From assembly GCA_035285865.1 (NCBI GenBank), contig JAYKHS010000014.1, positions 64,001 through 128,000 on the forward strand: a DNA stretch of 64,000 nucleotides, read 5' to 3'. The notes below the pieces were generated by a model. It saw only the letters and a list, made by a program, of their open reading frames with translations. It had not been told where the DNA came from and searched no databases. This DNA comes from Candidatus Sericytochromatia bacterium. Its GTDB lineage: Bacteria > Cyanobacteriota > Sericytochromatia > S15B-MN24 > VGJW01. Each line of letters opens with the position of its first letter. Position 1 is the stretch's first letter. This document shows positions 1 through 64,000 of this stretch, piece by piece. A program made the translations under genes and the position numbers.

Positions 1-49
1 GCAACCGCAGCAGCAGGGGGGAAACCCTGGAGCCTTGGTGCTGGGTCAT
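1..49 (-). CDS. 5' end of a putative gene running off the left edge (MTQHQGSRVSPLLLRL...)
   Basis: ATG 5 nt after the stop of the 55..198 peptide gene; open frame to the window edge; too short to identify. Confidence 0.4.
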   Translation of the reverse strand, partial: MTQHQGSRVSPLLLRL

Positions 50-54
50 GAGCG

Positions 55-198
55 CTACTTGGGCTCCTTGGTGGGCTTGGGGAGCGGGCAGCTGCCATGG
101 CCACCGCCGCAATCGTGAGCGCTGGCCATCGAGCCGGTGCCCATCACGCCCATCACGCCCGCAACCAGGGCGGCGACCAGAATCTTCCGCATCATCAT
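55..198 (-). CDS. small secreted His/Cys-containing peptide (47 aa)
   Basis: MMMRKILVAALVAGVMGVMGTGSMASA-HDCGGGHGSCPLPKPTKEPK: basic N-terminus, hydrophobic core, AxA cleavage site; GAGGA upstream. Confidence 0.65.
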   Translation of the reverse strand: MMMRKILVAALVAGVMGVMGTGSMASAHDCGGGHGSCPLPKPTKEPK

Positions 199-287
199 TC
201 CATCCTCGTGGGTTAACTTGCCGTAAAGAAGAGGATAGCGAAGGACCTGGCGACATGGAGTCAAGGTAATGCAGATTGAAGAAAGAT

Positions 288-782
288 TTAATGAGGCCGG
301 CGATGCAGCAGGACCACGGCTTGTGCCGCGATGCCCTCGGCGCGGCCGATGGCCCCCAGATGGTCGGGAGTCGTCGCCTTGATGGATACGGCGTCCGTGC
401 CTGCGCCCAGGCGGCCGGCCAGCACGGCGCGCATCTCCGGGATCCATGGCTTGAGCCGCGGCCGCTGGGCGATGATGGTGAGGTCGGCGTTGCCCAGAAC
501 CCATCCGGCCCCATCCACCAACGCCGTGACGGTATCGAGCAGCACGAGGCTGCTCGCGCCCTTGAATCGCGGGTCACCGGGGGGGAAATGGGTACCCAGG
601 TCTCCCAGGGCCAGGGCACCCAGCAGCGCATCCATCAGCGCGTGGGTGACGGTGTCGGCATCGGAGTCCCCGTCGAGCCCCCGTTCGCCGGGGATGGTCA
701 CGCCACCGAGCACCAGCGGGCGGTCTTCCGCGAAGGCGTGCACATCGTAGCCGCTGCCGATGCGGATCGGGGGATGGAACAA
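288..782 (-). CDS. ispF: 2-C-methyl-D-erythritol 2,4-cyclodiphosphate synthase
   Basis: RIGSGYDVHAF, LVLGGVTIP, SDAD..TH, ALGDLGTHFP, SIKATT, GRAEGIAAQAV; TTG start at 782 (alternative ATG 815). Confidence 0.95.
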   Translation of the reverse strand: MFHPPIRIGSGYDVHAFAEDRPLVLGGVTIPGERGLDGDSDADTVTHALMDALLGALALGDLGTHFPPGDPRFKGASSLVLLDTVTALVDGAGWVLGNADLTIIAQRPRLKPWIPEMRAVLAGRLGAGTDAVSIKATTPDHLGAIGRAEGIAAQAVVLLHRRPH

Positions 783-814
783 GGTTGAAGCCTCCGTCTG
801 GTCTGCCCATGGCA

Positions 815-820
815 TAGCAT
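815..820 (+). promoter_or_regulatory. candidate -10 box (TAGCAT) 7 nt before the mnmG ATG, possible leaderless start
   Basis: TANNNT spacing to ATG 828; no SD in the 45-nt divergent gap. Confidence 0.3.
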
Positions 821-827
821 GGCAGCC

Positions 828-2690
828 ATGGAACGTGTCTGGGACGTCGTCGTCGTCGGCGGTGGCCACGCCGGCATCGAGGCGGGCATGGCCGCCCACC
901 GGCTGGGGGCCATGGTCCTGCTCGTCACCACGGATCGTGCCACCTTGGGCGCCATGCCCTGCAATCCGGCCATCGGCGGGCCCGCGAAGTCCACGCTGGT
1001 TCGCGAGGTTGATGCGCTTGGGGGATGGATGGCCCGCGCAGCCGATGCCTCCCGCATCCAGGCAAAGGTCCTGAATGCCAGCAAGGGACCTGCGGTGCAG
1101 GCCTTGCGCCTGCAGTGCGACAAGCATGCCTATGCGGCTTGGATGAATCGTCTGGTCTCTGCACACCTCACGGTGCTCGAGGCCTCGGCCCGGGATTTCG
1201 CCCCGATTCCCGGGGGGTGGTCCCTCGAGACGAATGTCGGTGCGGTCAAAGCCCGGAGCCTGGTGCTGACGACCGGCACGTTCATGTCCGGACTGTGTCA
1301 CACGGGCGCGGCCTCGAGTCCCGGCGGGCGAATCGGAGAAGCTCCGTCGACCGGTTTGTCCGAAGCCCTGCGGCGGCTGGGATTGCGCACGCGGCGCATG
1401 AAGACCGGCACGCCGCCCAGGGTGGATCGGCGCTCGCTGGACTTCAGCCAGATGCAGCAGGCCCCGGGGGATGCCGGGGACCTCGCGCTGTCCTTTCTGC
1501 CGCTCGATCGCAGCCATGTCGATGTCATGTGTCATCTTGTTTACACAAATGAAAAGACACATGAGATTGTTCGTGACAATATGCATTTGTCGCCAATGTT
1601 TCAGGGGCGGATCGAAGGGCCGGGACCGCGGTATTGCCCGAGCTTCGAGGACAAGGTCCACCGTTTTGCCGACAAGCCGGCTCATGGCCTCTTCATCGAG
1701 CCTGAGGGCCTCGAGACCGACTGGATCTACGTCCAGGGTTTCTCGACCTCGCTGCCTGCCGACGTGCAGCTGGCCATGCTGCGGACCCTGCCCGGATTCA
1801 GACAGGTCGAACTGCTGCGCCCCGGCTACGCCGTGGAGTACGACCAACTGCCCGCCATCCAGCTTGCTCCGACCCTCGAGGTCAAGGATTGGCCCGGTCT
1901 CTTCACGGCGGGCCAGATCAACGGCACCTCCGGCTACGAGGAGGCCGCCGCCCAGGGGCTGCTGGCCGGCCTGAACGCGGCGCGCCACGCTCGTGGAACC
2001 CCCGGTGTGGTCCTGCCCCGCGACGGATCGTTCCTGGGCACGCTGGTCGATGATCTGACGACCATGGACATCCCCGAGCCCTACCGGATGTTGACGGCGA
2101 GGTCGGAGTATCGGCTCGTGCTGCGCGGGGACAATGCCGACCTGCGCCTGACCCCCCTCGGGCGGGAGCTGGGTCTGGTGCCCGATGAACGATGGCAGGC
2201 TTTCGAGGCGCGACGCGAGGCGATTGCAGAGGCTCTGCGCTGGCTGGAACGGACCCGCATCCTGCCGTCTGCAGAGGTGGATGCTGTGCTGGCACCCCAC
2301 GGAGAGGCACTGGCTGTTCCCTCGACCCTGGCCGATCTCCTGCGTCGCCCGCGCGTGCCGGCCGAGACCGTCTGGGCGCTCGGGGCGCGCACGGGCGACG
2401 CTTCGGATGTCGTCGCGCAGGCGGCCATCACGACCAAGTACGCCGGCTACATCCGCCGGATGGAAGAGGACATCCGACGCCAGGCCGCCTCGGTCGCCGT
2501 CGCCATCCCCGCCGGACTCGACTATGGTCAGGTGCAGGGGCTGTCGCAGGAGGCGCGCGAGAAGTTGGGGCGCGTCCGGCCGACGACCCTGGGCCAGGCC
2601 CAGCGCATTCCCGGGGTGACGCCTGTGGACATCGGCCTGCTGCGCGTCCATCTGGCCCGCGTGTCCGGTGGTGCCCCCGTGGTAGCATGA
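828..2690 (+). CDS. mnmG: tRNA uridine-5-carboxymethylaminomethyl modification enzyme MnmG/GidA
   Basis: VVVGGGHAGIEA, MPCNPAIGGPAK, KTGTPPR, GPRYCPSFEDK, AGQINGTSGYEEAAAQG, EPYRMLTARSEYRL. Confidence 0.97.
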   Translation: MERVWDVVVVGGGHAGIEAGMAAHRLGAMVLLVTTDRATLGAMPCNPAIGGPAKSTLVREVDALGGWMARAADASRIQAKVLNASKGPAVQALRLQCDKHAYAAWMNRLVSAHLTVLEASARDFAPIPGGWSLETNVGAVKARSLVLTTGTFMSGLCHTGAASSPGGRIGEAPSTGLSEALRRLGLRTRRMKTGTPPRVDRRSLDFSQMQQAPGDAGDLALSFLPLDRSHVDVMCHLVYTNEKTHEIVRDNMHLSPMFQGRIEGPGPRYCPSFEDKVHRFADKPAHGLFIEPEGLETDWIYVQGFSTSLPADVQLAMLRTLPGFRQVELLRPGYAVEYDQLPAIQLAPTLEVKDWPGLFTAGQINGTSGYEEAAAQGLLAGLNAARHARGTPGVVLPRDGSFLGTLVDDLTTMDIPEPYRMLTARSEYRLVLRGDNADLRLTPLGRELGLVPDERWQAFEARREAIAEALRWLERTRILPSAEVDAVLAPHGEALAVPSTLADLLRRPRVPAETVWALGARTGDASDVVAQAAITTKYAGYIRRMEEDIRRQAASVAVAIPAGLDYGQVQGLSQEAREKLGRVRPTTLGQAQRIPGVTPVDIGLLRVHLARVSGGAPVVA

Positions 2691-2761
2691 CAGCCTGATT
2701 GCTGCTTTTCCGGTCGGGTGACGTGGCCCGCCGGCCTTTTCCGAGAAGGGGTTTGCGCGCC

Positions 2762-4465
2762 ATGGAACGCGACGTCGCCGAGATGGGTCTGGTCATCGTG
2801 GGCGGGGGGCCTGCCGGCTTCTCGTGCGCGCTGCGGCTCGCCCAGCTCATCGATGCCCATAATGCCGACGTGGCCGCAGGCCGCGTCTCCGGCACGCCGC
2901 TCGACAAGGAGTCCATCGTCGTCCTCGAGAAAGCGACGGACATCGGCAGCCACCAGCTTTCGGGTGCCGTCCTCGACCCGCGGGCCCTGCGCGAGCTGGT
3001 GCCCGACTTCATGGCCAAGGGCTGCCCCGTCGAGTCGCCCGTGACCTCGGACGAGGTGCTGGTCCTCGGCGAGGACTGGCAGTTCCGCCTCCCCGTCGTG
3101 CCACCGGCCCTCGACAACCACGGGAACCTCATCGTCTCGCTCAACCGTTTCACGGGCTGGCTCGCCGGGCTCGTCGAGCAGGCCGGAATCACCGTTGCGC
3201 CGGGCATGCCCGTTGGCAGCGTGCTGTACGAGGACGGTCGCGTCACGGGAGTCCGTGGCACGGACAACGGTCTCGATCGTGACGGCAAGCCCAAGGCCGG
3301 GGCCTATCAGCCCGGAACCGACTTCATCGCACCATTGACCATTTTTGCCGAGGGCACGCGCGGCCATCTGGCCAAGGACCTGGTGGCTCGCCTTGGCCTG
3401 GATGCAGGGCGCCATCCCCAGCGGTGGTCGCAGGGCATCAAGGAAATCTGGAAGATCCGCCCCGAGAAGCACCAGTTGGGCAAGGTCACCCACACCATGG
3501 GCTGGCCGCTGCGCAGCGAGGAGTATGGCGGCAGCTTCATCTACCACATTGCCGACAACCACGTGTCCATCGGCTTCGTCTCCGGTCTCGAGTACGCCGA
3601 CCCGCGTTTCGATCCGCATCGGGTCATGCAGCAGTTCAAGACTCATCCCCTCGTGCGCGATCTGCTCGAAGGCGCCACGCTCGTGCGTTACGGGGCGAAG
3701 ACCATTCCCTCCGGCGGCTGGCACACCATGCCCAAGCTCTCTTTCCCCGGGGGCCTGCTGCTGGGCGACAGCGCTGCCCTCGTCAACGGCATGCGCCTCA
3801 AGGGCATCCACACCGCGATGAAGTCGGGCATGCTGGCGGCCGAGACCGCCTTCGAGGCGATGAAGCGCGGCGAGGCCCCGCAGGACCTGCTCGATGGCTA
3901 CGAGACCCGGCTGCGCTCGTCCTGGGTGGGCCAGGAACTGCGTGCCGTCCGGGACTTCCACCAGGGCTTCGAGCGCGGTTTCTTCGCCGGTCTCATCAAT
4001 GCCGGCTTCGTGACGGTCTCCGGGGGCAAAGGGCTCTTCACCGACAGCCTCGGGCACTCAGGCGGCCACACCCGGATGCAATCGCTTGCCGCCTACTATC
4101 CCGATGGCGTGCCGGCCGACGACTTCCGTCCGGATGGCGTGCTGACCTTCCGCAAGCTGGATGAGGTCATCAAGAGCGGCACCATCCATGAGGAGAATCA
4201 GCCCTGCCATCTCGTCATCGCCGAGGAGGCCCGCGAGGACATCTGCAACGACCGCTGCACGCGCGAGTTCGGCAATCCCTGTCAGCACTTCTGTCCCGCC
4301 CAGGTGTACGAGATGGTGGCCGCAGGCGAGGGCGAGCAGGCTCGGCTCGTGATCAACGCCTCGAATTGTGTCCACTGCAAGACCTGCGACATCATGGATC
4401 CCTATCAGGTCATCCAGTGGGTCGCGCCCGAAGCGGGCGGCGGTCCCGTCTACAGCGGGATGTAG
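2762..4465 (+). CDS. electron transfer flavoprotein:quinone oxidoreductase
   Basis: FAD motif IVGGGPAG, GSHQLSGA, KGIHTAMKSGMLAAE; C-terminal 4Fe-4S HEENQPCHL, FCPAQVYE, NCVHCKTCDIMDP. Confidence 0.93.
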   Translation: MERDVAEMGLVIVGGGPAGFSCALRLAQLIDAHNADVAAGRVSGTPLDKESIVVLEKATDIGSHQLSGAVLDPRALRELVPDFMAKGCPVESPVTSDEVLVLGEDWQFRLPVVPPALDNHGNLIVSLNRFTGWLAGLVEQAGITVAPGMPVGSVLYEDGRVTGVRGTDNGLDRDGKPKAGAYQPGTDFIAPLTIFAEGTRGHLAKDLVARLGLDAGRHPQRWSQGIKEIWKIRPEKHQLGKVTHTMGWPLRSEEYGGSFIYHIADNHVSIGFVSGLEYADPRFDPHRVMQQFKTHPLVRDLLEGATLVRYGAKTIPSGGWHTMPKLSFPGGLLLGDSAALVNGMRLKGIHTAMKSGMLAAETAFEAMKRGEAPQDLLDGYETRLRSSWVGQELRAVRDFHQGFERGFFAGLINAGFVTVSGGKGLFTDSLGHSGGHTRMQSLAAYYPDGVPADDFRPDGVLTFRKLDEVIKSGTIHEENQPCHLVIAEEAREDICNDRCTREFGNPCQHFCPAQVYEMVAAGEGEQARLVINASNCVHCKTCDIMDPYQVIQWVAPEAGGGPVYSGM

Positions 4466-4473
4466 CCATCGCG

Positions 4474-4503
4474 AGGCCCGTCGGTCCCCGTACCGGCGGG
4501 CCT
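4474..4503 (+). terminator. hairpin after ETF-QO
   Basis: AGGCCCGTCGGT...ACCGGCGGGCCT inverted repeat 9 nt after the stop; weak U tract. Confidence 0.5.
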
Positions 4504-4563
4504 TGTCGCATCCGGGGCTTGCGCCATCGTTGCGCCTTCGTCGCGCCTGCACACCCCAAACAG

Positions 4564-4597
4564 GAAGTCGGTCCGCCCGCACGGGCAGACCGACTTC
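4564..4597 (-). terminator. hairpin after ferredoxin
   Basis: GAAGTCGGTCCGCCCG/CGGGCAGACCGACTTC stem followed by CTGTTT on the minus strand. Confidence 0.6.
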
Positions 4598-4636
4598 GGA
4601 AACCGGAACAACGGCCGTGAGGCCGCTGCTGCAGCG

Positions 4637-4834
4637 TCAGTCCGGCTCGATGGCACCGTCGATCGGGCAGGCCGCCAGGCAGGCCCCGCACGAGATGCAC
4701 ACGGCCTCGTCGATGAAGTAGAAGTTGGTGCCCTTGGTGTTGGTGCCGTCTCCGGGATGGATGCAATCCACGGGACAGACGGGCACGCAGTCGGCGACGC
4801 CTTCACAGACGTCCTTGAGAATGACGTAGGACAT
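4637..4834 (-). CDS. 2[4Fe-4S]/7Fe-type ferredoxin (65 aa)
   Basis: CEGVADCVPVCPVDCI and CISCGACLAACP. Confidence 0.93.
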   Translation of the reverse strand: MSYVILKDVCEGVADCVPVCPVDCIHPGDGTNTKGTNFYFIDEAVCISCGACLAACPIDGAIEPD

Positions 4835-4924
4835 GAATGGAAATCCTGAAGCAAGCGGAGACGGGACGACTCCCTAGGTGTTTCATCCTAGGGTCGCGCG
4901 GAGCCTCTGTCAAACGGCAGCCCG

Positions 4925-5704
4925 TCAGTGCTGCAGTTTCCAGCCCGAGCGGAAGACGGCCGTGACTCCGGCAAGCGCCACCACGGCCAAGCCCCCGACG
5001 ATGGAGAAGCCGTGGAGCACCGGCAATGCGGCGTGGCCGGTGACGGCCCAGCGCAGCATGTCGACCATCGGCGTCATCGGATTGAGCCTGGCGAGGGTGG
5101 CCAGCGGACCGGGGAGGCCGTCCTGGTGGACGGACAGGAAGACGCCGGCCGTGTAGACCAGCGGGGTCACGAGGAAGGTCTGCGGGATGGACATCTGATC
5201 GAAGCTCTCGGCCGCCAGCCCCATCAGCAGGCCGAGGCTCGCGAAGCACACGGCCAGCAGGATGACGAGAGCCACGAGCGCCACCGGATGCACGGGCAGG
5301 CTGGCCCCGTACGGCGTACCGACGAGGAGGCCCACGCCAAGCACCAATCCGGCGATGAGCAGCGCGCGCAGGATGGTCCCGGACAGCAGGCCGAGCACCA
5401 TCTCGAGTCGGGACAGCGGGGCCACCAGGATCTCCTGGATGCTGCCCGTGAACCGCAGGATGAACAGCGAGGCCGCTGATTCGCCGAAGCTCGTCTCGAC
5501 GATTTGCATGAACATGAGTCCGGGCAGCAGGAAGGCGACGTAGGGCAGGCCCTCCATCTCGCCCACGGCACGGCCGAGGCCGATCACGAACACCGTCAGG
5601 AACAGCACGGTCGCGATGATCGGCGGCCAGACGACCTGGTTGATGATTCTGAAGGTCCGACGCAACTCCCTGCGGCACAGCGTGAGGAGACCGACGAAGT
5701 TCAT
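4925..5704 (-). CDS. ABC-2 type transporter permease (YadH-like)
   Basis: RELRR..RI..QVVWPPI, YVAFLLPGL, GSIQEILVAPLS, NPMTPMVDMLR; about 6 TM; ATGA overlap with the ATPase stop. Confidence 0.88.
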   Translation of the reverse strand: MNFVGLLTLCRRELRRTFRIINQVVWPPIIATVLFLTVFVIGLGRAVGEMEGLPYVAFLLPGLMFMQIVETSFGESAASLFILRFTGSIQEILVAPLSRLEMVLGLLSGTILRALLIAGLVLGVGLLVGTPYGASLPVHPVALVALVILLAVCFASLGLLMGLAAESFDQMSIPQTFLVTPLVYTAGVFLSVHQDGLPGPLATLARLNPMTPMVDMLRWAVTGHAALPVLHGFSIVGGLAVVALAGVTAVFRSGWKLQH

Positions 5705-6642
5705 CGCGAGGCCTCGACTGCCGCCCGGTGGCTCGTGATCTCGAGGAACACGTCCTGCAGGCTCCGATGCCGCAGGTCCACCCGCGTCACCGGCCCGAGG
5801 GCCGACAGGCGCGTCATGCAGGCGGCCACCTGATCCGGAGTGAGGTTCCCGACGCGTACCGTCATGCGGCTCTCGTCCCAATCCAGGGCCGGCGGAGGCG
5901 TCGTGTCCTGCGGCATCGTGACCGGGGCCGCATAGGTGACTTCGAGGACTTGTCGCTCGCCTTGGCCCGTCAGCGTCCGCGTGGGTGCCAGCGCAAGGAT
6001 GCGCCCTTCGCGCATGATGCCGATGCGGCTGCAGAGTTGCTCGGCCTCTTCCAGATAATGCGTCGTCAGGATGATCGTCAGCCCCTCGTCCCGGCTGAGG
6101 GCGCGAAGCATAGACCAGAGCGCGAACCGCAGCTCGACGTCCACGCCGGCCGTCGGCTCGTCGAGGACCAGCACGCGCGGCCGATGGATGAGCGCCCGCG
6201 CGATCGTCAGGCGTCGCTTCATGCCCCCGCTCATCTTCTGGACCTCGCCGTCCCACTTGTCCCACAGGTCGAAGCGTTTCAGGAGGTCGTCCGCGCGCTC
6301 CGCACACGTTCGGGCCGGAATGCCGAAGTAGCCGGCCGAGTAGACCAGCGTCTCACGGACCGTCAGGTAGCGATCGAAGTTGTACTCCTGGGGCGCGAGG
6401 CCGATGTAAAGGCGGGCCCTGCGGGGCTCCCGAACCACATCCGCGCCGTGGACCTCGAGCGTCCCCTCGGTCGGAAGCGTCAGGCCGACGAGGCAGGAAA
6501 GCGTCGTGGTCTTGCCTGCACCATTGGGGCCCAGCAGCCCGAAGAACTCGCCTTCCGGAACCTCGAGGTCAAGGCCCCGGACGGCTTCGAGCGTGCCATA
6601 CCGCTTCACCAGGCCCGCGATGCGGACGGCAGCAGCGGTCAG
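5701..6642 (-). CDS. ABC transporter ATP-binding protein (YadG-like)
   Basis: GPNGAGKTT, MSGGMKRR, VLVLDEPT, LTTHYLEEA; start uncertain, CTG at 6642 proposed. Confidence 0.9.
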   Translation of the reverse strand: MTAAAVRIAGLVKRYGTLEAVRGLDLEVPEGEFFGLLGPNGAGKTTTLSCLVGLTLPTEGTLEVHGADVVREPRRARLYIGLAPQEYNFDRYLTVRETLVYSAGYFGIPARTCAERADDLLKRFDLWDKWDGEVQKMSGGMKRRLTIARALIHRPRVLVLDEPTAGVDVELRFALWSMLRALSRDEGLTIILTTHYLEEAEQLCSRIGIMREGRILALAPTRTLTGQGERQVLEVTYAAPVTMPQDTTPPPALDWDESRMTVRVGNLTPDQVAACMTRLSALGPVTRVDLRHRSLQDVFLEITSHRAAVEASR

Positions 6643-6851
6643 ACGACGCCCCCGAACTTCATGGAACCTCGCTTGCGCCGACGTCGCGGCGGCGTCGGGT
6701 CCGGCTCGCCCAGGCTGTCGAGCGGCGTCCAGCCGCACTCCGGGCACTTGGCCGTTTCGAGACGGATGGGATTCGCGTCCGTCGCCGTCACGGTGAAGGT
6801 ATGCTGGCAGCGACGGCAGCAGAAGGTGTAGGTGACGTGCTCCTGCGCCAT
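6639..6851 (-). CDS. small zinc-ribbon protein (70 aa)
   Basis: YTFCCRRCQHTF...AKCPECG, basic tail; abuts the ABC ATPase. Confidence 0.7.
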   Translation of the reverse strand: MAQEHVTYTFCCRRCQHTFTVTATDANPIRLETAKCPECGWTPLDSLGEPDPTPPRRRRKRGSMKFGGVV

Positions 6852-6871
6852 GATGGGGAGAAGTCTAGCAG

Positions 6872-7825
6872 ATGGACGCGCAACAACTGGTGACGGCTGT
6901 CCCTGGCTGCGGACCGTCCCGACCCGTGGGCATGCTCCGGGTCGAGGGCACGGAGGCCGCCGCGTTCCTCAATGGCTACACGACCCAGGAGGTCGCCACG
7001 CTGGTCCCCGGCGAGGTCCGGCTGGGCGCCATCACCGACTGGAAGGGCCAGGTGACGGATGTCGTGACCTTCGCGGGCCTGACGGATGCGGTGCTGGTCT
7101 CGGGCAGTCCAGGTCGTGCAGCAGAAGTCCACAAGGGCCTGCGGCGCTACCTGCTGGGCGTCGATGTCCGGCTCATGCCCGTGAGCGGTTGGCTGGCCCT
7201 CGAGTTGGACCCTGGGGCACGCCCGATGCCCGCGGTTCTCGAGGATACCGGGGCCATTGCCGCCGTACTCGGTCTCTCGGGGGTGCCGGGAGTCCGGGCG
7301 GTGCTGCTCGGTGCGGTCACGCCCTCCGCAGGCCCCGCTGCGCGGTTGCTCGTCCCCGAGGGTGATCTCCCTGCCTGGGGTGAGGCGATTCGGGCCGCCG
7401 GGTGGTCGTCGCGAGACCAGGAAACCTTCGACCGCCAGCGGATCCGATCGGGCTGGCCGGAGCCGGACCGGGATCTGCCGGCGGCCTGCAATCCCTGGGA
7501 GGCGCGGCTCGCACCCTTCGTCCGCATGGACAAGGGCTGCTATCTGGGCCAGGAAGTCGTGGCCCGCCTGATCAACTACAAGCGCGTCCAGCGCTGGTTG
7601 ATGGGCACCCGGTCCACGGCGGCCGTCCCCGAGGGCACGCCCCTCCTTTCCGGTGAGGAAACGGTCGGTCGCATGGGCTCGTCCGTCCCGGATGCGGCGG
7701 GCCAATGGGTGGGCCTTGCCCTCGTCGGGGCTGCCTTGGCGGTGCCCGGCGCTGTCGTCCGGACAGCCGAGGGGCAGGAACTGACGCTTGAGGAGCGGCC
7801 CCTGTGGGCCGGGATCACGGATTGA
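6872..7825 (+). CDS. ygfZ: folate-binding YgfZ/GcvT-family protein
   Basis: DKGCYLGQEVVAR signature; FLNGYTTQ N-terminal region. Confidence 0.88.
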   Translation: MDAQQLVTAVPGCGPSRPVGMLRVEGTEAAAFLNGYTTQEVATLVPGEVRLGAITDWKGQVTDVVTFAGLTDAVLVSGSPGRAAEVHKGLRRYLLGVDVRLMPVSGWLALELDPGARPMPAVLEDTGAIAAVLGLSGVPGVRAVLLGAVTPSAGPAARLLVPEGDLPAWGEAIRAAGWSSRDQETFDRQRIRSGWPEPDRDLPAACNPWEARLAPFVRMDKGCYLGQEVVARLINYKRVQRWLMGTRSTAAVPEGTPLLSGEETVGRMGSSVPDAAGQWVGLALVGAALAVPGAVVRTAEGQELTLEERPLWAGITD

Positions 7826-8477
7826 GGCGTGATCGCAGCCAACGGATGCCGAGGATGCCGGCCAGAAGGGTAAGCTGACGCCAGTCCGCCCGGGCCGCGA
7901 CATGCGGCGAACGGGCCCGGGAGGAGGGGCCGGCATGTTGTCCTGCGGTCCCGGAGGCCACGGTCCACGACACCGCCACCGCCGGCATGCCCTTGAAGCA
8001 ACCGGTGTCGCCCGAGGCCGGATCGTGGACGAGGGCAAACTGCCAGGGTTGGCGGAAGTGGTGCGCGTGCGTGTGCTGATCCGTGCCCGAAAGGAAGACG
8101 CCAAGGCCGGGATGCGTGTGGTACCAGCCGACCACGGCAAGCTCCGGAGCTTCCCTCGCCATCCGCGCCAGCAGGGCGTCCCACGTTTGCGGGGTGAAGG
8201 CAAGATGCACGCCGGAGCCCAGGGTGTCGGGAGCCTCGAAGGCCGTGGTGGCCTCGATCAGCGTGTCGGTGGCGTCATGGTGGACCTTGCCGAGCAGCAG
8301 GCCGCCCACCTCGCAGGAAGGTGACGCGGCCCCATGCCGTTCGATCAGGGCCAGGCAGGAAGCGTGCAGCACCACCGACGCGGATGAGGCTGACGGCCCC
8401 AGCGCACGCCGCCGCCCGGCCGGGTCTGTCGCGGCCTCGACCCACGGATCGGGCGTGGTCTCGCGCCACTCGATCAC
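7815..8477 (-). CDS. JAB/JAMM (Mov34/MPN/PAD-1) metalloprotease, putative deubiquitinase or Ubl-processing enzyme
   Basis: EVGGLLLG...VVGWYHTHPGLGVFLSGTD, complete E...HxHx7Sx2D motif; GTG start. Confidence 0.9.
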   Translation of the reverse strand: MIEWRETTPDPWVEAATDPAGRRRALGPSASSASVVLHASCLALIERHGAASPSCEVGGLLLGKVHHDATDTLIEATTAFEAPDTLGSGVHLAFTPQTWDALLARMAREAPELAVVGWYHTHPGLGVFLSGTDQHTHAHHFRQPWQFALVHDPASGDTGCFKGMPAVAVSWTVASGTAGQHAGPSSRARSPHVAARADWRQLTLLAGILGIRWLRSRLNP

Positions 8478-8481
8478 GGCG

Positions 8482-8997
8482 TCAGACGTCCCGCCATTCG
8501 AGGCGCGGCTTTGCGACCTCGGTGGCTTCTGCCGGTCCGGGCCGATCGGCCAGCGGAAACAGGTCCGGATGGGCTTCGTACCAGTCCGCGGCCTCGCCGT
8601 TCGCTGCGCTGTCGAAGTCGAAGAGCTGCGGATCGCAACGCAGGATGTCGATCAGCCGCATCACGAGGTCGCCCAGGGTCTCCCCGACCATCCAGCGCGA
8701 TCCCAAGCAGAACGTGCCGTTGGCGAAGACATGGGGATGGAAGACCGGCGACAAGGCCCGGACGATCGGTGCCTCGAGCGGATAGGCCGAGGTCAGTCGG
8801 ATCTCGATGCGGTGCTGTTCGCGGCGGACCGGGGTTTCGCCATCCAGCTTCTCGATGGCGGGCATCGTCAGGCGGATGAGGTGCCTGTCAGGCGGGGTGC
8901 CTTGCGATTGCAGGACCTCGACCACCGTCGGCAGTGTTTTCGCCACGGCGGCCAGCGCCCGGGCATCGGCATCGAGGCGACGTCGGCGGGCCTCCAT
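8482..8997 (-). CDS. ubiquitin-conjugating enzyme (E2/UBC fold)
   Basis: YPLEAPIV...PVFHPHVFANGTFCLG..W....TLGDLV...AANGEAADWY; catalytic Cys present. Confidence 0.88.
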   Translation of the reverse strand: MEARRRRLDADARALAAVAKTLPTVVEVLQSQGTPPDRHLIRLTMPAIEKLDGETPVRREQHRIEIRLTSAYPLEAPIVRALSPVFHPHVFANGTFCLGSRWMVGETLGDLVMRLIDILRCDPQLFDFDSAANGEAADWYEAHPDLFPLADRPGPAEATEVAKPRLEWRDV

Positions 8998-8998
8998 C

Positions 8999-9259
8999 TC
9001 AGGCCCCGGCCTCCAGCAGCGGCACCACTTCGAGCAGGTCTCCGCTCTGGACGCCGCAGGGCCCGAGCGCACCTTGCGCGGGCAACTGTCGGCCAAGGCG
9101 GACGCAACGCAGCATGAAGTCGGTGTCGCGCGGCAGGCGCCAGTTCTGACGGCTGGCCTCGATCAGCTCCTCGACCGTGTAGTCGATGGGCAGCCGGACT
9201 TCGGCCTGCCGCGACTTGTCGAGGGTCCGAATGGTCACGGCAATCACGTCGTCGTCCAC
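8999..9259 (-). CDS. ubiquitin-like beta-grasp protein (EsaB/YukD-like, 86 aa)
   Basis: IAVTIRTLD...EVRLPIDYTVEELI...LGPCGVQSGDLLEVVPLLEAGA; AGGAGG SD before GTG; lies between E1 and E2. Confidence 0.8.
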   Translation of the reverse strand: MDDDVIAVTIRTLDKSRQAEVRLPIDYTVEELIEASRQNWRLPRDTDFMLRCVRLGRQLPAQGALGPCGVQSGDLLEVVPLLEAGA

Positions 9260-9263
9260 GGAT

Positions 9264-10406
9264 TCATTCCTCCTGAATCCATGATGCCCCACAGGCGACC
9301 CACTGCGTCGTCAGATCCGCGATGCCGATCACGTGACCGGCAACCAGGCCCCACTCCGCAAGAGTGCGGTCCCGGTTCGGGGTCGTACCGTCGATGGCCT
9401 CGAGGGTCGTGACCCAGCGCTCCTCGTGGCATCCCGGGCAGGCTGCATCCCGTCGGGAAACCCGCGCCACCGGAGCCAGCACGGCCTCTTCGGTGGCACA
9501 TGTCCTGCACTCTAGGCTCACGGCCACCGCGAAGGGCAGCAGGATGCGCCGGTCCGCGTGACCGGCCAGCAGGTCCGTCGGCCGGATGGCCTCGGGTGCC
9601 GGTCCCTGCGCGAGGTCCGGCAGGCATCCGTGCTCGGGGCAGGACTCGGTTTCGGGCAGCAGGTCCTCGAGAAGGACGGGCGGATGGAGTTGTAGGGTCC
9701 GGCGCGTGCCCGCCGCCATCGGGGTCCATGTCGGAAACGCGAGGGCCAGGACCTGGTCCACCAGCATGGCTCCGGCCAGGGAGGCCGTCACGGCAGTGGT
9801 GGGCACGGCCGTTCCCGAGGATTCGCGCAGCAGACCGGCACAACTGCGGGACGCCTGCAGGCGGCGTTGCATGCCGGGGGTCATGCCGCAGGCGTAGCAG
9901 GCACCTGTCGTCCCGTCCCCGTAGCGGCTGACCTGGCACGCCTCGGCAGACAGCCCTCCGTCCAGATAGGGCACGCCCGCCCGCAGGCAGAGGCGGTTCA
10001 GGGCAAGGCGCGCTCCGACGGAGTCGAGGCAGCCGATGACTGCGTCGGCCTTTCGGACCGTCGCGATGCCGAGGTCTGTCCCCACGTCCCCGATCACCGC
10101 CTCCACATGCAGGCCGGGAGACAGTTCGCGCAGGCGTTCGGCCGCGACGAGGGCCTTTGGGCGGCCGAGATCGTCCGTGCGGAAAAGCACCGAGCGCACC
10201 AGGTTGCTGGCCTCGATGCGATCGCGGTCGAGGACGAGCACCTGCCCCACCCCGACCAGGGCCAGACCCTTCAGAACCTCGTTGCCGAGCGCTCCCGCAC
10301 CCGCCACGATGATCCGGGTCCGGGCCAGTCGCTCCGTGTCCCAGCCGGAAATCAGGCGATGGCGGGCGTGTCGGTCCCGCTCCGGCAGGGGGAAGGCGTC
10401 GCTCAC
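9264..10406 (-). CDS. ThiF/E1-like ubiquitin-activating enzyme
   Basis: GAGALGNE, DRDRIEASNLVRSVLF, CLDSVGAR, CYAC, SC (putative catalytic Cys), CPEH, extra CRTC/CPGC ribbon, TLAEWGL C-terminal domain. Confidence 0.9.
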   Translation of the reverse strand: MSDAFPLPERDRHARHRLISGWDTERLARTRIIVAGAGALGNEVLKGLALVGVGQVLVLDRDRIEASNLVRSVLFRTDDLGRPKALVAAERLRELSPGLHVEAVIGDVGTDLGIATVRKADAVIGCLDSVGARLALNRLCLRAGVPYLDGGLSAEACQVSRYGDGTTGACYACGMTPGMQRRLQASRSCAGLLRESSGTAVPTTAVTASLAGAMLVDQVLALAFPTWTPMAAGTRRTLQLHPPVLLEDLLPETESCPEHGCLPDLAQGPAPEAIRPTDLLAGHADRRILLPFAVAVSLECRTCATEEAVLAPVARVSRRDAACPGCHEERWVTTLEAIDGTTPNRDRTLAEWGLVAGHVIGIADLTTQWVACGASWIQEE

Positions 10407-11068
10407 GCGTCACCCGCTCCGTTCAGCGTGATCTGCTCGGGCGACTTGGGCAGGATCTCGAGCCCGTATGCGGGATGATCCCGCAGCAGTCCGCGGACCC
10501 GGACGTACCGGCCGACCCAGTCCTCGAACCGGTGTCCGGCCTGCTCCCAGCGCTCGAGGTCTCCGCTGAACACGACCAGTTTGAAACCGTCGAAGGGATT
10601 TCTGCTGGCGTGGAACTTGATGAAGTGGGTGCCGGTGGCCCGCGAGACCTGATGACCCAGCACCCGCCCCTCGAAGACCACGACGGTGTTGGCATGGCCC
10701 TCGAGGTCCGAGAGGCCCAGCACGCGCTCGGCCTGCCGATCCCCCGCGACGAGTGCCACCTGCCCGGGTTGGCCCAGTACCTGCCAGGACATGCCCGAGG
10801 TCTGCCGGCAGTTGACGCAGGCACCCGCATTGTGGGTCTGGAGGAAGGTCCACGAACTGGGGTGGTAGCCGGTCTGGCAGTGGGTGCACAGGACGATGCG
10901 GGCCCCGGGGACAAGCGGTGTCCCGTCGAGGGGATCGTGTGCCGTGCCGCCGGATTGCCCGAAGCTCACGGGCCGCGCGGGCTCGGGTCCTTCCTCGCCG
11001 GGTTCCGGCGGGGCACCGTTGTCCCGCCATTCGAGCGGGCGTCGCCCCCTAGAGGGTGGGGACGTCAT
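10403..11068 (-). CDS. RING/PHD-like zinc finger plus OB-fold protein (candidate E3)
   Basis: DPLDG..L..G..IVLCTHCQTGYHPSSW...GACVNC, then OB-like VVVFEGRV...FKLVVF...WVGRYVRVRG...LEI. Confidence 0.65.
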   Translation of the reverse strand: MTSPPSRGRRPLEWRDNGAPPEPGEEGPEPARPVSFGQSGGTAHDPLDGTPLVPGARIVLCTHCQTGYHPSSWTFLQTHNAGACVNCRQTSGMSWQVLGQPGQVALVAGDRQAERVLGLSDLEGHANTVVVFEGRVLGHQVSRATGTHFIKFHASRNPFDGFKLVVFSGDLERWEQAGHRFEDWVGRYVRVRGLLRDHPAYGLEILPKSPEQITLNGAGDA

Positions 11069-11540
11069 GTCGCCAGCCTTCGCGCCAGTCGGGCAGGTTC
11101 GGGCGACCGTCGACCGTCAGCGCGATCCCGGTGTCCCCCAGCAACTCGACGGTGATCGGTTGGTCCTGCTCCTTGCCCTGGAGCAGGTCGGCACGGACCC
11201 AGAAGGCACTGCCCCCCAGTTGCAGGGAGACCCAGCCTTCGAGCGTATCGCTTCCGCCAAGCTTCCCCATGACGCAGCGCACCTTGCCGCGGCCCAGATC
11301 TCCCTGAATGACGGAACGGCGCGCTTCGATGCGGCGCCAGGCCCACCAGGAGGGGATCAGGGCAAGCACCCCGGGGAAGAGCCATCCGGGCTCGCGTGAC
11401 CAGGCGGCCGCGCAAGCAGGCAGCAAGGTCGGCAACCACGCCGCACGGCCGGCCCACCGGAGCCAGGTCATTCGTTGGCGCAGGTGGCGCCGCTCCTCGT
11501 TCGTCAGGCTGCGCTGCGAGGTGAGGAATGCCGCCTTCAC
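11049..11540 (-). CDS. hypothetical membrane protein (1-2 TM)
   Basis: hydrophobic AAWLPTLLPACAAAW and WLFPGVLALIPSWWAW; GTGA overlap with the upstream gene. Confidence 0.6.
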   Translation of the reverse strand: MKAAFLTSQRSLTNEERRHLRQRMTWLRWAGRAAWLPTLLPACAAAWSREPGWLFPGVLALIPSWWAWRRIEARRSVIQGDLGRGKVRCVMGKLGGSDTLEGWVSLQLGGSAFWVRADLLQGKEQDQPITVELLGDTGIALTVDGRPNLPDWREGWRHDVPTL

Positions 11541-12220
11541 GGCAACAGGCCCTCGGCACGGCACGCTTCGATGAAGCGCGTGGCACGGCCCGGATCAGGG
11601 AACGCCATGCGTCGGGTCAGGGCAGGCTCTGCGCTCTGGCCGGACTCGACCATGCCACAGCGCCTGTAGAAGAGGTCCGAGCCCGATTTCAGCAACGCGT
11701 CCAGCACCAGGGCTGCCTCGAGGCGCGAGGCCTCGTAGAGGGAGGCGACAAGCAGGAGCTTGCCGATGCCCTTCAGCGGCGAACCCGGCAGGCGCTCGAG
11801 GTATCGGACCTCGAGCACGGGCACCGGGCCACTGCGGTCCATCCCGACGGCGACTCCACCCACGATGCGCCGGGCCGTACCGCCGGGGTCGAGCAACTCG
11901 ACGACCATCAGGCTCGAGGCCTTGCCGAAATCCACGTGGCCCTTGACGTCGCGTCCCGACGCGCGGCCGAGGGCCAGCCCGACCCAGTCGAACCAGGTGG
12001 GCTCCGGCCAACGTGCGAAGACCTGCGCGTCCTCCGGTCGGCCCCTGCGGATGACCACAGGTACGGGCACACCGTCCGGGCCTGTCAGCGCGGCCATCTC
12101 GATCAGCCCCGCAGGGCGTGCCTGGCCGATCAGCGATCCGGTCGACGTGCGTTCGCCGGGACGCCCCGGTCCCTTGGCCTTCCGGGACTTCCGGCGCTTG
12201 AAGAGCCTGGAGAGCCACAT
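11537..12220 (-). CDS. GNAT-family acetyltransferase-like protein
   Basis: LEVRYLER...KGIGKLLL (motif A-like) and LFYRRCGM (motif B-like). Confidence 0.65.
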   Translation of the reverse strand: MWLSRLFKRRKSRKAKGPGRPGERTSTGSLIGQARPAGLIEMAALTGPDGVPVPVVIRRGRPEDAQVFARWPEPTWFDWVGLALGRASGRDVKGHVDFGKASSLMVVELLDPGGTARRIVGGVAVGMDRSGPVPVLEVRYLERLPGSPLKGIGKLLLVASLYEASRLEAALVLDALLKSGSDLFYRRCGMVESGQSAEPALTRRMAFPDPGRATRFIEACRAEGLLP

Positions 12221-12226
12221 GCCTTC

Positions 12227-12232
12227 ATCCTA
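12227..12232 (-). promoter_or_regulatory. candidate -10 box (TAGGAT) 6 nt before the first ATG of the ubiquitin-like operon
   Basis: TANNNT-N6-ATG geometry typical of leaderless transcripts. Confidence 0.35.
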
Positions 12233-12275
12233 CCGCACGGAAACCCGCCGGGGACTTGGGCAGAAAGGCCGGTCC

Positions 12276-12284
12276 TGATACGAT
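12276..12284 (+). promoter_or_regulatory. extended -10 candidate TGATACGAT
   Basis: TGnTAnnnT upstream of AGGAG and ATG 12314. Confidence 0.4.
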
Positions 12285-12313
12285 CGCAACGTCCCAGTCA
12301 AAGGAGTCCGGGC

Positions 12314-12907
12314 ATGCTTCTGGCCGCTACCCTGGCGTCTGCCATGCAGATGCCCTTCTTGACCGACCTGCTCGAGGGCTTCAGTCCCGCGCCGGATCCG
12401 GACGGAGAGGGCATCGTCGTGCGCATCCGTGACACGGAGCGGGATTCCATGAAGATCGTCCAGGGCCAGATCAACGCACCGGTCCCCCCTGCGGTGCTCT
12501 GGAGCGTCATCACCGACTACGAGGCCTATCCGCGAATCTTCGACCGATATCGGAAGATGGAGATCCTCGAGAAATCGGGGAGCTGGGAACTGCATCGGTC
12601 CGAGGTCGATTATCCGATCTTCGGTTCGCGCTGGGTCTCCAACGTGCTCCAGCACGATCGGCCCGGCTTGAAGATCCGCTTCCAGCGCGCCGAGGGCACC
12701 ATCAAGCAGGTCGAGGGCGTCTGGACCTTGAAGGAGACGGCCCCGGGACGTTCGATGATGCGTTACGCGGTGCGTTTGGACCCGGGCCTGCCTTTCGTCC
12801 CGAGCTGGGTCGTCACTTGGGGGACCCAGACGATGATGCCCTCCATCCTGCGTTCGGTGGCCAACGAGGCCGTCAAGCGCCACCGCGCGACCGCCAAGGC
12901 CAGCTGA
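12314..12907 (+). CDS. SRPBCC/START-like (polyketide cyclase/CoQ-binding) family protein
   Basis: INAPVPPAVLWSVITDYEAYP...IRFQRAEGTIKQVEGVWTL...RYAVRLDPGLPFVPSW. Confidence 0.8.
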   Translation: MLLAATLASAMQMPFLTDLLEGFSPAPDPDGEGIVVRIRDTERDSMKIVQGQINAPVPPAVLWSVITDYEAYPRIFDRYRKMEILEKSGSWELHRSEVDYPIFGSRWVSNVLQHDRPGLKIRFQRAEGTIKQVEGVWTLKETAPGRSMMRYAVRLDPGLPFVPSWVVTWGTQTMMPSILRSVANEAVKRHRATAKAS

Positions 12908-13691
12908 GTCGGATCCAGCGGGCCAGCGACCGACCGCCGCCGCCGCCGTGGCGGATGCGCAGGTCGTGCAGCCGGTTGACCGAAGGCAGCGCGGGGCGGC
13001 CCTTGCCATCAAGGAAAGCCGCATCCAGCGCGTCGGCCTGCCAGCGGCAGGCATAGGCTTCGATGTCCTTGCGCCAGGCGTCGCGCACGGCGTAAGAGCC
13101 GTAGGTCCTGCACAGCAGGGGGCGGACGGGGTGGATGCTGCAGCGGTCGTCCTCGAGGAACGGGCACGACAGGTTCAGTGCTCCGGGCCGCAGATGCAGG
13201 TTCCACGGCAGCCGCATCACGCGTTCCGCCAACCACAAGGCAAGTCCATGGGGGCCGTGAGTCCTCCGGTATCGTGCAGCGAAGCGGTGCCGTGCCGCGT
13301 CGTCCCAGTTGGCCTCGACCCAGTCGCGGATGGCCTCCCACTCCCGGGGCAACACGAGGAAGTAGGCGGTCGGGTACGTGCAGCAGCCACTGCAGCCCTC
13401 CCGGCAGCGACTTTCGGGGTAGGCCGCGGCCACCCCCGCCGAAATCCTGTCGGCTAGCCGGTAGAGCGCTTGCAAGGCACGGGAGGGACGCCAGCCAGGT
13501 GCCTCGAGCGCATTCATCTCCAGCCGCGCCTCTCCCAAGGCACGGGCCAGCGGAGCGAATTCGGGCCTTCCTCCCAGCATCGGCAGCGGCAGGTAGGTGG
13601 CCGGAGGGGCCTTGGCACGCTCGCGAACGAGTATCTCCCCGAAGGACGCGTCGCTGTCGGAGTTCTGCGGGAATTCGAAGTCGGAATTCAT
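12873..13691 (-). CDS. YkgJ-family cysteine-cluster protein
   Basis: CREGCSGCC, CPFLEDDRCSIHPVRPLLCRTYG. Confidence 0.85.
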   Translation of the reverse strand: MNSDFEFPQNSDSDASFGEILVRERAKAPPATYLPLPMLGGRPEFAPLARALGEARLEMNALEAPGWRPSRALQALYRLADRISAGVAAAYPESRCREGCSGCCTYPTAYFLVLPREWEAIRDWVEANWDDAARHRFAARYRRTHGPHGLALWLAERVMRLPWNLHLRPGALNLSCPFLEDDRCSIHPVRPLLCRTYGSYAVRDAWRKDIEAYACRWQADALDAAFLDGKGRPALPSVNRLHDLRIRHGGGGGRSLARWIRLSWPWRSRGGA

Positions 13692-13735
13692 CTGGTCTTT
13701 ACCGGATTCGGTCAGGGTTGGCCGATGACCATGGC

Positions 13736-15721
13736 ATGGTCCGTTCTGCCTCGCCCGCGAGGCCATGGTACGCCCCCGCCCGCGCCGGTGGGCTCGTGGC
13801 CATGTTCGCGCTGTCGGCCTGCACCCGCGGGGTGCCGGGCACGGTGCCTGCCGCGTGGCCTGCTGCGGCGCGGGTCGCGCCCCTCGCGCAGGGTGAGCGG
13901 GAACTGGTCCTCGAGCTGGTCGCGTCCTTGCCGCAGGCCGAACCCGAGGCCGTGCGCGCGCTGGGCGGCACGGCTGCGGGCCGTGAGGTTCTGGTCCAGT
14001 TCGCGGACGGACGCCTGCACGACCTTCCCGGAGCCGTCCGGGTGGCTCCGAGCCTTGTGCCGGGGCTGGGGCGCTATCGCCTCTCCGCGGCTCTGGATGC
14101 CGCCACGATGCAACGGTGGGGAGCGTCCGCGCCGCTGGCCTATGCAGAGCCGGTGCATCGCCTTTCCATCACCGGAAGCCGTGTGCAGGCTGCCGCGCAG
14201 CGCGTCGGGCCCAACGATCCCGGTCTGAATACCGCCTGGGGCTATGCCCGGGTGGGCGGAGGCGAGCTCTGGGCGCGTGGCGTACGGCCACAGAGTCCGG
14301 TGATCGTCGCCGTGGTCGACACCGGCGTGGATGCCGCGCATGAGGATCTCAAGGGTGTGGTGCTGGCGGGGCGGAACCTGGTCCAGCCCGGGCAGGCGCC
14401 TTACGACAAGCATGGCCATGGCACGCACTGCGCCGGAGTCATTGCCGCGCTGGCCGACAACGGCAAGGGAATCGCCGGTGTGGCCGCGGGTGTCCGCATC
14501 ATGCCGATCAAGGCTCTCGGGGATGACGGGTCCGGCGAGGACCCGGTGCTGGTCGATGCAATCGAGGCCGCCGTCAGCGGCGGTGCCAAGGTCATCAGCA
14601 TGTCTCTGGGTACCGACCAGGACCTGATCTCGGTCCGTCGCGCGATTCAGTCGGCGGTTGCCAAGGGCGTGGTCATCGTGTCTTCGTCCGGCAACCAGGG
14701 AGCCGAGCAGGCGCTCTACCCGGCCCGCTACCCGGAAGTCATCGCCGTAGGCGCCACCGACCTCGACGACATGCGGGCCACCTTCTCGAACGACGATCGC
14801 AACGTCCGTCTCACGGCACCGGGTGTCGTCATCCGCTCCACGGTCCCCGGGGGGTACGACTACATGTCGGGTACCAGCATGGCGGCTCCACACGTCTCGG
14901 CGGCCTTTGCCTTCATGGCGAGCCTCCGTCCCGACATGAGTCCGTCCGCCGTGATGGACCTGCTGGTCAGGACAGGGGCTCGGGTTTCGGGGTTCTCGCA
15001 CAAGGCCGTGGGTCTGGATCTGCTGCGTGCGGCCCATGAAGCCGGCCTGCCCGTCGGCGCCCTGCCGACTCCGGATCCGAATGCTCCGACGCCCGGACCC
15101 GATCCGGATCCCGGACCCGATCTGCCTCCCGGCGATGATCCCGCGACGCCTCCACCCGGGTCCGGCGGTAGCGTGCCCATGCCCGACTGGGGTGACGTCG
15201 CCCTGCCCGGCTTCGGCGGGGGTGGTTCGGGCCCGGCACCCGGCCCCTCGGCCGCTCCGGTCCCGGGCGTGGGAGCCCCCGGCTTCGACTGGGTTCCGCT
15301 GCCGTCCTTCGGTGGCAACCCCACATCCGGCGCTTCCGATCGCCAGGCCACTGTGCCGGCGGCAGAGGCGCTCTCGGACCTCGACCGGGGCCGTGCGGCT
15401 CTGCTCGACGTCTTCGCCTCCCGCACGGATCTGGAGGCCTTCGATGCCGAAGCGGCGCGCCTCGCACGGGTCGGGGCGCTGGCACCGGGCTCCACTCAGA
15501 AGGCCGTCATCCGCGATCTGCAGAAGGCCCTCCGCCTGCAAGGGGCGGCCGTGCGCGAGTCCGGCAGTTTCGACGAGGCGACGGCAGCTGCAGTCGTCGC
15601 CTGGAAGCGGCAGCACGGGCTCCATGAGCCGTTCCGGGATGCCCGGGGCGAATGGGCCGTTCGGCCGAGCGTGGACCTGGACCTCTTCGGCCGCATCGTC
15701 CTGGCGTCCGTAGGCAATTAG
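13736..15721 (+). CDS. S8 subtilisin-like serine protease lipoprotein with Pro-rich linker and putative peptidoglycan-binding C-terminus
   Basis: lipobox LSAC; VAVVDTG, HGHGTHCAG, SSGN, SGTSMAAPH; IRDLQKAL...GSFDEATAAAVVAWKRQHGL. Confidence 0.9.
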   Translation: MVRSASPARPWYAPARAGGLVAMFALSACTRGVPGTVPAAWPAAARVAPLAQGERELVLELVASLPQAEPEAVRALGGTAAGREVLVQFADGRLHDLPGAVRVAPSLVPGLGRYRLSAALDAATMQRWGASAPLAYAEPVHRLSITGSRVQAAAQRVGPNDPGLNTAWGYARVGGGELWARGVRPQSPVIVAVVDTGVDAAHEDLKGVVLAGRNLVQPGQAPYDKHGHGTHCAGVIAALADNGKGIAGVAAGVRIMPIKALGDDGSGEDPVLVDAIEAAVSGGAKVISMSLGTDQDLISVRRAIQSAVAKGVVIVSSSGNQGAEQALYPARYPEVIAVGATDLDDMRATFSNDDRNVRLTAPGVVIRSTVPGGYDYMSGTSMAAPHVSAAFAFMASLRPDMSPSAVMDLLVRTGARVSGFSHKAVGLDLLRAAHEAGLPVGALPTPDPNAPTPGPDPDPGPDLPPGDDPATPPPGSGGSVPMPDWGDVALPGFGGGGSGPAPGPSAAPVPGVGAPGFDWVPLPSFGGNPTSGASDRQATVPAAEALSDLDRGRAALLDVFASRTDLEAFDAEAARLARVGALAPGSTQKAVIRDLQKALRLQGAAVRESGSFDEATAAAVVAWKRQHGLHEPFRDARGEWAVRPSVDLDLFGRIVLASVGN

Positions 15722-15730
15722 TCGGAGGCG

Positions 15731-16042
15731 ATGGTGGCGCCCCGTCGGCTCGACTTTCTTCTGGAGCTAGCCCCGGGCGGAGATGCGCGCGCCCCCGGCG
15801 GAGCCGTCACGTGCGCGCTCTGTGGCCACTGGGATCACCCGCCCCCTTGCCGCTGGCCCCATGAGACCCGGACGGAGGTCCGCGAGTCAGGTCTCGCGGT
15901 CACGGTCACGGTGACGTGCCCGGATGCCGAGTGGCCCGAGGTCGCGGAACGCGTCCGCTCCGCACTTGTCAGGGGCGAGCAGGCGGGTCCCGACGGCCGT
16001 ATGTCCTGCTGGGCCGTGGTTGCGGAGTCCTCGGAACAATAG
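15731..16042 (+). CDS. hypothetical protein (103 aa)
   Basis: GGAGG SD; PGGAVTCALCGHWDHPPPCRWPH Cys/His cluster. Confidence 0.7.
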   Translation: MVAPRRLDFLLELAPGGDARAPGGAVTCALCGHWDHPPPCRWPHETRTEVRESGLAVTVTVTCPDAEWPEVAERVRSALVRGEQAGPDGRMSCWAVVAESSEQ

Positions 16043-16140
16043 ATCTGCAAGTGCCGCGTGCCCGAGATCAAGTGGCAACTCAGGGCGCTGTAGTCCAGCA
16101 ACCTTGGTCACGTCACCAGTGCCTTGATGATTGCATGGCT

Positions 16141-16641
16141 CTATCGTCGGTCCAGTTTCTCAAAGCGGTGGCGTTGCCAAGGCTTGAATTTCAAATGCTC
16201 TTCGTCCAGCCTTCTGTTCACTGAATTCAGTGCGTCATTGATGTAATTTTCAAGCTCAGAGAATTTTTTTTGCGAAATTATTTTCTGTGTTGGGGAAAGG
16301 TTGTCGAACTTCTTATAATAAGGATTCGCTAGCTCGTAAAATCTGATACCATACCAAGATCTTTTGAGCTTTACTGCGTTAAAGGTCTCAAAGGTGCTCG
16401 GATATTGAGCCAGGAGGTCTTCTACTTGTGGCTTCAGTTCGCTTATGGCGTTATCGAAGATTGTCTTGCTGCTTCTTGTTCTAGGTGAACGATTTGCTTG
16501 AGTTGCCACGGGCGGGTCTACAAAGGTTGTGGTCTTTGCTGCCTCGCACCCTTTCGGCCCTACATTCAAGGCGATTGCAAGCAACACGCACTTCGTGACA
16601 TCATTCCCAAGCGCGTTCTTCATGTAGTCAAGAATCCCCAC
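16141..16641 (-). CDS. low-GC orphan protein (166 aa)
   Basis: 500-nt open frame in AT-rich DNA where chance ORFs are short; start may be ATG 16623. Confidence 0.6.
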   Translation of the reverse strand: MGILDYMKNALGNDVTKCVLLAIALNVGPKGCEAAKTTTFVDPPVATQANRSPRTRSSKTIFDNAISELKPQVEDLLAQYPSTFETFNAVKLKRSWYGIRFYELANPYYKKFDNLSPTQKIISQKKFSELENYINDALNSVNRRLDEEHLKFKPWQRHRFEKLDRR

Positions 16642-16661
16642 TTCAGTTCAAGGATAGGTCG

Positions 16662-16699
16662 AATTGCTGCATTTGAGCAATTTGATCATTCGATGATCA
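16662..16699. promoter_or_regulatory. two abutting palindromes AATTGCT-N7-AGCAATT and TGATCAT-N3-ATGATCA
   Basis: read directly; between the low-GC orphan and metH. Confidence 0.45.
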
Positions 16700-16851
16700 T
16701 GGAAGACCATTGGTGGGTCTGTGATGGCGAAAGGCAGGCCGGACTCGTCTCGAGGTACTTGATCGGTTGCTCACCTGCTCGGATCGATGGGCCGCGCGCC
16801 GTGTAGGATCATCCCCATCCCTCGACAGGAAGGCATGCCGGCTAGCCTCTG

Positions 16852-19800
16852 ATGCACCCCTACCTCGCCGCTCTGGAACAGCGCGTGCTCGTCTTCGACG
16901 GTGGCATGGGCACGATGTTGCAACCCTTGGAGCTGACGCCCGACGACTACCAGGGGTTGGCCGGCTGCCCCGAGATCCTCGTGGCAAGCCGTCCGGACGT
17001 CATCCGGCAGGTGCACCGCGCCTACCTCGAGGCCGGTGCGGATGTCGTGGAGACCAACACCTTCGGAGGCAACCGCCTGAAGCTGGCCGAGTGGGGACTC
17101 GGGGAACGGGTGCACGAGATCAACGTGGCCGCGGCCCGTCTTGCGCGCGAGATGGCCGATGCATTCGCGGCGCCGGACAGACCGCGCTTCGTGGCGGGTT
17201 CGATCGGTCCTACCGGCATGCTGCCCTCGTCCGGGGATCCGGTCCTGGGTGCGATAGGCTTCGAGGCGCTGGCCGACATCTTCCGGGAGCAGGCGCTGGC
17301 GCTGATGGACGGGGGATGCGATCTGTTGCTGGTCGAGACCGCTCAGGACATCCTCGAGGTTCGCGCGGCCATCGCGGGCATCCGCAGGGCCTTCGCCGCG
17401 GCGGGGCGTACCTTGCCGCTGCAGGTCCAGGTCACCCTCGACACGACGGGCCGGATGCTGCTGGGCACGGACATCGGTGCCGCCCTCGCGATCATCGGGG
17501 CCTTGCCCGTCGATGTGGTGGGCCTGAACTGTGCCACCGGGCCGGACGCGATGCGGGAGCCGGTGGCCCTGCTGGCCGAGCGCTCCACGCGGCCGGTCAG
17601 CATCCTGCCCAATGCCGGCCTGCCCCTCAATGTCGACGGCAAGGCCGTCTATCCGCTGGAACCCGAGCCGATGGCGCACATCCTCGCCGAGTACGTCTCG
17701 CGCTACGGTGTGCGAGTGGTCGGCGGCTGCTGCGGCACGACTCCGGCGCATATCCGGGCCTTGGTCGCGGCGGTGGCGCACTTGCCGCCGCAGCCGCGAC
17801 CGGGGTCCAGTCCGGCCCACGTGGCCAGCGCCATGCGCGCCGTGGCCCTTGATCAGGAGCCCGCCCCCCTGCTGGTCGGGGAGCGCCTGAACGCCCAGGG
17901 CAGCCGCAAGGTCAAGCAGTTGCTGCTGGACGGGGATGATGACGGGCTGGTGCAGGTCGCCCGACAGCAGGTGGCTGCGGGGGCTCATGTGCTGGACGTC
18001 TGCGTCGCCCTGACCGAGCGTGCGGACGAGGCCCAGACGATGGCGCGCGTGGTGGGTGCCTTGTCTCGAGGCGTCGAGGCGCCCCTGATGATCGATTCGA
18101 CCGAGCCCGCGGTCCTGCGGGAAGCGCTGCGTGCGTGCCCCGGTCGGGCCATCGTCAACTCGGTCCACCTCGAGAACGGCCGGACCCGGATCGACACTGT
18201 CCTGCCGGACGTGCTCGAGCATGGTGCCGCCGTCGTCGCCCTGACGATCGACGAGGAGGGCATGGCCCGCTCTGCGGATCGCAAGCTGGCCGTGGCGGCG
18301 CGCATCCATGACCTTTGCGTGGCCGGGCATGGCCTTGCCTCCGATGCCCTCATCGTGGATACGCTGACCTTCACGTTGGCGACGGGGGACCCCGAGTATG
18401 CCCGGTCCGCGCTCGAGACGATCGACGGCATTCGTCGGGTCAAGGAGGCCTTGCCGGGCGTCCGGACCATCCTCGGTGTCTCGAACGTGTCCTTCGGGCT
18501 GGGGGCAGAGGCCCGCAAGGTCGTCAACGCAGTCTTTCTGCATCATGCCGTGCGGGCCGGCCTGGACATGGCCATCGTCCATCCCGATCACGTGTTGCCG
18601 CTCCACGAGATGCCTGACGAGGCCCGGGAACTGGCCGAGGACCTCGTGCTGGCGCGCCGGGAAGATGCCCTGCCTCGTCTGATTGCCTGGTTCGATCGGG
18701 CGGAAGGTGTGCCCGTGGCCGGCAACGCGAGGGCCTCCGGGAGCGACGCGGGCACCGCCGAGGAGCGTATCCACCGGCAGATCGTCGAACGGCGACGCGA
18801 GGGCATCGAGACCCTGCTCGACGAGGTCCTCGCGCGTCGCAGCGCCGTGTCGGTCCTGAACGAGGTGCTGCTGCCCGCGATGAAGGAAGTGGGGGATCGC
18901 TTCGGTGCCGGCGAGCTGATCCTGCCGTTCGTCCTGCAGTCGGCCGAGGTCATGAAGCGTGCCGTGGCCCATGTGGAGCCGCATCTGGATCGCGTCGACG
19001 GGGTCACGAAGGGGACGGTGGTGCTGGCGACCGTCTTCGGGGATGTCCACGACATCGGCAAGAACCTCGTCCACGTGATTCTGGCCAACAACGGCTACAC
19101 GGTGCACGACCTGGGCAAGCAAGTGCCCGTGCAGACGATCCTGGATCGGGCCCGCGAGCTGGGAGCCGATGCGATCGGCCTCTCCGCCCTGCTGGTCTCG
19201 ACCTCGAAGCAGATGCCGATCTGCGTCGAGGAAGCCCACCGACAGGGCCTGCACCTGCCCATCCTGATCGGGGGCGCCGCCATCAATCCGTCCTTCGGTC
19301 GGCGGGTCGCCCTGCTGCCGGACGGGCAGCCCTATCCCGCGGGGGTCTACTATGCCCGGGATGCCTTCGAGGGCCTGTCGCTGCTGGATCGCCTGACGGA
19401 CCCCGAGCGCCGCGAGGCCTTGGTCGGCGAGGTCCGGGAGGCGGCGCTTGCCGCGGCGGAACGGCCAGAGCGTCCATCTGCGCCGGTCGTCCGGGTCGGC
19501 AGGTCCGCAGTGCCGGTCCAGGATGTGCTGCCGGAGCCGCCGTTCTGGGGAGCCCGCGCCTTGGACGACGTGCCCTTGGATGATCTCTTCGATCTGCTGG
19601 ATCGCGACAGCCTGTTCCGGCTTTCCTGGGGCGGTCGCGGCACCAAGGGCGAAGCATGGGATCGGTTGGTGGAGGACACGTTCGTGCCGCGGCTCCGGCG
19701 CTTCCGGGCAGAGTTGCGATCGGCGTCCTGGGTCCGTCCTCGTGCGGTTTTCGGCTTCTATGCCTGTGTGGCCGAAGGGGATGCCATCGTGGTCTATCCC

Positions 19801-20304
19801 GACCCCGAGGCTCGAGAGCCTGTGGGGCGGTTCCACTGCCCTCGCCAGTCCTCGGGAGAGCACCTCTCGCTGGCGGATTACGTGCGGCCCGTCGATGCTG
19901 GCGGACGGGACGTGCTGGCGTTGCAAGCCGTCACGGTGGGAGCCGAGGTGACGGAACACCTGGCCCGCCTGCAGGCGGGTGAGGCGTGGGCTGATGCCTA
20001 CATGGCCCACGGACTGGCCGTCGAGCTGGCGGAGGCACTTGCCGAGTGGACGCACCGCCGCGTCCGCAGCCTCTGGGGTCTGGCCGAGGGCCGGGGCAAG
20101 CGTTACAGCTGGGGGTATCCCGCCATTCCCGACCTGGACGACCATCGCACGCTGTTCCGGGTCTTGCCGGTTGCCGAGGCCATCGGGCTGTCGTTGACGG
20201 AAGCGTGCCAGTTGCTCCCGGAGCAATCGACCGTGGCCGTGGTGCTGCACCATCCCGAGGCCCGCTACTTCTCGGTGCGTCCCGCCGCGGGCGGTCCCGC
20301 GTGA
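16852..20304 (+). CDS. metH: cobalamin-dependent methionine synthase
   Basis: FDGGMGTM, GLNCATGP, GGCCGTTP, VGERLNAQGS pterin domain, GDVHDIGKN B12 motif, RYSWGYPA activation domain. Confidence 0.96.
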   Translation: MHPYLAALEQRVLVFDGGMGTMLQPLELTPDDYQGLAGCPEILVASRPDVIRQVHRAYLEAGADVVETNTFGGNRLKLAEWGLGERVHEINVAAARLAREMADAFAAPDRPRFVAGSIGPTGMLPSSGDPVLGAIGFEALADIFREQALALMDGGCDLLLVETAQDILEVRAAIAGIRRAFAAAGRTLPLQVQVTLDTTGRMLLGTDIGAALAIIGALPVDVVGLNCATGPDAMREPVALLAERSTRPVSILPNAGLPLNVDGKAVYPLEPEPMAHILAEYVSRYGVRVVGGCCGTTPAHIRALVAAVAHLPPQPRPGSSPAHVASAMRAVALDQEPAPLLVGERLNAQGSRKVKQLLLDGDDDGLVQVARQQVAAGAHVLDVCVALTERADEAQTMARVVGALSRGVEAPLMIDSTEPAVLREALRACPGRAIVNSVHLENGRTRIDTVLPDVLEHGAAVVALTIDEEGMARSADRKLAVAARIHDLCVAGHGLASDALIVDTLTFTLATGDPEYARSALETIDGIRRVKEALPGVRTILGVSNVSFGLGAEARKVVNAVFLHHAVRAGLDMAIVHPDHVLPLHEMPDEARELAEDLVLARREDALPRLIAWFDRAEGVPVAGNARASGSDAGTAEERIHRQIVERRREGIETLLDEVLARRSAVSVLNEVLLPAMKEVGDRFGAGELILPFVLQSAEVMKRAVAHVEPHLDRVDGVTKGTVVLATVFGDVHDIGKNLVHVILANNGYTVHDLGKQVPVQTILDRARELGADAIGLSALLVSTSKQMPICVEEAHRQGLHLPILIGGAAINPSFGRRVALLPDGQPYPAGVYYARDAFEGLSLLDRLTDPERREALVGEVREAALAAAERPERPSAPVVRVGRSAVPVQDVLPEPPFWGARALDDVPLDDLFDLLDRDSLFRLSWGGRGTKGEAWDRLVEDTFVPRLRRFRAELRSASWVRPRAVFGFYACVAEGDAIVVYPDPEAREPVGRFHCPRQSSGEHLSLADYVRPVDAGGRDVLALQAVTVGAEVTEHLARLQAGEAWADAYMAHGLAVELAEALAEWTHRRVRSLWGLAEGRGKRYSWGYPAIPDLDDHRTLFRVLPVAEAIGLSLTEACQLLPEQSTVAVVLHHPEARYFSVRPAAGGPA

Positions 20305-22130
20305 GGAAGCCGCTGGCCGAGGTGCTCGCCTCGGGAGAGAGGCTGCTCTTCGACGGCGCGATGGGCACGATGCTCTACCAGAAGGGCGTCTTCATCAACC
20401 GCAGCTACGACGCGCTCTGCTTCGAGGAGCCCGATCTCGTGGCCTCGGTTCACGCGGAATACGTTCGTGCCGGGGCGCAGATTCTCGAGACCAATACCTT
20501 CGGCGCGACGCGGCCTCACCTGGCGGCCCACGGCCTCGGTGACGACGTGACGCGCCTGAACCGCGTCGCCGCAGGGCTCGCCCGCCGTGCGGCCGGTGAG
20601 GCTATCTGGGTGGCCGGTGCCATCGGACCCCTGGGCATCCGCCTTGAACCTTACGGTCCCACGGCCCTCGAGGAGGCGCGGGTCTGTTTCGGCGAGGCCG
20701 TGGACGGGCTGCTCGAGGGTGGCGTGGATGCCTTCGTGCTGGAGACCTTCTCGGACCTCGAGGAGATGCACCAGGCGATTCTCGCCGTGCGGATGCGGAC
20801 GACGCTGCCCATCATCGCCCAGATGACGCTGCAGGAAGACGGGCGTACCAGCTACGGGGCCACGCCGGAGGAGATCGCCCGCGCCCTGGACGGATGGGGT
20901 GCGGATGTCGTCGGCTTGAACTGCTCGGTGGGGCCTGCTCCCCTCCTGGAGGCCATCGAGCGGATGGCCGGGATCACGGCGAGACCCCTGTCCGTGCAAC
21001 CGAACGCCGGGATGCCCCGAGAGGTCGCCGGGCGCAAGATGTACCTGTCCAGCCCGGAGTACATGGCGCGGTACGCGCGTCGTCTGATGCAGGTTGGGGC
21101 GAGGCTCGTCGGAGGTTGCTGCGGGACGACCCCCGAACATGTGCGTCTGATGGCCGATGCCGTGCGGGCGCGGGGGCCGGGGCGCGTGCGTGTCGTGTCC
21201 CGCGAGCAGGCCGTCCCGGCGGTCGTCGCCCAGGAACCGCCCGTCCCGTTGGCCGCGCGTTCGCGCCTCGGGGCGCGTCTGGCGTCGGGGGAGTTCGTCT
21301 CGTCCGTCGAGTTGTTGCCGCCCCGGGGCGTGGACGTTGCCGACTGGCTGGAGCGGGTGCGGCACTTGCGCGACGCCGGCATCGACGCCCTGAACGTGCC
21401 GGACGGGCCCCGTGCCCAGAGCCGGATGAGCGCCCTCGCCGCGAGCGTCCTGCTGGCCCGCGAGGGGCTCGAGCCCGTCGTCCACTACACCTGCCGGGAC
21501 CGGAATCTGCTGGGCATGCAGTCGGATCTGCTCGGAGCCGCGGCCCTCGGCATCGGCAACCTGCTGCTCGTCACCGGGGATCCTCCCAAGATGGGGCCCT
21601 ATCCGCAGGCTACGGCGGTCTTCGACATCGATGCCATCGGTCTGGCCAACATGGTCCGGAACCTCAACCTCGGGCTGGACCTCGGAGGGCATCCGATGGG
21701 CAGCCGTACGGCTTTCTGCTATGGCGTCGGGGTCAATCCCGCGGCCCTCGACCTCGAGCACGAACTGCGGCGCTTCGCCTGGAAGGTCGAGGCGGGTGCC
21801 CAGTTCGCCATTACCCAGCCGGTCTTCGATGCGGCCCAGTTCGAGGCCTTTCTCGAGCGCGCCCGGCCTTTCGGCATCCCGATCGTGGCCGGCATCTGGC
21901 CTTTCGCCAGCCATCGCAATGCCGAGTTCATGGCCAATGAGGTCCCGGGCGTCTCCGTCCCTCGGGAGCTGTTGCGCCGCATGCAGCGCGCCGAAGCGGG
22001 CGGTGCGGCTGCCATCGAGGGCGTGGCGATCGCGCGCGAGATGCTGGCGCGATTCCGCGGGGCGATCCAGGGCGTGCAGATCAGCGCTCCGCTCGGGCGA
22101 GTGGACCTGGCGCTTGCCGTGCTAACCTAG
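20301..22130 (+). CDS. bifunctional homocysteine S-methyltransferase / methylenetetrahydrofolate reductase (YitJ-like)
   Basis: FDGAMGT, GLNCSVGP, GGCCGTTP then VELLPPRG, HYTCRDRN, VTGDPP, AITQPVFD; GTGA overlap with metH. Confidence 0.93.
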   Translation: MRKPLAEVLASGERLLFDGAMGTMLYQKGVFINRSYDALCFEEPDLVASVHAEYVRAGAQILETNTFGATRPHLAAHGLGDDVTRLNRVAAGLARRAAGEAIWVAGAIGPLGIRLEPYGPTALEEARVCFGEAVDGLLEGGVDAFVLETFSDLEEMHQAILAVRMRTTLPIIAQMTLQEDGRTSYGATPEEIARALDGWGADVVGLNCSVGPAPLLEAIERMAGITARPLSVQPNAGMPREVAGRKMYLSSPEYMARYARRLMQVGARLVGGCCGTTPEHVRLMADAVRARGPGRVRVVSREQAVPAVVAQEPPVPLAARSRLGARLASGEFVSSVELLPPRGVDVADWLERVRHLRDAGIDALNVPDGPRAQSRMSALAASVLLAREGLEPVVHYTCRDRNLLGMQSDLLGAAALGIGNLLLVTGDPPKMGPYPQATAVFDIDAIGLANMVRNLNLGLDLGGHPMGSRTAFCYGVGVNPAALDLEHELRRFAWKVEAGAQFAITQPVFDAAQFEAFLERARPFGIPIVAGIWPFASHRNAEFMANEVPGVSVPRELLRRMQRAEAGGAAAIEGVAIAREMLARFRGAIQGVQISAPLGRVDLALAVLT

Positions 22131-22135
22131 GCATC

Positions 22136-23224
22136 ATGCGCCTTCTGGACCTCGTGCATGCCCTCGACGCGCAGGTCGGTCGACCCGCCACCTTGTCGAT
22201 CGTGGGCACGGCCAAGAATGTCGGCAAGACGACCACGCTCAACTGGCTGATCGAGCGCCTCGCGCCTGCGGGACCCCTCGGCCTGACTTCCGTCGGTCGG
22301 GACGGCGAGGATCTCGATGCCGTCACGGACCTTCCCAAGCCGCGCATCCGTCCTCCGGTCGGTACGCTGCTGGCGACGGCAGAAGCCTCGGCCCGCAGGG
22401 CCACGGCGCCGTTGGTGCGGATCGCGGAAACCGCGGTCCACACGGGTCTGGGGCCCGTGGGTATCTACCGTGTCGCCGGGCGGGGAGCCGTGGAGATCGC
22501 AGGACCCGTGACGGTCGAGGGCGCGGTCGCGGTGCGCGAGGCACTGCTGGGTGCGGGTGCCGTGCGGGTTCTCGTGGACGGGGCCATCGATCGGAGGGCT
22601 TCGGCCTCGCCCAAGCTGGCCGAGGGTGTCCTGCTCGCGACGGGACTGGCCATGGCGGCATCCGGCGGGGCGCGGCTCGCCCCGATGGCGGGCATGCGGG
22701 CGGATACGCTGGCTCGGCCCGAACCCGGTGCATTGGCATACCGCGAACGGACGATTGAGGATAGCATTTACGTTGTTGATTTGTTGACAATGAATCAAAG
22801 CGGTAATTTGATTGAAGTTCTTTATCCGTCTTGCATGAATGCTGACGGCAGCGTTGTCCCCTATCTCTCGGGTCAGGCGCTGGAAGATCCTGTGGCCTTC
22901 GCGGCGTGGCTGCCCGACGACCTGCAGGCCCTGCATCTGCCCGGAGCCCTCTCCGAAGGCCTCGCCCAGGCGTTGCTCGACCGCCGCTTGCCGACCGTGC
23001 CCATCGTGCTGCCAGACGCCACGCACGCCGTCTGTCGTCCCGCGACCCTCGCTCGCCTGCGCAGGCGCGGGCACGCCATCGAGGTTCGTGAGGCCATCCG
23101 CCTCCTGGCCGTCACGTGCAACCCCACGGCTCCGCACGTGCAGGCCCTGGATGCCGCGGACTTGCTGCGCGCGCTGCGCGAGGCCCTTCGGGTACCGGTC
23201 TTCGACCTCGTCGCACAACCGTGA
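22136..23224 (+). CDS. kamB: lysine 5,6-aminomutase reactivase subunit KamB-like
   Basis: SIVGTAKNVGKTTTLN, GLTSVGRDGE, KPRI, LVDGAIDRRASASP, LLAVTCNP; upstream of kamDE. Confidence 0.75.
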   Translation: MRLLDLVHALDAQVGRPATLSIVGTAKNVGKTTTLNWLIERLAPAGPLGLTSVGRDGEDLDAVTDLPKPRIRPPVGTLLATAEASARRATAPLVRIAETAVHTGLGPVGIYRVAGRGAVEIAGPVTVEGAVAVREALLGAGAVRVLVDGAIDRRASASPKLAEGVLLATGLAMAASGGARLAPMAGMRADTLARPEPGALAYRERTIEDSIYVVDLLTMNQSGNLIEVLYPSCMNADGSVVPYLSGQALEDPVAFAAWLPDDLQALHLPGALSEGLAQALLDRRLPTVPIVLPDATHAVCRPATLARLRRRGHAIEVREAIRLLAVTCNPTAPHVQALDAADLLRALREALRVPVFDLVAQP

Positions 23225-23345
23225 ATCTGCCCGAGTCGGCCCTGAAACCTTTGCCATGCGTCAAATGCGCGTGAAACCCGTTACGCGCAGCGGATGATCG
23301 GTGCATGGTGATCGGGTATCCCTCTCATTACCGAGGCATCCCCCG

Positions 23346-24845
23346 ATGTTCAAGCCGGAGATGGGCGTCCGCTCCCCGTCGGGCCTGCTCAGGCACAAGG
23401 GGCTGACGGGCGAGTTGCCGGCCATCGACGGTGGCGAGAATCCGCAGGAGGCTCGCGCGGCCAAGGCCCCCAATCGGCCATCCCCCGGACCTTCGGCCAC
23501 GACGCAGGACGGCTTCGCGGGCAGCCGGGATTGGCAAGCGGCCATCGACAGGATGGCTTCCGGATTGACCCGGGGGCCGGTGGACGCTCCTGTCGGCGAG
23601 CCGACGCCGGCTCCGAGGCCGTTGCCACAGGCCGCCGAGCCGAATCCCGCGGAGCCGCTCCCGGCGTTCCGCAGGGGAACCGCCCAGCAGATCCAGGCGA
23701 CATTCATCGCCCAGTCCTACGGTGGTGGCGGACACCCCATGGCGGCTGTTCCCGAGGATCTGGCCAAGCGTCTGGGCGGCGATGGGCAGGCCCTCAGGGC
23801 GCTTGAACTGCTGATGGTCCGCGGCATTGCCGAGCGGATGGACAGTCGCGGGAACCGGGTGATCGATCACCTGCGTGCCATCCTCGACATGCCCGTCGTC
23901 GCCGGACGTCCCAGCCCGTTGCAGGTCGCACGGGAGCTGATGGACGGCCTGTTGTCCCCCCACAGCATCCAGCAGGGGCAGGGGACCTTCAGCTGCACGG
24001 CCGCGACCATCCAGGGCATCCTCGCCAGCACGAATCCCGGTGAGTATATGCGCGTGGTCCGGGGCCTCGTCTTCGAGGGTGAGGTCCAGACTCAGGGCGG
24101 GGATGTCTTGAAGGCCGATCTGCGTGGCCTGAAGGTGGACGAGGGGCGGAACGTCACCGAAGACATTTTCCAGGAGTCCGTGATGGCCTTCGGGAAGGCC
24201 ATGGGGGACGGTGGTGGTACCAGAACCTATGGCAACGGTTCCTACGGCAGCGGCAGCATGCCGCGGACACCTGCCCAGTCCCCTGCCTCCGGTGCAGCCC
24301 AGCCGAAGGCCCCGCCTCAGGCGCCCGCAAGCGGCAGCAAGGCCGGGGCGGTCAAGCCCCCGCCACCGCCCCAGCGTCGGTGGGGATCCGAACTGGGTGG
24401 CGGTCACGATGGGCTGACGTCGGCTCAATTCACCGGCATCGTGCAGTCGCTGACCGGTCAGAAGTCCGCGGCCATGGAGCCCAGCGACGGTTTCACCAGG
24501 CAGGCGATGCTCGCGATTCTGGGCGAGCTGCTGCACAACGGTCCGGTTGCCGTCGGCATCGCCGGGACCGACAACGAGGGCAAGCCCACGATGCACGCGG
24601 TTCGCGTGACGGCGAGTGCCAACGGCGTCATCACCTTCGAGGACTCGGGCACCGGCGAGTCGAAGTCGGCACCCGTCGATGAGTTCCACTCCAGACTCAA
24701 GATGATCATGGTGCCTTTCGAGGAGTACGACCGCCTGACCGGACTGGGCCTCAGCACCGGCCTGCGCACGATGCCCAGCGGTGGTGGCGGTGGGGGTGGT
24801 GGCGGTCTGGTCGGGCCGAGCGCCGGCCGCATGGCCCTGAAGTAG
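23346..24845 (+). CDS. hypothetical protein with a putative papain-like (Q-C-H-D) peptidase core
   Basis: IQQGQGTFSCTAATIQ...NPGEYMRVVRGL...MHAVRV...ITFEDSG; low-complexity Pro/Gly segments. Confidence 0.6.
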   Translation: MFKPEMGVRSPSGLLRHKGLTGELPAIDGGENPQEARAAKAPNRPSPGPSATTQDGFAGSRDWQAAIDRMASGLTRGPVDAPVGEPTPAPRPLPQAAEPNPAEPLPAFRRGTAQQIQATFIAQSYGGGGHPMAAVPEDLAKRLGGDGQALRALELLMVRGIAERMDSRGNRVIDHLRAILDMPVVAGRPSPLQVARELMDGLLSPHSIQQGQGTFSCTAATIQGILASTNPGEYMRVVRGLVFEGEVQTQGGDVLKADLRGLKVDEGRNVTEDIFQESVMAFGKAMGDGGGTRTYGNGSYGSGSMPRTPAQSPASGAAQPKAPPQAPASGSKAGAVKPPPPPQRRWGSELGGGHDGLTSAQFTGIVQSLTGQKSAAMEPSDGFTRQAMLAILGELLHNGPVAVGIAGTDNEGKPTMHAVRVTASANGVITFEDSGTGESKSAPVDEFHSRLKMIMVPFEEYDRLTGLGLSTGLRTMPSGGGGGGGGGLVGPSAGRMALK

Positions 24846-24927
24846 GCCTGTTTCCGGCTTGCAGGTGCCTGCGGCCCTGCGTTCCTCGCCACGCGGTCCC
24901 GTCCTTCCCGGCAAGGCGTCCCGGCCG

Positions 24928-24936
24928 TGCTACCAT
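24928..24936 (+). promoter_or_regulatory. extended -10 candidate TGCTACCAT for kamDE-kal
   Basis: TGnTAnnnT about 90 nt upstream of kamD. Confidence 0.45.
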
Positions 24937-25028
24937 GGGCGCAATCGGGCACAGGGAAAGCATCGTGGCCCCCTGTCGGCGGCTCGGTGAGGCCGCCGGT
25001 ATCCGTGCCCGGATCAGAGGCCTCGACC

Positions 25029-26585
25029 ATGAAGTTGCCCCTCGATGAAGCCAAGGTGGCCTACGCCAGAGCCTTGGCGGAACGTGTCGTGTCGCCCCTG
25101 CTGGGCTCGTTCGCGCAGCGGTCCACCGTATCCATCGAACGGGCGGTGCTGCGCCTCTACGGCGTGGATGGCGTCGATGCCGAGGATATCCCCTGGCCCA
25201 ATCGCGTGGTGGATCGCCTGAAGCAGGACGGTCATCTGGCTGCGGGGGCGGCTCTGGCACTCGGGGCCACGGTCCTTGCGACCGCTCTCCCGGTTCAGGA
25301 CGCGGCGGTGCATCTGGCCGAGCATGGGCTCGGGGTCGATCTTGCCAATCCTGCTGTCGCCGGTTCGGCGCGGGACTGGGCGGATATCGAGGCGCGCAGG
25401 GCCCTCATGCAGCTTGCAGCGAGCCGCAAGGTCCGCAGGGAGATGCGGCAGCGTCTGGGGACCGGGCCCGCTCCCCAGAAGTACCTGATCGTGGCCACGG
25501 GCAACATTCACGAGGATGTGCCGCAGGGCGTCATGGCGGCGAGGCAGGGTGCCGACGTCATCGCCGTCATCCGCTCGACGGGTCAGAGCCTGCTCGACTT
25601 CGTGCCTTATGGCGAGACCACCTACGGTACGGGGGGCACCTATGCCACCGGCGCCAACTTCCGTCTGATGCGGCAGGCTCTGGACGAGGTCGGCGAGGAA
25701 CTGGGCCGCTATATCCAGCTCACCAACTATGCCTCCGGCCTGTGCATGCCCGAGATCAGTGTCCTTGCGGCACAGGAGGGCCTGGACATGCTGCTCAACG
25801 ACGCGTTGTACGGCATCCTGTTCCGAGACATCAACATCCATCGGACGCTGACGGACCAGCATTTCAGTCGCATGCTCAACGCCTTCAGCGGCATCATCAT
25901 CAATACCGGCGAAGACAACTACCTGACGACAGCGGATGCCTACGAAGAAGGCCATACCGTCCTTGCCAGCCAGTTCATCAACGAGCGTTTCGCCAAGGCA
26001 GCCGGCATGCCGGAGTCCCTCATGGGGCTGGGCCATGCCTTCGAGATGAATCCGAACACCGAGGACGGCTTGCTCTACGAGATCGCGATGGCACAACTGG
26101 TCCGCCAGGTCTTCCCCGAGGCCCCGATCAAATGGATGCCTCCGACAAAGCATGTGACGGGCAACATCTTCTGGACTTACGCACACAACACGATGTTCAA
26201 TCTGGTGGGGGTGCTGACTGGGCAGTCCATCGAACTGCTCGGCATCCTGACGGAGGCCATCCACACACCCTTCGCCTCGGATCGTTACCTGGCCCTGCAG
26301 AACGCGGACTATGTGAACCGCTATGCGCGACACCTGTCCGAGGAGATCCGGTATGCCCCGGACGGACGCATCGCACGGCGTGCCGCTCAGGTTCTCGACG
26401 AAGCGGTGACTTTGCTGGAGCACGTGGCCGAGGATGGCCTGGTGCCGTCCGTCGCCAAGGCCGTGTTCGCAGGCGTGACCCGCCTGCCCGACGGTGGCAA
26501 GGGCCTCGCCGGAGTCTTCGACCGGGCGGAAGGCTACCACAATCCCTTCGAGGTCCTTCTGGCCCGTCAGGAGGTGCGCGTATGA
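25029..26585 (+). CDS. kamD: lysine 5,6-aminomutase alpha subunit
   Basis: [67 protein letters not shown]. Confidence 0.95.
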
Positions 26586-27358
26586 CCGGCATCCGCGAGG
26601 CCGATCTGGAGCGTCTGAAGCCCTACGGCGACACCATGGACGACGGCAAGACGCAGTTGTCCTTCTCCTTGCCGGTCCCGGCCGGACCCGAGGCTGCGGA
26701 GGCCGCGAAGCGCCTCGTCCTCGCGCACGGTTTCGCCGATCCCATGATGGTCCGCATGGAGCCGATGGGGCCCACCATGAGCTTCTTCGTGTTCTACGGG
26801 GCCATGCAGCAGACCGTCGACTACAAGAACCTCGTCGTGCCGAAGGCCGAGTTCGAGGCGTTGGACATGCACCAGATCGACGACCTCATCGAGCGCGAGT
26901 TCGGCCGCCGGCTGGTGGTCGTGGGTGCCTGCCCCGGAACCGATGCCCACACCGTCGGCATCGACGCCATCATGAACATGAAGGGCTACAACGGGCACTA
27001 CGGCCTCGAACGCTACCGCATGGTGAAGGCCGTCAACATGGGCGCTCAGATTCCCCCCGAGGCGCTCGTGGCCCGGGCCATCTCCGAGAATGCCGATGCC
27101 ATCTTGGCTTCTGTCGTGGTTACGCAGAAGGACCTCCACATCACGACGCTGACCGAGTTGGTCGAGGTCATGGAGGCCGAAGGTGTCCGGGATCGGATGT
27201 TGGCCATCGTCGGAGGCCCCCGGATGACCTACGACCTCGCCACCGAACTGGGCTTCGATGCCGGTTTCGGTCCCGGCAGTTATGCCGAGGATGTGGCCGC
27301 CTATGTCGCGCAGGAGTTGCTGCGGCGTCAGGGCAAGCCGATGGCCGCCAACGTCTGA
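26582..27358 (+). CDS. kamE: lysine 5,6-aminomutase beta subunit (B12/PLP-binding)
   Basis: [49 protein letters not shown] overlap. Confidence 0.95.
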
Positions 27359-27387
27359 TCGCAAGCCTGCACCAGGAGAACCCGACC

Positions 27388-27789
27388 TTGGACACTCCCA
27401 TCACCGCGACCCTGCGTGTCCGCATGGGTGCGCACGATGCGCATTACGCCGGTGGCCTGGTGGCCGGGGCAAAGATGCTGGAGCTCTTCGGGGACGTGGC
27501 CACCGAACTGCTGATTCGCCGCGACGGCGACGAAGGCCTGTTCGCGGGCTACTCCGACGTGAAATTCCTCGCCCCGGTGCATGCCGGTGACTACATCGAG
27601 GCCGAGGGTCGGATCGTGCGTGAGGGCAACACGTCCCGCACGATGGAGTTCGTGGCCCGCAAGGTCATCGCCCCGACGCGGGGCGATGGCTTGGCCGAAT
27701 CCGCCGCCGATCTGCTGCGGGAGCCCGTCATCGTCTGCACGGCGACCGGCACGTGTGTCACACCCAAAGCCTGTCAGCGTCTCGGCTGA
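27388..27789 (+). CDS. kal: 3-aminobutyryl-CoA ammonia lyase (hotdog fold)
   Basis: [51 protein letters not shown] start after AGGAG. Confidence 0.92.
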
Positions 27790-27861
27790 GCCCCTCGCAA
27801 GAGGTTCGCGGCCGTGACGGGTCACGTCGCGCGGACAGGTGCAGGGCCCGGGGGGGACGCG

Positions 27862-29340
27862 TCAGGGGGCGCCTTGGCCGGTCGCAGCCAGCAACTGGGC
27901 CTCTGCCACCGCCAATTCGGCTTCGGCGTCCACGACGGACTGCCGAGCCTGAGCGGCGGCCATCTCCCGGAGATTGACCAGCAGCAGCGTGCCGAGACCC
28001 TGCGCGAAGCGCTGGCGTTCGCCCTCGGCCACCCGTTCCGCAACGGCCGCCGCTTCCCGGGCCTGGGCGCGGGCTTCGGTTGCCCTGCGCAGGGCCGAGA
28101 GCGCGTCTTGGACTTCGAGCCGAATCTGGTCCCGCGTCTGACGGAATTCCGCGTCCAGGACCCCGAGATCCGCGCGGGCCGCCTCGGCGCGCCCTCTGGC
28201 TTCGCGCTGGCCGAGGGGGACCTGGAAGGTCACGCCAAGTTCGAGGGCGGGCTCCCCGAGGATGCGGACGGGCTGGCCGTTGGCCTGCGGCAGGCCGGCA
28301 TCGACGGCCCCCATTGCCGAGACATCCACGCGCGGGGCCACCTGGTTCTCGGCCAGTCGAAGCTGCACCAACCCTGCTTCCTGCAGGGCCTGCCAGCGCA
28401 CGAGTTCCGGACGGCGCGCCATGGCTTGCTGTAGAGCCTCCTCCTGAGTCATCCGGGTCGTCGCGTGTCCGGAGAGCCGACTCCAGTCCGCGGGTGCCCG
28501 ATCGGGCGTGGGGACCTGCGGCACCCCAGCTTGATCCCGCCAATGGAAGCCGAGCGCGAGGGCGGAACGCTCCAGCGCGCGCAGCGCGGTCACGACGCCC
28601 TGGCGGCGCTCGAGCACGGCTCTGCGGTTCTCGAGGTGCTCCAGGGCCGGCAAGGCTCCTGCCCCGACCCTTGCCCCGATCTGGGCGTCGCGATCCTCGG
28701 CCAGGGCCAGCAGGTCGCGAGCCACTTGCAACCGTCCGGCGGCGGCTGTCCAGCGAATCCACGCCTCGGATGCCGCGAGCCTCACGCGGAGGCGCGGTAC
28801 GGCCGCCTCGGCGCGTGCCGCCGCAGCCACCCTTGCGGTCCGTTCGATGCCGGCCCGGCGGGCATCTACGGGGCCATCGCGCAGCAGGGGAAGCGAGACC
28901 CCGGCCCGGAACTCTCCGGCATCGAGCGTTTCCAGATGGCCGTAGTAACCGGGGATGGCACTGCCTTGAAAGGCCTGTCCGAGGCGCCAGCCCGCAGTCA
29001 GGGACGCGCCTTGCAGCGGCGTGGCCTGCGAGAGGATGAAGTCCGAACGTCCGTAGCGGTAGTAGCCGGCCGGGGCGGCCCAGCCGTTGGCCTGGACCTG
29101 AAGATCGAAGGCACCGTGTGCGGCCTGCTCCTGCCCTTCAGCGGCCCGTACCCGTGCGTCGGCGGCCACCAGCGCCGGATGCCGCCCCTCAAGGGACGCC
29201 AGGACTTCCGAGAGCATCAGCGGGGACGCTCCACCAAGGGCAGGACCTCGGTCGAATGCCTCCAGGGGGGCCAGCGGCGCAGGGCCCAGCACGGTGGCCA
29301 CGGCCGCGACGCCGACGAGGCGATGGGCCCGGTGCGCCAT
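27862..29340 (-). CDS. TolC-family outer membrane protein
   Basis: AAHGAFD, GVSLPLLRDG, ALQQAMARRPEL, ERQRFAQG..TLLLVNLRE. Confidence 0.88.
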   Translation of the reverse strand: MAHRAHRLVGVAAVATVLGPAPLAPLEAFDRGPALGGASPLMLSEVLASLEGRHPALVAADARVRAAEGQEQAAHGAFDLQVQANGWAAPAGYYRYGRSDFILSQATPLQGASLTAGWRLGQAFQGSAIPGYYGHLETLDAGEFRAGVSLPLLRDGPVDARRAGIERTARVAAAARAEAAVPRLRVRLAASEAWIRWTAAAGRLQVARDLLALAEDRDAQIGARVGAGALPALEHLENRRAVLERRQGVVTALRALERSALALGFHWRDQAGVPQVPTPDRAPADWSRLSGHATTRMTQEEALQQAMARRPELVRWQALQEAGLVQLRLAENQVAPRVDVSAMGAVDAGLPQANGQPVRILGEPALELGVTFQVPLGQREARGRAEAARADLGVLDAEFRQTRDQIRLEVQDALSALRRATEARAQAREAAAVAERVAEGERQRFAQGLGTLLLVNLREMAAAQARQSVVDAEAELAVAEAQLLAATGQGAP

Positions 29341-30689
29341 CAGGGCGCATCCTCCGCTTCGGAACCGGCCGGCTTGGACCCGGGAGTTTTTTCCTTCGCG
29401 TCCTCGGGAGCACGGGCGAGACTGGGCGGAAAGCCGTTGAACTGTCGCCACAGCTCGTACCCGAGGGGCACGACCTCGAGCAGCACCCAACCATGTACCA
29501 GCACGCCCTGGCGCAGGTAGGTGGCCGAGGGCCACGGTGCGTCTGCGGGATCCGGGGTGACGACGACCCGGAAGTCGCCCTTGCCGTCGTCGGCGGCATC
29601 GACGAAGGCGACCCTACCCCCGAAGGTGCCGACGGCTACCGAGGGCCAGCCGACGAACTGTACGGCCGGCCAGCCTTCGAATTGCAGCCGAACCTTGCGC
29701 CCAGGGGCAATCAAGGAAGCGTCGTTGCCATCGACCGTGATGGCCACGGCACGGTCCCGGGTTTCGGGGACCAGCGTCAGCAGGGGTTCGCCCGCCTTGA
29801 TGAGCTCGCCGCCCTGGCCCGTCATCACGCGGGTCACCATGCCGGCACGGGGCGCACGGACCTGCTGGGTCGCCTGCCTCGCCAACCCCGTCTCTGCGCG
29901 CAGCAGCGTGGTCCGGGCAGCCTGCAGGTCGGTACGTGCCGCCTGCACGGCAGCACGCGCACCCTGGGTCTCGGCCAGCAAAGTGGCATCGGCCTGTCCG
30001 ACTGCGGCTCGAGCTCCGGCGAGGGCTGCCTCTGCGGCTGCTCGTTGGGCCAGGGCAGCATCCCGGCCTGTCCGAGCACGAGCCTCTGCGGCAATGGCCA
30101 GTTCGAGGTCGCGCTGGGCCACAAGGCCCTTGAGGACGAGCTGGCGATGGCGCTTCAGGTTCAGGGTGCTGGCCTCCAGCTCCGCCTCGGCTGCACCCAC
30201 GGCCTGGATGGCCGCGTCCCTGCGGGCCGTAGCTTCCGTCAGGCGTGCTGCCGCCCCCCGGGCCGACTCGCGTTGCAGCGCGGCGACCGATCGTTGCCGA
30301 TCGTCGAGGGAAGCGACACGGTCGGCCAGCTCGGCGACGCGGTTTGCGGCCAGGTCCCTTTCGTTGGCCAGGCGCTCGAGCCTCCGCGGGTCCACATCCC
30401 GAATCTCGATCAGGGGGTCCCCCGCACGCACCCTATCGCCTTCGCGAACGCGGACCGCCGCGAGTACGCCGTCCACCGGGGCATCGACGCGCTGCTGTCG
30501 CGCGACCGGTGCGAAGGCGACCACCTTGCCGTCCCCGGCGACGTTCTGTTGCCACGGTGCCAAGGTGGCGGCCGTGAGCAGGATCAGGAAGACCTTCGCC
30601 AGTCGTCTGGCCACGCGGCGCGCCGAGGTCGTCCCGGGAACCTGTTCCCAGACGGGCAGGCGCCCGAGCGGGAAGTCGGACGGTTTCAC
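29340..30689 (-). CDS. HlyD-family secretion adaptor
   Basis: PWQQNVAGDG, VREGDRV, coiled coil, GRKVRLQFEGWPAVQF.GWP, VPLGYELWRQFNGFPP. Confidence 0.9.
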   Translation of the reverse strand: MKPSDFPLGRLPVWEQVPGTTSARRVARRLAKVFLILLTAATLAPWQQNVAGDGKVVAFAPVARQQRVDAPVDGVLAAVRVREGDRVRAGDPLIEIRDVDPRRLERLANERDLAANRVAELADRVASLDDRQRSVAALQRESARGAAARLTEATARRDAAIQAVGAAEAELEASTLNLKRHRQLVLKGLVAQRDLELAIAAEARARTGRDAALAQRAAAEAALAGARAAVGQADATLLAETQGARAAVQAARTDLQAARTTLLRAETGLARQATQQVRAPRAGMVTRVMTGQGGELIKAGEPLLTLVPETRDRAVAITVDGNDASLIAPGRKVRLQFEGWPAVQFVGWPSVAVGTFGGRVAFVDAADDGKGDFRVVVTPDPADAPWPSATYLRQGVLVHGWVLLEVVPLGYELWRQFNGFPPSLARAPEDAKEKTPGSKPAGSEAEDAP

Positions 30690-32398
30690 GCCTCTCCTCC
30701 TTCCAGTCGACCCTCGCGGAGCGACCGGGCTTTGCCAAGACGCTGCCGGACACGCGCGTCATCGGAGGCCACGACAAGCGTCCACGGCTGGTCGGCTCGG
30801 ACAAGGAAGGGACAGAGATGCTCGAGGACGGTCTCGGGGAGGCCATCGAGCGTGCCGTCAAGCAACAGCAACGTAGGACTTGCGACGGCGGCGCGCGCCA
30901 CGGCGAGGCGCACGCACGCCGGGGCATCGAGGGGCTTGCCCTCGGCCTGAAGTTCGGTGTCGAGTCCTTCGGGCAGCAGCTCTGCATCAAGCCCGACTTC
31001 AAGGAGCCAGGCGCTGGCCCGGCCTCGGGTCAAGGTTTCGTCGCCCATCGCCAGATTCTCGAGGATGGTCCCGGAAAACAGCGCCGGTCGTCCGATGAGC
31101 ATCACGCGCCGATGGATGTCCTGGGGCGCGATGTCGCGCACGTCGCGGCCCTCGAGTGCCACCACTCCCTGGTCGGGCTGGCGTAGGCCGGCAAGCAGTT
31201 CGAGCAGGCGGGTCCGGCCGGCCCGATCCGGGCCTTGCAGCACGAGCCGGCCGCCAGCGTCGACCGCCAGATCGAGATCCTGCAGGATCGGTCTGCCCGC
31301 ATCGGCGCACGAGATGCCGGTCAGGCGGAGACTTGTCCTGTCCGGCAGATCGACCCCGTCTCCGTCGAGATTCTCGACCTCCAGATCCACCACATAGCCG
31401 ACCTTGTCCACGGCTGCGAGGAGGTCATAGAACGATTCCAGATACTTGCCAAGCTGCACCAGCGCCCCGACCAATGCCGTGACGACCAGTTCCGCCGCCA
31501 CCAGCTGCCCGAGGGTGATGGCCCGTTCCATCACCAGCCAGCCGCCGGCTCCAAGGGCGACGGCACTGGCCACGGCGTAAAGCGTCAGGACTCCTGCGGT
31601 CTGGCCGAACAGCACGCGAAAGTGCTTCCTGCGGGCTTCCAGATATCCTGATGCCAGCAGGTCGACCTTCTGGCGCACCCAAGCCGGGCCTGAGGCCAGC
31701 TTGACAGCCTCCGGGTGCTGCGCGATCTCCTGCAGCAGGGCCACCATCGCGTACTTCGCGCTGCTCTCGACGCGTGCCGTCTCTCCCCCGATGCGGATGC
31801 GCCCGAAAACCAGGACTCCGACCAACACCACCAGCACCAGGTCGAAGACCAGGAAGGCCGGGTGGTAGAGCGCCAGCACGAGGGTGCCGACCAGCAGGGT
31901 CAGGACCACCTCGACGCCTCCGAGCAGGAGGCTCACGGACTTCTTCTGGATGATGAACACATCGAAGAACCGATTCAGCACTTCGGGCGGGTGGCGGCCG
32001 TCCCATGCCTCGGGCCGGACCCGGGGCAACCGATGGGCCAGATCGGATACGACACGGACGAACAAGCGGCGCTGCAGGGCTTCTGCCACCCAGATCTGCA
32101 GGCCCTTGAGTGCCGATGAGAAGCCCAGGGCCACGAGCAGCATGATCGCGAGGACCAACAAGGGTTGCAGGACCGAACCGAAGGCCACCGTGGTGACCAG
32201 CGCCTGCACCACGACCGGGGCCGCGAGGCCCAGCAGGCTGACGGAACCCCCGTAGATGAAGATGGCGGCGATGTCTTCGCGCTCGAGAACGACCCAATCC
32301 GCAAGGCGTTGCCAAGGACTGGGTGTGCCCGGTGCTGGAGTTGCCAACGGTCTGGTGTGTCGGTCCTGCGGACGCTGGTGGTCGGACCAGGGGGACAT
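30686..32398 (-). CDS. T1SS-type ABC transporter (TMD plus degenerate NBD)
   Basis: NRFFDV..IQK, ITLGQLVAAEL; Walker A GPDRAGRT and Walker B LLLLDGT degenerate. Confidence 0.85.
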   Translation of the reverse strand: MSPWSDHQRPQDRHTRPLATPAPGTPSPWQRLADWVVLEREDIAAIFIYGGSVSLLGLAAPVVVQALVTTVAFGSVLQPLLVLAIMLLVALGFSSALKGLQIWVAEALQRRLFVRVVSDLAHRLPRVRPEAWDGRHPPEVLNRFFDVFIIQKKSVSLLLGGVEVVLTLLVGTLVLALYHPAFLVFDLVLVVLVGVLVFGRIRIGGETARVESSAKYAMVALLQEIAQHPEAVKLASGPAWVRQKVDLLASGYLEARRKHFRVLFGQTAGVLTLYAVASAVALGAGGWLVMERAITLGQLVAAELVVTALVGALVQLGKYLESFYDLLAAVDKVGYVVDLEVENLDGDGVDLPDRTSLRLTGISCADAGRPILQDLDLAVDAGGRLVLQGPDRAGRTRLLELLAGLRQPDQGVVALEGRDVRDIAPQDIHRRVMLIGRPALFSGTILENLAMGDETLTRGRASAWLLEVGLDAELLPEGLDTELQAEGKPLDAPACVRLAVARAAVASPTLLLLDGTLDGLPETVLEHLCPFLVRADQPWTLVVASDDARVRQRLGKARSLREGRLEGGEA

Positions 32399-32513
32399 GC
32401 CTGAGTCCGGGGGCTCAAAGGGTCTGGCGAATAGCTTAACATGGATGCCTGGGTGGACTTTGTGATTCCCGGCCCACTTGCGGTACGATCCCTGCAGTCC
32501 CGAGGAGGTTCCC

Positions 32514-33368
32514 GTGAACAAGCTCATCATCACGTGCGCGCCCGTCGGTGCCGAGACGATGAAGTCCGATCATCCCGGCCATCCGTATGGCCCCGAGGAG
32601 ATTGCCATCGCCTCCATCGAGGCGGTCAAGGCCGGAGCCTCCATCATCCATCTGCACGTGCGGGAGGATGACGGCACGCCGAGTCAGTCGCCGACCAAGT
32701 TCGCCGAGGCCATCCGCCACATCAAGGAGGAGGTCGACTGCATCATCCAGATCTCCACGGGTGGAGCCGTCACCGCGAGCGAGGACGAGCGCCTCCTGCC
32801 CGTGACCGAGCTGATTCCCCCGCCCGAGATGGCGACCTTGACGATGGGCACCGTGAACTTCGGCGAGGACGTGTTCATGAATCCGCCGTCCCTGATCCGG
32901 CGGTTCATCGGGGAGTTCTCGCGGCGCGGCATTCGCCCTGAACTCGAGGTTTTCGACGTGGGTCAGCTCGAGGCCGCCCTGCGCCTGATTCGCAAGGGTG
33001 AACTGGTCGGGCCCCAACACTTCGACTTCGTGCTGGGCGTGCCCGGGGCGATGGCAGGGACTCCTGCCAATTTGATGCATTTGGTCTCGCTCCTCCCTGA
33101 AGGCCACACTTGGTCCGTGGCCGGCATCGGTGCCGCGGAACTGACACTGGGCACCCTCGCCGTGGCCTTGGGCGGGCACGTTCGTGTCGGCTTCGAGGAC
33201 AACATCTACTACCGCAAGGGCGAGCTGGCCGAGAGCAACGCCCAACTCGTCGCACGGATCGTGCGCATCGGTCGCGAGCTCGACCGCGCGCCGGCGACGG
33301 CCGCCGAGGCCCGCAAGGTTCTCGGACTGCCGTTGCGCAAGGCGCCGCGCCTGACCCCCAACAAGTAG
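32514..33368 (+). CDS. kce: 3-keto-5-aminohexanoate cleavage enzyme
   Basis: KLIITCAPVGAE, IIHLHVR, QISTGG, GHVRVGFEDN; GAGGAGG SD. Confidence 0.93.
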   Translation: MNKLIITCAPVGAETMKSDHPGHPYGPEEIAIASIEAVKAGASIIHLHVREDDGTPSQSPTKFAEAIRHIKEEVDCIIQISTGGAVTASEDERLLPVTELIPPPEMATLTMGTVNFGEDVFMNPPSLIRRFIGEFSRRGIRPELEVFDVGQLEAALRLIRKGELVGPQHFDFVLGVPGAMAGTPANLMHLVSLLPEGHTWSVAGIGAAELTLGTLAVALGGHVRVGFEDNIYYRKGELAESNAQLVARIVRIGRELDRAPATAAEARKVLGLPLRKAPRLTPNK

Positions 33369-33374
33369 CCCGAC

Positions 33375-34415
33375 GTGTCGACGACCTCAACGACGGAACT
33401 TAGCCCATCGCCCATCGGCCTTCATCGGGTGCTGGCGCCAGCCGGTGTTCTGCCCTACGACGCCGAGCGTCTGGACGTGGCCTCTCCCCTCGCAGTGGGT
33501 GAGGCCGAGGTCCGCGTCGACACCCTGAACATCGACTCGGCCAGCTTCACGCAACTGCTCGCCGAAGGCGGCGGAGATCCGGCGCATGTGGCTCGGCGGG
33601 TGATGCAGATCGTCGACGAGCGCGGCAAGATGCACAACCCCGTCACCGGTTCGGGCGGGGTCCTGTGCGGAACGGTCACTGCCGTTGCGGAAGGGGCGAC
33701 GGCGCACGTCGGTTCCCGCATCGTGACGTTGTCCAGCCTCACGACCACTCCGCTCGAGTTGGACCGGGTGCTGGAGATTCGTCCCGAGCGGCATCAGATC
33801 CGTGTCGAGGGCCGGGCCTTCCTCTATGCCCGTACACCTTTCGCGGTGCTGGATGACCGGCTACCCGAGGATCTGGCGCTGGGGGTACTGGATGTCTGCG
33901 GTGCCCCGGCCCAGGCCGCAAGGCTGGCCAAGCCGGGAAGCACCGTGGCCGTGCTGGGGGCTGCGGGCAAGTCGGGTACCTTGGTCTGCTGGGTCGCTGC
34001 CGCGCAGGGCGCGCGGGTCCTCGCGCTCGTGCGCAGCCCGGAGGAGGCGGCTCATCTCGCGGCCCTTGGCGTGCCGATGGATTGTGCGGTCGTGGATGGC
34101 CGCAACGCGGTGGCCGTTCAGGATGCCGTCGGTCGGATGACCGCCGGTGCGATGGCGGACGTGACCATCAACTGTGTCAATGTGCCGGGTGTCGAGATGT
34201 CGTGCATTCTGGCGACCCGTCCGCGCGGCATCGTCTATTTCTTCAGCATGGCCACCAGTTTCCAGGCAGCCGCACTGGGCGGAGAGGCTCTGGGCGCCGA
34301 TGTGGACCTGATGATCGGCAATGGTTTCGCCGAGGGCCACGCGGCTCTGGCCCTCGACCTGGTTGCATCCCAGCCGCCCCTGCGGGCGGCCCTCGAACGT
34401 CTCGGACGCGCATGA
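33375..34415 (+). CDS. kdd: L-erythro-3,5-diaminohexanoate dehydrogenase
   Basis: [50 protein letters not shown]. Confidence 0.93.
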
Positions 34416-35992
34416 CCCCATCTTCGGAATCCGCCGCCCCCGAGGCCGCAGCGACGACGGCCGGCCGTCTCGCCGAACTTGAAGCGAGGCAATCGGGAGC
34501 GCTCGAGGGCGGGGGGGCGGAGGCCGTTCGCCGCCAGCACGATCGCGGCAAGCTGACGGCTCGGGAGCGCATCGAGCGGTTGCTGGATCCTGGCAGTTTC
34601 GTGGAGCTGGACCGCCATCGGGTCCATCGGGCGCATGCCTTCGGGATGGCCGAGCGCAAGGTGCCCGGCGACGGTGTCATCACAGGGCACGGCACAGTGG
34701 ACGGACGGCTCGTCTATGTGTTCAGTCAGGACTTCACGGTGTTCGGGGGCTCGCTTGGCGAGGTTCATGCCGAGAAGATATGCAAGGTCATGGATCTTGC
34801 GCTCAAGGTCGGGGCACCCATCATCGGTCTCAACGACAGCGGGGGAGCCCGAATCCAGGAAGGTGTGGAGAGTCTTGGGGGCTATGCCGAGATATTCTGG
34901 CGCAACGTACAGGCGAGCGGCGTCATTCCCCAGATTTCGCTCATCCTCGGTCCGTGTGCCGGCGGGGCCGTCTATTCGCCGGTCATGACGGACTTTGTCC
35001 TGATGGCGCAGGACACCAGCTACATGTTCATCACCGGCCCGGACGTCGTGAAGACCGTGACCGGCGAGGATGTCACCTTCGAAGAACTCGGTGGTGCCTC
35101 GGTTCACAACACCATCTCGGGTGTTGCCCACGTTCGCTTCCCGAGCGAGGAAGAGGCGCTCGAGCAGACGCGCGTCCTGCTGTCGTTCCTGCCGGACAAC
35201 AATCTTTCGGAAGTGCCCATGGTGCCTTCCGATGATCCTGACGATCGGCCTTGCCCAGAGCTTCGGACCATCGTCCCGGACCGGCCGACCCAACCCTACG
35301 ACATGAAGGAGGTCATCGCCTCAGTCGTCGATGATGGCGACTACTTCGAGATTCAGCCCGAGTTTGCCCGCAACCTGATCACGTGCTTCGCACGATTGGG
35401 AGGCCAGACCGTGGGCATCGTGGCCAATCAGCCCCGGGAGATGGCCGGAACGCTCGACATTTCGGCCAGCATCAAGGGTGCCCGGTTCGTCCGAACTTGT
35501 GACGCCTTCAATATTCCGATCCTCACCTTCGAGGATGTTCCGGGATACTTTCCCGGCAAGCAGCAGGAGCACGGCGGAATCATCCGGCATGGAGCCAAGC
35601 TGCTCTATGCCTATTGCGAGGCGACGGTGCCCAAGTTGACGGTCATTACCCGCAAGGCCTACGGCGGTGCCTATGACGTGCTGGGCTCGAAGCACATCCG
35701 TGCCGACTTGAATCTGGCCTGGCCAACCGCCGAGATTGCCGTGATGGGGGCCGAAGGGGCCGCCGGGATCCTGTACCGGCGCGAGATTCAGGAGGACCCG
35801 GCGTCGCGTGATGCCCGCATCGCAGACTATCGCCAGCGGTTCGCCAATCCGTGGATAGCTGCCGAGCGCGGGTTTCTGGACGACGTCATCGATCCGGCCG
35901 AGACCCGCGTCCGCCTCATCGAGGCCTTGCGCGTCCTGCGGCGCAAGCGTGTCGAACGGCCCCGCCGCAAGCACGGAAACATCCCGCTATGA
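34412..35992 (+). CDS. pccB: acyl-CoA (propionyl/methylmalonyl-CoA) carboxyltransferase beta subunit
   Basis: [58 protein letters not shown]. Confidence 0.9.
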
Positions 35993-36252
35993 CGGTGACG
36001 GAGTCGCTCGGTTCGTCGGTTGCCGTCGGTGGAAACCGTTTGTGCGCCATCGACGTGCCCCTCGGAACTCCGCCCGAGCGCGTGGCGGCTGCGATGGTCG
36101 CCGTGGCGGAACTGTTGACTGAAGAGGCCAAGACCGATGCCGCGGCAGGGGCTTCCGGAACCTGGCGTGACAAAGGCCCGTGGGTCCGGGCTGCCCTGCT
36201 TGAGGCCGTTTCCGGCGGTGATCTGAGGTGGCGTCCGGGCCCTTGGGTCTGA
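35989..36252 (+). CDS. acyl-CoA carboxylase epsilon subunit-like small protein
   Basis: ATGA-coupled to pcc[17 protein letters not shown]...[10 protein letters not shown] pattern. Confidence 0.55.
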
Positions 36253-36286
36253 TAGAGAGGCTCGAACCCTCTCGGCGTGATCCGGG

Positions 36287-37336
36287 TCAGAGACCCTCGC
36301 CGTTGCCCCCGCCGCCCTGGCGCATCCGCTTCATCTGTTCCATGCGCTGACGTTGGTCATCCGAGACCTCGCGCGCGTTGGCCGTCCTGTTGCCCCCGTC
36401 GCGAACCTTGAGGGTTTCCATGCGCTGAGGCTCCGCGGCCTTTAGGCCCAGCGCCTGATGGTAAGCCACCCGACGATCCTGGTCGAGGAGGGTCTCGCGT
36501 GCCTCGGTGATCAGATCCAGTTGGCGCCGTAGCTTCTTGGTTCCTTTGCCGGAGGCACGCTCATGCTGCATGTTCTGCTCCTGAGCGTCCAGCAGGGTGG
36601 AGAGTGTCGAGATGGGCGCATCCTGCGGCAGGCTGAGCAGTTCGTAGTAGTTGGGCAGTTCGAGCTTGCCAGACTCGCCGTCCATCTTGCCGGTCTTGCT
36701 CTTTTTGGTCGCTGTTTCAGGCTTGGTGGCCGTGCGGGCATAGTCATCGGCGTGAAGCATGCGGTCGACCAGGTACCCGAGTGCCGCAAAGAGATAGTCC
36801 AGAAGGTTGGCCACGAGCAGGGAAGCGACGAATGCAGCGACGACCCCGATGCCCATGTGGACCAGACCCGCCTTGTTGCCGGCGTTGAAGAGCAGGGTCC
36901 CGAGCCCGACGGCAGCGGCGCTGAGTTCGTCAAGATCCTTGGGCAGGCCCGGCAGCTTGTAGGCCGGATCGAGATAGTAGGTCGGGAAGCGCAGCGACCC
37001 AAGCACACCAGCGAGTAGCAAAATGACCATGGTGATGAACTTGGCGTTGTTGAGCTTTTCGATGCGTCGCTCGGCCAACGTGTAGTCGGGATCCGACTTG
37101 ATCTTCCGCGCCGAACTGGGCCGGTTTCGGATCATTCTGTCGAAACGCCACATCACGGGGCGTCCGAAAAAGGACCGCCAGGCTACCTGCAGCGGGGCGA
37201 TGGCCAGAATGAACAGCACCACGGCGGCGATGCCGTAGATGGCCAGCACGGGCGGTTGGATGTCTTGCGGCAAGGAAAGCGACCTGTCGGGAATCGATGA
37301 GCGGATGGCGCGAGGGCACCGCTGACATCTTCTCAT
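36287..37336 (-). CDS. multi-TM protein with a C-terminal J-domain-like region lacking HPD
   Basis: 3-4 hydrophobic segments; NYYELLSLPQDA...LITEARETLLDQDRRVAYH; start uncertain. Confidence 0.7.
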   Translation of the reverse strand: MRRCQRCPRAIRSSIPDRSLSLPQDIQPPVLAIYGIAAVVLFILAIAPLQVAWRSFFGRPVMWRFDRMIRNRPSSARKIKSDPDYTLAERRIEKLNNAKFITMVILLLAGVLGSLRFPTYYLDPAYKLPGLPKDLDELSAAAVGLGTLLFNAGNKAGLVHMGIGVVAAFVASLLVANLLDYLFAALGYLVDRMLHADDYARTATKPETATKKSKTGKMDGESGKLELPNYYELLSLPQDAPISTLSTLLDAQEQNMQHERASGKGTKKLRRQLDLITEARETLLDQDRRVAYHQALGLKAAEPQRMETLKVRDGGNRTANAREVSDDQRQRMEQMKRMRQGGGGNGEGL

Positions 37337-37507
37337 GAACGGGTTCGTTGATGTGTCGTCGGGATCACACGTTGCAGTCGGGACAGGTGCTGTGCCCGAT
37401 GCACGAGGACTTGCGTCCATTCATTCGTAACGCCGACAGCCCAATGTCTGCTGAAAGTGTGGTTAAAATGGGGGTCCTGATTTCTGCTGTGGAAGGAGCA
37501 TCCGCGG

Positions 37508-38503
37508 ATGATCGAGGTTCAGAACCTGACCAAACGCTATGGTGACCGGACAGCCGTGTCCGGCATCAGCTTCACGGTGGCCAAGGGCGAGATCCTTGGT
37601 TTCCTGGGGCCCAATGGTGCGGGCAAGTCCACCACCATGAAGATGATTACCGGATTTCTGTCACCCTCTGAGGGCAAGGTCACGGTCGGTGGTTACGACA
37701 TGGCGGAACAGCCGCTCGAGGCCAAGGCCCTCATCGGCTACTTGCCTGAGGTCGTGCCGCTCTACCCCGATATGTCGGTCACGGATTACCTCTCGTTCGT
37801 CGCTTCCCTGAAGGGGTTGCCCGGCAACGAGATCGCCGATCGGGTCGACTACGTCGTTAAGCGGTGCTGGCTGGAGGAGTACCGCAACCGGCTTATCAGC
37901 CATCTCTCGAAGGGCTACAGGCAGCGTGTCGGTCTGGCTCAGGCGCTCATCCACAAGCCGCCCGTGCTGATTCTGGACGAGCCCACCAGCGGCCTCGATC
38001 CCCGTCAGATCAACGAGACGCGCGAACTCATCCGCCAACTTTCGGGTGATCACACCGTGATCCTGTCCACGCACATCCTGCCCGAGGTCCAGAACCTCTG
38101 CCATCGCGTCCTCATCATCAACAAGGGGCGTGAGGTTGCCGAGGATCGGCCCGAGAACCTGGAGAACAAGCTCAAGGGCAGCCAGACCGTCGTCATGGAG
38201 GTTGCCGGGCCCGAATCGGCCGTCCGGGAGGCGTTGCAGGCCGTGCCGGGCATCCGCCATCTGTCGGTCGTGCCCCGCACCAACCACGATGCCGGCATCC
38301 TGGACATCAAGGCAGAGACGGACCCGACGGACGCCGTGCGGGCTGGTCTGGCCAGCGCCGTAGTGGGTCGTGGCTGGGGCCTCCTCGAACTGCGCGCGGC
38401 CAGGCTCTCGCTCGAGGACATCTTCATCCGCCTGACCACGGCTGAATCGCCTGTGGCCGATGCGGCCTCGGGATCGGCTCTCTCGGCAACGTCCGGCACC
38501 TGA
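37508..38503 (+). CDS. ABC transporter ATP-binding protein (GldA-like)
   Basis: GPNGAGKSTTMK, LSKGYRQRVGLAQAL, ILDEPT, LSTHILPEV. Confidence 0.92.
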   Translation: MIEVQNLTKRYGDRTAVSGISFTVAKGEILGFLGPNGAGKSTTMKMITGFLSPSEGKVTVGGYDMAEQPLEAKALIGYLPEVVPLYPDMSVTDYLSFVASLKGLPGNEIADRVDYVVKRCWLEEYRNRLISHLSKGYRQRVGLAQALIHKPPVLILDEPTSGLDPRQINETRELIRQLSGDHTVILSTHILPEVQNLCHRVLIINKGREVAEDRPENLENKLKGSQTVVMEVAGPESAVREALQAVPGIRHLSVVPRTNHDAGILDIKAETDPTDAVRAGLASAVVGRGWGLLELRAARLSLEDIFIRLTTAESPVADAASGSALSATSGT

Positions 38504-38522
38504 AGCACGGAGAAACTGCACC

Positions 38523-39236
38523 ATGTCCAAGATCCTTGCCATCGCCAAGCGTGAACTGCGCAGCTATTTCGTTTCGCCTCTGGCGTACGTCGTCGCAGCC
38601 TTCTTCATGGCCGCCGTCGGCTTCCTGTTCTTCGCCATTCTGACGTCGACGCGCGAAGCCTCGATGCGGACGTTGTTCCAGAACATGGCCGTGGTCTTCC
38701 TGTTGCTCGTGCCGGCGCTGACGATGCGTCTGCTGGCCGAGGAACGGAAGTCCGGAACGATCGAGTTGCTGATGACCAGCCCCGTCACCGACGAGGCGAT
38801 CGTCTTCGGCAAGTATCTCGCGACGGTCACCTACCTCGTCTTCCTGATGGCCCTGACACTCATCTTCCCCCTGTCCCTGGTCGCCATAGGCGGCAAGCCC
38901 GAGTGGCCGCTCATCTGGACCGGCTATCTGGCAACGACGCTGATGGGTGCTTCGCTGATGGCGATCGGCCTGATGGCCAGTTCCTTCACCAACAACGTCA
39001 TCGTGTCGGCGCTCGTGGCCTTCGTCCTCTCGCTCATCATCTGGCTGCTGCCGGCCATCGGCGGGACCTTCGGTTCCCCGATCTCCGAGGCTTTCCAATA
39101 CATGAGCATCATCAGTCACCTCGAGAACATGGCGCGGGGGGTCATCGACTCCTCCGACCTGCTGTACTACCTGTCCGTCATCGGGACCTGCCTGCTGGTC
39201 ACGGTGCGGTCCGTCAACGTCTACCACTGGAGATAA
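38523..39236 (+). CDS. ABC transporter permease (GldF-like)
   Basis: IAKRELRSYFVSPLAY, PALTMRLLAEERKSGTIELL, GVIDSSDLLYY. Confidence 0.9.
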   Translation: MSKILAIAKRELRSYFVSPLAYVVAAFFMAAVGFLFFAILTSTREASMRTLFQNMAVVFLLLVPALTMRLLAEERKSGTIELLMTSPVTDEAIVFGKYLATVTYLVFLMALTLIFPLSLVAIGGKPEWPLIWTGYLATTLMGASLMAIGLMASSFTNNVIVSALVAFVLSLIIWLLPAIGGTFGSPISEAFQYMSIISHLENMARGVIDSSDLLYYLSVIGTCLLVTVRSVNVYHWR

Positions 39237-39241
39237 CGCCG

Positions 39242-40915
39242 ATGCAGACTTCCCCAAGTCCCGACGTCGAGCTCCAGGGATCTTCGTCCCGGATGCTTGA
39301 TCTCGCCATCAATGCCCTCGGCATCCTCGCCGTGCTGTGCATGGCGGGCAGCCTGATCATTTCCCGCTTCCTCGTCGACAAGGTGCCGGCCCAGACCGTC
39401 GGCTACCTGCAGAATGCCGGCTGGGCCTGCATCGGTCTCTACGTGCTCGGCATGGCGTGGCAGGGGCGAGATGCCATCAAGGCCTTCGTCTCGTCCGAGC
39501 GCGGCCAGTCCGGCAGCAACCTCGTGCTGCAGGTCCTGTTCGCCGTGCTGCTCGTGGGCTTCCTGAACTACCTCGGCACGCGCTACCACAAGCGATGGGA
39601 TTTCACCGAAAACAGGCAGTTCTCGCTCTCCGAGCAGACCGAGAAGATTCTGCGCGAGCTGCCCGGCAAGGTCACGCTCACGATGTTCGTGAGTCCGGCT
39701 GATCGTGCGCAGCAGGCCAACAAGGATCTGTTGGGCGAGTACGCTTATGCCGCTCCCGACAAGGTCGCCTTCAAGACCATCGACGCGGATCGTGATCCGA
39801 TCCAGGTGCGCAAGTACCTGCAGAGCCTCCCCGAGGCCCAGCGGTCCAAGGTTCTCGAGAACGGCACCATTCGCCTCGGTACCGTCGTCATCGAACATCA
39901 GGGCAACATCACCCCCATCACCGGCTTCAATGAGCAGGACTTCACGTCGGCCATCCTCAAGGCCACGCGGACCAGCCAGAAGACCATCTACTTCCTCGAT
40001 GGCCACGGTGAGCTCGACTACGACAACTTCGGTGCCGAGGGCATGACGCAGGTCAAGCAGTCTCTCGAGAAGCAGAACTACCGCATCGACCGTCTGCGCA
40101 TCGACACCCGCAAGGGTATCCCCGCCGACGCTGCGGCCCTGGTCGTTTCCGCCCCCAAGACGCCCTTTGCCAAGGAAGAGATTGCCAGCCTCGATGCCTA
40201 CATCGGCAAGGGCGGCAAGGTGTTGCTGAACCTGCGGCCGGGCGTGAACACCGCGCTTGAGCCTTGGCTCAAGGACTCGTTCGGCGTCAAGCCGGAGTCC
40301 GTGCTGGTCGTGGAGGAGAATCTGGCCAACACGATGGGCTACCAGCCCACGCTGCCCGCCGTAGTCAAGTACGAATTCCACGCCGTCACGCAGTCCTTCA
40401 GCAACTACCGCATCGTGACGGTCTTCCCGGAGTCCGGGGCCTTCACCGTCGCGGACAAGAAGCCTGAGGGCGTCACGGTCGACGTGCTCGCCAAGACTTC
40501 ATCCGAGGCCAAGGGCGTGCCGCTCAAGAACGGCAACCTTGCCGACGGCGAGCACCTGAAGGGTCCGCTCAACCTCGCGGTAGCGGTGTCCCGCAAGCTG
40601 CCCGGCGTCGAGGATGCGAGCGCATCCGTCAAGGTCGACCGCAACGGTCGCTTGATCGTGATGGCCGCACCCTACTTTGCGGTGAACGGTCTTCTCCAGC
40701 GCAACGCCAGCGTTGGCAACAGCGACTTCCTGCTGTCGGGCCTGAACTGGCTGGCCGAGGACGAAACGCTGGTCTCCATCTCGCCCAAGAGTCAGGAGAG
40801 CCGGACCGTCACCCTGCTGGGCTCGACCCAGCAGTCCCTGTTCTACGGAACGGTCGTCCTGCCCCCGCTGGCGCTGCTCGTACTGGGTGGTGTCGTGTGG
40901 TGGCGGAGGAGGTAA
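39242..40915 (+). CDS. GldG-like ABC auxiliary component
   Basis: RWDFTENRQFSLSEQT, EQDFTSAI, IYFLDGHGE, N.DFLL..LNWL, C-terminal TM plus WWRRR. Confidence 0.88.
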   Translation: MQTSPSPDVELQGSSSRMLDLAINALGILAVLCMAGSLIISRFLVDKVPAQTVGYLQNAGWACIGLYVLGMAWQGRDAIKAFVSSERGQSGSNLVLQVLFAVLLVGFLNYLGTRYHKRWDFTENRQFSLSEQTEKILRELPGKVTLTMFVSPADRAQQANKDLLGEYAYAAPDKVAFKTIDADRDPIQVRKYLQSLPEAQRSKVLENGTIRLGTVVIEHQGNITPITGFNEQDFTSAILKATRTSQKTIYFLDGHGELDYDNFGAEGMTQVKQSLEKQNYRIDRLRIDTRKGIPADAAALVVSAPKTPFAKEEIASLDAYIGKGGKVLLNLRPGVNTALEPWLKDSFGVKPESVLVVEENLANTMGYQPTLPAVVKYEFHAVTQSFSNYRIVTVFPESGAFTVADKKPEGVTVDVLAKTSSEAKGVPLKNGNLADGEHLKGPLNLAVAVSRKLPGVEDASASVKVDRNGRLIVMAAPYFAVNGLLQRNASVGNSDFLLSGLNWLAEDETLVSISPKSQESRTVTLLGSTQQSLFYGTVVLPPLALLVLGGVVWWRRR

Positions 40916-40919
40916 GTTC

Positions 40920-41597
40920 ATGCAACGTTGGCGCAATACGCTCCTGCTCGGAGCACTCACGGCCGGCATCGCCGCCTATGTCTTCCTCGTGGAGAACAAG
41001 CGCGACTACACGCCGGGGCAGGAGGAGACCGTGGCGGTCTGGACGCTGTCCGATCGTCAGATGGAGGATATCCGGACCATCGAGGTCGTGGCTGGTGGCA
41101 AGTCCGTCCGTTACGTCCGCAAGGATCCCGTGCCGACTCCAAAGCCCAGCGCGGACGTCACGCCCGACCCCTTGGCCACGCCGCCGCAGGCCACCTGGCA
41201 TCAGGAGGGCAAGCTTGACCGCGGCCTGACCTACGAGTGGGACAACGCCTATACGGACATCAAGCGTCCTGTCGCGGTCCGGGTCGTCGACGAGGCACCC
41301 AAGGATCTGACCGAGTACGAACTGGGCTCTCCCAGCGTGGAGGTCCGTCTCCTGGATGCCAAAGGCAAGGTGGCGCGCGGTCTGCAGTTCGGCAAGAAGG
41401 CCATCTCGGGCCAGGGCAACTACGTCAAGGCCGAGGGCGAGCCCAAGGTCTATCTGATTGCCTCGCACAAGCTGGACTCTGTCCGCAAGCTGGTGGAGCA
41501 GCCGCCCGTGGCCTCGCCTGCACCGACTCCCGTGCCGACCCCGACCGCCTCGGCCTCTGCGGTGCCCGCCGCGACCACCGCGCCGGCCACCAAGTAG
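40920..41597 (+). CDS. DUF4340-like protein
   Basis: N-terminal TM, DLTEYEL..P, LQFGK..ISG..YVK....VYLI; usual fourth gene of gldAFG-like operons. Confidence 0.7.
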   Translation: MQRWRNTLLLGALTAGIAAYVFLVENKRDYTPGQEETVAVWTLSDRQMEDIRTIEVVAGGKSVRYVRKDPVPTPKPSADVTPDPLATPPQATWHQEGKLDRGLTYEWDNAYTDIKRPVAVRVVDEAPKDLTEYELGSPSVEVRLLDAKGKVARGLQFGKKAISGQGNYVKAEGEPKVYLIASHKLDSVRKLVEQPPVASPAPTPVPTPTASASAVPAATTAPATK

Positions 41598-41616
41598 CAC
41601 CAGGCGCTGCAAGGCT

Positions 41617-41651
41617 CGAAGCCCTCTCCGCAAGCTGCGGAGGGGGCTTCG
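41617..41651 (+). terminator. stem-loop after the ABC operon
   Basis: CGAAGCCCTCTCCGCA-AGC-TGCGGAGGGGGCTTCG. Confidence 0.6.
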
Positions 41652-41746
41652 TCACAACTTAACCTCGGCTTCAGGGGGGCACAAGAATCCCGCTGCTCGC
41701 GTGGGCGACAAGAAGGACATCACCCCTCCCCAAAGAGGAACCGAAG

Positions 41747-42778
41747 ATGTCGAAGCTCTGGACCCTGCTGCCCCTCGCGGCCGTCGCCCTTGTGGGCTGT
41801 GGCACGGCGAATCAGGTGGCCCCCAGCCGCTACGCCTATGCGCAGACGTATGCTGCGGCCCCCGTCGCCCAGACCGCCGGTATTCGTCTGGTGCTGAGCG
41901 AGGCTTCGGCCTATCGGACACAGGCCACCGTCGCCGAGGTCGCGTCGATTCGTCTGACCGTCACCCCTGCCTCCGGGGCTCCTGCGACCAAGACCGTGGC
42001 CAAGGGCGCGGATCTCGCGATGGACAACCTGACGCCCGGCAAGGCCGCCCTCAAGGTCGAGGCGCTCGATGCAGCCGCTCAGACCATTGGTGTCGTCGAG
42101 CAGGGCAACGTCGACCTGGTAGCAGGCCAGACGACGACCGTCAAGCTGACCCTCAAGTTGCAGCCGACCGTGGTTTCCGCGGCCGGGCTCGGCGTCGACC
42201 TGACTTTGGTTGATGGCGACGTCGTCTACACCCAGCCTTCCCCCGCACCCTCCACCAGCCCGACGACCCCGCCTGTCGGCGGCAATCTGCTGGACGAGGG
42301 CTTCGAGAACGGTCTTGGAGGCTTCACCGCCGCCTATGCCAAGCCTGCCTACCTCACGGACGTCACCGCCGGCACGGGCTGGAACAGTGCCGCCGCTGCC
42401 GCCCAGGTCGGCGCCAAGGGCGCGACGGCTGGTGGTGCCGATGGCAAGGTGACGGCTCCCGGTGCCTACACCCTGACGCTGACGGGTGCGCTCAATACCA
42501 GCAGTCTGGCCGCCCCCAAGATCAGCTTTGCTTACGGCAAATTCACGAAGCAGTACTACTTCAAGACCGCGACGTTCGCTGTCGAGGCCTCCACTGACAA
42601 CGGCGCCACCTGGACTGCAGTCTGGTCCGCCCCTGCCACCCAGCCCGCCTGGACCGCCGTGACGGCCGATCTGCCCCGTGCCGCTGCCGTCAAGATTCGG
42701 TTCAACTTCACGTATGACTACTACCTCGGCACCGATGGATTCGATGCCCCGGTACTCGATGCGGTGGTCGTGAAGTAG
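41747..42778 (+). CDS. secreted lipoprotein with beta-rich domains
   Basis: lipobox LVGC; LLDEGFENG and VEASTDNGATW in a C-terminal beta-sandwich-like region. Confidence 0.8.
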   Translation: MSKLWTLLPLAAVALVGCGTANQVAPSRYAYAQTYAAAPVAQTAGIRLVLSEASAYRTQATVAEVASIRLTVTPASGAPATKTVAKGADLAMDNLTPGKAALKVEALDAAAQTIGVVEQGNVDLVAGQTTTVKLTLKLQPTVVSAAGLGVDLTLVDGDVVYTQPSPAPSTSPTTPPVGGNLLDEGFENGLGGFTAAYAKPAYLTDVTAGTGWNSAAAAAQVGAKGATAGGADGKVTAPGAYTLTLTGALNTSSLAAPKISFAYGKFTKQYYFKTATFAVEASTDNGATWTAVWSAPATQPAWTAVTADLPRAAAVKIRFNFTYDYYLGTDGFDAPVLDAVVVK

Positions 42779-42796
42779 GCGACGTTACCCCCAAGC

Positions 42797-42831
42797 GAAT
42801 GCGGCCTCCCTACCCCCGGGAGGCCGCATTC
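42797..42831. terminator. hairpin between convergent genes
   Basis: GAATGCGGCCTCCC...GGGAGGCCGCATTC perfect 14-bp stem. Confidence 0.75.
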
Positions 42832-42853
42832 CTTCGTCGACTTGGCCGGTGGT

Positions 42854-44068
42854 TCAGCGCAGCGGCCTGCCCCAGACGTGCACCAACTGGCTCGAGCGTC
42901 CCGCCATCACGGTGAACACAAGGCTGCCGTCCTCGCCCAGGAACGAGGGGCCGCTGGGCTCGGCGGCGCCGCCGATGGCGAGGACTTCCGTCAGGGCGCC
43001 GTCCTTGCCGAGACGCAGGATCTGGTTGTCCCCGTACCGATCATAGTTGTCCTGATTCTGGTCCTCGCAGATGTAGAGCCGACCCTTGCGGTCGAAGGCA
43101 AGGTTGTCCGGATTGGCCAATTGTTTGCCATCGCCCTCGACCACCGTGCGCAGGTCAAGCGTTCGTGGGTCGAGACGACGGACCCGACCGTAAGGGTCGC
43201 CCTTTTCGGGCAGGCCGGTCTCGGCGAACCAGACGGCCTTGTCCGGGCCTATTTGCACGTCCTCGAGCCGTTGGAACAGCGTTGCACCTTTGCGGGTTGC
43301 TTCGAAGGATGCGTTGCCCGGGTCCAAGAGCGGAAGCCATCGCTTCCTTGCCACATCCAGGGCCTCGAGTCGTCCCTCCGAGAGGTCGCGGGCACGCTTG
43401 GCCGTGAAGCGATACAGGTGACCGTCCTGATCGTCCTCCGTCAGGTAGACCGTTCGGTCGTCCGCCACGGCCGCGGCCTCGTGGCTGAATCGCCCCATGG
43501 CCTTGCGCGTCCTGATGCGGTTTGCAGGATTCTCTGCACGGGGGTCGATCTCCTGGATCCAGCCATGCGCCATGATCGGGGAATCCGCAGGGTAAGGGGG
43601 CTGGCCCAGCAGCGCGCGCTGGCCCTCCGGTACGGCAAGGCTCGGATACTCCTCTCCGGAGAGGACCGTGCCCCAGGGTGTCACACCGCCGGCACAGTTG
43701 TTGTGCATTCCCTGAGCCCAGCGTTGGCCGCCCGTCACGACGAAGTCGAGGCCCTCTGCCGCGCGGGTCCTGCGGACCTCGAGACGCGTGAAGGCACCCC
43801 CGATGCCGCCTTCGGCGCCGGCACGGATCTCGTGTCCGACCATAAGGAATCCCGATCCGCCCTTGCCCGGGAACCATGCCGTCAGGTCATTCTTGGGCAG
43901 ATAGGACGTACCATCCGAGAGCGTCGTGCCCGCCACGAGGACGACCCGCTGGTCGAGACCCGGCATCAGACGCGAGACCAGGCTGCGCGGGCCTTGGGCC
44001 TCCGCGGCCAGCGGAGCTGCGAGCAGGGGCAGCGCACTGGCCAGCAGCACGTGGATGGGATACTTCAT
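42854..44068 (-). CDS. phoX: PhoX-family (DUF839) alkaline phosphatase
   Basis: VGHE, NCAGGVTPWGTVLSGEE, MGRFSHEA, YLTED, NPDNL, ICEDQ, AEPSGP. Confidence 0.82.
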   Translation of the reverse strand: MKYPIHVLLASALPLLAAPLAAEAQGPRSLVSRLMPGLDQRVVLVAGTTLSDGTSYLPKNDLTAWFPGKGGSGFLMVGHEIRAGAEGGIGGAFTRLEVRRTRAAEGLDFVVTGGQRWAQGMHNNCAGGVTPWGTVLSGEEYPSLAVPEGQRALLGQPPYPADSPIMAHGWIQEIDPRAENPANRIRTRKAMGRFSHEAAAVADDRTVYLTEDDQDGHLYRFTAKRARDLSEGRLEALDVARKRWLPLLDPGNASFEATRKGATLFQRLEDVQIGPDKAVWFAETGLPEKGDPYGRVRRLDPRTLDLRTVVEGDGKQLANPDNLAFDRKGRLYICEDQNQDNYDRYGDNQILRLGKDGALTEVLAIGGAAEPSGPSFLGEDGSLVFTVMAGRSSQLVHVWGRPLR

Positions 44069-45288
44069 GGCCGGTCTTCCTTTCGATGGTCCGTTCCCTG
44101 TCCCGCAACCAGTGTCACGAGGCGATCGAGCGGCAGCGCGTGGGCGAGGTGACCATCACGACCCCGTGTGGTCTTCGCCATGCAAAGCGCGTTGAGAATG
44201 GCTTCCTCGACAGCCTCGACGGCCGGCATGAACAGGGCGTCCGCGGCGGCGGGGTGCAAACGCTCGACCTTGAGCAGCGGTGGATCCGGCATATCCATCG
44301 GGATTTCCGTGCCCGTGGAGAAAGCCAGCACCAGATCCCCGGACGAATGGTGCGCAGGTGCTCCGGTCCGGGCGATGCCAAGCGTGGCGCGGCGCGCGAG
44401 GCGCTGCAGTTGCTGGGCATCCATCGGGGCATCCGTAGCCAGGACGACGATGATGGACCCTTCGCTGGGTCGACGTACGGGCATCAGATCGCGGATGGCC
44501 TTGCCGACGGCGATGCCGGCGACCGTCAGTTCCGGTCTGCGCCCCATGTTCGTGTTGACGAGGGCACCCACCGTATAGCGGACACTGCCGAGGCTCGCCA
44601 CGCGGGAGGCCGTGCCGATACCCCCCTTGAACCCGTAGGACATCATCCCGGTCCCGGCCCCGACAGCTCCCTCGGCGACCGGGCCACCCTTGGCCCCGTC
44701 CAGGGCTGCGGCAACATCCGCGCTCGTCGCGTGACGTCCCAACTGGTCGTTCAGGAAACCGTCGTCGCACTCGGCGACCACAGGCAGCACCACATCCTCG
44801 TCCCGCCCCATGCCGGGGAAGCGTCGCGCCATCCAGTCGACGACGCCATCCGTGACCTTGCCGACCGAGAGGGTGTCCGTCAGGACGATGGGAGTCTCGA
44901 GCCAGCCGGACTCGCGGATCCAGTGCGTGCCCGTCATCTCCCCGTTGCCGTTGAGCACGTCCACGGCTGCGGGCAGCTTGCGATGCCACGGGTCGGGTCG
45001 CGGCATGATGGCCGTGATGCCGGTGCGGACCGGACCCTTGCCCGGCACGAGGCGGCCCTCGCCCCGGACCAGCGTGACATGACCGACCAGGACACCCGGG
45101 ACGTCCGTCAGCGCATTGAATGGCCCGGTCGGATGGCTGCCGATGACGATGCCCAAGTCACGCAGGCGTGCTCGCGGGGCCTCTGATGGCGTGGGTTCGG
45201 GGGATGGGGATGCAGCACCGGGCAGGGCGGAGAAGAGCGCGGCCCATGTGAGGCTTCCGGCCAGCAGGACGGAGCTGAATCGGGTCAC
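44065..45288 (-). CDS. DmpA/P1-family (Ntn) aminopeptidase with signal peptide
   Basis: NALTDVPGVLVGH, NGNGEMTG, PVVAECDDGFLND, GAGTGM, KGGIGTASR, GSIIVVLATDAP. Confidence 0.9.
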   Translation of the reverse strand: MTRFSSVLLAGSLTWAALFSALPGAASPSPEPTPSEAPRARLRDLGIVIGSHPTGPFNALTDVPGVLVGHVTLVRGEGRLVPGKGPVRTGITAIMPRPDPWHRKLPAAVDVLNGNGEMTGTHWIRESGWLETPIVLTDTLSVGKVTDGVVDWMARRFPGMGRDEDVVLPVVAECDDGFLNDQLGRHATSADVAAALDGAKGGPVAEGAVGAGTGMMSYGFKGGIGTASRVASLGSVRYTVGALVNTNMGRRPELTVAGIAVGKAIRDLMPVRRPSEGSIIVVLATDAPMDAQQLQRLARRATLGIARTGAPAHHSSGDLVLAFSTGTEIPMDMPDPPLLKVERLHPAAADALFMPAVEAVEEAILNALCMAKTTRGRDGHLAHALPLDRLVTLVAGQGTDHRKEDRP

Positions 45289-46292
45289 AGGTATTTCCTC
45301 CAGCGGAACAGGCCGAGGATCACGCCCGTCACGGCCAGCATCAGCGCCAACGCCCAAGGATAGCCGAAGGTCCAGTGCAGTTCAGGCATGCGATCGAAGT
45401 TCATACCGTAGATGCCGGCGATGAGCGTGGCCGTCATCAGGGCCGTGGAGAGCGCCGTCAAGCGCTTCATGGTGTCGTTGGTCCGGTTGGCGAGCATCGA
45501 GAGGTGCGCGTCCTGGACTCCCATGGCGAGGTCCCGGAAGAGATCCATATGGTCGGCGAGGCGCACCAGATGGTCGTAGACATCCTGCAGGTGGGTCTGG
45601 GTGTTGCGGCTGACCTCGGCACCCTCGCGCCGGATGAAGAGTAGCACGGCGTCCCTGAGGGGACCTACGAGACGTCGCAGGGCCAGCAATTCGCGCTTGA
45701 GCCGGAAGACGCGCACCAGCAGGCGCTCGTCCGTGCGGACGAAGACCTCTTCGTCCAGGTCGGCGAGCCTGTCTTCGAAGTGGTCCAGGACGGGGAAGTA
45801 GGCGTCGACGACGGTGTCCAGCAGCATGTAGGCGAGATGCGGCATGCCGTTCGGCAGGGCATCCGGGCTCACGGCCCAGCGCCCCCGGACCTCGTCCATG
45901 ACGGAAAGTGCACCCTGGTGCGTCGTGATGAGCCAACCCGGCCCGATGAAGGTCTCAATCTCCCCCAGTTGGACCCGGTCGCGCGCCGAATCGATGGCCC
46001 TTGGGTGGTGCATCACCATGAAGACGTGTCCGTCGTAGACCTCGAACTTGGGTCTCTGACCCACGTGGAGGCAGTCCTCGATGGCGAGGCCGTGCAGGTT
46101 GAAGGTCGTGGCGAGGGCCTCGAGCACCTCGCGTGTCGGGTGGGACAAGTCCAGCCAGAGCAGGTGGTCAGGCCCGAGCGGCCAGGAGGTCTCCGCGCTC
46201 AAGGCGTCGGCATCGAGGCGGTGCACGCCTCGGGCATCCCGTACCCAAGCGGCAACCCCCTCCCGGGCGAGTACCTGGGAAGGGGTCAACAT
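45285..46292 (-). CDS. corA: magnesium/cobalt transporter CorA
   Basis: LAIEDC..QRPK.E.Y, DVYDH, IAGIYGMNF, MPELHW.FGYP. Confidence 0.93.
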   Translation of the reverse strand: MLTPSQVLAREGVAAWVRDARGVHRLDADALSAETSWPLGPDHLLWLDLSHPTREVLEALATTFNLHGLAIEDCLHVGQRPKFEVYDGHVFMVMHHPRAIDSARDRVQLGEIETFIGPGWLITTHQGALSVMDEVRGRWAVSPDALPNGMPHLAYMLLDTVVDAYFPVLDHFEDRLADLDEEVFVRTDERLLVRVFRLKRELLALRRLVGPLRDAVLLFIRREGAEVSRNTQTHLQDVYDHLVRLADHMDLFRDLAMGVQDAHLSMLANRTNDTMKRLTALSTALMTATLIAGIYGMNFDRMPELHWTFGYPWALALMLAVTGVILGLFRWRKYL

Positions 46293-46314
46293 GGAACGCG
46301 GTGCGGTTGGCGCG

Positions 46315-47214
46315 TCAGCGGGTCGCTGCCGCAGGAAGGCGCCCCTTCTCGCGAAGGGTCTTCTCGACCAGCTCGCCGACCTCGTCGGTGGTTGCGGCGA
46401 CCTTGACCCCGGCTGCCTCGAGGGCGTCCACCTTGGCCTGCGCCGTGCCCTTGTTGCCCGAGACGATGGCGCCGGCGTGGCCCATCCGCTTGCCCGGGGG
46501 GGCGGTACGGCCCGAGATGAAGCCGATGACGGGCTTGGTCATCGACTTGATGTAGGCTGCGGCAGTCTCTTCGTCCGAGCCGCCGATCTCGCCGGCCAGC
46601 ACGCAGATCTCGGTGGTCGGATCGTTCTCGAAGGCCTTCATGACGTCGATGAACGGAGTGCCGATGATGGGGTCGCCGCCGATGCCCACCACCGTCGACT
46701 GGCCAAGCCCGCGATCCGACAGGTTCTTGGCGACTTCGTAGGTCAGCGTGCCCGACCGCGAAACCATGCCGACGATGCCAGGCTTGAAGATGTGACCGGG
46801 CATGATGCCCATCTTGCACTCGCCCGGCGTGATGAGACCGGGACAGTTGGGACCGATCAGGCGCGTCTCGCTGTGGCGCAGGATCTCGTAAACGCGGACC
46901 ATGTCGTGGGTCGGCACGCCCTCGGTGATGCAGACGACGAGCGGCACGCCCGCGTCCACGGCTTCGAGGATGGCATCCGCGGCGCCGGCAGGCGGCACGA
47001 AGATGATGGATGCATCAGCCCCCGTGGCGTTGCGGGCCTGGCCGACGGTATCGAACATGGGCACGCCCAACTCTGTCGTTCCACCCTTGCCCGGGGTCAC
47101 GCCACCGACGATGGTCGTCCCGTACGCCAGCATCTGCTCGGAGTGGAAGCGCCCTTCGCGGCCCGTAAGGCCCTGGACGATGACGCGGGTATCGCGGTTG
47201 ATGAAGATACTCAT
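46315..47214 (-). CDS. sucD: succinyl-CoA synthetase alpha subunit
   Basis: [39 protein letters not shown]. Confidence 0.97.
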
Positions 47215-47237
47215 TGGACTGACGTCTCCCGGCGACC

Positions 47238-48389
47238 TTAACGGGCGCCTGCGTAGGCGAGTTCGACGACCTTGGCGGCGGCTTCACGCATCGAGCCAGC
47301 CGGGACGAGATTCAGGCCGGACTCGGCCAGCAGCTTCTTGCCTTCTTCGACCGAGGTGCCCTCGAGCCGAACGACCACGGGGACCTTGATGTCCAGCTTG
47401 CCGGCCGCGTCGATGACGCCCTTGGCGACTTCGTCGCACCGCGTGATGCCGCCGAAGATGTTGATGACCACACCCCGCACCTTGGGCTCGAGCAGCACCA
47501 CCTCGAGTGCGTTGCGGACAACCTCGGCCTTGGCGCCGCCGCCGATGTCCAAGAAGTTGGCGGCCTTGCCGCCTTCGCGGGCCACGACGTCCAGGCTGGT
47601 CATGACCAGGCCCGCTCCGTTGCCGATGATGCCGATGTCCCCGTCGAGGTGGACGTAGGTCAGGCCGCGTCGACGCGCCTCCTCCTCGATGGGGTCGTTC
47701 TCCTCGGACTCCTGCAGGGCCGCGAGAGCCTTCTGGCGGTACAGGGCGTTCTCGTCGATGTCCATCTTGGCGTCGGCGGCGATGAGTACGCCGTCCTTGG
47801 TGATGACGAGGGGGTTGATTTCGGCGAGCGTCGCGTCGGACTGGGTGATGGCCTGGTAGAGGGCCTTCAGGAAGACGGCGATCTCCTTGACCTTGTCCTT
47901 GGGCAGGCCGGCACCGAAACAGAGGTGGCGAACCTGATAGTCCGTGAGGCCCAGAGCCGGGTTGATGGTGCAGCGGGCAATCTTGTCGGGCGTACGCTCG
48001 GCGACTTCCTCGATGTCCATGCCGCCCTCGGCGCTGACCATGACGACGATGCGCTTGGTGTCGCGATCGAGAATCATGCCGAGATAGATTTCCTTGTCGA
48101 TGGCGATGCCTTCCTCGACGAGGACCTTGTGGACCGTCAGGCCCTTGATGTCCATGCCGAGAATCTGGCTGCCCATCTGGCGTGCCTCGTCCGGGGTCTT
48201 GGCCAGCTTGACGCCACCGGCCTTGCCGCGACCGCCCACATGGACCTGGGCCTTGACGACGCAGAGGCCGCCGCCCAACTCGGCGGCGACTGCCGCGCAC
48301 TCATCGGGGGTGGTTGCAACCCGACCGCGAGGAATGGGCACGCCATGGCTGGCAAGGACCTGCTTGGCCTGGAACTCGTGGATCTTCAT
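47238..48389 (-). CDS. sucC: succinyl-CoA synthetase beta subunit
   Basis: [54 protein letters not shown]. Confidence 0.97.
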
Positions 48390-48432
48390 CGGTCAGGACG
48401 CCCTCCTCGGCATCACTTGGCCAGGGAACGCT

Positions 48433-48882
48433 TCATGATACGCCATGGCTGGCTTCATCGGGGCGTTCCGACACTTCGAGCAGAACCCCTCCCGTGGCCT
48501 TGGGATGCACGAAACCGATGCGTGCACCCTCGGCACCAAGCCGCGGGGCAGCGTCGATCAGCCGGATCCCGGATGCCGCAAGGTGCTCGAGCATCGGCCC
48601 GCAACCGTCGACGCGCATGGCTACGTGGTGGATGCCCTCGCCGCGTGTGTCGAGGAATTTGCGGATCGGGCTGTCCTCGGCCGTGGGTTCGAGCAGCTCG
48701 ATGCGGTTGGGCCCTGCCAGCAGCACGGCGACACGTACCTTCTGATCGGGAACGTCCTCGAATCCGACGAACGCCAGGCCGAGCACGTCCCGCCAGAAGG
48801 GCAGGGCCTGCTCCAGACTGCGCACCGCGATGCCCAGATGGTCGATATGTCGCGGGGCAGGCACGCTCTCGGCGGGCATCAC
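48433..48882 (-). CDS. mce: methylmalonyl-CoA epimerase
   Basis: [35 protein letters not shown]. Confidence 0.92.
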
Positions 48883-50483
48883 GACAGGCTGACCCGCGGG
48901 CGATGCTTGCCGAACACACCCTTGAGTACGCCGCAGATCTCACCGACCGAGGCCATCGCGCGGACGGCTTCGGTGATGGGCGGCATCAGGTTCGCCTCGC
49001 CGCGTGCGGCGTCCTCGAGCCGAGCCAGGGTCGCGGCCACGGCCGAGGCGTCGCGGCCGGCGCGGACCGCCTGCAGGCGCTCGACCTGACGGCGTTCGGC
49101 AGCAGGATCGATGCGCTGCAGTTCGGGCGCAGGTTCATCATCGACCGTGAAGCGGTTGATGCCCACGATGACGCGCTTCTCGTCCTCGACCGCCTTCTGG
49201 AAGCGGTAGGCGGACTCGTGGATTTCGGCCTGGAAGAAGCCTGCCTCGATGGCCGCGAGTGCCCCGCCCATCGCGTCGATGCGGGCAAAGTAGTCGAGCA
49301 CCTCGGCCTCGATGCGATCCGTGAGGGCTTCGATGTAGTAGGATCCGCCGAGCGGGTCCACCGTGGCCGTGGCACCGCTCTCGTAGGCCAGCAACTGCTG
49401 GACGCGAAGCGCCGTGCGGGCCGTGGCTTCGGTCGGCAGGGCCAGAGCCTCGTCCTGGGCGTTCGTATGCAGCGATTGGGTGCCGCCGAGGACCGCAGCC
49501 AAGGCGGATAGCGTGGTCCGGACGATGTTGTTCTCCGGTTGCTGGGCCGTCAGCGAACTGCCGGCCGTCTGCGTGTGGAAGCGCAGTTGCATGCTCCTGG
49601 GGTTGCGCGCCCCGAAGCGCTCCTGCATCATCCGTGCCCAGATGCGCCTTGCGGCCCGGAACTTGGCCACTTCTTCGAGCACGTCGGTCCAGGCGCAGAA
49701 GAAGAACGACAACTGCGGCGCGAAGGAGTCGACGTCAAGGCCGCGCGCCAGAGCAGCCTCGACATAGGCTCGGGCATTGGCCAGGGTGAATGCGACCTCC
49801 TGCACGGCCGTGCAGCCGGCCTCGCGCATGTGGTAGCCGCTGATGGAGATGGTGTTCCATCGGGGCATCTCGGCGGCGCAGTGGGCGAAGATGTCCGTCA
49901 CGAGCCGCATCGAGGGCGCTGGCGGGAAGATGTAGGTGTTCCGCGCGACGTACTCCTTCAGGATGTCGTTCTGCGTCGTGCCGGAGATGCTTGACGGGTC
50001 GACGCCCTGTCGCTCTCCCACCACACGGTACATGGCCAGCAGCACGGCGGCCGGGGCGTTGATGGTCATCGAGGTGCTGACGGCACCGAGGTCGATTCCG
50101 GCGAAGAGCGTCTCCATGTCCGCGAGCGTGTCGATGGCCACGCCCGTTCGGCCGACCTCCCCGGTGGCCATCGGGTCATCCGAATCCAGTCCCATCTGGG
50201 TCGGCAGGTCGAAGGCCGTCGACAGGCCGGATTGCCCCTGAGCCAGCAGGTATCGGAAGCGGGCGTTGGTCTCCGAAGCCGACCCGAAACCTGCGTACTG
50301 GCGCATGGTCCAGAGGCGGCTGCGGTACATCTCGGGCTGGACGCCCCGGGTGTAGGGGAAGCCGGCCGGCTGCCCGAGCGCCGTTGTCGCGTCCCGGGTG
50401 TCTTCCGGTCCGTAGCACGCCGCCACCGGCTCTCCGGACCCGGTCACGCCCAGGTCAATGCGCGTCTGGCCCACCCGCGTCAT
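48879..50483 (-). CDS. methylmalonyl-CoA mutase, stand-alone substrate-binding (large) subunit
   Basis: [49 protein letters not shown]; no C-terminal B12 domain. Confidence 0.93.
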
Positions 50484-52222
50484 GCCTCACCGCCCGGCTG
50501 GATGCGAACCAGCAACTGGCCACCTTCGACAGCGGTGCCGGCGACGACCGGCAGCTCGGCTACGATGCCCGCCACCGGAGCCACGACATCCGTTTCCATC
50601 TTCATCGCCTCGAGGACAAGCAGGCGCTGGCCGGCCGTGACCGCATCGCCTGCCGCCACGTCGACCCGGGTGACGGTCGCGTGCATGGGGGCCGTCACGC
50701 TGCCATTGCCGACTGGCCGAGCCGAAGCACGCGCCTTGCTGGCCTTGACCCGGCGCGACGCTGCCGGGGCGGCTGCGCCACGTTCGGATACCCGCACTTC
50801 AAAGCGTTGGCCGGAGACCTCCACGGCGAAGGTCCTCGCCGTGGGCTCGTCTGCAGCCTCACCTGCGGCAGGCGCGGGCGCCGCCAGCGTCGCTAGATCC
50901 GCTTCCGTCAGGACTTCGCCGATGAAGTGGGTCGAGACCTTGCCCTCTTGGAACTCGGGGCGGCCAAGGACCATGCGGTGCAGGCCGGCCGTGGTGGGCA
51001 CGCCCTCCACCACCAGCTCGGCAAGTGCCCGGCGCATTCGGGCGATGGCCTCGGAGCGGTCGGCACCCCGCGTCACGATCTTGGCAATCATGGAATCGTA
51101 CTGGTCCGGGATGCGCATGCCCGAGGCATAGGCATCCTCGACGCGGACGCCCGGCCCCGCCGGTCGGACATAGCGGACCAGCAACCCCGGAGCGGGCCGG
51201 AAGCGTGCCGAAGGGTCCTCGGCGTTCAAGCGACACTCGATCGCCCAGCCGCGAGGCTCCCGATGTTCCCAAACCGCCGGAACCGCCTCGCCGAAGGCCA
51301 CTTCCAGCATCGCCTTGACCAAGTCGACGTCGTAGACTTCCTCGGTGATGGCGTGCTCCACCTGGATGCGCGTGTTCATCTCGAGGAAGAACCACGCACC
51401 CCGCGACCAGAGGAACTCGACGGTCCCGGCACTGTCATAGCCGACCCGCTGGGCCAGGCGGACGGCCGCTGCCCCCATCTCCGCGCGGGTCGCGACGTCC
51501 AGTGCCGGCGACGGGCACTCCTCGACCAGCTTCTGGTGCCTGCGCTGGATGGAACACTCACGCTCGCCGAGATGGATGATCCGCCCGTGCTTGTCGCCGA
51601 GGACCTGGATTTCGATGTGGCGGGGTTCGGCAAGGTATTTCTCGAGGTAGACCTCGGGATCCTTGAAGTAGTTCAGGCCCTCGCGGCGTGCACGCTCCAA
51701 GGCACTGCCCGCTTCGTCGGGACGCCACACGACGACGAAACCCTTGCCCCCGCCACCGGCGGCCGCCTTGAGCGCGACGGGCCAGCCGACCCGTTCCCCG
51801 AAGGCGATGATCTCGGCTTCGTCGCGGACGTCCGAAGTCGTGCCCGGCACGATGGGGACACCTGCGGCCTCGGCCTCGCGCCGAGCTGCAGTCTTGCTGG
51901 CCATGCGCCGCATGGCGTCCGAGTTAGGACCGACCCACGCCAGCCCTGCGGCCTGCACCTGATCGGCGAAGGCGGCGTTCTCGGCGAGGAAGCCGTAGCC
52001 CGGATGGATGCCGTCCGCGCCGGCTTCGCGGGCGATAGCGAGAACCCGATCCCCGTCCAGGTAGCCCCCGGGCACATGCCACGCCGCATCAGCAGCCGAG
52101 ACGTGCATGGCCTCGCGATCGGCATCGCTGTAGATGGCGATCGCCTGCCAGCCTAGATCGCGACAGGCCCGAATCACGCGCAGCGCGATTTCTCCGCGAT
52201 TGGCGACCAGAATCCGACGCAT
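50480..52222 (-). CDS. biotin carboxylase / biotin carrier fusion (acyl-CoA carboxylase alpha)
   Basis: [49 protein letters not shown] biotin site. Confidence 0.94.
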
Positions 52223-52274
52223 CGACCCGCCTCCCGCCGCCTCGGGGAGCCCCGCTCCGGTGCGGCCACGCGCC

Positions 52275-52283
52275 ATGCTAGCA
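52275..52283 (-). promoter_or_regulatory. extended -10 candidate TGCTAGCAT
   Basis: upstream of the GGGAGG SD and the BC-BCCP operon. Confidence 0.4.
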
Positions 52284-52390
52284 CGGGCGGCACGCGAGCC
52301 CTCTGCAGCCCGAAGCCACGGACGTTTAGCCCCCCTGAAGGATTGGGAACAACAAGAACGTCTCACCCTTCCCCCAGGGAGGCTTAGCCG

Positions 52391-53824
52391 ATGTCCCAGG
52401 TGAATTCCGGTTCCGGGTTCGTCTACGTTCCTTCCTTCTCGGAAGTGAACCATCGCCCGCAGACCCAGACGCCGGTCCCGACCGAGCAGACCTTCCTGCC
52501 CGAGCCCACCCTCGTCCAGCCGCCGCCCGAGCCCGTGATCCGGCCGGAGCCGGTCCCGACGCCCCAGCCGCCGCGGTACCAGACGAGCGAGATCAAGGCT
52601 GATGGTCTCAATGCTTGCAGCTGGGGTGATCCGCATTTCGTGAGCGGCGACGGTCGCAAGTGGGACAACATGTTGCTTGCCGACATCGTGCTGGCCCGCA
52701 GCAAGGCCGGGGATCTCGAGATTCAATCGCGTCAGGAGCAGGTGGCCGGCCAGAGCAACGGCGTCACCTTCAACACCGAGGCGGCCGTCCGTTTCGGCAA
52801 GGAAGTCATCCGGTATGACGGCAAGAGCAACACGCTGACGCTCGATGGTCGCAAGCTCGACCTCAAGCCGGGCCAAACGGTGGCGCTCGATGGCGGTGGC
52901 TTCATCGAAAAGGTCGGCAACGACATCCGGATGGTGTCGGCCAAGGGTGATGAGGTCACCATCAAGGAGATGGGAGCCTACATCGACATTCATGTCACGC
53001 TTTCCGCCGCGCGCGGGGACGGCGAGGTGACGGGCGGGCTCGGTCGTTTCGACGCCGACACGGACGCCGGCAATGATCTGGTGATGCGGGATGGCAGCCA
53101 GACCCAGGACGTCGACAAGTTCAACAGCGAGTGGGTCGTCGGAGCGTCGGAGAGCCTGTTTGGGCTCGCGGACCGCGAGGCGGGCAAGGCCGCAGCCCAG
53201 AATCGGGTGGATGCGGCCGAGGCCAAGGTCGGCGAGCTGGCCGAGGCCGGTGAGGCAGCCCTGCGCAAGAACCCGATGGCGCGCACTGCGGCGGACAAGG
53301 CGACCGTAGCGGCCTATGAGGCGGCGAAGAAGGAACTCGCGGACGCACAGGCCGACTTGCAGGTCTTCGAGAATGACCGGGCTCGCGTGCTGGCGATGCA
53401 GGGGGTGTCCTCCTACGAGCAATTGCACGACCTGCTGTTGCAGGCCATCGCGGATCGGGGGCGCTACCAGCCCAGAGCCATGGCACTTTCGGCTACGGCG
53501 AACTTCGACCCGGGAGCGCTTTCGGCCGTCGACAGGGACATCCTTGCTCTGTTTCAGCGGATCCAGGAGCAGGAGAAGGAGTTGCGGCGTCGACTCGAGG
53601 AGGCCGAGGCCGGTCGCAAGGCCGCCGGGCAGCCCGTCCCGCGCACGACGCCCACGCGGATGCTGGGCCCCGTCCAGCCCGGTTCGCCTGCCACGCGCAT
53701 GCTGCGTCCCACGACCGGCACGCCGCAGCCGACTCCGGCTCCGGTCACGCCGCCCGGCATCTTCACGGCACCGGCCACTGATCTCGCCGGGAGTGGCGGC
53801 GGCCCCCGGATTACGGTTCGCTGA
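52391..53824 (+). CDS. von Willebrand factor type D (VWD) domain protein with coiled coil and Pro-rich ends
   Basis: ACSWGDPHFVSGDG, LEIQSRQ, FNTEAAV, GGLGRFDAD..ND; GGAGG SD. Confidence 0.75.
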   Translation: MSQVNSGSGFVYVPSFSEVNHRPQTQTPVPTEQTFLPEPTLVQPPPEPVIRPEPVPTPQPPRYQTSEIKADGLNACSWGDPHFVSGDGRKWDNMLLADIVLARSKAGDLEIQSRQEQVAGQSNGVTFNTEAAVRFGKEVIRYDGKSNTLTLDGRKLDLKPGQTVALDGGGFIEKVGNDIRMVSAKGDEVTIKEMGAYIDIHVTLSAARGDGEVTGGLGRFDADTDAGNDLVMRDGSQTQDVDKFNSEWVVGASESLFGLADREAGKAAAQNRVDAAEAKVGELAEAGEAALRKNPMARTAADKATVAAYEAAKKELADAQADLQVFENDRARVLAMQGVSSYEQLHDLLLQAIADRGRYQPRAMALSATANFDPGALSAVDRDILALFQRIQEQEKELRRRLEEAEAGRKAAGQPVPRTTPTRMLGPVQPGSPATRMLRPTTGTPQPTPAPVTPPGIFTAPATDLAGSGGGPRITVR

Positions 53825-53849
53825 CCCCGACTGACGACGAGCCTTGGCC

Positions 53850-55061
53850 ATGCCTCCTTCGCAGCTTCTCCCTGATCTCGCTCCTCGGCTGGTGGCTTGG
53901 CGTCGTGATCTGCACATGCACCCCGAACTCGGCTTTGCCGAGCATCGCACGGCTGCCAAGGTGGCCGAGGTCCTCGCGCCGATGGTTTCCGAGGGGATGC
54001 AGATTCGGCCAGGCATCGCAGGCACGGGCCTTGCCGCGACCATCACCGGCGGGCGTCCGGGCAGGTGTCTGCTGGTGCGGGCCGACATGGACGCCTTGCC
54101 CATCCTCGAGGCCGATGACGGCAGGCCTTATCGGTCGCTTGTGGACGGCGTGATGCACGCGTGCGGCCATGATGGGCACGTGGCCATCCTGCTCGGTCTC
54201 GCCGAGCGCCTGTGGGCCCGGCGTCACGAGTTGGCCGGCACCGTCCGGCTCGTATTCCAGCCCGCCGAAGAGGGGCCCGGCGGCGCCGCGCCCATGATTG
54301 CCGAGGGCGTCCTCGAGGAGCCTCGCGTCGACGCGGCTATCGGGCTGCATCTCTGGAGCCAGTTGCCGGCGGGCACGATGGGGGTGCGCAGCGGGCCGGT
54401 CATGGCGGCGACGGACCAGATGGACATCGTCGTGGCCGGTTGCGGCGGTCACGGCGCCAAGCCTCAGGAAACGGTGGACGCCATCGTGCTGGCGGCTCAG
54501 GTGGTCAATGGCCTGCAGACTCTGGTCTCGCGCAACGTCGACCCGCTGCAACCCGCTGTCCTCACGCTGGGCACGATCAACGGTGGGTTCCGGCACAACG
54601 TCATCGCCCCCGAGGTCCGTCTGAGCGGTACGGTGCGCACTTACGCGCCAGAGGTTCAGGACTTGCTGGAGCGTCGCATCACCGAGGTCGTGGAAGGGCT
54701 TTGCGGGGCGATGGGGGGCTGCGGCCATGTCCAGTACACGCGAACCTACCCCGCAACTGTCAATCATGCGGGCATGACCCGGCTCGTGGCCGAGGCCGGA
54801 CGGGCCGTGCTGGGCGACGCAGCAGTCGTGCTTGCCGAGCCCTCGATGGGCGGAGAGGACATGGCCTACTTCCTCGAGGCCGTTCCGGGCAGCTTCTTCT
54901 TCCTCGGTGCAGCCCGACCGGACGCCGCGCCGGGGGCGCCCCACCATAGCCCCGGGTTCGACATCGACGAGTCCGCCCTGCCGTGCGGCGTTGCCGTGCT
55001 CGAGGAGGCCGTGTTCCGTTTCCTTGCCGACCCGGAACCGTGGCTCGGCGAAGAGGCCTGA
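53850..55061 (+). CDS. M20D-family amidohydrolase
   Basis: WRRDLHMHPELGFAE, RADMDALP, MHACGHDGH, FQPAEEG, GGEDMA, PHHSPGF. Confidence 0.92.
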   Translation: MPPSQLLPDLAPRLVAWRRDLHMHPELGFAEHRTAAKVAEVLAPMVSEGMQIRPGIAGTGLAATITGGRPGRCLLVRADMDALPILEADDGRPYRSLVDGVMHACGHDGHVAILLGLAERLWARRHELAGTVRLVFQPAEEGPGGAAPMIAEGVLEEPRVDAAIGLHLWSQLPAGTMGVRSGPVMAATDQMDIVVAGCGGHGAKPQETVDAIVLAAQVVNGLQTLVSRNVDPLQPAVLTLGTINGGFRHNVIAPEVRLSGTVRTYAPEVQDLLERRITEVVEGLCGAMGGCGHVQYTRTYPATVNHAGMTRLVAEAGRAVLGDAAVVLAEPSMGGEDMAYFLEAVPGSFFFLGAARPDAAPGAPHHSPGFDIDESALPCGVAVLEEAVFRFLADPEPWLGEEA

Positions 55062-55071
55062 AGGGCGTCGA

Positions 55072-56055
55072 TCAGGCAGGGTTGCCTGAGGCCATGGCCT
55101 TGGTGGCGGCTCGGACGTGGTGGCCCATGTAGCGCGTGCAGGCCACGAGCGTGGTGCGTTCAGCGTCGGCCGATGGCGCGTCGGGCAGTTCCGGCCAGTT
55201 TGCTGCGGCCTCGCGGTCGCCCGTGGCCATCCGCTCCAGTGCTGCGGCTACGCGCGGCAAAACCTGTTCGTGGTCCGCATCCCTCACGCGCAGCAGGTCA
55301 AGGCCATAGTGTCCGGCCATCTCCAAGTGCCGGAGCGCAGCCTCGTAAGCGGAAAAGCGCTCGGCTGCGGCGGCCTGGCGTCCGGCACGCCACCAGCTCC
55401 ACTCCTGACGGAAGGCCCCCGCTTCCTGACGCCAGGCGACGAGGTCCCCATGCAGGATGTCGAAGGCCGCCGGCTCCTCTCCCGCACGGGTCCGCTCCAG
55501 CCCGGTCCGGAAGGCCTGCGCGAGGTCCCTGCCACCCTGCCGCAGGCGCGCGCCGAGCATGGAGCCGTAGTACCAGGGACCCAGCAACAGGGTGACGAGC
55601 ACGCCGCTCACCACCCCGACGAAGACAGCGATCATCCGGACGGGACCCGCGACCAGTTGGGGTTCGACGGGCATCTGGTACATGTACAGCGCCGAGAACA
55701 GGGCGACAGCCAGCGTCCCGAAACTCGCCCTGCGCCAGAGCACGAGGGACGCCGTCAGAAAGATCGCCAGGGCGAGCGGGCCTGCGGCCACGGGGCCGAG
55801 CGCCAGCAGCAGCGAGCCGATCAGGGCGCCCGCAAGGCTGCCGAGCAACTGCGAAACGGCCTCCTTGAGTCCCCCCGTGACCGTCGGCTGCACGCACATC
55901 ATCGCGACGAATCCTGCCGACAAGCCATCCTTGGGCAGGCTCGCGGGCAGCAGGCCCAGACTTGTCACGGCCACGGCCGCTGCAACACCCAGCTTGAATG
56001 GGTACACGAACCACAGGAGCCGATCGGGAATACTCAGGGTGACCATGTCGCCCAT
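55072..56055 (-). CDS. FUSC/aromatic acid exporter-like membrane protein
   Basis: KLGVAAAVA...SAGFVAMMCVQPT, several TMs then a helical soluble tail. Confidence 0.7.
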   Translation of the reverse strand: MGDMVTLSIPDRLLWFVYPFKLGVAAAVAVTSLGLLPASLPKDGLSAGFVAMMCVQPTVTGGLKEAVSQLLGSLAGALIGSLLLALGPVAAGPLALAIFLTASLVLWRRASFGTLAVALFSALYMYQMPVEPQLVAGPVRMIAVFVGVVSGVLVTLLLGPWYYGSMLGARLRQGGRDLAQAFRTGLERTRAGEEPAAFDILHGDLVAWRQEAGAFRQEWSWWRAGRQAAAAERFSAYEAALRHLEMAGHYGLDLLRVRDADHEQVLPRVAAALERMATGDREAAANWPELPDAPSADAERTTLVACTRYMGHHVRAATKAMASGNPA

Positions 56056-56082
56056 CGTACCCGCCGGCCTGCGTCACGTCTG

Positions 56083-56091
56083 TGGTATAGT
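56083..56091 (+). promoter_or_regulatory. extended -10 candidate TGGTATAGT
   Basis: near-consensus, 40 nt upstream of ATG 56131. Confidence 0.5.
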
Positions 56092-56130
56092 CGAGGCCTG
56101 TGGCTTTTGCGCTCTTTTTCCGGTGATGGC

Positions 56131-57993
56131 ATGACAGATCCCGCGCGCAGCGCGCTCATCGTCGATCATGGCTCCGTGTGGCAGGCTCTGCGCCAGCGAT
56201 TCGGTGCCGGTACCATCGATGACGACTTCGCGGTCGACCTGGTCGCCAACCTGCAGGAAAAGGTGGCCGAAATTGCTCCGGACAGCCGCTGCATCGTTCT
56301 GGGCGATTGGTCGGATCCCGAACTGGGCCAGCATGCCCGGATGTTTGCCCGCTGCGGTTTCGAGGTGGTCATGGACATGGCCGCCATCCCGGCTCCGGAG
56401 GGCGGTCGCTTCCGCGCGACTCTGGACGAGCACCTCGCCCGGCATCCGCAGGCCACGACCCTGATCCTCGCCACCACGGACGGCAGCCTCGCCGCCGACC
56501 TCGAGGCCCTGCGCCAGCAACAGCGCATCGTCCTGGTCTGGGGCATCCGCACGGCGACGCCGCAGGCGCTGTGCGAGGCCGCCACCAACTACGCCTTTCT
56601 GGACGAGATGCTCAGCGACGTCCTTGACCTGGCCCAGCAGGTGCCCTCCGAGCGCTCGCCCGCCCCGCCTGCACGTCCCGGCGTCAGGCCCGGGACCGGA
56701 CCCTTCAAGGGACGGCCCGAGGCAGACGAGGAAGGCCTCGGCCCGCGCGAGGCTGCAGGCGACCTGCGGGATCGCGGCGAGCATGTCGGCACCCTCGATG
56801 CCATCATCGTCTACGCCGATTACTACATGCGGGCCAATCGCTTCGACTTCCTGACCTTCGCCAAGTTCCTGGATTTCCTGCACCAGCGCGACCTCGTCGG
56901 CCATACGGATGCCGAACGCGAAATCTGGCTCAAGTCGGCCGTCGAGACGCCTTCGTTCCACATCGAGTCCGTCACGCTCGTCGACCAGCACACCCATGAG
57001 CCCAAGACCATCCGGCGCTTCCGGCTTGTCGGACAGGATGCCCGCGTGGACGAGGCCCGGCGCATGCTGGCCGAGATCCTGGCCTTCCTGTCCGGAACGC
57101 TCACGGATACCTTCAACCCCAGCTTCAGCAAGCTGCGCGACCATCTGCAGCAGCAGTTCCCGGCTTTGACGATGGATCGGATTCACGGCTGGCTCTCCTG
57201 GTACAAGGAGACGCGCGTCATCCTGTCCAAGGAAGTGCCGCACAAGAAGGATCCGTCCATCCGGGTCAAGCTGATCCGCCTGAACCCCGACCACTTCCTG
57301 ATCAAGCACCTCGCGGCCGGTCCGTACTTCGGCCCGGAGGAGACGCTCGTGTGTCTGCTGGATGCCTATCTGGTCGAGCATGACCATGAGTGGATGGCCG
57401 CCAGCAAGTTGCTCGAGCGGCTGGCGGACAAGCTCGTCCAGGACGGCCGTGCGCCGGTGGAGGCGCGTCGCGAGGCCAAGGAGGTGCTGGATGCGGCCAA
57501 GCAGGCCGGCCTTATCACCGTTTCCAAGCCTGCGGCCCGCAGCGAAACGCTTTCCGACGACACGGAAGCGGCTCCCGCTGCTCCCCCCCCGGCCAGTCAG
57601 GTCTACCTGTGCGACGACAAGGAGTGGGTCTGCGACATTCTCGATCGCCGGGATGACCTGATCCAGGCCATGCACGATGCCCTGCGGGGCCGTGTCTGGA
57701 TTGCCCGCAGCACGCTTCAGCGCGAGTTGCTGCCTCTCTTTGCAGAGGACAGCCGCCAGGAGAGCGAGGCCCGGCCGCACGAGCGCATCCACTTCTGGAT
57801 CGGTCTGATGACCTACCTGCGCCAGTTCGTGCCCCGGCAGGTTCCCAATCCCCGCGGAGGCACCACCCACGCGCTCGTCCTCAACCCGTCGAGCAAGGTC
57901 GTCCAGGCTGCCCTCGAGGACCTCGGCTATGACGACGAAGCCGAAGGCGATGCCGAGGACGAAGGGGATCCGGTCGCCGGCACCAGCATCTGA
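56131..57993 (+). CDS. degenerate NYN/LabA-like domain plus tandem winged-helix-like repeats
   Basis: ALIVDHGSV, TLILATTDGSL...LRQQQRIVLVWG...ALCEAATNYAFLDE; four segments ending in R/Y-x-L strands. Confidence 0.65.
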   Translation: MTDPARSALIVDHGSVWQALRQRFGAGTIDDDFAVDLVANLQEKVAEIAPDSRCIVLGDWSDPELGQHARMFARCGFEVVMDMAAIPAPEGGRFRATLDEHLARHPQATTLILATTDGSLAADLEALRQQQRIVLVWGIRTATPQALCEAATNYAFLDEMLSDVLDLAQQVPSERSPAPPARPGVRPGTGPFKGRPEADEEGLGPREAAGDLRDRGEHVGTLDAIIVYADYYMRANRFDFLTFAKFLDFLHQRDLVGHTDAEREIWLKSAVETPSFHIESVTLVDQHTHEPKTIRRFRLVGQDARVDEARRMLAEILAFLSGTLTDTFNPSFSKLRDHLQQQFPALTMDRIHGWLSWYKETRVILSKEVPHKKDPSIRVKLIRLNPDHFLIKHLAAGPYFGPEETLVCLLDAYLVEHDHEWMAASKLLERLADKLVQDGRAPVEARREAKEVLDAAKQAGLITVSKPAARSETLSDDTEAAPAAPPPASQVYLCDDKEWVCDILDRRDDLIQAMHDALRGRVWIARSTLQRELLPLFAEDSRQESEARPHERIHFWIGLMTYLRQFVPRQVPNPRGGTTHALVLNPSSKVVQAALEDLGYDDEAEGDAEDEGDPVAGTSI

Positions 57994-57999
57994 CGGTCT

Positions 58000-58575
58000 T
58001 CAGGCCAGCTGTTGCAGCAGGGCTTCGAGTGCCCTGCCGCGATGCGACAGGGCGTCCTTCTGGGCAGGAGTGGCCTCGGCCAGCGTGCAGCCCAATGCCG
58101 GACAGTGGAACACGGGGTCGTAACCGAATCCGCCCGCTCCGGCCGGCTCGAGGGTAATGCTCCCTTCGACCCGGCCCTCCGTCTCGAGGAGCCGACCATC
58201 GGGCCAAGCGAGACATAGCGCGCAGACGAAGGCAGCCCGTCGATCCGGTGTCGCGCCCAGTTCGTCCAGCACGCGCGCGATTCGGGCCTCGGGCGTGTCG
58301 GCATAGCGTGCCGAATGGATGCCGGGCCGCCCATCGAGGGCCGTGACGACGAGGCCGGAATCGTCGGCAAGCGCCACGCGGCCCGTCATTCTTGCGACCG
58401 TCACGGCCTTCTTGCGGGCATTGCCGGCGAATGTGTCGGCATCCTCCTCGACTTCGATGGCATGCTCGAGGGCCGCGAGTCGCAACGGGCCGCCGGGCGG
58501 AAGCATCCTGCCGAATTCTTCCAGCTTGTGGGCATTGGTCGTCGCCAGCACGACCTCTAGGGCGTCGGTGCTCAT
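58000..58575 (-). CDS. rdgB: non-canonical purine NTP pyrophosphatase (HAM1)
   Basis: ATTNAHKLEE, LADDSGL, PGIHSARY, GFGYDPVF, KDALSHRGRA. Confidence 0.95.
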   Translation of the reverse strand: MSTDALEVVLATTNAHKLEEFGRMLPPGGPLRLAALEHAIEVEEDADTFAGNARKKAVTVARMTGRVALADDSGLVVTALDGRPGIHSARYADTPEARIARVLDELGATPDRRAAFVCALCLAWPDGRLLETEGRVEGSITLEPAGAGGFGYDPVFHCPALGCTLAEATPAQKDALSHRGRALEALLQQLA

Positions 58576-60752
58576 GCGGGTTTCTTGCCCCCGGATGCCT
58601 GCCCGCGCTGGGTCCGGTAGGCGCGAATGACATCCGCGATTCGGCCGATGGTTGCCAGTACCCGCTCCAGGTGGGCCACGTCCGTCACGTCCACCGTCAT
58701 GTGCACGACGAGGATGCGGTCGCGGGCCTTGCGGACGTCGATATTGCGGATGTTGGTCTTGATGTCGGCGATCTTGACGGTGATGTCCTTGAGCAGACCG
58801 ACCCGATCCATGACTTCGACGGCGATGTGGACTGGGAACGTGGCCTTCGGATCACTCTGCCACTCGACCGCGACCAGGCGACCCGCCTCCACGCGCGCCA
58901 GATTGGGACAGCCCTCGGCGTGGATGGAAATGCCCTTGCCCTTGGTGACGGCGCCCGTGATGCGCTCACCCGGTACCGGCGCGCAGCAGCGCGCGACGGA
59001 CAGCAGCATGCCGCCCCCACCCTCCACGAGGATGCCTGTCCCGCGCGAGCGCAGCGGCTGTGCCTTGGCGGGCACCAACGGGATGTCGACCGGCTTGGGG
59101 GCCACGGCGTCGCGGAACTGCTGCGCCACCGACGAGGCCACCTTCTCCCCGTAGCCGATGGCCGCGAGCAGGTCGTCCGGCGTGCCCATCTTGAGCCGGG
59201 CGCAGAGATCGGCCAGAGACTCGGGTTTGGCAAGGGCTGCCTGACGGGTGCGGTCCAGCTCACGCTCCAGCGCCTCTCGACCCAGGACAATCATCTCGTC
59301 GCGGCGTTGCTTCTTGTACCAGCCGCGGATGCGCTGCTTGGCCGTGTTCGTGACGGCGAAGGCCAGCCAGTCGAGGCGCGGGCGCTCGATCTTGCCGGTC
59401 AGGACCTCGATGATGTCCCCATTGCGCAGCCGGGTCTCGAGCGGGACCATTCGCCCGTTCACGCGGGCCCCGGTGCAACGATGCCCCACGCTGGAGTGGA
59501 CTCGGTAGGCGAAGTCGATGCAGGTGGATCCCTGCATCAGGTCGATGACGTCCCCGGCAGGCGTGAAGACGAAGACCTCCTCGCTGAAAAGGTCGTCCTT
59601 GACGGAGGACATGAACTCGTCCGCATCGTGCATCTCGGGTTGCCAATCCAGAAACTGCCGCAGCCAGGTCAGCTTCTCGTCGGACTTCGAGAACGCGCCG
59701 CCCTCCTTGTAGCGCCAATGCGCCGCGATGCCATACTCGGCGACCTGATGCATCTCCTGAGTGCGGATCTGGACTTCGAAGGGCGCCCCGTGGGGACCCA
59801 TCACGGCGGTATGCAGGCTCTGGTAGCGATTGCCCTTGGGCATCGCGATATAGTCCTTGAAACGGCCCGGCAAGGGCAGCCATCGCGTGTGGACGAGGCC
59901 CAGCGCGTGGTAGCAGTCGGGAATGGTGTCGACGATGACGCGCAGGGCCGTCACGTCGAAGAGGTCGGCGAAATCCTTGCCCTGGGAGGTCATCTTGTTC
60001 CAGATGCTGTAGAAGTGCTTGGGCCGTCCCAGCACCTTGCCACGGATGCCCGCAGCCTCAAGATCGGCCTCGATCTGACCGACGATCTCGCGCAGCTTGG
60101 CTTCGCGTTCGTCACGCTTCTCGGCCACGAGGCCCGTGATGCGGGCGTACTCGTCGGCATGTAGCCAGCGGAAGCAGAGGTCCTCGAGCTCCCATTTGAG
60201 CTTTCCCATGCCCAGCCGATGGGCCAGAGGCGAGAAGATGTCGAGCGTTTCCTGCGCGATCTCGACCTGCTTCTCGCGCGCCATGGGGCCAAGCGTCCGC
60301 ATGTTGTGCAGACGGTCTGCAAGCTTGACGACGATGACGCGGATGTCCTGGGCCATCGCGAGGAACATCCGGCGGAAGTTTTCGGCCTGCCGTTCGCGCT
60401 TGCTCGAGAAGGACAGCTTGCCCAGCTTCGTTACGCCGGCGACGAGTTGGACCACCTGTTTGCCGAAGCGCTCCTCGAGCGCCGGTTCACCCACGTCGGT
60501 GTCCTCGAGGACGTCATGGAGCAGGCCTGCAGCGATGGTCGGGGCGTCGGCGCCGAGGCGCGCGAGGATCAGCGCCACCTCATAGGGGTGGACGATGTAG
60601 GGTTCGCCGGACTTGCGGGCCTGGCCCTCGTGCATCCTGTGCGCGAAGGCATAGGCATCACGCACGAGCGCGACGCCGTCCGGGGGAAGCGTGCCCTCGA
60701 CGAGACCGATCAGGGCGTCGTGGGGTTCACGCGGCGGTGCAGCGGATGACAA
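58572..60752 (-). CDS. relA: bifunctional (p)ppGpp synthetase/hydrolase (Rel/SpoT)
   Basis: RKSGEPYIVHP, LHDVLED, KLADRLHNMRT, GRPKH.YSI, YQSLHT, TGS, CC.P.PGE, ACT. Confidence 0.95.
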   Translation of the reverse strand: MSSAAPPREPHDALIGLVEGTLPPDGVALVRDAYAFAHRMHEGQARKSGEPYIVHPYEVALILARLGADAPTIAAGLLHDVLEDTDVGEPALEERFGKQVVQLVAGVTKLGKLSFSSKRERQAENFRRMFLAMAQDIRVIVVKLADRLHNMRTLGPMAREKQVEIAQETLDIFSPLAHRLGMGKLKWELEDLCFRWLHADEYARITGLVAEKRDEREAKLREIVGQIEADLEAAGIRGKVLGRPKHFYSIWNKMTSQGKDFADLFDVTALRVIVDTIPDCYHALGLVHTRWLPLPGRFKDYIAMPKGNRYQSLHTAVMGPHGAPFEVQIRTQEMHQVAEYGIAAHWRYKEGGAFSKSDEKLTWLRQFLDWQPEMHDADEFMSSVKDDLFSEEVFVFTPAGDVIDLMQGSTCIDFAYRVHSSVGHRCTGARVNGRMVPLETRLRNGDIIEVLTGKIERPRLDWLAFAVTNTAKQRIRGWYKKQRRDEMIVLGREALERELDRTRQAALAKPESLADLCARLKMGTPDDLLAAIGYGEKVASSVAQQFRDAVAPKPVDIPLVPAKAQPLRSRGTGILVEGGGGMLLSVARCCAPVPGERITGAVTKGKGISIHAEGCPNLARVEAGRLVAVEWQSDPKATFPVHIAVEVMDRVGLLKDITVKIADIKTNIRNIDVRKARDRILVVHMTVDVTDVAHLERVLATIGRIADVIRAYRTQRGQASGGKKPA

Positions 60753-60834
60753 GGTTCAGGAGTCATACCCCTGAAGCAAGCCTGCGTCACGGTCGCGGCC
60801 ACCAGAATGGCCTGTTCGGGCCGGCCTTGATGGC

Positions 60835-61374
60835 TCAGTACGTCAGGATCGGGTAGATGTCGAGGCCCAGCTCGGCGACCCGCGCCCGGCCACCCAGGAA
60901 GGAGAGTTCGACGAGGAAGGCCGCCTCGATCACGTCGCCGCCAAGCTGCCGCACCAGTTCCAGCGTGGCCGATACCGTGCCGCCCGTGGCCAGCAGGTCG
61001 TCCACGATCAGGACCCGGCTGCCGGGAGCGAGGGCATCCTCGTGGATTTCGAGGGCATCGGTGCCGTACTCGAGCGTGTAGGTCTGGCGCACGGTGCGGG
61101 CGGGCAGCTTGCCGGGCTTGCGGACGGGGACGAAGCCGCAGCCCAGCGCGTAGGCGAGCGGAGCGCCCAGGATGAACCCGCGAGACTCGATGCCCACGAC
61201 GGCATCGACGCGGGAGTCGGCATGCCGCGCGGCGATGTGGTCGACGGCCGCCCGGAAGACCTCGGGCTCCTGCAGCAACGGCGTGATGTCCTTGAAGACG
61301 ATCCCCGGCTTGGGGAAGTCGGGAACATCGCGGATCCGGTCCTTGAAGCGGGCGGTCAACTCAGCCGTGAGCAC
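60835..61374 (-). CDS. apt: adenine phosphoribosyltransferase
   Basis: [40 protein letters not shown]. Confidence 0.96.
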
Positions 61375-61502
61375 GTCGGGAACCTCTGGCCCCCTTCACG
61401 CGCGGAAGGGGAAGCTGCATGTTAGCCCATCCCCGGCATCCTGGTCCAAGGCGGGCGCGGTTTCGGGTTGCAGGGGGCCAGCCTTCGGGCATAGGTCAGG
61501 TG

Positions 61503-63455
61503 ATGGCCAAGTCGCGACACGGAACCCTGTCCCGCCTCGGGCTGGCAAGCCTTGCCGCCGGCGCCGCCCTGCAACTGCTGCTGGCATGCAGCACCGGAGC
61601 AGGTCTCGTCCCGTCGGTCCGGTCCGCTGCCGCCGGTACCGCGACGTTGCGCCTGGTCTGGCCCGGGACGGACCGCAACATCCAGGCTGCCTCGTTGCTT
61701 GCGCCCTCATGGCGCCTGCGTGTCCTCCTGCCGGGAGGCAAGGAAACCCTGCTGCCCGTGACGATGGGATCGGCCGGCGATACGGCAGACATCCAAGGGC
61801 TGGAACCCGGGGAAACCGTTCTGGTGGTCCTCGAGGCCCTGGTTGAGGGCGTGCCGGTGCCTGGGGGTTCACATCGCGCGGTGCTGGCCCTCGAACCCGG
61901 TTCGACGACTGTGGCGACTTTCACCCCGTCCGGCATGGCGGTCGGCGAGGTCTACGAGACCCTGCTCAGGCGCACCGATGCGGAAACCCTGCTGGCCAGC
62001 CTGCCCGTGGCCTCGATCTCGTCTTTCGTCCGGACGGTCCATGATGCGCCTCCGACCTTGCCGACTTGGGGGCAGGTCGACGGCAAGGCTCTGGCCGAGG
62101 CCATCATCGTGCGCAACGGCGCCTTGCCGGGCGAACCGCTTGTCTTTCGCACGGGTGAAGCCACGGTCGACATCCGCATTCGCGGCATCAGTCCGGTCCT
62201 GCCCGTCACGATGGCTGTCCTCGATCCGGCCTCGGTCCCCCAGGGGGCGGCACGCGTCAGTTTCGGCGGGCCGGACCCCCTGCATCGAATCCGGGGGGTT
62301 CGCCCCGGTTCGTGGCCGGTGCATGTCCGGGTGCATGACCTGCCGGTCGAGATGGCCACCGTGTCGGTCGCGGCGGGTGGTACGGCGCGCGTCGACATCG
62401 ATCTTTCCCCGTGGCAAGCGGGGCCTCCCCTGCCCGTGCCCCTCGGTGGCGCCTGTGTGTCGGCCAATGGCGGCCGCATCTACTTGGTGGGCGGCCTGAC
62501 CAAGGAACGCGAGGCGACGGATTCGGTCTGGATGCTGGATACGCTCGCCACGACGCCCGGGTGGGTCGCCCGTCGACCTGCAACGCTGCCGCGGGAAGGT
62601 GCTGCTGCCGGCTGGGTAGGCGGACGCCTCGTCGTGGCTGGTGGCGTGACGCCGAATGCACAGGGTTTCCCTGTGCCTACCCGCCGTGTCGAAGCTTACG
62701 ATCCGGTGGCGGACACCTGGACCGCCCTGCCGGACATGCCGTTCGACACCTCCATCCTCACGCCTGCTGCGGGCTACGATGCCCAGGGTGTCAGCAGCCT
62801 CCTCGGGGGCGTCCTGCTCGATGCCCTCTGGATCCATGGGGCACGTGGCCTGGATGTCCTGCCCACCCCCATCCTGCGTGCCTTGCCCGCTGCTGCGGGG
62901 GCAAACTGGTTCACGCCTCCGGTGACGGGTGCGGCCTCTCCGCGCGTCCAGGCGGCGTCCATCTCCGGGGACGGTCAATGGTGGCTCATCGGTGGGCGCA
63001 TGCTGCCGCCGGTACCGTTCCTGACCGGTTCGGGCCAGGCCTTCGAGGCCGGGGCTCCCCGCGAGGATGCCGAGGTGCTCGATGCGCGGGGCACCGTACC
63101 GCGCTGGCGCAGTGTGGGCCAACCGCTGGTCGAGGCGCGTGCGGAGGCGGCCGGGGTCGTCCAGAACGGCCGCCTGCTGGTTCTGGGTGGCGTGGCCTCG
63201 GCCCGCAGGACGCTGGGTTCGGTAGAACGACTCGATCCCGGCGGGGGGCCGTGGCGTCCCGTCGGAGCGCTGCGACAACCGAGGGCCGCGCTGGGAGCCG
63301 CGATTGCCGGGGGCAAGGTCTGGGCCATCGGTGGCCTCGCCGGCAGACAAACCCTCTACTACGAGAATCCGCTCGCTGGTGGCGTCGACCTCGAGGCCTC
63401 GATCATCGCCACGGACACTGTCGAGTTTGCCCCGGTCGGGGAGTTGGGCTTGTGA
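61503..63455 (+). CDS. Kelch-repeat lipoprotein
   Basis: LLAC lipobox; repeated IYLVGG, LVVAGG, WWLIGG, LLVLGG, VWAIGG; VEAYDP...WT. Confidence 0.85.
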   Translation: MAKSRHGTLSRLGLASLAAGAALQLLLACSTGAGLVPSVRSAAAGTATLRLVWPGTDRNIQAASLLAPSWRLRVLLPGGKETLLPVTMGSAGDTADIQGLEPGETVLVVLEALVEGVPVPGGSHRAVLALEPGSTTVATFTPSGMAVGEVYETLLRRTDAETLLASLPVASISSFVRTVHDAPPTLPTWGQVDGKALAEAIIVRNGALPGEPLVFRTGEATVDIRIRGISPVLPVTMAVLDPASVPQGAARVSFGGPDPLHRIRGVRPGSWPVHVRVHDLPVEMATVSVAAGGTARVDIDLSPWQAGPPLPVPLGGACVSANGGRIYLVGGLTKEREATDSVWMLDTLATTPGWVARRPATLPREGAAAGWVGGRLVVAGGVTPNAQGFPVPTRRVEAYDPVADTWTALPDMPFDTSILTPAAGYDAQGVSSLLGGVLLDALWIHGARGLDVLPTPILRALPAAAGANWFTPPVTGAASPRVQAASISGDGQWWLIGGRMLPPVPFLTGSGQAFEAGAPREDAEVLDARGTVPRWRSVGQPLVEARAEAAGVVQNGRLLVLGGVASARRTLGSVERLDPGGGPWRPVGALRQPRAALGAAIAGGKVWAIGGLAGRQTLYYENPLAGGVDLEASIIATDTVEFAPVGELGL

Positions 63456-64000
63456 CGGGACGCTTGCCCATGGCCTTGTGTACCGCGGCCCTGATTCCCC
63501 TTGCCTGCAGGCCACCGAGTTCTGCGACCGACAGCCGGCAGATCGTCATCACGCCGGCCCCCGGGCCGACCCCGGTCATCGGTGCCTCGAACGGAACGTC
63601 CGGCAGTGCCACGCCGACCCCGGGACCCGCTCCGACAGATCCCGGTCGCACGCCGCCACCGACACCTGAACCGACGCGTCAGGTGAATCTCTGGATCGAA
63701 GTCCTGGTCGACGACACCCCCGGCGAAACCCGGCTCGTCGTGGTTCCTGCCGATGCTACCTCGGCTTCGACGCGCATCCAGGCCCTCTCGGCGACCGACC
63801 TGAGCGTCGATTGGGCCTTCGAGGCACCCGGGCCCGTGCCGGACGAGCGCTCGGGCAACATGAAGCCTGCAGCGACCACCGGCCTTGCCGCGACGCTCCT
63901 CGAGAGCATGTATCCCGGCGTCGGCACGGCGTCGGTCGCCCTCCGCTCGGACGCGGGGACGATCGGCACGGCGACGGCAACGACGTCGCTGGCTTCGGGC
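63452..64000 (+). CDS. putative lipoprotein, partial (runs off the right edge)
   Basis: GTGA overlap; MALCTAALIPLAC lipobox-like, Pro/Thr-rich linker; frame open to the end. Confidence 0.65.
   Translation, partial: MTGRLPMALCTAALIPLACRPPSSATDSRQIVITPAPGPTPVIGASNGTSGSATPTPGPAPTDPGRTPPPTPEPTRQVNLWIEVLVDDTPGETRLVVVPADATSASTRIQALSATDLSVDWAFEAPGPVPDERSGNMKPAATTGLAATLLESMYPGVGTASVALRSDAGTIGTATATTSLASG

Follow-up and report, generated by a model that had tools for sequence, protein, structure and literature searches.

Does a compact operon of a bacterial chromosome encode a complete ubiquitin-like conjugation cascade and, if so, to which kind of system does it belong? The operon lies in the window, the whole 64,000-nucleotide stretch of DNA analysed here, from a Sericytochromatia/Tanganyikabacteria metagenome-assembled genome, a non-photosynthetic relative of cyanobacteria. 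The observations below indicate that it is probably a chromosomally resident system for conjugating a ubiquitin-like protein (Ubl), of the prokaryotic E1/E2/RING/JAB kind, working through the cycle proposed later.

Gene organisation of the locus

Seven minus-strand open reading frames are tightly packed at positions 7815 to 12220, in the order GNAT-like, 2-TM-like, zinc domain plus OB fold (Zn+OB), E1, Ubl, E2 and JAB (Table 1). The initial annotation described them as overlapping or near-abutting genes in this order, and all are indeed present: the GNAT-like and 2-TM-like frames abut or overlap, and the next five junctions measure -20, -4, +4, +1 and +4 nt. The GC content is host-like, at 0.68-0.71 for the region and 0.65-0.73 for its surroundings.

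Table 1. Genes and domains of the operon and its neighbouring partner, numbered along the window
Feature	Coordinates	Strand	Basis or remark
GNAT-fold acyltransferase, divergent, 227 aa, first gene of operon	11537-12220	-	Fold and motifs
2-TM-like small protein, C-terminal domain of about 90 aa, no family matched	11049-11564	-	GTG start at 11564 or 11540
Zn+OB candidate E3, 221 aa	10403-11068	-	Models, fold searches, sub-cut-off Prok-RING_1
Zinc domain, residues about 45-100	10769-10936		
OB fold, residues about 110-216	10421-10741		
Stand-alone E1, 380 aa	9264-10406	-	Pfam ThiF
Ubl modifier, 86 aa, pro-form ending LLEAG-A	8999-9259	-	Pfam YukD
UBC-type E2, 171 aa	8482-8997	-	Pfam UQ_con
Rpn11-like JAMM metallopeptidase, 220 aa	7815-8477	-	Pfam JAB, Prok-JAB
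CxxCxxCC (PF03692) cysteine-cluster protein	12873-13766	-	Pfam; outside the span first annotated

Predicted enzymes of conjugation and deconjugation

The E1 is composed of a ThiF adenylation domain (Pfam ThiF, 150 bits, 7e-44), a catalytic Cys189 and a Cys-rich C-terminal part, and GxGAxGNE, R71, D128 and S188-C189 are invariant among nine orthologues. Its nearest solved relatives are UBA7, UBA1 and NAE1 (2e-25 to 1e-21), with ThiF (3e-18) and MoeB (6e-16) behind; against the NCBIfam ThiF/MoeB models it stays under the equivalog cut-offs (111 vs 275 and 90.5 vs 266). The E2 matches Pfam UQ_con at 34.1 bits (cut-off 27), is the sole UQ_con gene of the genome and has Rad6/UBE2A-B as its nearest solved relatives (5e-8). 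The pattern YP...HPH...C97, which includes the catalytic Cys97, is invariant in 23 sequences. The HPH of this pattern stands where HPN is canonical, a departure that was counted against the conjugation reading.

The JAB protein scores 43.6 bits with Pfam JAB PF01398 (cut-off 22.5) and 32.6 bits with Prok-JAB, and matches PSMD14/Rpn11 (4e-12) and the Caldiarchaeum Rpn11-like protein 6fjv (1.5e-11). It contains EVGG and HTHPGLGVFLSGTD, which align with the PSMD14 motif in the pattern E...HxH...S..D, and its C-terminal helix is rich in Arg and Trp. The E1 nucleotide loop and Cys, the E2 Cys and the JAMM residues are thus intact, as first annotated, those of the E1 and E2 being invariant in orthologues and those of the JAB aligned with the known motif. 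Judged by sequence similarity, the E1, E2 and JAB are nearest to eukaryotic or Caldiarchaeum proteins rather than to sulfur-carrier enzymes.

The Ubl passes the Pfam YukD cut-off of 27 narrowly (27.1-27.6 bits), 14 of the 17 members of its family match the same model, and the family profile pulls ubiquitin and other Ubls out of the PDB. No other gene of the operon is as well conserved (92% identity in L001, 75% in L004). Its invariant Gly is followed in relatives by 0-15 residues: the tails among 10 distinct relatives are A, G, RA, QK or a 12-residue stretch, and in five metagenomic loci the conserved Gly is itself the C-terminus. From its conservation, ubiquitin-like profile and pro-form tails, the protein looks to behave like a modifier. 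These four proteins and the candidate E3 considered next bear out the complete E1, Ubl, E2 and JAMM set, with candidate E3, that had been proposed.

The Zn+OB protein as candidate E3

Following a disordered N-terminus, this protein comprises a zinc domain and an OB fold. AF2 modelled the whole chain with a pLDDT of 79 and the zinc domain with a pLDDT of 91. The OB fold matches the anticodon-binding OB folds of aminoacyl-tRNA synthetases, Stn1 and RPA (Foldseek E about 1e-4), and in the model it belongs to the nucleic-acid type; in L049, a paralogue with a Zn-ribbon and an OB fold matches PF01336 at 1.1e-5. Since proteins and sugars are bound by OB folds as well, support for the putative link to nucleic acid comes from fold class and from one lineage with a HIRAN fusion.

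For the zinc domain, RING and U-box chains lead both fold searches, weakly: the best Foldseek E value is 0.098 and the VIA Z score 6.4, so that no match reaches the levels at which these tools are trustworthy (Foldseek E<=0.001, Z of 8). Nor does the domain attain the Pfam cut-off of Prok-RING_1 (19.7 vs 29.1 bits), a model whose source is reportedly Burroughs, Iyer & Aravind, Mol Biosyst 2011. C61, C84 and C87 are invariant, and C64 and H69 nearly so; having only four conserved Cys, the RING/U-box-like domain would hold one zinc site. The RING-like/OB fusion originally described is therefore retained as regards its OB fold and its RING/U-box-like fold, with one zinc site only.

Strong matches to the zinc domain (E<=1e-14) occur in 13 of 401 genomes, every one of which also has a UQ_con gene, on the same contig in 12 cases. 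The C-terminal partners vary, being an OB fold here, HIRAN (5e-14) in a sister family, a TM segment plus coiled coil in one cyanobacterium, and a second copy of the zinc domain itself in L028. Fusion to such varied modules is a pattern typical of E3 adaptors. Complex prediction for the E2 with the zinc domain weakly supports an association. The score was 0.42, against 0.00 for the best of three controls, and passes a mark that 116 of 157 solved complexes attained, as did 2 of 215 mismatched pairs, although it lies in the range (<=0.60) that holds just 18 of the 157 solved complexes together with both passing mismatches. Contact agreement between runs was at least 92% and partner pLDDT at least 83; as RING-E2 complexes have already been solved, the pass may simply mirror likeness to them.

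Accessory genes

The GNAT-like protein matches nothing in Pfam, NCBIfam or PADLOC, and its earlier assignment now stands on fold and motifs: all ten matches listed from an Atlas structure search are GNAT acetyltransferases (TM 0.55-0.60 by query), and SxLxGxG and FYxxCG are invariant among six orthologues. Homologues were found only in family f1, where 6 of the 7 other genomes have one, each time adjoining the operon. The 2-TM-like protein, likewise lacking a family match in Pfam, NCBIfam and PADLOC, is present in three of the four genera of the family. The copy in the window, annotated as a TM protein, is weakly hydrophobic (Kyte-Doolittle maximum 1.06), whereas the L005 and L028 orthologues have a clear pair of segments at 1.9-2.2, and the protein is probably a two-helix membrane hairpin.

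The CxxCxxCC protein (Pfam PF03692, 28.2 bits, cut-off 23) is a probable eighth component. Homologues adjoin the operon in L001, L003, L004, L006 and L028, and in L005 the cysteine cluster and the JAB domain are fused in a single 417-aa frame. No parts other than the GNAT, 2-TM and CxxCxxCC genes are specific to the lineage.

Distribution and genomic context

The E2 and zinc domain are present in all seven of the other family genomes sampled, the flanks of the operon are syntenic across the family, and its neighbours are housekeeping genes. These findings agree with the previous suggestion of a resident system, outside any defence island. The neighbours include a YgfZ-like gene, thiamine or Moco genes are not adjacent, and PADLOC returns for the neighbours only generic ABC and subtilase domain matches. 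Related cassettes are sporadic in other cyanobacterial families. Metagenomes also contain the core arrangement Zn(+OB)-E1-Ubl-E2-JAB: of 33 complete loci, 15 have the Zn+OB fusion and 6 showed no Zn-domain gene, the latter a point against the conjugation reading with this candidate E3.

Proposed cycle and alternative explanations

From the observed parts, catalytic residues, linkage and conservation we infer every biochemical step, and the target, of the following cycle. The JAMM peptidase would trim the residue past the conserved Gly of the pro-Ubl (LLEAG-A), after which the E1 would adenylate that Gly, hold the Ubl as a Cys189 thioester and hand it to Cys97 of the UBC-type E2. The Zn+OB protein would serve as an adaptor E3 of RING/U-box type: the zinc domain would dock the Ubl-charged E2, and the OB fold would determine where or what is tagged, most likely on single-stranded nucleic acid or on a protein that it carries; the same JAMM peptidase would later remove the tag. 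The three accessory proteins may be lineage-specific regulators or partners, and the GNAT-fold enzyme may acylate amines in competition with tagging. A search of the genome, which is 82.7% complete, found no gene of the proteasome family (PF00227), and a degradation outcome is left without an obvious route.

A sulfur-carrier or cofactor module resembling ThiS/MoaD-ThiF/MoeB, possibly connected with the CxxCxxCC and YgfZ Fe-S neighbours, would account for those adjoining genes and for the matches of the E1 to ThiF and MoeB models. It is nonetheless highly improbable: the NCBIfam scores are all far under their cut-offs, a UBC E2, an Rpn11-like JAB and a RING-like protein would not be expected there, the pro-form Ubl extends past its Gly, and the genome has another ThiF-family gene at a separate location, while thiamine and Moco genes are not adjacent. 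A tie to sulfur-carrier biosynthesis had been foreseen as a possible objection, and a sulfur-carrier operon was rejected. Also doubtful is a reading that accepts the cascade but makes the Zn+OB protein its chief substrate, a regulator that binds nucleic acid, or a scaffold, with the E2 transferring the Ubl directly. U-box E3s function without any zinc, and the same zinc domain is found on unrelated C-terminal modules and linked to the E2 in 13 of 13 genomes; these points weigh against a non-E3 role, which the single zinc site, the missed Prok-RING_1 cut-off and the weakness of both fold matches and complex prediction would favour. So would the Caldiarchaeum E2, which auto-ubiquitylates without an E3 (PMC5654768).

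Where experiments have established a role for a bacterial E1/E2/Ubl/JAB operon, namely for Bil and type II CBASS, that role is in defence (PMC11601603). An anti-phage or anti-plasmid function resembling Bil, in which the cascade tags an invader protein or the OB and HIRAN modules sense invader nucleic acid, would also suit the possible capacity of such modules to sense foreign DNA and the sporadic related cassettes. We consider it unlikely, however, as matches to the Bil models of PADLOC are very weak (BilC 16 bits, BilD 21.6 bits, BilA and BilB none), the neighbourhood is of housekeeping type with generic PADLOC domain matches, and fixation in all seven other family genomes sampled, conserved flanks and host-like GC are unlike a mobile defence island.

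Relationship to known systems

Read as a resident Ubl-conjugation system, the operon fits the prokaryotic E1/E2/RING/JAB class with YukD-like Ubls that Burroughs, Iyer and Aravind reportedly predicted in 2011 (cited in PMC3417536 and PMC5654768). Its architecture, initially thought unrecognised, is not so: this general kind of cluster was already predicted in bacteria, making the operon a variant with unusual helper genes and not a new kind of system, and 15 of the 33 complete metagenomic loci share its Zn+OB fusion. Like the operon here, that class reportedly has a separate ThiF-type E1, UBC-type E2, JAB, YukD-like Ubl and small zinc-finger E3 candidate in one operon, with parts nearer to eukaryotic proteins than those of Bil, Bub and CBASS. 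Compared with what is reported of the class, the zinc domain here differs in being soluble, OB-fused, limited to one zinc site and sub-cut-off for Prok-RING_1, the operon adds the GNAT, the membrane-hairpin protein and the CxxCxxCC partner, and the locus is fixed in a Sericytochromatia family, not sporadic.

The Ub/E1/E2/small RING finger/Rpn11 system of Candidatus Caldiarchaeum subterraneum, which has been reconstituted (PMC5654768; see also PMC6043591), has the same five functions, and its modifier is a pro-form trimmed by the Rpn11 homologue (PMC5654768). It is archaeal, however, and its Ub has a di-glycine followed by a tail of nine residues (PMC5654768), whereas the Ubl here ends in EAG plus one residue; its srfp is a stand-alone small RING, whereas the E3 candidate here has an OB fold. 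Of these two, only the archaeal system has been reconstituted.

Type I/II Bil operons likewise encode the Ubl, E2, JAB and E1 as individual genes of a single operon (PMC11601603). Unlike the operon here, set among housekeeping genes, they are not known to have a RING-type component and they occur in defence contexts. The Bil HMMs barely match, and identity with Bil, Bub or CBASS was rejected.

A last comparison is with the eukaryotic Rad6-Rad18/HLTF pathway, in which HLTF contains HIRAN. For the operon here, a PCNA-like target or DNA binding would be hypothetical. The likeness, an architectural analogy only, lies in a Rad6-like minimal E2 as best solved match, in HIRAN within the sister-family operon and in RING-type E3 candidates that appear to carry DNA-binding-type modules.

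Organisation of the operon

Seven minus-strand open reading frames occupy the interval in which the initial annotation had placed them, in the order it gave, namely GNAT, TM, Zn+OB (a 221-aa candidate E3), E1, Ubl, E2 and JAB; their GC content matches that of the surroundings (about 69% for the window overall); the initial annotation had claimed a match to the host. Start codons were refined using orthologues: the sequence MEARRRRL, which begins the E2, is common to the orthologous E2 proteins P0016 and P0017, and the GTG of the Ubl is preceded by AGGAGG and has an ATG at the equivalent position in the related locus L001. Measured from stop codon to next start codon, the junctions are -20 nt (TM/Zn+OB), -4 nt (Zn+OB/E1), +4 nt (E1/Ubl), +1 nt (Ubl/E2) and +4 nt (E2/JAB), while GNAT and TM abut or overlap according to the GTG start chosen. 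Scanning for promoters and terminators gave nothing promoter-like and a single terminator-like site, on the opposite strand (mean of 2.2 in shuffled sequences), and Rfam gave no match in the window.

Coordinates of the operon, its neighbours and selected features of related loci
Feature	Sequence	Coordinates	Strand	Family match (E-value)	Context
YgfZ-like gene	Window	6872-7825	+		Convergent; its end overlaps the JAB stop by 11 nt
Seven-gene operon	Window	7815-12220	-		
JAB C-terminal helix, residues ~165-220	Window	7815-7990	-		Arg/Trp-rich, DWRQ..LAGILG.RWLR
E2 start, ATG	Window	8997	-		
Ubl start, GTG	Window	9259	-		
SRPBCC/polyketide-cyclase-fold gene	Window	12278-12907	+	PF03364 (5.5e-15)	Divergent from operon, between it and the CxxCxxCC gene; same divergent position in L001, L003, L005
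CxxCxxCC protein	Window	12873-13766	-	PF03692	Operon neighbour in L001, L003, L004, L006, L028
S8 subtilase	Window	13178-15721	+	PF01471 (0.0059), possible peptidoglycan-binding end	Syntenic in L001, L003, L004
Low-GC stretch	Window	15500-17000			Upstream of MetH; GC 0.52-0.59 vs about 0.69 elsewhere
166-aa ORF	Window	16141-16641	-	No family match	Within the low-GC stretch
DUF4388 protein	L005 (genus g4)	7921-8766	+	DUF4388 (2.5e-12)	Directly 3' of JAB-CxxCxxCC fusion gene
431-aa protein with C-terminal JAB half	L024 (low-GC cyanobacterial relative)	9947-11242	+		
Second Zn_Ribbon_1 + tRNA_anti-codon-type OB protein	L049 (sediment metagenome contig)	6830-7633	+	PF01336, nucleic-acid OB family (1.1e-5)	Downstream of Zn+OB-E1-Ubl-E2-JAB cassette

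The E1, E2 and JAB enzymes

The E1 matches Pfam ThiF with 150 bits (cut-off 28.1), and its GxGAxGNE motif, R71, D128 and SC189 are invariant among nine aligned orthologues, the locus L021 having been left out because the frame taken there contained a stop. Its nearest solved structures are UBA7, UBA1 and NAE1 (2e-25 to 1e-21), ThiF and MoeB ranking behind. The E2 reaches 34.1 bits against UQ_con (cut-off 27), conserves HP[HN] and C97 across 23 sequences and lies nearest to Rad6/UBE2A-B among solved structures (5e-8); its subfamily is large, with 367 members at E<=1e-10 and 1126 at E<=1e-3 in 1.84 billion representatives. The JAB protein matches Pfam JAB (43.6 bits, cut-off 22.5) and Prok-JAB (32.6 bits), and its E...HxH...S..D motif, read in the sequence and aligned to PSMD14, is intact. 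Rpn11/PSMD14 (4e-12) and the Caldiarchaeum Rpn11-like protein 6fjv (1.5e-11) are its nearest solved structures.

Within the genus the Arg/Trp-rich helix that ends the JAB protein is conserved, but orthologues further off do not have it; it may bind a partner or lie at the membrane surface. In L024, where a small zinc-ribbon gene precedes E1, the half of the protein N-terminal to JAB gives a weak tblastn match to E2 and may represent an inactive UEV-like domain.

The Ubl modifier

The Ubl lies at the margin of the Pfam YukD family (27.1-27.6 bits, cut-off 27), which is matched by 14 of 17 Ubl relatives. A profile of these 17 finds ubiquitin-family chains in the PDB, namely designed ubiquitin (7.9e-7), ubiquilin (0.012), ubiquitin (0.02), YukD (0.064) and the Caldiarchaeum Ubl (0.065), with the proviso that repeats inflate polyubiquitin scores. 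Gly85 is invariant, and by its sequence the protein appears to be a YukD-like beta-grasp modifier with a conserved C-terminal Gly. It is more strongly conserved than any other gene of the operon: the L001 Ubl is 92% identical to it (E1 73%, JAB 63%), and that of the related locus L004 is 75% identical, the other genes there being 42-49% identical.

Ten distinct close relatives share a P-L-L-E-A-G C-terminus with a varying extension (A, G, RA, QK or 12 residues), and in five metagenomic loci the Ubl ends exactly at the conserved Gly. Since residues extend beyond that Gly, the window Ubl would be a pro-form with one extra Ala. The Caldiarchaeum modifier is likewise a pro-modifier, carrying a nine-residue tail in place of the single Ala, and an excerpt of PMC5654768 reports that this tail is trimmed by the Caldiarchaeum Rpn11. 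For the Caldiarchaeum system the E1-E2-E3 cascade has been demonstrated in vitro.

A half-RING candidate E3

Full-length homologues of the Zn+OB protein number only 14 in 5.8 billion proteins, and the five with a named source all derive from Sericytochromatia or Cyanobacteria MAGs. Its whole-protein AF2 model has a pLDDT of 79, and the C-terminal half, the OB fold, resembles aaRS anticodon-binding domains as well as Stn1 and RPA (Foldseek E about 1e-4). Modelled alone, the zinc domain reaches a pLDDT of 91; RING and U-box domains make up almost all of its leading Foldseek matches (best E 0.098), and an independent fold search is led by Ring1b, RNF4, a U-box, the Slx1 RING and TRAF6 at Z 6.4-5.8, below the value of 8 advised for trust. 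The RING finger expected in a prokaryotic E1/E2/RING/JAB operon holds eight zinc ligands in a binuclear treble clef and is a member of Pfam Prok-RING_1. Here the Prok-RING_1 score is 19.7 bits, under the 29.1 cut-off, and the only conserved residues are four Cys (C61, C64, C84, C87), H69 and an S-W pair. Because four conserved Cys are combined with weak RING/U-box fold matches, we describe the domain as a half-RING, between RING and U-box. The RING-like and OB domains originally proposed thus stand as folds, the former weakly, whereas a canonical RING does not, there being one set of four Cys. The models weakly suggest that the half-RING works like a RING or U-box.

Genomic linkage of the zinc domain to E2 is strongly evidenced. 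Strong matches (E<=1e-14) occur in 13 of 401 phylum genomes, every one of which also has a UQ_con match, on the same contig in 12. Eight weak matches (E 2e-4 to 5e-4, in frames of 620-840 aa) were left out as probably unrelated zinc fingers. The fusion partner varies, being an OB fold in the window, HIRAN (5e-14) in the sister-family locus L019 and a TM helix, coiled coil and PPC-like end in L024, while the related locus L028 has a second, different copy of 165 aa. HIRAN was considered as a general partner and rejected, none of 18 metagenomic Zn proteins matching it at E<=0.01. In L049, the second Zn-ribbon and OB protein listed in the table accompanies a complete cassette.

Complex prediction lends weak support to docking of the E2 on the zinc domain. 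The pair scored 0.42 (best of three controls 0.00), in a range, at 0.60 or under, that holds 18 of 157 solved complexes and both of the mismatches that passed; the mark itself is reached by 116 of the 157 solved complexes and 2 of 215 mismatched pairs. Agreement between runs is at least 92% of contacts, with a partner pLDDT of at least 83. Likeness to solved RING-E2 complexes could by itself explain the pass.

Accessory genes

Neither the GNAT-like nor the TM protein has a Pfam match even at E<=5. For the former, all ten matches listed in the Atlas structure comparison are GNAT acetyltransferases (TM 0.55-0.60), and six orthologues share SxLxGxG and FYxxCG without variation; the acyl-CoA pyrophosphate loop of GNAT enzymes has the form Q/RxxGxG/A. 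A homologue is present in six of the seven other genomes of the host family, always adjoining the operon, with one weak match elsewhere. Atlas finds no family for the TM protein; its orthologues have two clearly hydrophobic segments, which makes the proposed membrane character probable, but the window copy is weak there.

The CxxCxxCC gene is a probable further component lying outside the interval originally annotated; L005 encodes it together with the JAB domain as one continuous fusion frame of 417 aa. Neither its product nor the SRPBCC protein has an NCBIfam match. START-domain genes have been listed beside the Ubl RnfH (Iyer 2006).

Distribution and genomic neighbourhood

The host MAG (2.82 Mb, 82.7% complete) contains a single UQ_con gene and, away from the operon, a second ThiF-family gene. 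UQ_con is matched by 16 of the 401 phylum genomes, 14 of them above cut-off, and the system is fixed in this Sericytochromatia family, all seven other sampled genomes being included. In L001-L004 the flanks are syntenic, the operon being bordered on one side by an ABC-2 transporter and YgfZ and on the other by CxxCxxCC and an S8 peptidase. Intact motifs, these syntenic flanks and the presence of the E2 in all sampled genomes of the family support the complete, resident cascade that the initial annotation had proposed. Its location among housekeeping genes is likewise confirmed, MnmG, IspF, ETF-QO, MetH and MTHFR being further neighbours. A search of the 82.7%-complete host genome for PF00227 was negative, and a proteasome link was dropped. 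For the low-GC stretch upstream of MetH, Rfam was negative up to E<=0.1, cobalamin riboswitches included.

A metagenome scan with the E2 alignment returned 80 loci, 33 of which hold E1, Ubl, E2 and JAB. The Zn+OB gene recurs in 15 of these 33, mostly just upstream of E1, so that the RING-OB combination is not unique to the window; 12 have the Zn domain only, and in six no Zn-domain gene was detected. GNAT, TM and CxxCxxCC are confined to three metagenomic loci, all from close relatives of the window.

A possible nucleic-acid-guided system

We regard it as an improbable reading that the operon encodes vertically inherited, nucleic-acid-guided ubiquitin-like tagging in bacteria through a half-RING E3, with control by GNAT and CxxCxxCC. 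Docked by its OB fold (by HIRAN in the sister family) on single-stranded DNA, 3' ends or RNA, the half-RING E3 would steer E2~Ubl to the proteins there. One layer of control would come from the GNAT acylating lysines or N-termini, and another from the CxxCxxCC protein, as metal-cluster partner of the deconjugase. Were this so, bacteria would possess a counterpart of Rad6-Rad18/HLTF.

Comparison with known systems

The bacterial families tested to date are CBASS type II, Bil types I and II and Bub types I and II (PMC11601603), and the operon fits none of them. In the PADLOC defence-model check, E1, E2 and JAB give only weak generic matches, the Ubl, Zn+OB, TM and GNAT proteins give none, and the operon neighbours yield only generic ABC and subtilase matches. 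Assignment to Bil (BilABCD) would rest on BilC at 16.2 bits and BilD at 21.6 bits, BilA and BilB being unmatched. In place of the E2-E1 fusion protein of CBASS type II (Cap2/Cap3), which acts on a CD-NTase, the operon has E1 and E2 as separate genes with the Ubl between them, and the E1-E2 fusion models find only partial, low-scoring matches. Bub (6E/DUF6527) operons encode fused Ubl-E2 or E2-E1 proteins and a DUF6527 serine protease (PMC11601603); the operon has no such fusions, and none of its seven proteins matches DUF6527 in Pfam. A sulfur-carrier module of the ThiS/MoaD-ThiF/MoeB kind was also rejected, the E1 scoring 111 bits against an NCBIfam cut-off of 275 for ThiF and 90.5 against 266 for MoeB, and the neighbours not being thiamine or Moco genes.

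The closest precedent is the class of Burroughs et al. 2011, described in excerpts of PMC3417536 and PMC5654768 as bacterial operons that are mobile and encode E1, E2, in some cases E3, and JAB, complete ones included. On the strength of those excerpts this kind of operon had already been predicted, and the claim of an unrecognised architecture is not sustained. No bench study of E1/E2/RING/JAB operons from bacteria turned up in searches of the literature, nor any relevant study of Sericytochromatia with ubiquitin or of Prok-RING/PF14446. The operon shares with the class a stand-alone E1, a UBC E2, a JAB/JAMM protein and a YukD-like Ubl, and differs from it in lacking a canonical RING or Prok-RING_1 domain. 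The nucleic-acid-type modules on its E3 candidates suggest, in concrete and testable form, what such systems might act on, and the JAB-CxxCxxCC fusion and operon-specific GNAT-like protein provide new leads on how tagging might be regulated. The operon would also add a bacterial data point to the debate on the origin of the eukaryotic ubiquitin system. We place it among the predicted E1/E2/RING/JAB operons, so far computational predictions in the literature searched, as a variant with the practical advantages of being compact and mostly soluble, and notable for a half-RING fused to nucleic-acid-type modules, an operon-specific GNAT-like protein, a JAB-CxxCxxCC link and fixation in a Sericytochromatia family.

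Follow-up and report, generated by a model that had tools for sequence, protein, structure and literature searches.

Why should three proteins of one predicted bacterial ubiquitin-like conjugation operon carry nearly the same few residues at their ends? Within the window, by which we mean the whole 64,000-nucleotide stretch of Candidatus Sericytochromatia DNA that was analysed, the peptide [LI]EWR[DE] lies at the C-terminus of an E2, at the N-terminus of a JAB deconjugase and near the N-terminus of a zinc-finger/OB protein (RING-OB). We suggest that it is a short linear docking motif, possibly for the ubiquitin-like protein (Ubl) itself. The gene set on the minus strand comprises the TM protein, RING-OB, E1, Ubl, E2 and JAB, with these features:

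7815..8477, minus strand: JAB/MPN metalloprotease, 220 aa (Pfam PF01398, 2.9e-11)
8457..8477, minus strand: JAB N-terminal motif (M)IEWRET; GTG start 4 nt past the E2 stop
8482..8997, minus strand: E2 (UQ_con), 171 aa, ATG at 8997 (Pfam PF00179, 3.8e-08)
8485..8508, minus strand: E2 C-terminal motif PRLEWRDV; LEWRD at 8488-8502, one copy of a 15-nt repeat
8999..9259, minus strand: Ubl, 86 aa, with a near-invariant Trp40 (Pfam YukD, 7.2e-06)
9264..10406, minus strand: E1 (ThiF), 380 aa (Pfam PF00899, 7.4e-44)
10403..11068, minus strand: RING-OB (zinc finger and OB-like), 221 aa
11021..11047, minus strand: RING-OB N-terminal motif GRRPLEWRD; LEWRD at 11021-11035, the second 15-nt copy
11049..11564, minus strand: TM protein, 171 aa; its final 20 nt overlap the start of RING-OB
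11052..11093, minus strand: TM protein C-terminal tail PDWREGWRHDVPTL, loosely motif-like

The set is that of a eukaryote-like prokaryotic Ubl operon, with a ThiF-type E1, a UQ_con E2 with its catalytic Cys, a JAMM JAB and a beta-grasp Ubl. C97 and FHPHV of the E2 are invariant in the alignment, its AF2 model has a pLDDT of 92, and its profile matches solved E2s. The invariant residues of JAB are E56, H120, H122, S130 and D133, and AF2 places a C-terminal hydrophobic helix at 199-218. The Ubl ends in LLEAGA (in relatives AG, AGG, AGN, AGRG(DV) or GGCR), which is consistent with a predicted trimming after Gly85. A RING finger should pass the curated score cut-off and show 8 ligands in two cross-braced zinc sites; RING-OB scores 19.7 bits against Pfam Prok-RING_1 (PF14446), under the cut-off of 29.1, and conserves a single Cys4 site (C61, C64, C84, C87) plus H69 across 15 homologues. 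The TM protein, which matched no family in a Pfam search, is syntenic in loci L001-L004 and L028.

All three motif copies that the first-pass annotation had read from the DNA (an E2 end PRLEWRDV, a JAB start IEWRET and a RING-OB start with LEWRD) are confirmed in the reading frames. The E2 ends KPRLEWRDV, with LEWRD as its penultimate block, and the JAB frame reads (M)IEWRETT, encoded by ATC GAG TGG CGC GAG. The start site of JAB is kept in all four close loci (ATG, ATG, TTG and GTG), and MIEWRE also begins JAB in independent gene calls (P0020-P0023). RING-OB starts MTSPPSRGRRPLEWRD, so that LEWRD occupies residues 12-16 of its frame (MTSPPSRGRRPLEWRDNG). The E2 stop and the JAB start are adjacent in the DNA, and local duplication or conversion could add to the likeness of the two ends. 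The end of the TM protein, LPDWREGWRHDVPTL, is rich in W, R and D, and its PDWREGWRHD had been put forward as a similar motif. We could not uphold this: the tail fits neither of our patterns, strict ([LIVMF]xW[RKHQ][DE]) or relaxed. The same tail is found in L001-L002 and differs in its last residue alone in L003, and it is replaced by LPLWLKLQL in L004 and by SWRRWVELG in L028. It is no clear instance of the motif, and the resemblance is loose.

The strict pattern is rare, and rarer still at protein ends. It occurs 57 times in 581,956 residues from 1560 ORFs of this genome, a crude set obtained with a GC3 filter, or 1e-4 per position. Only four of these matches are terminal and three of the four belong to this operon: the E2 has the sole C-terminal match, and JAB and RING-OB have two of the three N-terminal ones. 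The remaining N-terminal match, LLWRE in a likely membrane protein, is at chance level and was all that a search of the ends of other genome proteins for possible substrates returned; since the genome has no terminal excess beyond this operon, the motif flags no substrates. Among E2 homologues, the pattern is absent from 11,001 core positions and present in 18 of 81 distinct tails. By these counts LEWRD is, as a peptide, far beyond chance; the terminal peptide is real and selected.

The copies have the general features of a short linear motif, namely a disordered segment of 3-10 residues and a conserved island in fast-evolving flanks. In the AF2 models, JAB residues 1-8 have a pLDDT below 50, and E2 residues 150-171 are without secondary structure (block pLDDT 76/64/67); the E2 tail and the JAB start are left unstructured, in keeping with the original claim that the motif sits outside the folded domains. 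The prediction that orthologues would carry it is likewise borne out at the E2, JAB and RING-OB ends of relatives. Relatives at 78% and 64% identity retain R[PA]RLEWR[ED] on their E2 tails after a linker that varies, and 13 of 15 aligned RING-OB homologues start with [RK][RK]..[ILV]xWx[DEN], followed by a variable linker with inserts of tens of residues.

The motif recurs well beyond close relatives. Clustering at 60% identity gave 17 E2 clusters for comparison, and these come from Sericytochromatia-like, verrucomicrobial, acidobacteriotal and betaproteobacterial genomes and from metagenome loci. By cluster, the strict pattern is present in 7/17 E2 tails and 6/15 JAB N-regions, and the relaxed pattern in 10/17 and 11/15, respectively; IQGWYES, KLIWR, WVWND and IQWRP were judged near-misses by eye. 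In the RING-OB homologues of cluster 1 the motif directly follows a TM helix, and many E2 tails carry the motif twice, with a few residues in between (VEWKEIKRIEWKNK, IKAWKEKSPKIEKWKE, LFWRDTGPKVDWKEV, SISWNDNPISWNNV). The distribution has gaps: in the largest cluster (35 betaproteobacterial E2s) the tail is a zinc ribbon in which no more than a weak A-I-A-[WFL] remnant is left, and locus L105 has the motif on JAB and lacks it on the E2. Strands of another character also occur, strongly acidic in other subfamilies (DDFEIVILDDDEDFDIVVLR, PEIEIS) and basic and hydrophobic in the TFVIK/RFRIR variants.

The ends of the E2 and JAB vary together. An E2 tail resembles its own JAB start (mean best 6-mer score 19.9) more than foreign ones (17.0), with permutation p = 0.0013 over 15 clusters and p = 0.0011 over the 11 W-type clusters. 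Where the Trp type gives way, it does so on several proteins: in genomes of the Blastocatellia type TFVIK is found in the E2 tail, at the start of JAB and on TM zinc-ribbon proteins, another Acidobacteriota clade pairs VVIRLK on the E2 with EIRIK on JAB, and locus L050 pairs LITFTP with IRFTP. As far as the sequences tell, the motif type switches on all enzymes of the operon together in some clades. A peptide that is either kept or swapped on all enzymes together is probably a shared docking handle.

Because the peptide lies on disordered ends, is conserved amid variable linkers, recurs across phyla and co-varies between partners, reading it as a short linear docking motif common to E2, deconjugase and E3-like protein has good support, and we regard it as very probably functional in docking. 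Written as [RK]x(0-2)-Phi-x-W-x-[DE] (here RLEWRD, IEWRE and RRPLEWRD), the motif would serve as a tether on the flexible end of each enzyme. In an extended strand the hydrophobic residue and the Trp would point to the same side, next to the acidic residue, and fit a receptor site; since that site would be shared, the enzymes would bind in a mutually exclusive manner, and tethering would concentrate E2, E3 and protease locally at a common hub. The hub may be the Ubl, through the groove that strand 2 and helix 1 form, with Trp40 on its rim, in a functional analogue of the eukaryotic SIM, LIR/AIM and UFIM interactions. Binding to any partner, the Ubl as receptor and the binding mode are what we infer from these patterns, and for the explanation as a whole, with the Ubl as best-guess hub, our confidence is evenly divided. 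Of the first-pass proposal, the docking motif on E2, JAB and RING-OB stands on disorder, conservation, recurrence and co-variation; the DNA repeat as a signal and the TM tail have fallen away. A complex prediction with E1, Ubl and the E2 tail (residues 142-171) scored 0.56, 0.57 and 0.56, as against 0.00 and 0.00 with the tail replaced and 0.50 with E1 replaced; this last value falls short of the required margin of 0.20, and the prediction speaks neither for nor against docking of the tail.

The Ubl is our best guess for the receptor because it is the most conserved component and because its Trp40 is lost wherever the motif loses its Trp. Among close relatives its identity is 98% (L001) and 92% (L003), as compared with 80/78/64% for the E2, 65/65/55% for JAB and 75/74/67% for E1. 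Position 40 is Trp in 18/18 rows with a W-type motif and F, G, L or M in 9/9 others, the 27 rows being 19 Ubl-bearing loci and 8 of 26 further loci that we chose ourselves, with loci that had no Ubl in reach excluded. The agreement of 27/27 corresponds to only three changes on the tree, or one if starred branches alone are counted, and is not significant; with one to three independent events a sign test cannot reach significance, and many columns of E1, E2 or JAB would co-vary equally well. In the profile alignment, which spans ubiquitin residues 10-76, W40 stands opposite ubiquitin E34 at the end of helix 1, a residue that we take to be exposed and to adjoin strand 2; Trp40 might itself be a core residue. 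By eye, the motif residue after the Trp followed no pattern with the residue after Ubl Trp40 in 12 clusters. We put the Ubl as receptor slightly below an even chance. A broader version is more tentative, and we would sooner expect it to fail than to hold: a modular docking code, in which every enzyme that meets the Ubl (E2, E3-like zinc finger, JAB) has a terminal strand peptide whose flavour (Trp, basic TFVIK/VIRLK, F-T-P or acidic I-x-I) co-evolves with a Ubl pocket marked by residue 40. If true, Ubl recognition of the SIM/LIR type would have had a precursor in prokaryotes or have been invented there independently.

The same peptide could instead dock on E1, for instance on its C-terminal, zinc-bearing and possibly UFD-like part, with E1 as the hub for E2, E3 and protease. 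E1 recruits the E2 in all known cascades and is encoded in the same operons, and given one to three switches its surface would co-vary as well as that of the Ubl. It is, however, less conserved than the Ubl in the close relatives compared above, and docking there would serve no known purpose for a deconjugase or an E3, so we consider this unlikely. We also find it improbable that the peptides bind each other, the E2, JAB and E3-like strands pairing Trp on Trp in a small sheet and holding the proteins in one complex, possibly at the membrane. Near-identical strands on partners of one operon would suit such pairing, as would the double copies of many E2 tails, which recall the stable Trp-zipper-like hairpins, the DWREGWRHD of the TM tail, the hydrophobic helix of JAB and the TM helix beside the motif in RING-OB homologues. 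Yet pairs of 5-residue strands are weak alone, single-copy systems such as that of this window would need three-way pairing, and the way in which Ubl residue 40 follows motif type, itself a weak lead, would be left unexplained.

That the peptide is a membrane-interface anchor, bringing the E2 and JAB by its Trp and basic residues to the membrane where the E3 sits, seems to us very unlikely. Membrane interfaces do favour Trp and Arg/Lys, the cluster 1 motif comes straight after a TM helix, and the TFVIK/RFRIR variants are basic and hydrophobic; but the motif always includes an acidic residue, the strongly acidic strands of other subfamilies would not bind anionic lipids, and fine-grained co-variation between partners is not expected of lipid binding.

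As to the DNA, the reported 15-nt repeat, GTCCCGCCATTCGAG, is indeed exact at 8488-8502 and 11021-11035 and, allowing up to 2 mismatches, has no further copy in the window. Its minus-strand reading is CTC GAA TGG CGG GAC, that is, LEWRD. At least two matches with at most 2 mismatches arose in 7 of 100 shuffles, which makes the repeat unremarkable as DNA, and under the codon usage of this genome two independent LEWRD peptides would share every codon with P = 0.035. Orthologues encode the same peptide by other codons, and their own E2 and RING copies are also unlike each other (CTC GAG TGG CGG GAG versus CTG GAT TGG CGG GAC; ATC GTC TGG CAA GAC in L003). Because orthologues differ in codons, the repeat has no signal of its own, and its identity is, on the codon evidence, a by-product of coding LEWRD without separate function; a function of the 15-mer as DNA or RNA was rejected, the codons of JAB differing as well. 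That the resemblance stems from the DNA or RNA itself (a translational-coupling repeat, a regulator site, a recent gene conversion) or from plain chance is hardly credible and already largely refuted by the codon comparison: the identity is exact, the motifs sit where genes meet (4 nt separate the E2 stop from the JAB start, and the TM stop overlaps the RING-OB start) and the P value leaves room for local conversion, but the peptide is kept with different codons in orthologues and in JAB of this window, in other clades the copies are separated by tens of codons or lie in frames that overlap, and the peptide-level statistics exclude chance.

Eukaryote-like bacterial operons for Ubl, E1, E2, JAB and zinc-finger proteins were predicted computationally years ago, and Burroughs, Iyer and Aravind reportedly described prokaryotic Ubl/E1/E2/JAB/RING operons of this kind in 2011. 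Such operons, including that of Caldiarchaeum (PMC3082918, PMC5654768, PMC6043591), have the same gene set and domain families as here: a ThiF E1, a UQ_con E2, a beta-grasp Ubl, a JAB and, often linked to the membrane, a small E3-like protein with a zinc finger. The passages of PMC5654768 contain no mention of a tail, an extension, or non-covalent or backside binding; the literature searched, which did not include Burroughs et al. 2011, held no description of a shared terminal motif in these operons, and it held no tested function or mechanism for their bacterial forms. Bil and Bub systems are other operon types. A co-varying terminal peptide gives such systems a concrete handle, since it names residues to mutate and offers a bait for the receptor, and the motifs of other clades are ready-made variants, matched and mismatched, for probing specificity.

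In the APC/C, LRRL/IR C-terminal tails dock UBE2S, Emi1 and the co-activators. There too, an E2 and regulators compete through their terminal peptides for a single site on a hub, but that hub is an E3 scaffold rather than a Ubl and the sequences are unlike. Other parallels are the LIR/AIM, which binds Atg8/LC3 and is found on the E2 Atg3 and the protease Atg4, and the UFIM of UBA5. These are aromatic-centred linear motifs and, as here, one is common to an E2 and a deconjugating protease, often near a protein end. The LIR/AIM core [WFY]-x-x-[LIV] fits WRDV of the E2 but not WRET of JAB or WRDN of RING-OB, with relatives mixed, and the two pockets of Atg8 need N-terminal helices that the 86-aa Ubl lacks.

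SIMs are borne by several SUMO enzymes (the SAE2 tail, the SENPs and the PIAS/RanBP2 E3s). Their role on the enzymes of this pathway has been reviewed (PMC12687455). Both motifs are short strand-forming peptides in disordered regions of several enzymes of one Ubl cascade, and ours is proposed to add to the Ubl beside strand 2 and helix 1, as a SIM does. They differ in sequence: a SIM has a [VIL]x[VIL][VIL] or [VIL][VIL]x[VIL] core with acidic flanks, while the motif here is Phi-x-W then x-[DE], usually with basic residues before, and the cores of LEWRD and IEWRE hold Trp and Arg. The Ubl, moreover, is ubiquitin-like and not SUMO. Variants of other clades, DFEIVIL and PEIEIS, look SIM-like. The comparison with a SIM or AIM made at first reading is best taken as one of function, not membership, as neither consensus fits. 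If the receptor is something other than the Ubl, the motif points to the system's missing hub; if it is the Ubl, the reading of linear motifs by ubiquitin-like proteins would not be a eukaryotic invention.

The LEWRD-type peptide found at the ends of E2, JAB and the RING-OB protein is a genuine, selected and co-varying terminal peptide with a probable docking role. The six genes under study span positions 7815-11564 of the window, on the minus strand:

Genes of the operon
7815-8477, minus strand: JAB, JAB/MPN protease (2.9e-11)
8482-8997, minus strand: E2, UQ_con (3.8e-08)
8999-9259, minus strand: Ubl, beta-grasp (YukD 7.2e-06), with AGGAGG upstream
9264-10406, minus strand: E1, ThiF-type (7.4e-44)
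10403-11068, minus strand: RING-OB, zinc finger plus OB-like (Prok-RING_1 score just 19.7 bits, cut-off 29.1)
11049-11564, minus strand: TM protein, two helices, no Pfam family

In the alignments made here, the catalytic residues of E2 (C97 and FHPHV) and of JAB (E56, H120, H122, S130 and D133) show no variation. Ubiquitin residues 10-76 align with the Ubl in a profile comparison, and the nearest named relatives are MAGs labelled Sericytochromatia and Tanganyikabacteria. Upstream, on the same strand, lies a 227-aa ORF (11537-12220) without a Pfam match at E 0.01. The last 20 nt of the TM protein gene (11049-11068) overlap the start of RING-OB in another frame (ATGACGTCCCCACCCTCTAG), an arrangement kept in the close relatives L001-L003. 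The cluster 1 loci (L039 and others) encode a single protein that combines TM helix, motif, zinc finger and OB, so that the TM protein/RING-OB pair looks like a stable split, or the cluster 1 form like a fusion. The zinc region of RING-OB (10800-10890) has one conserved Cys4 site (C61, C64, C84 and C87) plus His69, scores below the Pfam cut-off, and may be a single-zinc treble clef instead of a cross-braced RING.

The first-pass annotation had proposed a shared terminal motif, and we found it as described: E2 ends in KPRLEWRDV, JAB, whose GTG start codon lies 4 nt past the E2 stop, begins (M)IEWRETT, and RING-OB begins MTSPPSRGRRPLEWRDNG. The C-end of the TM protein (LPDWREGWRHDVPTL), which had been added as a similar motif, fits no pattern and is conserved in the closest cluster only. 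The placement of the motif on tails outside the fold held up: with alignments made here, AF2 folds JAB and E2 well (pLDDT 85.8 and 92.1) and leaves the terminal segments unstructured or at low pLDDT, with JAB residues 1-8 below 50 and E2 residues 150-171 at 64-76 without secondary structure. At its other end, JAB has a confidently predicted hydrophobic helix (residues 199-218, 7815-7880; LTLLAGILGIRWLRSRL) preceded by ADWRQ; present in L001-L003 and missing from most other clades, this helix is a possible membrane anchor.

Such peptides are rare at protein ends in this genome. Among 1560 crude ORFs (581,956 residues), the strict pattern [LIVMF]xW[RKHQ][DE] has 57 matches, or about 1e-4 per position; it falls a few residues from the C-end in E2 only, and within the first 20 residues in three cases, two of which are JAB and RING-OB. 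By our arithmetic from these rates, the chance of three terminal matches in one six-gene operon is ~1e-7.

An E2-alignment scan of contigs gave 25 loci from genomes and 69 from metagenomes; the 81 distinct, complete E2s among them form 17 clusters when grouped at 60% identity. In the cluster that includes the window, E2 linkers vary (DRPGPAEATEVAKP, ERPSPVVPEAPERA, EAPTSPAPQEPTPRP) and RLEWR[ED] is kept. The JAB start stays at the same position, with ATG, ATG, TTG and GTG as its codons. E2 tails carry the strict pattern in 7/17 clusters and a relaxed version in 10/17, and JAB N-regions in 6/15 and 11/15, respectively; the strict pattern had no match among 11,001 positions of E2 cores.

Motif examples at related loci
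L004: ISWVD / MIEWHE / LTWQE
L005 (Verrucomicrobia): LFWRD and VDWKE / IQWRP
L032: VEWKE and IEWKN / AQWKE
L039: IKAWKE and EKWKE / TVWKESDDVFRP / RVLRWHDTDSP
L033: IAWRS / IVWRD
L037: VRWSD / ISWTE
Angelobacter (near-miss, judged by eye): IQGWYESA / ILWHES
L065 (near-miss, judged by eye): KLIWR / KLKWRD
L038 (near-miss, judged by eye): VTWRED / WVWND

Independent gene calls gave a similar picture. The start [RK][RK]..[ILV]xWx[DEN] is present in 13/15 RING-OB homologues, the other two being called from a later start, and the strict motif precedes the JAB core in 13/17 of the best JAB homologues and in 21/120 of the matches listed. For E2, the core end could be located by rule in 68 of 150 representatives, and the 51 of these with tails of <=70 residues include 6 with the strict pattern, 17 with the relaxed one and 26 with a Trp. 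Many E2 tails (L032, L039-L059, L005, P0155, P0180) bear two copies 3-8 residues apart (e.g., SISWNDNPISWNNV), which could fold as a Trp-zipper-like hairpin. Exceptions also occur: in the 35 E2s from Betaproteobacteria the tail is a zinc ribbon and the core is followed by just an A-I-A-[WFL] remnant, and their JABs start with MRWTD and hold a second copy, AAWRES; L105 has MDWQE on JAB and an E2 tail without Trp; and at L034 and L051 we saw no clear motif.

The peptides of the partners vary together. When an E2 tail is compared without gaps with the JAB N-region of its own locus, the best 6-mer scores 19.9 on average; against other clusters the mean is 17.0 (sd 4.2; permutation p = 0.0013 for 15 clusters and p = 0.0011 for the 11 Trp-type clusters alone). 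Classes change jointly: Blastocatellia-type E2s carry HTFVIK[RGQ]V and RFRIR, their JABs MTFVIK[KN]V, and the small TM proteins adjoining E1 and Ubl TFLVKRA, KFQVKRQ or LFMVRRE directly ahead of a zinc ribbon; in another clade of Acidobacteriota, VVIRLK or VVIKI on E2 goes with EIRIK or EIKIR on JAB, and L050 has LITFTP and IRFTP. Other JAB and E2 subfamilies show acidic I-x-I strands (PEIEIS, DDFEIVIL). The joint switches and these other strand types indicate that the operon in the window is the Trp-type version of a more widespread arrangement.

Gene content varies as well. In Chloracidobacterium/Blastocatellia-type genomes the operon is split, E2 (with or without JAB) being separated from E1, the TM zinc-ribbon protein and Ubl, whose genes are found at another place in the genome (L016, L018, L020, L101, L103, L104, L096-L098). 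The gene after E2 at L006:6540-8000 encodes a 486-aa protein, not JAB, whose beginning presumably resembles RtcB RNA ligase. One JAB subfamily, with proteins of about 380 aa (P0034, P0038, P0045, P0060 and the like), has a ~225-residue N-terminal extension starting ..YALAI..VVYDL..IGSAEDNHIVL, which by eye looks FHA-like.

The exact 15-nt repeat is indeed present at 8488-8502 and 11021-11035, coding LEWRD in both E2 and RING-OB, and we rejected it as a meaningful DNA repeat on four counts. Two matches with <=2 mismatches also arise in 7/100 shuffles; under the genome's codon usage, the same peptide has identical codons with P = 0.035; IEWRE of JAB is encoded by other codons; and the copies in the E2 and RING-OB genes of L001-L003 match neither one another nor the window, the changes being synonymous and conservative (CTC GAG TGG CGG GAG, CTG GAT TGG CGG GAC, CTC GAG TGG AGG GAG, ATC GTC TGG CAA GAC). 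Judged from sequence, the target of selection is the peptide, and the DNA repeat is incidental.

Our best guess for the receptor of the probable docking peptide would be the Ubl. It has the highest identity among close relatives (98% and 92%, versus 80/78/64% for E2, 65/65/55% for JAB and 75/74/67% for E1). In the profile alignment its nearly invariant Trp40 falls on E34 of ubiquitin, where helix 1 ends; in ubiquitin, this residue is exposed and faces strand 2. Among 27 operons with both traits, Trp40 accompanies the Trp motif in 18/18 rows, and F, G, L or M accompanies other motifs in 9/9. On the E2 tree this agreement needs just three changes, one of them on well-supported branches, and we therefore regard it as a lead, not a test. 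The Ubl itself ends in LLEAGA (8999-9010) and its relatives in AG, AGG, AGN, AGRG, AGRGDV or GGCR, which suggests that JAB would remove 0-4 residues past the conserved Gly.

This operon type is known through comparative genomics and through the archaeal Caldiarchaeum system, and for SUMO, Atg8 and UFM1 the docking of pathway enzymes on the Ubl through linear motifs is a familiar idea. For bacterial systems, the full-text literature and paper passages searched, a scope exclusive of Burroughs, Iyer and Aravind (2011), contained no description of such tails. The motif departs from the consensus of both known classes with which we compared it, the SIM of SUMO and the LIR.

Follow-up and report, generated by a model that had tools for sequence, protein, structure and literature searches.

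Bacterial ubiquitin-like (Ubl) operons reportedly include a RING family, Prokaryotic RING finger family 1 (Prok-RING_1, Pfam PF14446), described by Burroughs, Iyer and Aravind in 2011. Passages of four papers (PMC7159879, PMC10557695, PMC11601596 and PMC11601603) credit the prokaryotic RING E3 genes of Ubl operons to Burroughs 2011. A review (PMC11354881) states, in its passage on bacterial RINGs, that two ligand pairs are missing from some of them, leaving the central-hairpin and C-terminal pairs; the finger analyzed here has this ligand pattern. This half-zinc statement probably derives from Burroughs 2011, because a look-up in the cited source (PMC6274744) turned up no such passage. SP-RINGs keep the distal zinc and have lost the E2-proximal zinc, according to the relevant part of PMC10873205, and a passage of PMC4678705 reports the same site loss in alpha-COP. 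The bench-studied bacterial conjugation systems CBASS Cap2, Bil and Bub are described, in the passages that treat them, as being without a RING E3, and bacterial RING operons are called uncharacterised there.

Prokaryotic RING E3s in Ubl operons have already been predicted, and half-zinc forms are mentioned in the review. The fusion of such a finger to an OB fold appears new within the literature searched, namely the main text of openly accessible papers, where no description of a bacterial Ubl operon with a finger-OB E3 was found; the relevant passages of PMC1779556 do not describe the operon. Compact, with five genes that include an E3 candidate of small size and soluble type and an E2 of eukaryote-like type, the operon allows direct tests of whether bacteria employ a full E1-E2-E3 cascade for their own purposes and of how its targets are selected.

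A five-gene Ubl operon with a finger-OB protein

The window is a stretch of 64,000 nucleotides from a Candidatus Sericytochromatia bacterium. On its minus strand lie, in this order, genes for a finger-OB protein, an E1, a Ubl, an E2 and a JAB peptidase. The features are listed below by window position.

7815..8477, minus strand: JAB/JAMM peptidase (Pfam JAB, E 3e-11)
8482..8997, minus strand: E2, eukaryote-like (Rad6/UBE2B-like), with C97 and a Y72-P73-L74 loop (Pfam UQ_con, E 4e-8)
8999..9259, minus strand: YukD-like ubiquitin-like protein, 86 aa (Pfam YukD, E 7e-6)
9264..10406, minus strand: E1 of the ThiF family, 380 aa with one ThiF domain (Pfam ThiF, E 7e-44)
10403..11068, minus strand: candidate E3, the finger-OB gene, a 221-aa ORF with an ATG start
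10421..10732, minus strand: OB fold of AspRS/AsnRS/RPA type in the predicted model, about residues 113-216
10778..10951, minus strand: putative one-zinc RING/U-box-like finger, residues 40-97 (ligand positions at 10808-10936)
11021..11041, minus strand: [IL]-x-W motif of the finger-OB protein, short and lying in its disordered N-terminal region (residues 10-16)
11049..11564, minus strand: membrane-type ORF overlapping the start of the finger gene, no Pfam match
11537..12220, minus strand: upstream ORF, no Pfam or NCBIfam match, kept in most Sericytochromatia loci

The TGA stop of the finger-OB ORF overlaps the E1 start codon. The E1 carries a conserved [YF/R]SC motif, which matched 27 of 29 E1s and failed in two; its cysteine, C189 here, is taken by analogy as the putative catalytic residue. 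Near the C-terminus of the Ubl stands a conserved Gly, after which comes a short tail of variable sequence. The best solved match to a profile of 30 operon E2s is UBE2B/Rad6 (E 1e-16). Residues R7, Y72, P73, C97 and W102 are invariant in these 30 proteins, and the E2 retains the canonical surface for RING docking. The membrane-type ORF is present in most Sericytochromatia loci and was not seen in the distant clade.

The operon shares with BilABCD and Bub an E1, an E2, a JAB peptidase and a Ubl with a conserved Gly and a short tail, as reported for Bil Ubls in a passage of PMC10557695. In contrast to these systems, it is ordered E1-Ubl-E2-JAB, its E1 has a single adenylation domain, its E2 is a canonical UQ_con protein, and an E3-like gene is added as the fifth. 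PADLOC gave weak hits to BilD (21.6 bits) and BilC (16.2 bits) for the operon. Neither NCBIfam nor PADLOC has a model for the finger-OB protein, and the family is without a name in Pfam, NCBIfam and PADLOC, the Atlas holding unnamed clusters only. The same genome holds a second pair of E1-like and JAB-like genes (G000:C3, about 120000-123400), perhaps another Ubl system.

A word-index search yielded 14 relatives among 496 candidates, the close ones being Sericytochromatia and related assemblies, and a profile search yielded 465 clusters at 50% identity, the best 150 of which were considered. Finger and OB fold occur together in 147 of the 164 sequences examined; after a further search the finger was found in 220 of 234 proteins and both domains in 215. 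In a sample of the phylum, 13 of 301 genomes match, including all seven others of the window's family. As judged from a small number of source names, the distant homologs range over Sericytochromatia, Colwellia, Chloroflexi and Gammaproteobacteria.

The linkage of the finger-OB gene to E1, Ubl, E2 and JAB is tight, in support of the preliminary description. The E1 gene lies directly downstream of the finger-OB gene in all six named genome loci, and E1, Ubl, E2 and JAB are all present in the five whose contigs are long enough. For the distant clade, 47 metagenome loci were picked by the OB motif alone, and nine with fewer than 600 bases downstream were dropped. E1 is the next gene in 36 of the remaining 38, the exceptions being L033 and L069. 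All four genes are present in 21 of 22 distant loci with at least 3200 bases downstream (exception L057); just below this cut-off lie L033, with 3182 bases and none of the four genes, and L073, with 3190 bases and all four. After merging at 80% identity, the counts are 31/33 for E1 and 18/19 for all four genes.

Three further features were noted. An extra finger-only gene lies between the finger-OB gene and E1 at L025:2696-3193, and one locus has two finger-OB genes (L058:367-1386 and 4447-5097), one of them far from the operon. Distant E2s often end in a four-cysteine ribbon (L027, L029, L034, L044, L049, L050, L055, L056 and L058), and the linker of some finger-OB proteins contains an inserted ribbon of similar type.

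Among flanking ORFs, of which 83 of the 118 listed were scanned, restriction, CBASS, prophage or mobile-element neighbours occur at 8 of 17 distant loci, a count made without a control. The operon's neighbours in Sericytochromatia are ordinary genes. A role in defence is therefore a lead only.

The finger-OB protein is best explained as the operon's E3 adaptor, with an OB fold that would choose targets bound to ssDNA or RNA. Our judgement of this combined reading is evenly balanced; that the protein is an E3-type adaptor is in itself quite probable, and that the OB fold of such an adaptor reads nucleic acid is modestly favoured. From the observed sequences, their conservation, the operon linkage and the predicted folds, we infer the zinc count, E2 docking, ligase activity, nucleic-acid binding and a biological role along the following lines. 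JAB would trim the Ubl to its conserved Gly. E1 would adenylate the Ubl and pass it via C189 to C97 of E2. The finger would dock onto E2 through L47 and L76, with a D-[AP]-x-[TSDE]...[ST] hydrogen-bond network replacing zinc as the support of the finger's first loop. Targets would be brought in by the OB fold, and JAB would reverse the mark.

Several observations speak against this explanation. Bil operons conjugate without an encoded E3, according to passages of PMC11601603 and PMC10557695; L033 and L069 lack a neighbouring E1; and a Vibrio plasmid carries a finger-only ORF without annotated Ubl genes.

The OB fold, its replacements and the N-terminus

The AlphaFold model of the whole protein (mean pLDDT 79.3, pTM 0.73) is disordered in residues 1-40 and confident in the finger and the C-terminal barrel. 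No Pfam model matches the OB region of the 221-aa protein. The OB fold named in the preliminary description was nevertheless recovered by a fold search with the C-terminal domain model, with Z scores up to 9.5. The matches include the anticodon domains of AspRS, AsnRS and LysRS, PolC, RPA and Stn1/Ten1 (Z 8-9.5, 82-96 aligned residues), and Foldseek matched the model with an E value of about 1e-4. Most OB matches are tRNA- or ssDNA-binding domains. Relatives comprising the OB without the finger include fusions to PLD nucleases.

A possible reading, on the unlikely side, keeps the E3 adaptor and has the OB fold recognise a protein surface, such as that of a membrane or phage protein, rather than nucleic acid. 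The best OB match is in fact an engineered protein-binding OBody (Z 9.5), YgiW is also among the matches, and several OB-only relatives start with signal-peptide-like sequence. A transmembrane (TM) segment is predicted in 108 of the 182 homologs that have 40 or more N-terminal residues, followed in 81 of the 108 by positive charge, a pattern pointing to a cytoplasmic finger-OB portion; the 221-aa protein itself has no predicted TM segment. The finger also occurs joined to TPR and PPC-like domains. One protein combines three fingers with TPR, and a cyanobacterial operon (L024:867-5329) encodes an E1, a Ubl, an E2, an E2-JAB fusion and a further-decayed finger with a TM segment and a PPC-like tail; a Band 7-FHA protein comes next. 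Bil systems attach their tag to phage structural proteins, according to a passage of PMC11601603. A protein-binding OB fold is harder to reconcile with the predominance of tRNA- and ssDNA-binding matches and with the PLD and thermonuclease fusions that neighbour the OB in sequence searches and in structure searches of the Atlas. It also fits poorly with the domain that takes the OB's place in one related genus: in two genomes the fusion partner of the finger is HIRAN (E 4e-14; L015:378-1013 and L016:1396-2025), in a gene that comes after E1-Ubl-E2-JAB in the same kind of operon. This form is rare, with 2 full-length clusters among 62 matches. Nucleic-acid targeting, on balance likely, draws support from the type of OB fold, from relatives fused to nucleases and from the exchange for HIRAN; it loses support through the OBody match, the TPR and PPC fusions and the signal-peptide-like starts of OB-only relatives. 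The HIRAN, TM/PPC-like and TPR forms further indicate that the finger keeps its place among the conjugation genes as its fusion partner varies.

The disordered N-terminus carries a short motif that recurs in the operon. In 94 of 133 proteins, I-x-[WF] occurs in the 42 aa that precede the finger, compared with 11.3 expected from shuffled sequences. The same [IL]-E-W-R peptide is found at the C-terminus of the E2 (8485-8502), at the N-terminus of the JAB peptidase (8461-8477) and at the N-terminus of the finger protein (11021-11041). More generally, [IL]-x-[WF] ends most E2s and starts most JABs, and W168 of the E2 is at least 90% conserved. Speculatively, the [IL]-x-W motifs of E3, E2 and JAB could share a single binding partner, for which the Ubl is a candidate.

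A broader reading, rather unlikely as a whole, is a bacterial nucleic-acid-guided Ubl ligase built from a Rad6-type E2 and a one-zinc RING. OB or HIRAN would find exposed ssDNA or RNA, for example at stalled forks or in DNA that invades at the membrane, and the bound proteins would be tagged; this reading includes a parallel to the logic of Rad6-Rad18/Rad5, an independent SP-RING-like zinc loss and an [IL]-x-W docking motif shared by the E3, the E2 and the deubiquitinase. Rad6 works with Rad18 or Rad5/HLTF, so that a Rad6-like E2 is paired with a RING partner that bears a nucleic-acid-binding domain; the variant with RING-like finger and HIRAN in one protein is reminiscent of the Rad5/HLTF layout. 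Unlike these partners, the finger-OB protein has no helicase domain and no PCNA-type target known, and any functional likeness is putative.

A RING/U-box-like finger with one predicted zinc

A model of the finger alone (pLDDT 90.6) is predicted to adopt a RING/U-box fold. Foldseek returned no match at E <= 0.001, and its best rows were a U-box (probability 0.97) and then RINGs. A wide fold search was led by the U-box 3lrq (Z 6.8-7.0, rmsd 2.8-2.9, 61 aligned), with Ring1B close by (Z 6.8, rmsd 2.6, 60 aligned) and U-box matches spanning Z 5.2-7.0; all of these values lie below 8, where the tool cautions that scores can reflect a common arrangement. The case for the fold therefore rests on the uniformity of the lists and their agreement with the ligand spacing. 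A second fold search agreed, and RING and U-box matches dominate the results overall (rmsd 2.6-3.0, about 60 aligned). The top-50 lists consist almost entirely of RING, U-box or related fingers, with no PHD finger or simple zinc ribbon prominent among them, although such folds may match further down. PHD fingers have a Trp two residues before ligand 7, and this Trp is absent here, position 82 being G in 84 and S in 23 of 123 sequences. A sequence search of the PDB with the finger-OB profile found nothing below E 0.5.

Two hydrophobic positions, L47 and L76 in the 221-aa protein, presumably correspond to the E2-contact positions of RINGs. Position 47 is hydrophobic in 218 and position 76 in all 220 of the fingers found. 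Conversely, the Pro after ligand 7 is not conserved (position 85 is V in 153 and C in 38 of 220), and the linchpin position 88 is R or K in only 41/220, being Arg in the 221-aa protein. In the absence of a conserved linchpin, the finger would act mainly by proximity with weak allosteric activation.

The lack of a conserved Pro and linchpin, together with the modest fold scores and the closeness of Slx1 (Z 6.5), p300 (6.2) and ZZ (5.5), within about 1 Z of the E3s, count against an E3. They allow a different, unlikely reading: the finger could be a RING-fold scaffold or dimerisation module like that of Slx1, and the protein a sensor or the main E2 substrate rather than a ligase. The Slx1, p300 and ZZ folds tie with E3 RINGs, linchpin and Pro are not conserved, and K163 in the OB fold, kept in 114 of 123 sequences, could be an acceptor. 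This reading is opposed by the E2 with its canonical RING-docking surface, by the conservation of the hydrophobic positions 47 and 76, and by the persistence of the finger as its partner domain changes, which is expected of an E3. Moreover, the UBR4 hemiRING, a one-zinc E3, functions without a linchpin, according to the part of PMC10873205 that treats it, and provides by analogy a precedent for a one-zinc finger-OB E3 of the same kind.

The ligand positions were read as the preliminary description had given them. With C4HC3 spacing, positions 1-8 are D45, D48, C61, C64, H69, S72, C84 and C87, so that ligands 1, 2 and 6 are D, D and S, and 3, 4, 7 and 8 are intact. Site 1 would comprise D45/D48/H69/S72 and site 2 C61/C64/C84/C87. 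Six of these, D45, D48, C61, H69, C84 and C87, are the same in all 15 close sequences, which argues that the pattern is not due to chance. Across the family, counted in 220 fingers from 234 proteins, position 1 is D in 214 and C in 3; position 2 is T in 148, D in 35, E in 22 and S in 11; position 5 is H in 140 and Q in 67; and position 6 is S in 174, T in 41 and C in 3, with Ser or Thr in 215. At site 2, 187 fingers have four Cys and 216 read C/[CD]/C/C. These counts indicate that the loss of site 1 is old and fixed. The residues in place of its ligands would suit hydrogen bonding, and the finger is predicted to bind one zinc. The one-zinc cross-brace finger proposed at the outset is supported by the family-wide SP-RING pattern, with the distal site present and the E2-proximal site gone, and by the RING/U-box-like predicted fold. 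Its D-P-x-T type knuckle resembles that of U-boxes.

The invariance of D45, D48 and H69 in the 15 close sequences would also fit a second metal still bound by these residues in this clade. We regard this as very unlikely, because Thr at position 2 (148/220) and Gln at position 5 (67/220) argue against a metal site across the family, and both fit a hydrogen-bond network.

The finger shares the loss of the proximal zinc, with the distal one kept, with the SP-RINGs of the Siz/PIAS/Mms21 SUMO E3s, and its model matches the Mms21 SP-RING at Z 5.2 and U-boxes at Z 5.2-7.0. In contrast to SP-RINGs, it is bacterial, has CxxC at positions 3-4 and is without a PINIT or SAP domain; no Pfam domain of Siz/PIAS or Mms21 is found in the protein. 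Its partners are a YukD-like Ubl and a Rad6-like E2, whereas SP-RINGs act in the context of SUMO and Ubc9. Parallel loss of the zinc site appears more likely than descent. If true, loss of a zinc site in the SP-RING/U-box manner would have arisen in bacteria as well.

With Prok-RING_1 the finger-OB protein has in common the C4HC3 spacing, a weak profile match and the neighbourhood of E1, E2, Ubl and JAB. It differs in scoring below the Pfam cut-off, in the replacement of site 1 by D/T/H-Q/S, in the fusion to OB (or HIRAN), in an often present N-terminal membrane anchor and in the [IL]-x-W motifs. Residues 52-95 match PF14446 with E 8e-4 and 19.7 bits, below the curated cut-off of 29.1, and the best score among 136 homologs is 26.5 bits, also below it. 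The family, which is wide and for the most part predicted to be membrane-anchored, is a derived branch related to the prokaryotic RING E3s predicted before; the preliminary description mentions none of this. The protein likely works like an SP-RING/U-box E3, standing outside Prok-RING_1 by score and ligands and outside SP-RING by context.

Cys is found at both positions 1 and 6 in three homologs (P0061, P0068 and P0077), which ties the finger to C4HC3; none of the 220 fingers has all eight C4HC3 ligands. These homologs were considered as the ancestral state and rejected as such, since they are nested inside the family in a midpoint-rooted tree of 64 of the 215 finger-OB proteins. Regain of Cys or exchange of the finger is possible.

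A simple zinc ribbon with an OB fold, unrelated to RING E3s, was the outcome that the preliminary description had named as refuting its proposal; it is barely credible, since the weak match of the finger profile to Sec24 (E about 0.6) and to nine cyanobacterial ORFs of roughly 830 aa (E 1e-4 to 8e-4; the two checked read as UvrA) stands against a model in which the helix and hairpin of a RING align over about 60 residues and against the make-up of the top-50 lists.

An intact C4HC3 finger of Prok-RING_1 type (24.3 bits) occurs in a 471-aa protein of the same genome, outside the window, at G000:C14 about 24501-24623 (L074:1156-2571, minus strand), with no Ubl genes recognised within 3 kb. Profile comparison relates it weakly to the finger of the finger-OB protein (probability 6.6%, 24 columns). 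A plasmid search with a distant family member gave four finger-only matches, and the two inspected were without annotated Ubl genes. One is a 70-aa ORF on a Vibrio plasmid (L021:7983-8195, NZ_CP072682.1), located beside a cytosine methyltransferase and Dnd-related genes.
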